From: Octopus vulgaris
Taxonomy: Eukaryota
Assembly (NCBI GenBank): GCA_951406725.2
Contig: OX597814.1
Location: forward strand, 43,152,001 to 43,216,000
DNA: 64,000 nucleotides
Reading direction: 5' to 3'
Positions within the stretch are counted from its first letter, which is position 1; each line of letters starts with the position of its first letter. This document shows positions 1 to 64,000 of the stretch, in pieces. Under the pieces are notes generated by a model that was given only the letters and a program-made list of their open reading frames with translations, was not told where the DNA came from and did not search any database. A program made the translations under genes and the position numbers.

Positions 1-27088: not shown

Positions 27089-28951
27089 GTATCTATACAT
27101 ACATATTGCTACTTACATGTATACAGAGAAGCAGGCATTTAAACACAGAGTGAAGAAGAGTGAGTGAGCGAGATGTTTTAAATATAGTTGTACATTATGT
27201 GAAATATCACTCGATATATTTCAGTGAATAATTAATGTTTATTAAGAAGAGGTTAAGATTTAACTATTTCGCCGTTTGTGGACCTGGTCGACTGCAATCT
27301 TTTGTTTGATTTTTGACCCACCATTTCCTAGCTTCATATTTAGTCATATATATTTAAAATTTACATTAACATATATATATACACAAATAAAGCCATATTT
27401 TACACATATCATATGAACAAGTGTGTGATTTTGTGGAGCGAAAATATATAGGATTGAGTTCATTCTAAATCTGCATTATATTGTTATATTAACTCCTAGC
27501 TATGTTGTCTCTCTGAAATTTAATATAATTTAACATTAATTAAGCAAAACCATCATGACCGAAAGTACAAGATAAACTTATAGTATATCTATTTTTTGAA
27601 GCAGGGCACAGATTTAAGTTTCTGCCTCCATTAACATTATGATTGTCATTTTATATTGGAATTTTTGCAGAGAGACAGAGAATAAGCAAATAGGAGAATA
27701 AGCAAATAACACAACATTTCGATTCAAAATTCAAATTTATTGAAAACTTTGAAAACCAGTTAATAACCTCAGTGCAAACAGCAGATTAAATCTCACACTA
27801 TACTCATTAACATTGGGTTGCAGCAAGTGTAATAGAACATACTAGTGCTTCACACTTTAGTTTAAACATTGTTGAAAAAAATGTTTCTTAATATTTACGA
27901 AAAAGCGATTAAAGACGCAAATAATCTCATTTAAATATACGAAGAGAGAATTCTAATTTGGTAGACCATGCATTTAATAAAGAAAATTTGGTTACAGAAA
28001 TCTGAAGAAAATAATTACCGGTAATCTAATTACGAGAAAGTTGCAAAAGTAAGATTTAATTAATACAAGCTCGATACTGCCAAACACCTTGAGACTAGAG
28101 GATCCATAACTTATACGAAGTAATGTTCCAATAATTCTCATGTATTCCCAAGAATAGTAGCAATTTTCAGCATTAAACTATGACACACACAGGCGGACGT
28201 AAAACTTAATGACAGCTGAACCCTAACTGTATGTCTGTTAAAATAAGAACGTTAACAGGTCGTAAATTAGCATATGCTGTAGCCACAACAGAAACAAGCT
28301 TATAGAAATCAATACGGTTAAAAAAATTACTCAAATCTTACACAGAAACTTCAAGGCAAGTATCATACATTGCAATAAGCTACACACCAGCAAAACAATA
28401 AATAAAAGCTGCATAGTCACTCATAACACATTAATATGTCTTGAGTAACTCTCCTGAGAAATAAACCATCACCTATTCAAGAATCAACCTCAACTACATG
28501 AGAATTAGCTGTATAATCAAAGGAAAACCAGTTACATACACACACATGCATAAACACACATATGCATATGTGCGTGTATGTGTGGTTTATGTGTGTGTCT
28601 GTATCGGTGTGTCTGTCTCTGTGTCTGTATACGTATGGACATGATACTCATTTCTATATCTATATAATAAAATAATGCTAAAACCTCGTTTGATCCGATC
28701 ATATATCAAGTATAAGCCATTTCTTTTAGAATCTAGATAGCTATTGCAAGATTAAGTTTCTGTCCATATATTCCATTAATCTGACACATTTGTTTTACTT
28801 GATTTTATGTATAGATGTTTCTCAGTGTTCATAAGATTACAGATGGAGATGATGTTCAATGCATATAAATTTGAAAAGGACGATAGTATATTGAAAATAA
28901 TATTATCTTAAAGAGCAACTGCAAAATACGACGTGTATATAATTACATATA

Positions 28952-29038
<87 letters not shown>

Positions 29039-29068
29039 ATGTACTTATGTATGAATTCATATGTATGC

Positions 29069-29116
<48 letters not shown>

Positions 29117-29134
29117 ATGTGTGTGTGTATGTGT

Positions 29135-29189
<55 letters not shown>

Positions 29190-29494
29190 TAGAAGGTTGG
29201 AAAGGAACACACGAGTTGATATATATAGATGGTAAAAAGTCAAGGTAGAAAATGCTAACATAATTTTGTTAAAACATTTCAGTACCGGTTCCGGCCGTTA
29301 AGAATTTTGCAACTGTAAGGATGGAAAACAATTAAATTTTGAAAAAGAAAAATTTTAGAAAATTAAATGAATTTTTTTTTAAAAGAATATTTGCATAATA
29401 TCCAAATACAAGGGGCATATTCCTTGTTTCTGCCTGTCTCTGCCTCTCTTGATTACACTTGTGGGTTCGAGATGGTTGTGAGTTCTTGGCTGAG

Positions 29495-31400
29495 AAGAAA
29501 GCGGAGGAGAAGGAGAAGAAGGAGAAGAAGAAGAAGGAGAAGAAGAAGAAGAAGATGAAGAAGAAGAAGGAGAAGAAGAAGAAGAAGAAGAAGAAGAAGA
29601 AGAAGAAGAAGAAGAAGAAGATGAAGAAGAAGAAGAAGGAGAAGAAGAAGAAGAAGAAGAAGAAGAAGAAGAAGAAGAAGAAGAAGAAGAAGAAGAGAAA
29701 AAAATGAAAAAGAAGGAGAAGAATGTGAGAGTGGTATGATAGTAGTAGGAATTTTAAATGGTCAAGCGCCTTGAAAGTGACTTGTGGATGGTAGTAGTGA
29801 TTTAATTCTTGAGATATCTCATTTGAATGTATTGTTTGATTGTATTGCTATCCTAAATAGCAGTAATAGTAAAGTAAGGAAGGAGGTAGCAGAGAAGGAG
29901 AAGAGGACGGAGAAGAAGAAAGTGAAAAGAAAATAATAAGAGAAAGCGGGATGGTATCATAGTATTAGGATGTTAAATATTCAAGTCACCTAAAAGTGGC
30001 TCGTTGTGGTTTATAGCAGTGATTGGGACTGATTTTAATGAATTCTTGGGTATCGCTTTTGAATGTATCATTTGAATATTTGCGTGTATGTTGTTCTAAC
30101 GTTGTGGTGGCTATGTCATTTGTTGCAGATGCAATAAAGAGAGTATCTTTACTAATTCGTGGGCTAGAGGCTGTATCGTCCCTAAATTGATAGAGGGGAA
30201 ACATTCTGAAGCTTGGATTTTTGTTATTCGCACAAATGTCGATGTGTTCGCTGAATGTTATTTTTCTGTTATTTTTACATTTTGACCTGGGATCTGTGCA
30301 GAGCCATCTTTCGACAGACTTTTTTGTTTGGCTAATGTATTGCTAGTGCATATATCAGATTCTCCGAAGCACATGTGAAGCTGTTTTCCATTGTGAAACG
30401 TTATCCCTGTTTGAAGAACTCTGATCCCTCAATTAAATTGACGCATATCCAGCAGTTGTCTCTTCCGCATGTTTTTAACTGACGTCTTCAGTATCGTTGT
30501 TGAGCATATTCGGCCTTTTGTTAGGGGACTTTTCATAGATTTGGACTGTCTCTTACTTTTTATGATGGTGTGTCTTTGGAGGATTAAGTTTATTTTGTGG
30601 GTCCCTTTTAGCAGAGGAATGCTATGAAGGATGGTGCCGAAGGCTTTATTGTGAAGGGAATTTTGAGTGAAGATATATGGTAGGGATATTGAGTTGTAAA
30701 TACTTCTTTAATTTGGAATGTCTGAGTTCGTGCAGCACGTTAAGTTGTAGGGCATGTTGAAAGCATATGTCAATTAGTGATGGCGGGTAGTTCCTGATGA
30801 TGAGTGTATCCGTTTGTTCATGTAGTCGTGTGTCCCTGGTGCTTGCATCAGAAATTATAGTACACATTCTTTTTGCTCGGCTAAAGGTCGTATTCATTCT
30901 GGTGTGTCTCGGGTGGAATGAGTTGAACGTAGATATTGTTTGGAGTGCGGGGACTGGAAGTATATATCTGTTTCTATTACATTGTTCCTAGAATCACTGC
31001 TATAATCCACAAGTCACGTTTAGGTCCATTAAGCATTTAACATGCTACTACTATTATACCATCCCGCATTTTCTTATTATTTTCTCTTCTTCTCTTTCTC
31101 CCTCTTCTTCGTCTGTTTCTCCTTCTCCACCACCTCCTTCCTTACTTCACTACTACTGCTGTGTAGAATAACACCTACGCAACTATTGTAAACAATACAT
31201 TCAACTGAGATATCTCAAGAATGCAATCACTGCTACCATCCACAACAAGTCACTTTCTCAAGCACTTGGCCATTCAACATCCTACAACTATCATAGCACT
31301 CTCGCATTCTTCTCTTTCTTCTTCTTCTTCTTCTTCTTCTTCTTCTTCTTCTTCTTCTTCTTCTTCTTCTTCTTCTTCTTCTTCTTTTTCTTCTTCTTCA
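29495..31400. repeat. Long inverted repeats (~320 bp plus (GAA)n/(TTC)n) bracketing a PLE fragment
   Basis: 29710-30025 is the reverse complement of 30991-31315 (e.g. ttcttgagatatctca..tgaatgtattgttt / aaacaatacattca..tgagatatctcaagaa). Confidence 0.8.
30100..30985 (-). mobile_element. Penelope-like thumb/linker/GIY-YIG remnant
   Basis: HPRHTRMNTTFSRAKRMCTIIS...RNYPPSLID (PLE thumb); FPLYQF...PRISKDTLFI (GIY-YIG C-terminal helix). Confidence 0.8.
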
Positions 31401-31532
31401 CATTGTGGTAGATTCGTGCGACTTCTTTGGATATGTATTCTAGATTATCAGAAAAAGAATGTCACTCAAGGAGCTGCCGCCCATGTATGTATGTATGTTT
31501 GAGTATATATATACATATATACACACATACAC

Positions 31533-31603
<71 letters not shown>

Positions 31604-31746
31604 AGAAGGTGGATGAATTATCGTATGTTTATCGTCAGCATGGAAAATGTGTCGAGAGTAAAGGAATTTTGTTAATATCTTCGTTCGCATCCATCCTTTC
31701 ATTTATTCATATATATATATATGTATATATACATATATATTTATTC

Positions 31747-31832
<86 letters not shown>

Positions 31833-31987
31833 TTATATATATATATATACATATATATTATATTAAATTAGAGATAAAACCACTATTAGGCAAATCATAC
31901 AATGAAAAACTTAAGCCAATACATAAGATTAATTAATTTATATTATTAAATATATATCAAAACTATTAAAAAAGAAAATTAATATGA

Positions 31988-32051
31988 CACTACGATCGTT
32001 TCATGGCTGTTGATTTCTTAAAATTTTCGAGTTACAGTCATTCTTCAGGTG
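31988..32051 (-). ncRNA. Type-I hammerhead ribozyme motif, canonical core (family F)
   Basis: CAC-CTGAAGA-ATGACTGT...ACAGCCAT-GAAA-CGATCG-TA-GTG; all core nucleotides present, GUA site, palindromic stem III. Confidence 0.8.
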
Positions 32052-32062
32052 GTTTACATATT

Positions 32063-32112
<50 letters not shown>

Positions 32113-32236
32113 TTATAATATATTTTGTATAATGCCTTTACTGTTATGTAATGGTGTAATAAAGTATTGATTGGGTATCATCTGTTGGTTGATGTTTGAT
32201 TGATTTAAGTATGTTTCTCCATTTTCTAATTTTGTA

Positions 32237-32275
<39 letters not shown>

Positions 32276-33462
32276 TGCATATATATGTGTGTGTGTTTGT
32301 GTGTGTGTGTCTTTGTGTGTGTATGTATGCATGAATGCAATCATGCATGCGTGCATTGATACATATATGTAAGTTAGTATGTGCGTGTATGAGTATGTAT
32401 GTATGTATGTATCATGCCAGTTTCATTGAATCACAGATGGTATTCCCAAATAAGAATTACTAATGTTTGGATGGCATTGTATTCGTTACGGTACAGTTCC
32501 ATATTTCGATAGTGAGTCGTACGTTCCGTGATGTAAAACATTTTTCAATTTCCCTCTGCCTATAGAAAAGCAATGCTGTTTCTGTAATTATTACTAAATC
32601 GCAAGCGTAAAACAAAAAAATGGCCGAGTATCCCTATAAAATAATCCTCGAGAAAAGGTTTCTTGTTAACTAGGAATAATTAATCATGTGTAAAATATTT
32701 TCTCATCAACAATTATATATCTCTACTTTTGACAAATTAAGAAATCACATGTCATATGAAAGACTCTTACAAATCCGGGATATGTTCTTCGCTGTAATAC
32801 ATAAATATTAATGGAACCTCCGAGATATGGAACACAATTTCTTCGTTTCGTATAATCCAATACGGAAATAAGTTATATGCTATTTTCGTGCAGACGAATT
32901 GTAGTCTAATGTCTCCGCGATAAGATGGACATGTAATAACGTATTATTGAAATTACTAATGCAGCTGATATACCATACAAGTATACGCCAATAACAGTAT
33001 TCTTGAAATTAGTGGTATCTGATACGCTTGTTAATTTTGTTATCAAGATGGAAGCTAACACTCTCATTATATCAAATCTGGTTATATCATCAAATATAAT
33101 TGTATTAGATTTGTTGGCACGAACAGCAGAAGCCATTTATATTATTTCTTTATACGACGTTTCTTCATGACCACTACTGCCTTAAAGATAAGCATTATAA
33201 TACATATTTAAAATTAGGTGGCAGCAAAAGTTGTAGTAAAGATAAATACAAAAATTCTGTTTATTTATGATCATTATGTAGATTATTGCAACTTCCCAGC
33301 ACTTAGAATTATAGGCATTCAGATTTACATACCCAAACCCAAAAGTGCTGAACTCGAAAATTCTTTAAGGTAACGAATGGGAATGTTTTGCATATTCTTA
33401 CCGGATTAATGCACTAAAAGTTCAAATAAGGCCGCAATGAAATTTGCTTTCAGTATCTATTT

Positions 33463-33563
<101 letters not shown>

Positions 33564-33846
33564 GTATGTATTTATCTACATATTTTTTATCTCTATCTAT
33601 GTATTTATCTATCTTATGCAATGCCAGGAAATATGTATTCTATAAAATAATTATAAATGATGGAGATATTAAACAACGAGGAAAACAGGTACCTAAAGGT
33701 ATTTCTCAGACAGAACCAGTGTGGCCCAAAATGAAGCAGGTCTCTACATTTGAATTACATCTCCAACCTTCAAAAATACCGCGCAGAGGATTTCACTCGT
33801 TACTACATCCTTTCCGAAGCGAACCTCTTAACCATTTCACAAGGCT

Positions 33847-33881
<35 letters not shown>

Positions 33882-34117
33882 CACATACAAAAACCCTCCT
33901 ATATATATATAACTTTTATCGTTTACACGTTTTATTCATTACACCGTGTCCATGCTGGGACACAACTTCAAGTATTTTAGTGAAATGAATCGACCCAAAT
34001 ACTTTGTTTCAAAGACTGATACTTATTCCACCAGTCATTTTAGGGTAACGGAACACCCCAATACCGGTTATTAAAATTATTACTGTATAAATATATACAT
34101 AGTAAGATAAATGTGCA

Positions 34118-34266
<149 letters not shown>

Positions 34267-34358
34267 GGATGGATGGATAGATATTGTTGTATTCGGTGCT
34301 CGCTTGATTTCGCTTTATTTCAGATTAATTGTATTTCGACCAGAATTAGATTACATTT

Positions 34359-34461
<103 letters not shown>

Positions 34462-34478
34462 AGTGTATGTGTGTGTGT

Positions 34479-34520
<42 letters not shown>

Positions 34521-34789
34521 ATGCATCCTTGTTTATTCCTGTCTTTCTTGTGTCGACTAACTATCTGGATATTTTGGTGTTGCCTGTCACATTATTGTTC
34601 CATTTGTTGTTTTTTCTTTTTATTTCATATATACATATAGCGACGTACGTACACGTTTGGTCTCCTATGTGCGTGCGTGTGTGCGTGTGTGTGTTTCTGT
34701 GTTCGTGTGTGTATTTATAGATATACCTGTGAATGCGCGTGCTTGCATTCTTTCTTTTTATTCTTTTACTTATTTCAGAAATATTACTA

Positions 34790-34971
34790 CGGCCCTCCTG
34801 GAGCACCGCCTTTAGTCGAACAAATCGACCCCAGGATTTATTCTTTGTAAGCGTAGTACTTATTCTATCGTTCTCTTTTGCCGAACCGCTATATTACGGG
34901 GCCATACACACATCAACATCGGTTTTCAAGCGATGGTGGAGGGACAGAGACACACACACAGAAATATAATA

Positions 34972-35015
<44 letters not shown>

Positions 35016-35156
35016 CAATTACGATTCAAGTAAATTCCAATGAATTTACTTGAATGTGGTACTTAACGTAGATGCACCAGAAAAACTATATGGTGTTAGC
35101 CATACAGTAATGTGGGGTGATTTTAAACGAGAATCCATTCTTGTTGCTTCATTCTC

Positions 35157-35208
<52 letters not shown>

Positions 35209-35372
35209 GATGGACTTCTTTCAGTTTCCATCTACCAAATCGACTAATATGGCTTTGGTCGACCCGAGGTAAATCTAGAAGACACTGGTTAAATGTGCCA
35301 CGCAGTGTGACTGAACACAGAACCATGTGGTTGGGAAGAAAGCTGCTTACGACACAGCAACGCTGGCGCCTA
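34790..35372 (-). mobile_element. SINE (42092 family) with an internal insertion
   Basis: Head reverse-complemented at 35207-35372, body at 34790-34960; ~165 bp of unrelated sequence sits within the TA tract. Confidence 0.8.
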
Positions 35373-36476
35373 TATGTATGAAATTATTATTTATATAATG
35401 TTGCATTATAGTTTCAGGATAACTAAATTACCAAAATAATATCATGCTAGAACAGAAGTGGCAAACCCAGAAATCATAGGACTGGATAGTTTTCTTATAT
35501 AAGCATTACGATGTCTTCATTGGTATCATCAGGTGAAGAAATCAATATCATGCTAAAGAATAGCTGAACAGTAAGGCAATTTACAACGGGGAATGAGAAA
35601 TAAAATATAAAATACAATGGTCAACGGGCTCCGGACAGTGATGCATTGGTTGTACTCATGTTGTACTTTCTGATGAACCAAGAAATTTGGTTTTTCTTTC
35701 TCGTTTACATTGAGTCGTTACAATACTAAATATCTCATGGTATGACATCAAAATTAGCATCAAAATGTTTCAGCCGTTGCATTTGCCAAGTTTATTGATA
35801 GATAATTTTGTGGAAGTTATATGTACGGTCTCTCTGACATGTTAGACTTACGAGAAACAACAGAATATCAAAACAGTTGCTTTGCGGTGAATTTATAAAA
35901 CAGCGTAAAGGCGATAGCAATTCCTGCTGTGTTTATAACAACATATATAAGAGGAATTTAATACAGATGTCTTATTCCCCACAACAGATGAAAAAGTATT
36001 TATAACGATACAAATGCTTGGTTAATATCATTCAAAAGAAGGAAGCAATTTAAACAGCAAGTGCCACATTAAATTACTATTGCTGTTGGAAGAATGCTGG
36101 AAATAAACTTTGAAAAATTATTCTAGACTGTCAAACACAGACATCAAAGTGGCTTGATTCAGGTATCTACATACACAAGGACACTCAGAAATCGCATCGC
36201 GTTTGAACTTGAATGCAGAGCCAAATACATATATACATACATGCACACATACACACACATACACACACATATACACACAGGCACACACACACACACGCAC
36301 ACACTCACACACACACACACATATATATTGATATAAAGTCATTCAACCAATTGAATAGGAGGTACATGTGTTATTTAAACAGTTTCATTCGGCTCCACGC
36401 GACTTAAAGTCTTGGGGACCTCAAAAGGAGACATAGATATGCCCGCCAGAGATTTTTGAGTAATAGTCAAATTTTA

Positions 36477-36522
<46 letters not shown>

Positions 36523-36568
36523 ACATGTAAACAAACTAGCTGTTTTTGACTATTTGCATTTATATATG

Positions 36569-36612
<44 letters not shown>

Positions 36613-36884
36613 CATATATAAATATATATATATATTTATATATGTATGTATGTATTTATGTGTATATAAATTGTATTTATGTGAATATAAATATGTATTT
36701 GTGTATAGAAATTTATTTATGTGTATATAAATGCGTTTCTTACCGAAATGCAGTTCGAAAAAGCCCGCCATTTACATAAATATATTACAAGTGAACATTT
36801 CCATGTGCTACGATGGAGGCGACGGTTGTCTGTTTGGTTCCGCCGGGTATGTTGGTTTTGTTTATTCTTAACACGTTTTGAATC

Positions 36885-36950
36885 AGTTTCACTGATGAAC
36901 AAAAGACGTAGATAATACGTTAATTGCGAAATTACAGGTGATCTGGAACT
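36885..36950 (+). ncRNA. Type-I hammerhead-like motif (family G, copy 1)
   Basis: AGTTTCA-CTGATGA-ACAA..GACGTA-GATAA-TACGTT..TTGC-GAAA-TTACAGGTGA-TC-TGGAACT; 7-bp stem I. Confidence 0.75.
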
Positions 36951-37368
36951 AAATTCCGTTGTTAAATGTCGTGCTTCGAGAGCAGCATTCGGTACGATTC
37001 GTTTATTTTTTGTAGTAATGACTTTGAAAGTCCCTCCTAGCGTGTGGCATTTATGTGTAATAATGCCCTCTATATAATATAAATAAATTTTTTCATGTGA
37101 AAAAAGTTTCAGATGTTTTCTCTTATGAGGTTTTTCACGCTAACTACCAGATAATTTCTTGTTAAGATTTCTTATTAAGATTTTATCCTTAATTGTTAAA
37201 CTTGTTCCGAGGAAACAAGTTTCCAACCGAAATGCAGTTCGAAAAAGCCCGCCATTTACATAAATATATTACGAGTGAACATTTCCATGTGCTACGATGG
37301 AGGCGACTGTTGTCTGTTTGGTTCCGCCGGGTATGTTGGTTTTGTTTATTCTTAATACGTTTTAAATC

Positions 37369-37434
37369 AGTTTCACTGATGAACAAAAGACGTAGATAAT
37401 ACGTTAATTGCGAAATCACAGGTGATCTGGAACT
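37369..37434 (+). ncRNA. Type-I hammerhead-like motif (family G, copy 2)
   Basis: As copy 1, with stem III TCAC-AG-GTGA and an AUC site. Confidence 0.78.
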
Positions 37435-37560
37435 AAATTCCGTTTATAAATGTCTTGTTTCGAGAGCTGCATTCGGTACGATTCGTTTATTTTTGGTAGT
37501 AATGACTTTGAAAGTCCCTCCTAGCGTGTGGCATATATGTGTAATAATGCCCTCTATATA

Positions 37561-37622
<62 letters not shown>

Positions 37623-37778
37623 CATAAGGGACGAAAGCCATCTGAATATGGCTAGGGACAGGGCAGGGTGGTGGGGGTGTTACTGTTGCATTTAGCCCCA
37701 GGCGAACATCGACGTCGCCAGATAGGCCCGACACCATCACGGTGTCCTTTAACCTGCAAAGGGAGATAATTCCCCGAT

Positions 37779-37852
37779 GAAGCGGAAACCACACACGGAC
37801 CATGGTTTCAAGGTGTATTGCCGATCGTCAACGTGTGGTAGGCCTCCGCTTC
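37779..37852 (-). ncRNA. Type-I hammerhead-like motif (family H, copy 1)
   Basis: GAAGCGGAGGCC-TAC-CACACG-TTGACGA-TCGG-CAATACA-CCTT-GAAA-CCATGG-TC-CGTGTG-T-GGTTTCCGCTTC. Confidence 0.7.
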
Positions 37853-38198
37853 CTCGACGAAATCTCACTCTGCAGGATATTCATATATAGATTTTCAAGC
37901 AAAATACATTTGCTGACTTCGAAAATCTGTTCGACAGCAATAATAATTCTCTAAAAGAGATATAGACAGTAACTGCTCGATAACATAAGGGACTAAAGCC
38001 ATCTGAATATGGCTAGGGACAGGGCAGGGTGGTGGGGTGTTACTGTTGTATTTAGCCCCAGGCGAACATCGACGTCGCCAGATAGGCCCGACACCATTAG
38101 AGAATTATTATTGCTGTCGAACAGACTTTCGAAATCTGCAAATGTATTTTGCTTGAAAATCTATATATGAATATCCTGCAGAGTGAGATTTCGTCGAG

Positions 38199-38272
38199 GA
38201 AGCGGAGGCCTACCACACGTTGACGATAGGCAATACACCTTGAAACCTTGGTCCGTGTGTGGTTTCCGCTTC
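38199..38272 (+). ncRNA. Type-I hammerhead-like motif (family H, copy 2)
   Basis: Same fold; stem II AGG/CCT, stem III CCTTGG, GUC site, 18-bp extended stem I with an internal loop. Confidence 0.7.
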
Positions 38273-38474
38273 ATCGGGGAATTATCTCCCTTTGCAGGTT
38301 AAAGGACACCGTGATGGTGTCGGGCCTATCTGGCGACGTCGATGTTCGCCTGGGGCTAAATCCAACAGTAACACCCCCACCACCCTGCCCTGTCCCTAGC
38401 CATATTCAGATGGCTTTAGTCCCTTATGTTATCGAGCAGTTACTGTCTATATCTCTTTTAGAAAATTATTATTG

Positions 38475-38617
<143 letters not shown>

Positions 38618-38821
38618 GAAGCATGACTGTCAACACTACTACATGAACCCGAAGATTGCAGAATTCAATGCATGAAAGTACTAGTTCAATCAGAATGAAT
38701 ATTTAACATTCTACTATTTCATTTTATTTTATTCAATTATAATATATTATCTTATAATATATCATTATAAGATTGTAAATAAAACGTGAAAATCAGACAA
38801 GGTTGGAATTCTTTTTATTAA

Positions 38822-38858
<37 letters not shown>

Positions 38859-39153
38859 ATATGTATGTATGTATATATGAATTACGTAGGGTATCAGAAT
38901 ACCATTTGCTAGAAATAGGAGCTAACATTCCAAAACCACAAATTTCTAACTATTAAAATATACCCGATAGTTGCAACAGAAATAGACTTACCTTTTGTGA
39001 ACTGCTTCTGTAAAAGCAAGAATTACAGACATACCGGTAACAACTGATTTCACTTATTGTATCAATATACTTAATGCTCATCAGCCGGACTTATTCTAAA
39101 TCATCAATTTTTGAAAATATTCAACACGTTACACCGTGCCTATTTAATACTGA

Positions 39154-39245
<92 letters not shown>

Positions 39246-39276
39246 CTACTACTACTACTAATACTACTACTCATAT

Positions 39277-39370
<94 letters not shown>

Positions 39371-39371
<1 letters not shown>

Positions 39372-39793
39372 CCCTTCAGGCTGTAGCTCTCATGACTTCT
39401 GAACTTAACTGATTGGAATTGTTATCGTGTACATTGTTTTGTCTTGGTATAAAAGATGGGATACAGCAAATATTCTGCTCAGTACCACAGATTTGCTTGT
39501 CAGTTGTTTGAGCTTAAACATTTGTGCATGTCCCTTAGTGGCTGACGATATGTGCATCTCTGATCACGACCAGAAGTGGGGGAACATCATGGAAACGTGA
39601 TGAGAGTAATTCTTTGGGCTTTGAGGAATTCTCCTCAAGAAACATGGGTGTTTCGTTCAACGTCCATAAACAACCCTTATTCAGGGACCTTTTGAGCGGG
39701 ATGGGCTACTCGACTAGAAGAAAACTCTAACTGGGCCCTAGCTGCAATGTTGTGTGCTGTTTATTTTTGATGGCATGCACTGCTCTCTCACTC
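39371..39793. mobile_element. (TAA)n-associated dispersed repeat, internally deleted copy
   Basis: Reverse complement of 15383-15950; both ends abut (TAA)n. Confidence 0.85.
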
Positions 39794-39882
<89 letters not shown>

Positions 39883-39940
39883 CAACAACAACAGCAACAA
39901 CAACGACAACGACAACGACAACAACAACAACAACAACAAC

Positions 39941-40002
<62 letters not shown>

Positions 40003-41760
40003 TAATAATAATAATGATAATGCAAGGGATATTTCTATTGCGGATTTGGTGTTGGCTTGAAGTCATGCTTTTAATAGTGTGTCGAATCCCTGGAAGTCGA
40101 GTGAAGGGACATTCAGACTTCAGATATATCTTCCGCGTTGGGAATTGCGGCAGATTTTAGGTTTCCTGGTTAAACGTGTAGGAGCTATTATGTGTGATTT
40201 AGTATTTAGCAGTGGTGGTGGTGATGTTATGAGATGTTTGCTTTGACGTTGGCTTGTGTTCATTATACGGATTGTGCGTCTTGTCCCAGATACATGAGTG
40301 ACGTTGCAGCCACTGCGTACGCATAGCCTCTCGCCTTACGAATAGTAGCATAATGTTTACTTGTACTTTCATAGATTTTATTATATTTATATTTGGCAGA
40401 TTTATCTTGGATCTGTGAGGTATACATTCAGACTGGGGCGGACGGTGAGGTAAGAAAGGAGAAATTGTTCCCTAATTGGAGTAGTGGTAATGATAGTGGT
40501 GGTAATTGAAGTATCAGTAAATAGAATGATAATGATGCTTGCGGATCTCTTGCGTTAATTTGAGAGAGAGAAAAATTTGAGTAGCCTGACTGTGAGATGG
40601 TCTAGGGACTGTGTTGTTTAATAAAGTCATCAGTTCTGTTAGTATTGAGGAGTGACTATGGCTGCCTATTTTGCTGTTCTTGTTGTTGTTTATTTGTGGT
40701 TAGGAGAGTAGCTATTGAAAATGATAGTTATAATAAAGATGGTTCAGTTGTGATATACGGAGGAAATAAGTAATCTGAGTAGCTGGACTGTAAAAGGTTG
40801 TTGATTGCAGAGTTTGATAAGTCATCAATTGTGCTGTCAGTGAGCCGTGGCCGTGGCTACTATTCGTATTGTTGTTATTGCTGCGGTTGTTATTGTTGTT
40901 TTCGAAAAAATACATATTGAAGTTTCTCAAAATGAACGTGAATTATTTTATACATCATTTTATTAAGTTGAGTTCGATCCGATCATTTATTGAACATTTG
41001 AATTCTCCCATTGGTTATTGAACATTTAGTCTGTTCATTTCGTAATATAATTCAGACATGAAGCATCATGTTTTCATTTTAAGAAAGACATAGCCATGCG
41101 TTTATCAAAATATTGATTTCATCTTTAGACTTTTGTTTATTATAAACCTACTGTGTAGCAAGGAGTCCATGTGACAGTATAAAGTTGATATATAGGAGTG
41201 AAGGCAAATAACGTATCTTGGTGAGTGTGTATGAGCGTATACGAACGTATGATGCAGTGAGATCAATTTATTTATAAAAAGCAGGAAAAATTTACTGTGA
41301 ACTCACGGATCTCTGACGATAATGACATGAGGCCTCTCAAAATTTGCACCTAACGTAGAGTTTCAAACTCTACGATAGGTGTAATTTATACATTCTTTAA
41401 TTTTTCAGCAAATGGCTCTGCAAATTAATGTTTCTTCAAATGCCATATCAATTTTATTTAAATAATCACAGAATCAACTTTATTTCATGCTGATTACAAA
41501 ATTGTGAGGTCCGAAGGAGATTCAGTTGAATAATTGGGCCGAGTTGAATTATGTTTCTTAGACAGCTAACTGGCCGCAGCTAAGGAAGAACGTTTATACC
41601 TTCTTTACCCAAACAAACACAGACATAGGCGCACACACACACACACAAACGTATATATTTTTGAGGCTCATACTCTTCGCCGGTTCTTCTGCAGAATTGA
41701 ACTTTGGTGGGGACCATTCCCGTATACCACTCTGTGTTAAAAAAACTGAAATACAACTAG

Positions 41761-41908
41761 CCTCCAGTCGCATTCAAGTGTGATCATACCGATATTTCGC
41801 CATTTTTTTCGGTTTCACAATATCATGGGCATGAAGAGAACCAGGGGTGAGCTGACCACAAAAATGGTGAAATATTAGTATCCATTACTTCTGAATACGA
41901 GTGGAGCG
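41761..41908. repeat. Imperfect inverted repeat
   Basis: ctccagtcgcattca...ataccgatatttcgccattttt vs aaaaatggtgaaatattagtat...tgaatacgagtggag. Confidence 0.65.
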
Positions 41909-42091
41909 ACTTGTCTTTCAAGTGTTGTAACATCTTTTCACCCCCACCCCCTTCTGTATATTATAGGGAACCAGCGGACGGGAAAAAGACCAGATATGTT
42001 GAGTATGTGAGGTCGATAATATTTAGAATACTGGCACTGATTCTAATTCGTAACTGACTATACATATGAATATATATATATATACATATAT

Positions 42092-42257
42092 AGGCGCAGA
42101 AGTGGTTGTGTGGTAAGTAGCTTGTTTACCAACCACATGGTTCCGGGTTCAGTCCCACTGCGTGGTATCTTGGGCAAGTGTCTTCTACTATGGCCTCGGG
42201 CCGGCCAAAGCCTTGTGAGTAGATTTGGTAGACGGAAACTGAAAGAAGCCCGTCGTA

Positions 42258-42315
<58 letters not shown>

Positions 42316-42532
42316 TGTGTGTGTTTGTGTGTCTGTGATTGTCCCCCTAGCATTGCTTGACAATCGATACTGGTGTGTTTATGCCCCTGTTACTTAGCGG
42401 TTCGGCAAAAGAGACCGATAGAATAAGTATTGGGCTTACAAAAGAATAAGTCCCGGGGTCGAGTTGCTCGAGTAAAGGCGGTGCCCCAGCATGACCGCAG
42501 TCAAATGACTGAAACAAGTAAAAGAGTAAAAG
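42092..42532 (+). mobile_element. Full-length tRNA-derived SINE with internal microsatellite
   Basis: A-box-like GTGGTTGTGTGG, B-box-like GGTTCAGTCC; multiple copies in the window. Confidence 0.88.
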
Positions 42533-42592
42533 AGACATATATACATAAATCTGTCTATATATGCAAATACACACACACACACACACACATAT

Positions 42593-42662
<70 letters not shown>

Positions 42663-43859
42663 ACACGCACATACATGCATGTGTGTGATTGCATGTGTGT
42701 GTGTGTGTGTGTATTTATATGAAGAGTTGATTAGCAATTTATGTATATACAAAATATCCTATAATAATTTTATGGAATTTCTCTTTCCTTCGGTTATTAG
42801 TCTTTATGAAAAAAAGAAAACAGAAAGAATGAGAATGAATTTGTATTATCACAGATGAGCGCGTGAATTTTTGTTTGACAGCCATTTTTGAAGTTTTTTT
42901 AAAATTTTGTTCCTAATGATTTCACATTTTGTGTTCTGATATAGTTTTGTATGTTAATTATTGATATTAGATACATTTTCGCCACAAATCAATCAATATA
43001 GAGTTAATATATTTTAAACCTTTCAAAATTTGGGTAATTTTAACCAATTGAAAGCTGTAGGCACATAGGTACCTGTTTCCACATAACAAAGCCAAGCTGT
43101 TATCAAGCTGCTTACGCGTCTGCTGCTGTCCTGTCTAGCCACGTGGTCACTTTTGAAAATTATTAAATGCTTCAAACACATGAGGCATGGGGTGGTCTTG
43201 AGGTGTGTTAGAAATAACAGCTATGTAGGCCTTTAATCACGTGCATGAATTATTTGGGTGGGGATAATTGTATAATCTTATGAATTCCCGTATGTAGAAT
43301 GCAAATTCGCAAAATTTACCTGAAAATTCCCCAATTATTAAAGTTATGAGGGTTTATTTGGCATGCGTAAAACAGAATTCCCTCCAATATTTCATTTATA
43401 GTTTGATATTAAAACACGTGCTATTTGACAACATGTTCAATCTTGCACAAACCGACGAGTACCAAATCCTGTTTTCTGACTGGGTAAAATTATCAAACAT
43501 TAAACATCTGCAATTTTTTAAAGAAATTTTCAAGCAAACGTGAATTTGGCCCTGACATTCAGCGTGAAAAATTACCTACGCCAAATTTGAAAATTTTCAC
43601 ATAAATTTATAATTTCAAAATGTACAGACAAACAGAAATGTTTCGAGAATGATGCTCTTTCATTTGCTTTAGGTGTGTGGAAGTTCTCAGGGAACGGCAG
43701 ATAAATTTAATTACTCGGAAGCCCTTTATATGGAGGCACCATTTTAGCATTTTGTATTTTTTTCTTTTACTTCTTTCTGGTTCGGTAGTAGCCAATATTT
43801 TGATCGATTGTGATGTACGTACAGATATAAAAATGGACACACACACATACACGAGAGCA

Positions 43860-43964
<105 letters not shown>

Positions 43965-44586
43965 GGTCAATTTTTATCCTCACTCAGTGAAGTCACTCGA
44001 ATATACACGAACATAAGAATGAATAAACCTAAACATCATTTCACTAATAGAATGCTTCACTTGCAGTTGTACAAAACTATTAAAAAGAAACTATGAAGTG
44101 CAGAAAATATAAAATCAAATCAAGTATATTAAAAGATATTCATCAAAATCAAGCGAGAAAGCAAACTCACTAAGAATAAAGGTTCGTGGAAAGAAAATAT
44201 CAATAAATACAGGCATGCATAAAAGAAATGAATATAAATAACTGTCTTGTTATAAATCTGAATCGACATCATTCATGGTTCACTGATTTCATTTGAAAAT
44301 TCGTGCGTCTAACGTGAGTCACTATGGGTTTAATTCTTTTTTAGAATACTAAATTTGGCTGAAAAGAATAATTTAAAACAATTTCAGTATTCTCGAAACT
44401 ATTTGGAATGATAATCCTGTTAAGATTTCTGGTAAAGTTTAAAAGTTAATTTCTGTTTTTTTCATTTGAATCACCTGATATTAAAATCAATGTATCATTC
44501 ATACACTGCATGTACAATTACATCCACTCACACACTCATACAAGCACAGTGTGTATATGTATATGTGTGTTTATGCATATCTATCT

Positions 44587-44763
<177 letters not shown>

Positions 44764-46219
44764 AATATAGATATATTTATAGATATAGATATAGATTATG
44801 CATGTGTGTTTGTATTTGTGTTTTTGTGTTTCGATGAGACAAAACGAAACAATGTCTTGTAATATCCACTGCGCTATACACACATGATTCTTTTCGTCAT
44901 TTTCCTGTTTCTATGAATGAAACGTCTGGCGTATTGTCAATACTAAAAAGATTTAAATGTTCAAAGTTGAAAACAATGTCACAGACGTATGCTACATCGC
45001 ACACTGAATATTTTAACCCTGTGAATTTCATATTTATACTTTAATAGTAGAAGATTGATCTTCTTATATACATAGTTGCTGCTCAAAATGACATAAATAC
45101 TAAAACCATGTGCATGCACATACGCATAAATACCATGGCGTGGGTGACCATTTAAAATTAAGTTAGATTAGATTAAATAATCATGTATCTTATTTACGTC
45201 ATAAAATAAAAATATTAATAGAGATCTTATTCCGAATGGTTTTGTGATTGTCATAATGAGCTCTCGTCCCAACATGTGTAGTTTCGTATCACTTGGCTCT
45301 TTCAACAGAGATATTGGGTCACATAGGCGGAAATGCGTCAGACATTTAGTGTATTTTCGAAATGTCCTTCACTATCACGCATGTTTTTGCTTGGTCAATA
45401 TCATGTACATATGTGGTTATAAATCGTATCACCTCACTCATTGTAGAAGTGCGAAGATCCAGCACTTTAAGAAACAACGAAAATCAGGTAGACTATACGA
45501 CCCACCTTTTTTCTAATTTTTTACATATATTGCTGTACCAGATTTGAGTGGGTTTCAATACATTTTTTTAGATGGTATTCATAAATTTTCTCCTATTTGT
45601 CGAGCGGCATAAATTGTTGTGCCAAATCTGAGTGTGTTTAAATACGTTGCAGGTGACGTACGTAAGATTACTCCTATTTTTCGAGGGACATAAATATATC
45701 GATTTTTCTCTCCCTCCTTCGAGAAAATCGTGGGGCAGGGAGTGAGAATATTTCTTAACACTGTTTTGCCAATTTCGTGTCTCCAACAGAAAACCTAATC
45801 AATCAAGAATTTCCTTGTTTGGCATGATGTTTTGACATTGCTGACATTATGATTGTTTTTTCGTTGTGCAAATCTTCCAATAAATTCTTATTTGTGGCAT
45901 AAACGCCAATACAATATTTGATTTTTTTTTTCTTAACGTTCGTAGATTGATATACATTTGTGAATGATGTCTGTGCAAATGTGTTTTCCTGTTTCTTTGT
46001 TTGATATTGTTTGTTTCTATACCATGTTCTAAAGTTACGACATAGTATAACATGATCAACCAAATAATTCTAATGAAGGGTCTTTTCCCCAAAGGGACAA
46101 AAAGCAAGTAATTAATAAATGCCTTTGTTGGAAACGGTACACACATTAAATGAGAGAATTTATTCACATTCAATTTACACTAACATCTTAAATCTGACGT
46201 ATACACTTTCTACTCAGGC

Positions 46220-46321
<102 letters not shown>

Positions 46322-46324
46322 CGA

Positions 46325-46770
46325 TAGCTCATCTTAACTTATTGGAAGTGTTATCATGTATATCGCTTTGTCTTGGTATAAAAATGGGCTACAGCAAATA
46401 TTCCGCTTCTCAGTTCCTTCATCTTAACTCAGTTACTGGCGATATGTGCTTCTCTGTTCAAAGGAATTCTTTCGGGCTTGGATAATTCACCTCTGGAAAC
46501 ATGGGTGTTTCGTTCGACATACTTAAACAAACCTTATTCAGGGACCTTTTGAGCGGGATGGGTTACACGACCTGAAGAAAACTTTAACTGGGCCCCACCT
46601 GCAAGATCGTGCGCTGTTCATCTTAATATGAGATCACTATGTTGCGCACAAATATTTGTGATATATGTGCCTGCTGTAACTTTATCAGACGGGTAGTCAT
46701 GTTGGGTATACTGGGCTTCGTATATTTTATCCCAGTGTCACTTTCATGACATGCACTGCTCTCTCACTCA
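46325..46770. mobile_element. (TAA)n-associated dispersed repeat
   Basis: Reverse complement of 15383-15950; between (TAA)/(TGA) and (TAA) tracts. Confidence 0.85.
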
Positions 46771-46794
46771 ATAATAATAGTAATAATAATGATG

Positions 46795-46831
<37 letters not shown>

Positions 46832-46845
46832 TAGATATAATAATG

Positions 46846-46989
<144 letters not shown>

Positions 46990-48712
46990 TTACTTTACTA
47001 TTTTATTAGCAACAAGGGCTGTACTAAAAAAAACATTAAAAGACGTACAACATAAAATACAAGAACATGACCATACAATGGGTTTTCGCGTGTACGCAAT
47101 AAAAAAAACAACAGAAATTGAACAAGTTAAAACTCTCAACAGGGGAGGCGCTTTCAATTTCTCGTGGAAAAATCCACAAAAGCCACGGTTGCCTGACCAA
47201 CAGTGTAAGAGCCCTTCTCTTTTTTCTCAGGTGCGCGCTCAGAATTGGACCTTTCACACCGGCGATTCTTCCAACATTCACCCACCTTTCAACACACTTG
47301 CTACAAAGCAACACTTCCCTCCCCACCCTCAACATCCTTTGGTAAAAAGTTGGTAAGGTTTGGACCGAAGAGCAAGGTGTCTGTCTTTAGCCCTTTTAAA
47401 CGGATCCACTATACTACCTCTTTCGCTACAAACACTGGACAAATAGAAATTGACTGCCCCTCCCGGCCAAAAGAGGACGGTGGGGAAATCATCACAAAGG
47501 ATTCAGTTGACAGCAGGATCCTGTCTCCACACGACAGCTGGTGTTCGACATAAACCCATAGGACAGCAGTACTCGGGCACTGGACTAGGGCATGCAGAAC
47601 GGTTTCAACGCTCTGGGCGCACCTCGAGCAGGCCGCCTGACAGCATACGTGCCTGTAAAGTTTATCCCGAACAGGAAGCGACACTCAGTAGCAATGCCAG
47701 GCAAGATATTTCTGAAAGTTATCCATAGGACCAGGCCCGACATTTTTCCGAAACAGACCAGTTAGTTTATCTTCATAGACGCCCAGAGTTTCGCCGAGAA
47801 CGTCGTCGCGATTTCCCTCCAGTAGCCCTCTATAGAACGCTAGAGTGGACCTACCACCGACCGCAATGCCCACCTGGTGGAGGGCTTGGCGGCACTTGAA
47901 TTACCAAACGCCTATCCTCGGTCTACGCCTAATCCAGGATTGCAGCTCAGTCAAAGAGACGATCTGTGGAAAAGTGTTTCTTACAAACGTCAGTGAAACA
48001 CTGGCGATGCCGCAACCTCAGAGACTGTCTGTGCATCAATAACCACGGCATGCCCAGCCCTCCATTCAGCGGCTGTTGACAGCCGGTGGAGCAACTGACC
48101 AGTGGAACGTGCCGTTTCCACAGAAAGCAGAAGTGTAAGCGCACCAGCTTGGTGAATCAGCAAACAAGGCAAGGGATGACGGATGCGATGTACGCATTCA
48201 CCACCTCTGCCCGATCTTTCAGGGACAGCTTCCTCTGGCCCGTTTCTGGGTGAAATTGGCTAACCTGATCGTCACCTCGTCCCAGTTCTTCTCCACCTGG
48301 GAGTCCGGATCAAACCAAATTCCCATCAAATTAACAGGGGCGTCTGTCCAGCGCCCCACCACGCCTCTTCAGGTGCCGATTTGCAAGTCCACTGATATTT
48401 GCAAGTTAACTTTTGCTTCTGCCACCGATTCATATTCCTGTAGTGTTTCGCCAATCAGGTTTATATGCCTGTGACTCGACACTATGACGGTGACATCATC
48501 AGTGTAAGAAGACACACTTCTCCCACATCCTAGATCACGCGGGACACTCCTCAAAGCCTCCAACTTCAACAGTAATGACTCAAGAGTCAGTACATAGAGG
48601 AGGGGGAGCCTCGGCGCCATTAACGGACGGAATGCAAGAGGCTGAATAACTCTGACAGGTGATTATTCACCCGAACAACTGAGCAGATGCCGCGAAATAA
48701 AGCAACGACCCA
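46990..48712 (-). mobile_element. Tx1/L1-clade LINE ORF2 remnant (RT, zinc-binding C-terminus, 3' UTR)
   Basis: PLLYVLTLESLL...SYTDDVTV...EAKVN; LPVRDKL...CSRCAQSVETVLHALVQCP (CxxC...HxxxxC); AATAAA on minus near 47002; frameshifted. Confidence 0.88.
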
Positions 48713-48797
48713 CCATATGTATGTATGGACGTTCGTATATGTAAGTATAAGATGTGTTCTGTATATATATATTTGTATTTATGTGTCCATCTGGTAT

Positions 48798-48856
48798 ATT
48801 CAACTGATGAAGGCAGAGCTTATTTGAAGCAAAGCTAGAAATCCAGGATCTTGAAT
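48798..48856 (+). ncRNA. Type-I hammerhead-like motif (family I)
   Basis: ATTCAA-CTGATGA-AGGC..GCTT-ATTTG-AAGC..GCTA-GAAA-TCCAGGA-TC-TTGAAT; stem I extends with CTGG/CCAG. Confidence 0.72.
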
Positions 48857-49031
48857 TATCCAGTAATATCTTTTTGCTAGTTTATTTTGTCTCTGCCTTA
48901 TCTCATGGTGCGATATAAACATTTAAGGTGGTTTTTAGAGTCAGGGTTTTGACTGCTATTTCGGCATAGTGGTGTCTCTCAGATAGCCTTATATATATAT
49001 ATTTAAACCTCGCCAAGATAAATATTTAAAC

Positions 49032-49095
49032 CACCTAATGAATGACTGTAACTCGAAAATTTAAAGAAATTAACAGCCATGAAACGATCGTAATA
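49032..49095 (+). ncRNA. Family F hammerhead copy, mutated core
   Basis: CAC-CTAATGA-ATGACTGT...ACAGCCAT-GAAA-CGATCG-TA; G5>A, stem I broken. Confidence 0.55.
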
Positions 49096-49209
49096 TTAAT
49101 TATATTTTTTTAATAATTTTGTTATATATTTAAATAATATAAATTAAATAATCTTATGTATTGGCTTAAGTTTTTCATTGTATGATTTGCCTAATAGTGG
49201 TTTTGTCTC

Positions 49210-49247
<38 letters not shown>

Positions 49248-49250
<3 letters not shown>

Positions 49251-49415
49251 GCGCATAAGATAGACGTTATCGTGAATAGTCCTGGTTGGGTTGGCGCAAT
49301 TTTGCGCTTCACCAACCAGCTTGTCCACACAAGCGCCTACCACATGGCTAACACTTTCGCCAAAATGTTCAACTCTGCATTGAGCAGAGTAATCGGCCTG
49401 TAATTCTTTATAACA
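49248..49415 (-). mobile_element. Tx1/L1 RT N-terminal remnant (upstream part of the 46990-48712 element)
   Basis: IKNYRPITLLNAELNILAKVLA...DKLVGEAQNCA..RTIHDN. Confidence 0.85.
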
Positions 49416-49683
49416 TCGTTTCGTGTTCGGGTCCTTTTGCCATTTATTTTTTGTTTAATTCCGTATGTTTCATTTTTTCTCTCTTTCTTCTTTTTTCTCT
49501 GTCACATGACTTTGGAAATGGTCTATTTGGTGTGTTTATTTTAATGGCCTATCAATGTATACAGTACCCTTTTCTGTCCTAGGTGTCAGGAAGACACTCA
49601 GCAAGAATGGAAACAATCGAAATAATAATAATAATAATAATAATAATCATAATAATAACAACAACAACAACAACAACAATAAC

Positions 49684-49730
<47 letters not shown>

Positions 49731-49767
49731 TAATAATAATAATAATAATGATAATAATAATAATAAT

Positions 49768-49832
<65 letters not shown>

Positions 49833-50020
49833 TAATAATAATAATAATGATAATAATAATTTTCTATGATACAATACCCGGCAGCGTTTTTCGTGGCTTC
49901 TTATCGTAACTGATTGAAAATGTTATGTTGTACACGTTTTGTCATGGTGAAAAAAAATGGGCTACAGCAAATATTCTGCTCAATAGCGTAACAACAACAA
50001 CTACAACAATAATAGTAATA

Positions 50021-50096
<76 letters not shown>

Positions 50097-50667
50097 CACA
50101 ATCACGAGTAATTTTAAAAATACAATTTAATTCACTTAACTTCACATCAGCAAACAAGTAATTGAAGGATATTTAGAAGATGCAAGCCTCTCTATAAAAA
50201 GTGCGTTTCAAAATCTTTGAATATGGTTTTCCTGAAGAGAGAAGATGCGAATTGTAAATATATTACACAATTGCACGTCAAACATTAATATGCGTTAGAG
50301 ATGTTTATTTTTATTATAGAAATCATATTATGTCCCACATGATAGGTATAGTATAGCTTCATTGTGTTGATAACATCGAGAGAAATAGGCATCAGGCAAA
50401 CCTGATTTGTGAACAATTAAGTTATAGACAAGCAACGAGGAAGCATTCTAAGATATCCCTATATCTGAGAGAAATAGGAATCATATCTTCCTGAGTGTAC
50501 CATCTTAAACAAATCAGATAATGCGATTAAAAATACATTTCAGCGGGAATAAAAATATAAGATTACCACGATTCTGTTCATAGATGTGTCAGATCTAGGA
50601 TTATGAGGACGGAATAGTATTTCATACCTACATACTTGCATGCACAATTATAAAAATGTTTGTCGGT

Positions 50668-50748
<81 letters not shown>

Positions 50749-50983
50749 GGTGGGTGTATGTAGATTTAAGAAGGTTTGAAAACTGACAGAGCATACTGAG
50801 GAAATAATAACAATTACAAGCTAAGAGAAACGGATGCAAATATTGCCAGGACACTATTTCTGTGATAGCTGTTTCCGATTCTTATTTCCTTGTGTTATAT
50901 AAAGCACTCACAATCAAATATTATGCACGTGCACACACAAGCGCACACATACATACATATATGCAGACACACGCCCGCACACC

Positions 50984-51050
<67 letters not shown>

Positions 51051-51085
51051 GTACGTATATAAGTATATGAATATGCATATATATA

Positions 51086-51123
<38 letters not shown>

Positions 51124-52023
51124 TAGATAGATAGATATGCATATATATACATATATGCATGTATATATTTATATATATGTATATATATATATAAATAGAT
51201 AGATACATACATACATACATACACAATACTTACATACGTACATACATATACATACGACCACCTAATTATGTATAGATGCATATATGTATGTGCGATTGTG
51301 CATGTGCGTGTGCCAGCATATAAGCTTGTTTGTAACTGCAATTAGAATGAGTATTGCTTTCGGTGTTACAGAACAAGTTGTTGTAGCTATGCATGTGACT
51401 GACTTTTACAAACAGCTAGATTGATACGATAACTAAATAATTCCTCTCATCATTTTTGCACTATTTCTTCATGCCAGTCACCACTTTAAAGCAATCCTCA
51501 TACAGATAATGCTTATCTCATGGAAATTTACCAATTTGTCAGAACCAACTATTTTCCAACACTCTAACGAATGGAAAGAAATTCTCTTCGACAACTTGAC
51601 AGTATAATCACACGGTGTTGAATGAATGACTCAATTGAGTTGGTGTTTTAAAAATAGAGGGAACAAAGAGACTGTCAGCTACAGCTATTATATATGCGAC
51701 AATAAATACTAACATACAAATGCGTGTACATACGTTTGAATATATATATATATATATATATATTCATATATATGTATATGTAACTTAAAGTAGTCATTAT
51801 TGCCGGCACTTACTTGCAATGCTTAGAAAGATATAGAGATAACTATATATGTAGTAATATGCGCGTGTGTACCTGTAAATTTGCATTTGAAATCTAGCAG
51901 AAATGCTAAGCATGCACAAGCATTTATTCGTACGCGTAGGTAAAATAGCAAATATACCTATATATATATATATATATATGCTTTCAACGTATATACTGTG
52001 TCTCTATGTATGTGCATATATGA

Positions 52024-52084
<61 letters not shown>

Positions 52085-52124
52085 AGGGAACAATTTCCAA
52101 TATTCTCACTGTAATGCAAAAAAA

Positions 52125-52520
52125 TAGATGTAGCTGTATGGTAAGTAGCTTAGATACCAACCACATTATTCCGGTTTCAGTTCCACTACGTGGCAAGTGT
52201 CTTCTACTATAGGCTACAGCCGACCACAGACTAGTGAGTGGATTTAGTAAGCGGACACTGAAAGAAGCCCGTCATATCTATATGTGTGTGTGTGTGTGTT
52301 TATCTATATGTTTGTGTGCCTGTGTTTCCCCCCGCCCCATCACTTGACAACAGATGCTGGTATGTTTACGTCTCCGTAACTTATTGGTTCGGCAAAAGAT
52401 ACCGATAGAATAGGTACTAGGCTTACAAATAAGAAGTCCGGGGGTTGATTTATGCAACTACAGGTAGTGCTAGATCATGGGCGAAGTCATACAGGTGAAA
52501 CAACCAGAGGACTAAAGGAG
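52125..52520 (+). mobile_element. SINE (42092 family)
   Basis: ggtaagtagctt...ggtttcagttccactacgtgg...gaaagaagcccgtc...gttcggcaaaaga. Confidence 0.8.
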
Positions 52521-52542
52521 TATACGTTTAAATACGTATATA

Positions 52543-52597
<55 letters not shown>

Positions 52598-52734
52598 GCA
52601 CACACGTAAACATACACACATTCACACACACATGCACATACACGAATATATGTGTGTGTTTGTGTATGAAGACTAAACTTCAAAATGTTAATATATTGCA
52701 TTAGAGAGAGGAACGTCGTCGATCGTACAAAATA

Positions 52735-52984
52735 GAACCCTGCCACGTGGCTTCGGGTTCGTCCCACTGCATGGGACCTTGTGGAAGTGTCTTCTACTAT
52801 GGTCTCGGGCGGACCCCGAAATTAGTCTGTGTATGTTGAACCAGCAATGGAAGTCTGCCAACATCCGCTGTTCGAAGGTTGTAATAGACACATGTTTGTG
52901 TGTCATTTGGCTAGCTAGTCGCGATGGCCTCTTGGAGCTAATCAACGGGAGCATTCGTCCTATTTTCGTGGACTGTCATGTTCC

Positions 52985-53036
<52 letters not shown>

Positions 53037-53242
53037 ATATGCAATTCTGTATCTGTTTCCCCACCATCGTTTCACAAACGAAGTTGGTGTGTTTACTTCG
53101 ACGAAATCTGGCTGTTCGGCAATAGAGAACAATTGAATAAGTACTAGGCTTAAAAACTAAGCCATGGCGGTCTATTTGTTCGACTGAAGCTGGTGCTCCA
53201 GTATGGCCGCAAACAAATGACAGAAACAAAAGAGTAAAAGAG
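52735..53242 (+). mobile_element. SINE (42092 family), diverged, with insertion
   Basis: ccacgtggcttcgggttcgtcccactgcatgg...gtgtcttctactat...gttcggcaatagaga. Confidence 0.65.
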
Positions 53243-53303
53243 TATACTTGTACATATATGCATATATATATATATATGCACATATATACGTGTGTGTTTA
53301 TAG

Positions 53304-53368
<65 letters not shown>

Positions 53369-53632
53369 TAGATAGATAGATAGATATATATATATTATAT
53401 TAAATTAGAGATAAAACCACTACTAGGCAAATCAAACAGTAAAAATCATAAGCCAATACACAGAAATAAAATTAATTAAAAAATATATAAAAATATAAAA
53501 TATAAAATATAAAAATCCAATTGAAATATTTAAATCAAAGTTCAAATTTTTAAAAATTATTTAAATTAATAATTTAAACTTATAAATTATAAATATATAT
53601 ATTTTTTTATTATTATTTTTTATATATTAATT

Positions 53633-53689
<57 letters not shown>

Positions 53690-53776
53690 TTTTTTTTTAT
53701 ATTTTTATATTTATTTATTTATTTATTTATAAACTATCAAAAAGTATTAAAAGTTTAATAAGATAAAGAGTAAAAA

Positions 53777-53870
53777 CACTACGATCGTTTCATGCCCGTA
53801 ACCAATTCGAATAACAATAATTTAAATTCAATTAATAATTCAAGTTATGGTTACACTCAATCTTCAGGTT
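53777..53870 (-). ncRNA. Family F-related hammerhead motif with longer stem II
   Basis: AAC-CTGAAGA-TTGAGT-GTAACCA...TGGTTAC-GGGCAT-GAAA-CGATCG-TA-GTG. Confidence 0.65.
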
Positions 53871-54047
53871 AATTGTAATATTTTAATAAATAATCAAAAA
53901 TATTTAAACAATATTTTTTAAGAAATAAATAATATAATAAATTTTCTTATAAAACACTCTATTATCAAACTAGAAACTTAACGATTATGATTATATCAAA
54001 ACAACGATTATAATGTTAAATATTAATTGTAATTTTTAAGTATTAAT

Positions 54048-54094
<47 letters not shown>

Positions 54095-54179
54095 AAATTT
54101 AGAGACATCCAAAAGACAAAGACAGGTGTATAAACAACAAGCGGGTGTATAATTTTGACGCTCAGGAAAGAAAGAAAGT

Positions 54180-54215
54180 ATTTTACGTTTCGAGCCTACG
54201 CTTTCCAACAGAAAG
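54180..54215 (-). ncRNA. Family B hammerhead-like motif at the PLE 3' end (degenerate)
   Basis: CTTT-CTGTTGG-A-AAGC-GTAG-GCTC-GAAA-CG-TA-AAAT. Confidence 0.5.
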
Positions 54216-54662
54216 TAACACGTGGAAATTAAGTGAGAGAGAATAAAAGGAAAACAGTTGTGGATTTACCGATCAATCATGGCAACTAGTTGGAAAAAGG
54301 TAGTTCAGCAGGAGAGCTAGGAAGAAGGGGAAATAATAAAGTGCTGTTTATCCCAACACGAAACTGCGCGCCCATGTGTGTTTGTGAGTGTGTAAGTGTG
54401 TATATGGATAAGGGTTAGTGACTTTGACGAGCGGATGTGTGCGTGTGTAAGTTTGTGCAACTGTAATGTGTGACTATTTGGATGATGGTGTGTGTATGTA
54501 CGGATGATGGTTTGTGGGTGTGCATATGATGGTGTGTAGGTGTGTGGATGTCGGTGTGAGAATACGCAGATGATGGTGTGCGATGTGGGTGCTGGGAAGT
54601 GGTCAGTGCTAGTGTATGTGGGATGGTGTTGGATGGTGTCATGTGGTGTGGTAGTGTAATGA

Positions 54663-55185
54663 TGTTAAGATAAGTTAACTTCAGTTAATTTTTAGGGGCT
54701 CAAAAAGCAAAAAGCAAGGACATGTTTGGGGACATGGAGTTATGTAGAGGGAGAGTGTTCATGCAAAGAGTTCGGGCCATTTCTGGTCGGCATCTTCTCT
54801 ATCTCGTCCGGCAGCTTATTCCACGGATCCGCAACCCGGAGGAAGAAGGCCCCTCTCTTTCGATTGAGATGAAATCGTCGCAGATAGAGCTTTTCGGAGT
54901 GACCCTGCAGCCGACGCTCTGGAGCAGGAATGAAGAACAGCTCTTTCGAAAGGTTACACTTTCCGCTTATGATGTGAGCGAGAATGAGATCACCACGGCG
55001 TCGTCGTTTTTCTAGAGAATAATGGTCGAGCTTCTTCAGCCTTTCTTCATAAGACGAATGCTTGAGACCAAGAACCATGCGGGTAGCCAGCTTCTGGACT
55101 CTTTCGAGATGATGTATGTCTTTGAGAAGATAAGGAGAAGGGGCTTGAATCCCGTACTCCAATATGGGTCTCACCAGCGTGATAT
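54663..55185 (-). mobile_element. CR1-like LINE 3' fragment nested in the PLE
   Basis: RPILEYG..SPYLLKDIHHLERVQKLATRMV.GLK..SYEERL..L...SLEKRRRRGDLI...GHS.KL...FF.RV...WNKLP. Confidence 0.9.
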
Positions 55186-55398
55186 GTTACTGTGGTTTGG
55201 GGGTATGGGTTGTGGGGATGTTGGGGTGAGCTGTGCGTTTGAAGCGAGAATATAGGGATGAGGATGTGAGTGGGGATGTGGGGTGGAAAAGAGGGTGTAG
55301 GGTAGGTATTATGGGAGTGGGAAGTTTGGTGTGGCGTGTGGAGGGTGGGTTTATCAATGGAGCGAGTAGGTGGGTAGGAGTGAAACAAAGAAGTAGAT

Positions 55399-55488
55399 GT
55401 CAGATGAAGAGAGAAGTATGGAGTCAGATGAAGAGAGAAGTGTGGAGTCAGATGAAGAGAGAAGTGTGGAGTCAGATGAAGAGAGAAG
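55399..55488. repeat. 24-bp minisatellite, ~3.7 copies
   Basis: gtcagatgaagagagaagtgtgga repeated. Confidence 0.9.
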
Positions 55489-56926
55489 AGGTGTTGACCC
55501 CATGTGGCACTAAGGAGCGAAGAAAGATTAATCCTGTTCACGGCGAATCCCGTAGGCCATATGGCCCCTGGGCAAAGACAATCCGAACACAGACATGTTT
55601 TGCAATGAATGGCCGATAGAGCTGAAATGGCGCGAGACCGGATTGTCATTGCTGAATCTAATGTCTTGGAGGTGCTACGAGAACCAGTCAGCCGAGCAGA
55701 GTCCCGTTTGATCAATGTACTGAAAAGGACAGACGGAGCAGGGGAAGCAATAAATGACGTGGCTAGAGGTACAGGCAAAGGAGTCAGTGATGTGATAGGG
55801 ACGATGATGGGTGCCAGTGTGGAAGACAGTGATGGAGAGGTAGAGGCATGTGCGGCAGCGTGGGCGGGAGCAAGGGAACGAGACACGTTGGGAGTTGAGA
55901 TTAAGGAAGAAACTGTGGACCAGGAAGTCACGTAGGTTGTGGGCTCGTTTGATGGAGGGAAGGAGTAGGTTGAGGAATGTGTGCTACTGGAGTCGCTGGA
56001 AGGCTCGGGGAATGTTGCGCAGGGTGGAGGGATGGTAGGTGAGGGGAAGCAGGAGACGAGCAACGGCGAGGCGGTACGGGGAGAGAGAGAGAGACAGCAG
56101 AGGAATGGTCCATGGAACGTGCTCTGGCAAGGGCTCTGTAGATAGTGATGAGGGGATATCCACGAAGGATGAAGTGGTGAACTATGAGTTGAGACTGAGT
56201 CCCGAAGTCATGGTTGTCACTACAGAGCCTGCGCAGACGCATGAATTGGGAGAAGGGGATGGAAAGATTCGTGTGGGTGGGGTGGGAGGAAGAGAATTTG
56301 AGGTTTGAGTGTGAGTCTGTGTGTTTGTAATGGATCATAGTAGCAAGAGCGGAGTCGTAATTGTTTACTGAAATCTCGAGAAAGGCAACGGAAGTGTTGG
56401 AAATAGTGCAGGAGTATTCGCGGGCAGAATGGAAGGATTGGATAAAAGAGCGGGAGTCTACATTTGTGTGTGAGTGTGTGTGTGTGTGTATGTGTGTGTG
56501 TGTGTGTGCGTGCGATTATTCATATGTAACTTTCTTGTCTACGTCAAAATCTATATTATGCTGCTGATCCGTGATTGTACTGCATTGGAACAGAATCAAC
56601 AAAATATTTTACACAGATTTAACTGTATGTATTTGTGCGGGAACAGTCTAATATTTTCGATGAAGCATAACACACACACACACGCACACACACACACACA
56701 CGCACACGCACACACACACACACACGCACACGCACACACAAAATGCTACACTAACACATGATCACACACACATGTCTGTGTTTGTGTATGAAGACCAAAC
56801 GCCAAACTGTCTAAATCTTGCATTAGATAGAAGAACGTACAAAATCGAGTTCAGAGATATTTACGAAATGTGTAGCCGTTAAGATCTATGTAAGTATTAC
56901 AATATAAGTTATAATATGTCTTTCAC

Positions 56927-57112
56927 TGGCGGTGAGCTAGCAGAAACGTTAGCACGCCGGGCGAATTGCTTAGCATTATTTCGTCTGTTTTTACGTTCTG
57001 AATTCAGATTCCACCGAGGTCAACTTTGTCTTTCATCCTTTGGTTGTCGATGGATTAAGTACCAGTTATGTACTGGGGGTCGATCCAATGGACTAACACC
57101 CCCCCCCCCAAA
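56927..57112 (+). mobile_element. SINE with ctttcatcctt...gtcgat...taagtacc central domain
   Basis: Homologous to 9336-9430; B-box-like gaattcagattcc. Confidence 0.75.
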
Positions 57113-57413
57113 TAATACAAAACAAAAGGTATTCTATTATAAAAATAGAATTTGTAAAAATGTCAATTAGATTTTGTTCGATTATTATATTGCACTGTGT
57201 AGAAACTTAAATCACCAACACACATATGTATTACAGAAGGGAATCTCATTTTTAAAATATTTATTCACATTTGTTCAACAGGTTTTACAAAACCTTGATT
57301 TTCACAGTAAATTTGAGACAGAAGGTCCTCGATTTACGCAGCATTTGTTCGTATACTATTTGGAACTTCATAATGAGAACCCGGCGTAATAAAGGACCAA
57401 ATTCTCCCCTACA

Positions 57414-57495
<82 letters not shown>

Positions 57496-57719
57496 ATGTA
57501 TATGTAAAAAATACAAACTGGGACAAGAACGCAAAACATTTCGGAAACGATACAAAAAACACGGATGAGACATTCGAAGCCTTCAATCTTCAGTCAAGAA
57601 CCGGATCATCCTCGCAATTTCGGCTGATTAATCTTGAGATCGCTCCGATCCGGCCAGCCCCAAGGAAAAACTAAGCTACGAGCATTAGATTTCTTGGAAA
57701 AAGGATCGAATATATACGG

Positions 57720-57772
<53 letters not shown>

Positions 57773-58289
57773 TACTAATATAGGATGAAGTTACTTTACA
57801 GAAAAAAATTCATCAAGAAATGTGGCAGCATATCAAAATACCTTTAAGGTTAAAATTATAAACAAGGGCTAAAGAAAATTATTTCTATGCCAATATGCTG
57901 ATAACAGACTTTTAAATCGTCAATTTCCATATATTATTTACTCGGTACAGAAAATACGTAGAGCTGAAACCGAGGAAAGCTAGCCAACAGGAGTGCAAAG
58001 ATGCTTGCAACCCTCAAAATAATATAATGATTGCAAAGATTATTTGTCAAGGTATAAAACTTTTACAGAGAATAATTTTTTTAAACGTGTTTTATCAAAG
58101 GAAACAACAAAGCTTATCTCCAATTAGGATGCGCAATCATGTATATCTGAAATAATAAAGTCACCACCTACCGAAGACGAAATATATCATTTTTTTCCCA
58201 ATTCTTCATTTCTGGGAATACTAAGACCTTCGACATTTTTGTTGAGACATCAAGAAATAGCTGAGGATGTAAGCGAAGTCCAGCACATA

Positions 58290-58334
<45 letters not shown>

Positions 58335-58336
<2 letters not shown>

Positions 58337-58660
58337 TGAGACACCCTTCGGCCATGACTGACCGTGGGATTACACCTAGAAAGTTACCCTCCCAGGCACA
58401 AGTCTGGGCAAGGTTGTTTATAGAAGACCAGCATTCACCCATGCATACCACCCTCCCCTCTCCATGCCACCAGTGTTATTCAAGGGAAAGGCAAAGGCCG
58501 ATACAGCTTGCCACTTGTGACGTCGGAACTCAACTCTACAGCTGAGTGAACTAGAGCAATGGGAAATAAAATTTCTTGCTCAAGAGCACAACACGCAGTC
58601 CGTGATTCGAACTAACAACCTCACGATCGTAAGCTCGACGCTCTAACCACTGAGCCAGCA
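58335..58660 (-). mobile_element. tRNA-derived SINE
   Basis: TGGCTCAGTGGTTAGAGCG...GTTCGAATC head on the minus strand; same family as 9010-9333. Confidence 0.85.
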
Positions 58661-58758
58661 AAATGTGCCATGGAGTGGGACTGAACCCAGAACCATGTGG
58701 TTGGGGACCAAGCTTATATATCTATGTATATGTATCTGTATCTATACATATAGGGAGC

Positions 58759-58789
<31 letters not shown>

Positions 58790-59637
58790 AGAGAGAAAGG
58801 GAGAAAGAAAGAAGCAGAGATCAAACAAAGTGACAAGCAGAGATCAAGAGAAGCAAAATAACTTCTCGACTCATTTAAACTATCTATTCTGTATTAAAAT
58901 TTTCTATCACATTCTGGAATGAACCAATATTCTGATTTTCCTGAGAGTACAAGACGCGAGCATATGTTTTCATCGAGAAAACTTGATTTTCTTTGATTGT
59001 CTCAATGTTATTTGGTTTTAAAATAGTCTAATTGTTTCGAAATCTTATTAGTATATGGTCTTCCGAATACATGTACATAGCTTTACGAGTGTCGGTGAGC
59101 CAATAAAGATGAACACCTGTAGCAACTTACTATAGTCTTTGAACGTGTATAGCTGCCATTGTCTTCAAAATTGTATCAATAGAATACAATCATTTGATGT
59201 CTTATATACACATTCTATTCTCATGTTTCTATTTATCTTTGTCAGAAATAAAATGTTTTGTTTTCCTTATTAACATCGTCTCATCTTATCATATCACAAG
59301 CGACAAAAACTCTGTATAACGCACATACATAACACTTACTGTACAATTAAATCAGAAGCATAAACTCTGTGTGTGTGCGTATATACACATACACGCGCGC
59401 ACACACACACACACACAAATACACACACATATATATATATATCTTCATGTTTGTTTATTTTAGATTCATCTGGGTGGATTACTCTATACGTCTGTAGGCT
59501 ACAAATTTATCATTCGTTAGCTAGAATATTGTTGAAAGTGACTTCAAAGTTTCAGATCGCTAAAGCGACAATGTCTTAGCTAGCCAAAAATTCGAAGTTG
59601 CTATCAACAACATTCTTATTTGAAAATATGTGTGTGC

Positions 59638-59714
<77 letters not shown>

Positions 59715-62149
59715 TACATATATACGTACATACATCAATATTTATTTGAAGGCTTAGTTTCATACTAAGAAGGTGCATTCATTTAAATAAGAATCAATTT
59801 CATATCCTTTCTGTCATTAAGCCTTTATTGTTAAGTTTGAATTACATCAAATGTTCCGGATTACTTTATTCGTTTCATGAAATTCTATACATCAAAACGT
59901 ATGGCCCCCTGTGGCGAATGCATGTGAATATCTATCTCTTTAATATATATGTGTGTGCATGCATTATATATGCATATATGTGGATATAAAAGGTCAATGT
60001 ATGAACTTATTACATATGGATATATGATAATCATGAGTATTTATTTACGTGCATAGATGCTTATATACTTATATGCATGTCTGCATGCATACATATATGT
60101 ATGTATGTATATGATACAGTATCTACTACTAATATAGCACACTTTAATATTTGTTCAAGTTTGATAGAAATGACACAATATGAAATATATCTGCAATTTA
60201 ATTACATAATTGCAACGTGGCTTATTAATATTTGCGACATGGTATACACGATCTAATGTTGGGAAATAATTTTGCTACCAGGTTATTGTCATGGAATTGT
60301 TTGTTGTTGAATATGTCATTTTATTCTGAAAACTTGATTTCCTTGCTTTTCCCAGATATCAGCTCTTCTAAAATTATTCCTGAAACCGCAACACACATTA
60401 ACACTGAAGCGAATGTTTTGCAAAAATATTCTTTTCAAACTGAGTTAAAACTTGCGTCTATTGTACACTGAACTTATTCAATAATGAATAATTTTTGCTT
60501 GATATTATTACATGGACGAATTCACAAATACTTAATAAACAAAACCTGCGCTACATAAAATACTCGAGACATTCTTAAGTATTTTTCGACCATCATTTTA
60601 GGTTCAAGTGTGTGGAAATACACAGAAACTAGAATATGATAGCTACATTTTTAATGGAAGTTTTTAAGTGTAAAAATGTATCCTTTAGAAATTGAATGAC
60701 ATTTTAAATATTTATATTATTTAGAATGACTCGTCTTTCAAGTTACATGTACAATGCATAGTTCGGTTTATTTATATAGAAATAAATTATGATTATTTTA
60801 AATTGATGCGATATGCTATATCAAACATGTACTCCTCCACATCAAATTATTTGAAACCATCATTTCAAAACATTCTACATTATGCCAAGACTTGCCGTGA
60901 ATTTAACATCTCATTAAAATATTGTTGACAGTCGTGTGTAACATATATAGTATTTAAATTAATATCATCTATTCATTGCTATTAAACTATCATATAAACA
61001 ATAGCCAACTTGTCTCTGATGTCACTTAGAATTTTAAGTTGAGCTCTTCAGATTTTAGTTATAACAGAAACGTACTGATATTAATTCTTTCAATGTCGAG
61101 TTTTAGAGAAATATAGTTGAATAAATCAATTTTCTATTCAAGATAAGTTTGAATGCAAGTTCCATATCGAACATATTACAGTGCTTTACCCCCTTATTTC
61201 CACAGATTCTTCCGAAATTCCTTTGATAGAAAATCAATGCAGGTTTTGTCGTCTACACGAAAAACAATGGTCAGGAGGATATTCCCGTTTCATTTTAACA
61301 CTAACGGCAACGTTTTATAGTTCCAATATATCTTTTAACAGGTAGAAAGGAAATGCTCGCAACTCTCTTTAATATTTCTAAATAATAAATCACAATGCGT
61401 TCTGAAGAAGGGAATATTGAGAGAAAATTAAGTAACGGAGTTAGATTCGCATAAAATCATTAATATAAGCTGGTAGAAAATCACGTGTAATATTCGCTTT
61501 CTGTCACTATCTGGTTCTCTCTTTCACTGTGTATCTATTCCTTCCCACATTTAAGTGTGTTTATGTATGTAATGTAATGTATATTATATATGTAATGTAA
61601 TGTATGTAGGTATATATGAATGTATGTAAATATGTATGTATGTATGTATGTATGTATGTGTATATGTATGTATGTCAGATGTACATATGCATAAACAAAG
61701 AGGAAAATTAGTTTAAATGTGAGAGAAAAGGGATATAAGTTTGGAAGAAATACTTAAAAAAGGAGGATCCGTTTAATAATTCAAAAGCTCGCATATAATT
61801 CCCCCAACTCCAGAGATTGTCATTCCTAAATAACTTGAAGTGAATCTAAAAGGTCAATGATTTGAAATTCTATAGAATCATCTCTGAACATCCACCAACA
61901 TCGATTATCAAATTAAACATAGTTTGAAATGTTCAAGAAATATGATTTGGTGCTTTCGATTATGGTCATTTCAGAAGCATGACCTCAGGACCAATACGAA
62001 TTTAAACTTGCACAAGGCTAGTATAATCTCTGCACTCCTGTTCAGGAGAGGATTATCAGTCATGACACGTCAAAATTTAAGCTAATTGGAGAACTTCCAA
62101 CAGTATGCTTTCGTTGCACTCTAAAGTCAAATAGAAGGAATAAATATTC

Positions 62150-62360
62150 AATTTTATTGTTAGTGTAACGGGAAAAAGCACTATTACTGGAGCAAATATC
62201 TTTTGTAGAGAACATGTTGCTGTTAGAATAAATTCAATATCTAAGCAAATAATATATGGAGAGCTGAGTAAGAAAGAATGAATGGAACTTCTGCAGGGTA
62301 TCGAGAAGCAACTTCAAAAATGTGTATCAGTAGCATCAGATAGGGGGATATTTGTCCTGT
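62150..62360 (+). mobile_element. Highly decayed RTE-like LINE 3' remnant
   Basis: RINSISKQIIYGELSK resembles the RxPKQILYGEL motif of RTE ORF C-termini. Confidence 0.4.
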
Positions 62361-63439
62361 GACAGAACAATTTTGAGAGTGGCAGATATTCTTTATTATA
62401 GACCAGATTTATGATATAAGTTAGAACTTTTTATGTCCATCATGAGTACAACATACGAAGAATCGTTTGTGTTAACAACCTTTTCGAATATTCAAAATCA
62501 TTTTCAGTAACTTATTCTATGAGTATTTGAAATCTATTTCTCTTCAGTATACGGAATATATATTTAGAGGTGATTAATACTGTGTCCATTTATTTTCCAT
62601 TATTTATCATTTATTTAATATTTGTGTATTTTTGCGCGTATAAATATTTGAAAGTATTTATTTTTATATATGGCTAAACAAAATATATCATATTACTTAA
62701 ATATATTTACCCTTATATCTATTTAAATATACGGTTTATTAGGATATTTTCTTCTCTTTATACTTTAATGCTTACCCAATCCATATTATGTTATATATAT
62801 ACTTATACCTGTAAACATACTACCTTTCCTCTTTATACGCTTTATACCAAGATTTTTCTATATATAAGCCACTTCATGGTAAATCAGTTCAGAAAGATGA
62901 AATCCCGTCTGGAAATGACAGCTGGATTGTAAAAATTAATTCAAATTTCTGTGTTATGAGCGTGTGCGTAAAGTATTAAATCTTACATCAATTACTATAA
63001 AGAAACAAGTAAAAATATTTCAACGAACCATACAATCTAATAAGTTCAGTCCACAACCATCACAATTCACTTCATTATATCTTAAACACTTACCAATTGA
63101 AACTCTTTTATGTCCAGTATATTATCTTGTCATCACAACATAGAATAATACTATATGTGTGTATATAAATGCATATAATATTCTAATTCTTCTCCTACTT
63201 GTAAATACAACAAAAATATATAAACAATTACATCTTCAATACAACAACTCTTTTGTGTATTTAAAATAGTTGGTATAAACATTATGTTTAAATTAACTAA
63301 TAATAATCTTCTATGTTTATTAATTATTTTCTCGTATGATAATTACGTAGTAGATATGAATAGAAACCTAATGAAAATTTCTCTCTACTTAATCTTTCGC
63401 AGAGAGAATTCCGTAATTATTATATTTTAGACTACAACA

Positions 63440-64000
63440 ATGGAAATCAAAATTACTAATTTTTCAGAGGTGACCAGAATTGAATTGACTTAAAAAAATT
63501 ATTATAATACGCACACTATAGAAGGAAGAATCTAGTGAATCGACAGAAAACATCGATACAAACCAAACAAGCGCTTTTTTTAAAGCAAATTGTAAAAACA
63601 TGATGAGAAATGGATTATCTACCGATATGTTCACAGAAAGCGATGTTGGAGTAAGCGACATGAGCCACCCTTAGCCACCTCAAAAGCGGGTCTTCACACT
63701 AAGAAGGTCTTGCTTTGTGTCTGGTGAGATTGGAAAGGAATTCTGTACTATGAGCTTCTCCCAAGTGACCAGTCAATTAATTATGAGAAATACTGCACAC
63801 AACTGGATGAGTTAAAAGCAGCAATTCAAGAGAAACGTCCAGAATTGGCCAATAGGATTGGTGTTGTTTTCCAACGTGATAATGCAAGAACGCACATTTC
63901 TTTGGGAACCAGACAAAAATTGCAGCAGCTCTACTCAGCTGTGTTAGCCTACCCTCCATATTCACCAGATATTGCTCCTTCAGATTTCCACTTTTTCAGA
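63440..64000 (+). mobile_element. mariner (Tc1/mariner) transposase pseudogene, runs off the window
   Basis: FLKQIV..DEKWIIY...KAGLHTKKVLLCVW*DWKGI..YYELLP...QRDNARTH...YPPYSPDIAPSDFHFFR; stop and frameshift. Confidence 0.92.

Follow-up and report, generated by a model that had tools for sequence, protein, structure and literature searches.

The insertion at 36735..37569 (+) of the Octopus vulgaris window (the whole stretch of 64,000 nucleotides that was analysed) is one copy of a dispersed non-coding repeat family, with units of 450-495 nt and a type I hammerhead. It represents a new family of a known class, being a non-LTR retrozyme by every sequence criterion tested, and the traces of insertion by Penelope-like elements (PLEs) are unusually clean in its copies. 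That the family is non-autonomous and mobilised by PLEs is very probable. The best explanation, and in our judgement a fairly likely one, is that the RT and GIY-YIG nuclease of an autonomous PLE inserted a non-autonomous hammerhead repeat, probably from a circular RNA monomer.

It had originally been proposed that the locus holds two near-identical copies 484 bp apart. The period of 484 stands, while the two whole copies do not: the insertion is 835 nt long, and only 354 nt are duplicated (36735-37088 against 37219-37572, gapless, 15 mismatches, 95.8% identity). With position 1 of the unit set at 36944, the insertion comprises positions 276-484, then 1-484, then 1 to about 142 to 145, followed by (TA)n (Table 1). 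It is a lone arm, and no target-site duplication is discernible around it. The 4% divergence between its two repeats is ordinary decay, and the locus is an ordinary copy, slightly decayed. The monomer has 34.7% GC and its longest ATG-started frame has 55 codons; that is, the unit is small, non-coding and below 45% GC, as retrozymes are in size and composition. Directly 5′ of the junction, at 36651-36732, there are four degenerate 20-nt repeats resembling pieces of the unit before site A, a resemblance that may be due to chance in TA-rich sequence.

Table 1. Features of the 484-nt-family insertion and its immediate flanks (window coordinates).
Feature	Position	Strand	Remarks
TA-rich low-complexity 5′ flank	36477..36732	.	
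Whole insertion	36735..37569	+	1.73 units; 5′-truncated at unit position 276; 3′ end at site A
Partial unit	36735..36943	+	5′-truncated (positions 276-484); hammerhead 1 at its end
Type I hammerhead 1	36880..36956	+	Core CUGAUGA 36892-36898; A10.1 36899; C11.1 36927; GAAA; predicted cut after 36943
Predicted monomer	36944..37427	+	484 nt, between both predicted cut sites
Site A	37080..37090	+	Around unit position 145; first of the two fixed 3′ ends in the family; putative reverse-transcription start
"Tail" from site A to site B	37089..37203	+	About 112-115 nt
Site B	37195..37203	+	Around unit position 255-260; second of the two fixed 3′ ends in the family
Type I hammerhead 2	37364..37440	+	Core 37376-37382; A10.1 37383; C11.1 37411; predicted cut after 37427
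Terminal partial unit	37428..37569	+	Positions 1 to about 142; stops at site A
(TA)n target tract	37569..37620	.	At the 3′ end; common to the 361-nt family insertion

The hammerhead motifs are present as they had been quoted, with CUGAUGA at 36892 and 37376, GAAA at 36928 and 37412, and U-C before the predicted cut at 36943 and 37427, the latter two positions being C17. Numbering and geometry follow the usual description of the motif and PMC4209133. All 11 core positions are present in both window copies. Stem I has 6 bp (GUUUCA/UGGAAC) and, past an internal loop, a distal GAAU/AUUC stem; stem II has 3 bp, a 2x2 loop and 6 bp; stem III, AU(U/C)A-CAGG-UGAU, has 4 bp and is quasi-palindromic, with one U-G in hammerhead 1. 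The two consecutive motifs, 484 nt apart, have MFE values of -10.7 and -12.9 kcal/mol, in agreement with the definition of retrozymes in 10.64898/2026.07.22.740005 by at least two consecutive hammerhead-bearing units and a motif MFE below -5 kcal/mol. The Rfam covariance models gave no hammerhead match, neither at the gathering score nor at E<=10, probably on account of the long stem II.

The two window copies do not have the hammerhead as their minimum-energy fold: it lies 2 kcal/mol higher when 67 nt are folded and 6-8 kcal/mol higher when 77 nt are, and the fold z-scores are -1.0 and -1.9. Folded as a circle, the 484-nt monomer does better than every one of 60 shuffled sequences (z -3.0), which speaks for a circular RNA. 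Stem III is far more stable as a two-molecule helix (-11.2 kcal/mol) than as a hairpin (+0.4 kcal/mol), which fits dimeric cleavage, a mode described for animal hammerheads (PMC4209133).

The pairing is conserved by covariation. In an alignment of 67 distinct copies, from which 10 truncated or gapped rows of 77 were excluded, the covariation is 0.210, compared to 0.136 for shuffled and <=0.113 for slid alignments, and 90.7% of the cells pair, the covarying cells deriving from few independent subfamily events. Two-sided changes recur across many loci (137 copies), both in stem I (UA 79/CG 25; CG 101/UA 6) and in stem II (CG 80/UA 27; UA 57/CG 52; AU 86/GC 14). N7 and H17, the positions free of constraint, are variable. 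The core is intact in 42 of the 51 copies that were found without a motif search, a borderline conservation (P 0.03-0.09). The ribozyme is probably functional in the family, and we hold this with good confidence. The release of the 484-nt monomer by two cuts is a prediction.

The first stem II pair had been described as a non-canonical A·C in both copies, and it indeed is (36899/36927 and 37383/37411). The position, A10.1-C11.1, is that of a pair called highly conserved in the available text of PMC4209133. Most sampled copies carry the usual G-C there: 35 of the 44 motifs in the position-picked sample (see below) have readable cores, 28 with G-C and 7 with A·C, and A at 10.1 is found in three stem II backgrounds. 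Genome matches to a window-type pattern (n=56) have 55 A, 1 T and 0 G at A10.1, and those to a sister-subfamily pattern (n=34) have 33 G and 1 A at this position. Since A is present in 55 of 56 window-type matches and across three stem II backgrounds, the A·C pair is not private decay. A literature search found no published activity of any A10.1·C11.1 hammerhead. We put the chances that the window A·C copy could cut at about even. Among Xenopus retrozymes, 9 predicted dimers were assayed in vitro and only 1 showed cleavage (10.64898/2026.07.22.740005).

The family consists of several subfamilies 5-30% apart, with copies about 2-4% from the majority of their own subfamily. One subfamily (loci L259, L267 and L279) has the core CCGAUGA, in which C replaces U at core position 4; the PLE end at 38615-38821 of the window, described below, carries this change too.

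The genome comprises 2.8 Gb in 227 contigs. A search with the 484-nt monomer gave 2724 first-look candidates, of which 40 were scored. A 19-nt pattern covering stem III and the cut site has 568 exact matches, compared to 0 for the reversed control, which means that the hammerhead match is not due to chance; being exact, the pattern overlooks mutated copies. Among the first 100 matches listed of the 568, there are 5 same-strand pairs 451-494 nt apart and 9 opposite-strand pairs, all of them head-to-head, and no trios or trimers of the hammerhead are found. A long master array may exist elsewhere in the genome, beyond these 100. Assembled contigs from putative RNA runs cover parts of the unit with no unique flank, and DNA may be present in these runs; one such contig spans 37427 (37316-37542), such contigs being blind to strand, ends and circles.

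The manner of insertion was examined at 101 distinct loci, collected through similarity or through the motif; one segmental duplication accounts for two of them. Of their 156 outer 3′ ends, 79 fall at site A, 49 at site B and 28 elsewhere, and the 5′ ends are scattered. (TA)n lies within 20 nt of 113 of the 156 outer 3′ ends, compared to 415 of 5050 flank samples (8%). More than half of the loci (55 of 101) have a head-to-head inverted arm, and 10 have two junctions. The pairing of the ends at the 55 inverted loci is strict: 38 are A+B, where 19 would be expected if the ends were independent, and there are 0 A+A and 0 B+B; of the other 17, 14 have one end elsewhere and 3 have both. A second sample of 40 loci was picked by position from the 568 pattern matches (4 of them chosen as dimers), leaving 38 after two duplicates were dropped. 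Here, with ends at unit positions 141-150 scored as site A, 15 of the 17 inverted loci are A+B, and the remaining two are one compound and one short-armed locus. Partial tandems, an inverted truncated arm, a tail at one end and microsatellite targets are listed as PLE hallmarks in the available parts of 10.1101/2021.04.23.441226 and PMC3846280, and the tail is explained in that of PMC11167929 as the interval between two internal reverse-transcription starts. The family has all of these features, namely partial tandems, inverted 5′-truncated arms, a one-end tail and (TA)n targets. The rule of one arm per site limits models of how PLE head-to-head insertions form.

The original prediction left a choice between a retrozyme and a PLE terminal-repeat family. 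This is right, and it can be narrowed: since the element is dispersed, non-coding and in about 140 loci never the terminal repeat of a PLE, it is of the non-autonomous retrozyme type, with PLE-type insertions. It is improbable that the unit is instead the terminal repeat (pLTR) of an unsampled autonomous PLE, with the copies being its 5′-truncated ends. Such an origin would agree with the insertion hallmarks, which are all of PLE type, with the autonomous PLEs of this genome, which likewise end at (TA)n, 80-135 nt past hammerhead variants, and with the match of Xenopus retrozymes to pLTRs given in the accessible text of 10.64898/2026.07.22.740005. However, what lies upstream of the hammerhead in the family copies is the unit again, and never a PLE reading frame (0 of 101 loci, and 0 of a further 40); the few PLE protein matches near these loci belong to other insertions, set apart by a microsatellite or by their distance. 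Same-strand motif pairs 2.5-5 kb apart are absent among the first 100 matches listed of the 568, and the ribozyme has full helices (6-bp helix I with a distal stem, 4-bp helix III), unlike the minimal motifs of PLE pseudo-LTRs, in which helix I is short and helix III small or missing (PMC4209133). As for a local tandem duplication, or a satellite with a chance hammerhead match, the lack of an Rfam match and the weak folding z-scores would suit it, but the dispersed homologues that were sought as a check on a single-locus duplication number in the hundreds, on many contigs, with fixed 3′ ends and covariation. Their dispersal refutes a local duplication, to which we assign practically no probability.

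What RNA served as the template is a separate matter. The predicted cut is crossed by 84 of the 101 main arms (74 once, 10 twice and 0 three times; the longest arm is 856 nt), the cut junction has no indel in 67 aligned copies, and no pile-up of 5′ ends was found at the cut site (1 of 30 loci; 1 real case among 9 pattern matches). Hence a cut linear monomer is not the template. The units of a tandem within one locus are about 4-5% apart, far closer than the subfamilies (up to about 30%), so tandems are rebuilt from one unit. Two tandem hammerheads can be read at 9 loci, and in all 9 the pair belongs to a single subfamily. An uncut linear transcript would give copies never longer than their parent, and would confine new subfamily changes to one unit. 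One subfamily per tandem, together with the fact that no long array is seen, calls for a step that rebuilds the tandem. A circle made by the hammerhead is the simplest such step, the rivals being template jumping and unseen master arrays, and we consider a circular RNA template the likelier case. Two direct tests of a single template discriminate poorly: the distance within a locus is smaller than that to the closest other locus in only 5 of 36 pairs in tandem and 8 of 53 inverted ones, and shared private variants number 4 in about 6760 tandem sites.

It is rather unlikely, in our assessment, that the PLE-driven, non-autonomous element was copied from uncut linear read-through RNA, with the tandems arising by template jumps or from rare master arrays, and with a hammerhead that is dispensable, or weak or dead in the A·C copies. 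The anole PLE mainly uses uncut RNA as its substrate in vitro, and mutating the hammerhead leaves its insertion normal (PMC11167929); Naiad PLEs make partial tandems without hammerheads (10.1101/2021.04.23.441226). The seamless junctions suit uncut RNA equally well, and A·C copies have been amplified in at least three stem II backgrounds. On the other hand, compensatory changes preserve the pairing of stems I and II across subfamilies, arrays of at least three units are absent from the 101 loci and from the first 100 matches listed of the 568, and template jumps should leave variable junctions inside the unit, while the period is exact within a subfamily.

For the circular template, the following sequence of events can be proposed. 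A locus with two hammerheads would be transcribed, and both hammerheads are predicted to cut, giving the 484-nt RNA, perhaps as dimers through the quasi-palindromic stem III. The RNA would then be ligated into a circle, by analogy with the retrozymes of mussel, coral and axolotl. Next, the PLE protein would nick both strands of a (TA)n tract, the target being the one observed at the insertions, and cDNA synthesis would begin at two internal positions of the RNA, site A for one strand and site B for its partner; this enzymology is suggested by the fixed ends and their strict pairing, both of which are observed. Synthesis would pass the joined cut site and stop at variable points, consistent with the observed arms of up to about 1.8 units. 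A more specific version, which we put forward tentatively and rate slightly below an even chance, is that a PLE enzyme dimer copies the hammerhead-made circle from two obligatory and differing internal starts, one per target strand and about 115 nt apart, and runs on across the ligated cut; the circle would replace master arrays, the recurrent A·C would be tolerated, and the 361-nt family would behave likewise, with a 44-nt tail.

Candidate enzymes are at hand, as the genome is rich in PLEs with RT and GIY-YIG: two families have many long frames and a third is found in locus L267. These three RT/GIY-YIG families are candidate helpers. A cognate autonomous PLE was found neither by blastn nor by a ribozyme covariance model (50-80 PLE loci, three families). 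Decayed fragments of PLE reading frames are present in the window itself, at 6708-7085 (+), 29986-30987 (-) and 55675-56515 (-), and searches with them lead to two PLE families that are abundant and whose frames measure about 780 and >1000 codons. Loci L245-L254 contain full-length Neptune-like PLEs with terminal repeats about 4.5 kb apart and a minimal hammerhead with a UUGAAGA core 125 nt before the (TA)n end; their many near-identical copies indicate recent activity. Further hammerhead-like motifs with a palindromic stem III were detected with the covariance model at L251:279-327 (-) and L236:585-632 (+). They probably belong to other families of similar kind, and the L236 one weakly resembles the 361-nt family.

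The original claim that the unit has no similarity to the 361-nt family downstream, with only (TA)n between them, is confirmed (best blastn E 0.88; spacer 37569-37620). The 361-nt family (37619-38476) is also dispersed, with 1453 candidates, and it is younger (97-99% identity). Its insertion is head-to-head, the left arm being minus and the right arm plus, and the family bears the same footprint as the 484-nt one: its 3′ ends are fixed at two points next to (TA)n, and the tail between them is 44 nt long. On the minus strand near 37790-37837 there is a hammerhead-like motif with a UUGACGA core and a palindromic stem III, to which Rfam gave no match; as the motif is in the minus-strand sense orientation, this ribozyme candidate is opposite in strand to the 484-nt unit. 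A compound system of the two units was considered and rejected, since they co-occur solely here among the loci of the 484-nt family and the 25 loci of the 361-nt family examined. Their adjacency reflects the common (TA)n target. Further on, 38615-38821 is what a 5′ truncation has left of an RT/GIY-YIG PLE, namely its 3′ end, flanked by (TA)n; over about 210 nt it is identical to the PLE end in L267. This piece contains a hammerhead variant of the minimal sort, whose core is CCGAAGA and whose stem III is palindromic. With the 484-nt, the 361-nt and the L267-type PLE ends side by side, three PLE-driven insertions are stacked in one (TA)n tract. Elsewhere in the window, 17850-18678 (+), 19600-19914 (+) and 54740-55186 (-) are fragments that we take to resemble LINE reverse transcriptase ends; Pfam gave no match for them. 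Finally, the part of the window at about 18.7-19.9 kb is repeated at 19.9-21.1 kb, next to a run of N, and may be an assembly duplicate.

PLEs have been proposed as candidate movers of animal retrozymes (PMC7229834), and their role has been argued from co-occurrence and pLTR homology, with the mechanism said still to be elucidated (10.64898/2026.07.22.740005). The available parts of these two sources leave open both the enzyme that moves animal retrozymes and the circle as template, and the 484-nt family shows the PLE footprint directly. It also names two exact start sites on the 484-nt RNA, and the genome holds intact candidate enzymes. With these three elements in hand, the question of mover and template becomes testable at the bench by the published in vitro PLE assay. 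A cephalopod retrozyme, or PLE-type ends on any retrozyme, was not found in the literature, subscription papers, supplements and repeat databases aside, where the family may be catalogued.

The metazoan non-LTR retrozymes known from the accessible text of PMC7229834 are those of coral, the mussel Mytilus (350-390 nt) and axolotl (330-350 nt). What the 484-nt family shares with them is a short tandem unit that is non-coding, low in GC and provided with one type I hammerhead with full helices, as well as the coexistence with autonomous PLEs. Its unit of 451-494 nt, on the other hand, is longer than the 170-400 nt given there, while it is within the 51-972 nt of the available part of 10.64898/2026.07.22.740005. 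Other differences are that no arrays past two hammerheads are seen, that stem II is elongated, that some subfamilies have A10.1·C11.1, and that cleavage and circles are here predicted. The PLE-type ends are not described for metazoan retrozymes in the accessible portions of these two sources. With plant LTR retrozymes, the family has in common a hammerhead-delimited monomer and the non-autonomous character, but the type III hammerhead, LTRs, PBS/PPT and 4-bp target duplications of the plant elements, as listed in 10.64898/2026.07.22.740005, are not seen in it.

The similarities to endonuclease-positive PLEs (Penelope/Poseidon, Neptune, Naiad) and their pseudo-LTRs lie in the 5′ truncation, the partial tandems, the head-to-head arm, the tail at one end, the AT-rich or (TA)n targets and the hammerhead upstream of the 3′ end. 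Unlike them, the 484-nt family has no reading frame, its hammerhead is full-helix and not minimal, and its tail is 112-115 nt compared to the 30-40 nt usual in PLEs; nor does the unit match, in sequence, any of the three PLE families that were examined in this genome. An experimental parallel is the anole Poseidon PAc, for which PMC11167929 describes, in vitro, two internal starts that define the tail, nicking and extension of both strands, and starts downstream of the cut, as in the 484-nt family. In contrast to PAc, for which the start sites of the two strands did not differ in vitro, the arms of the 484-nt family always differ (38 of 38 classifiable loci), and its putative starts are AU-rich and target-like.
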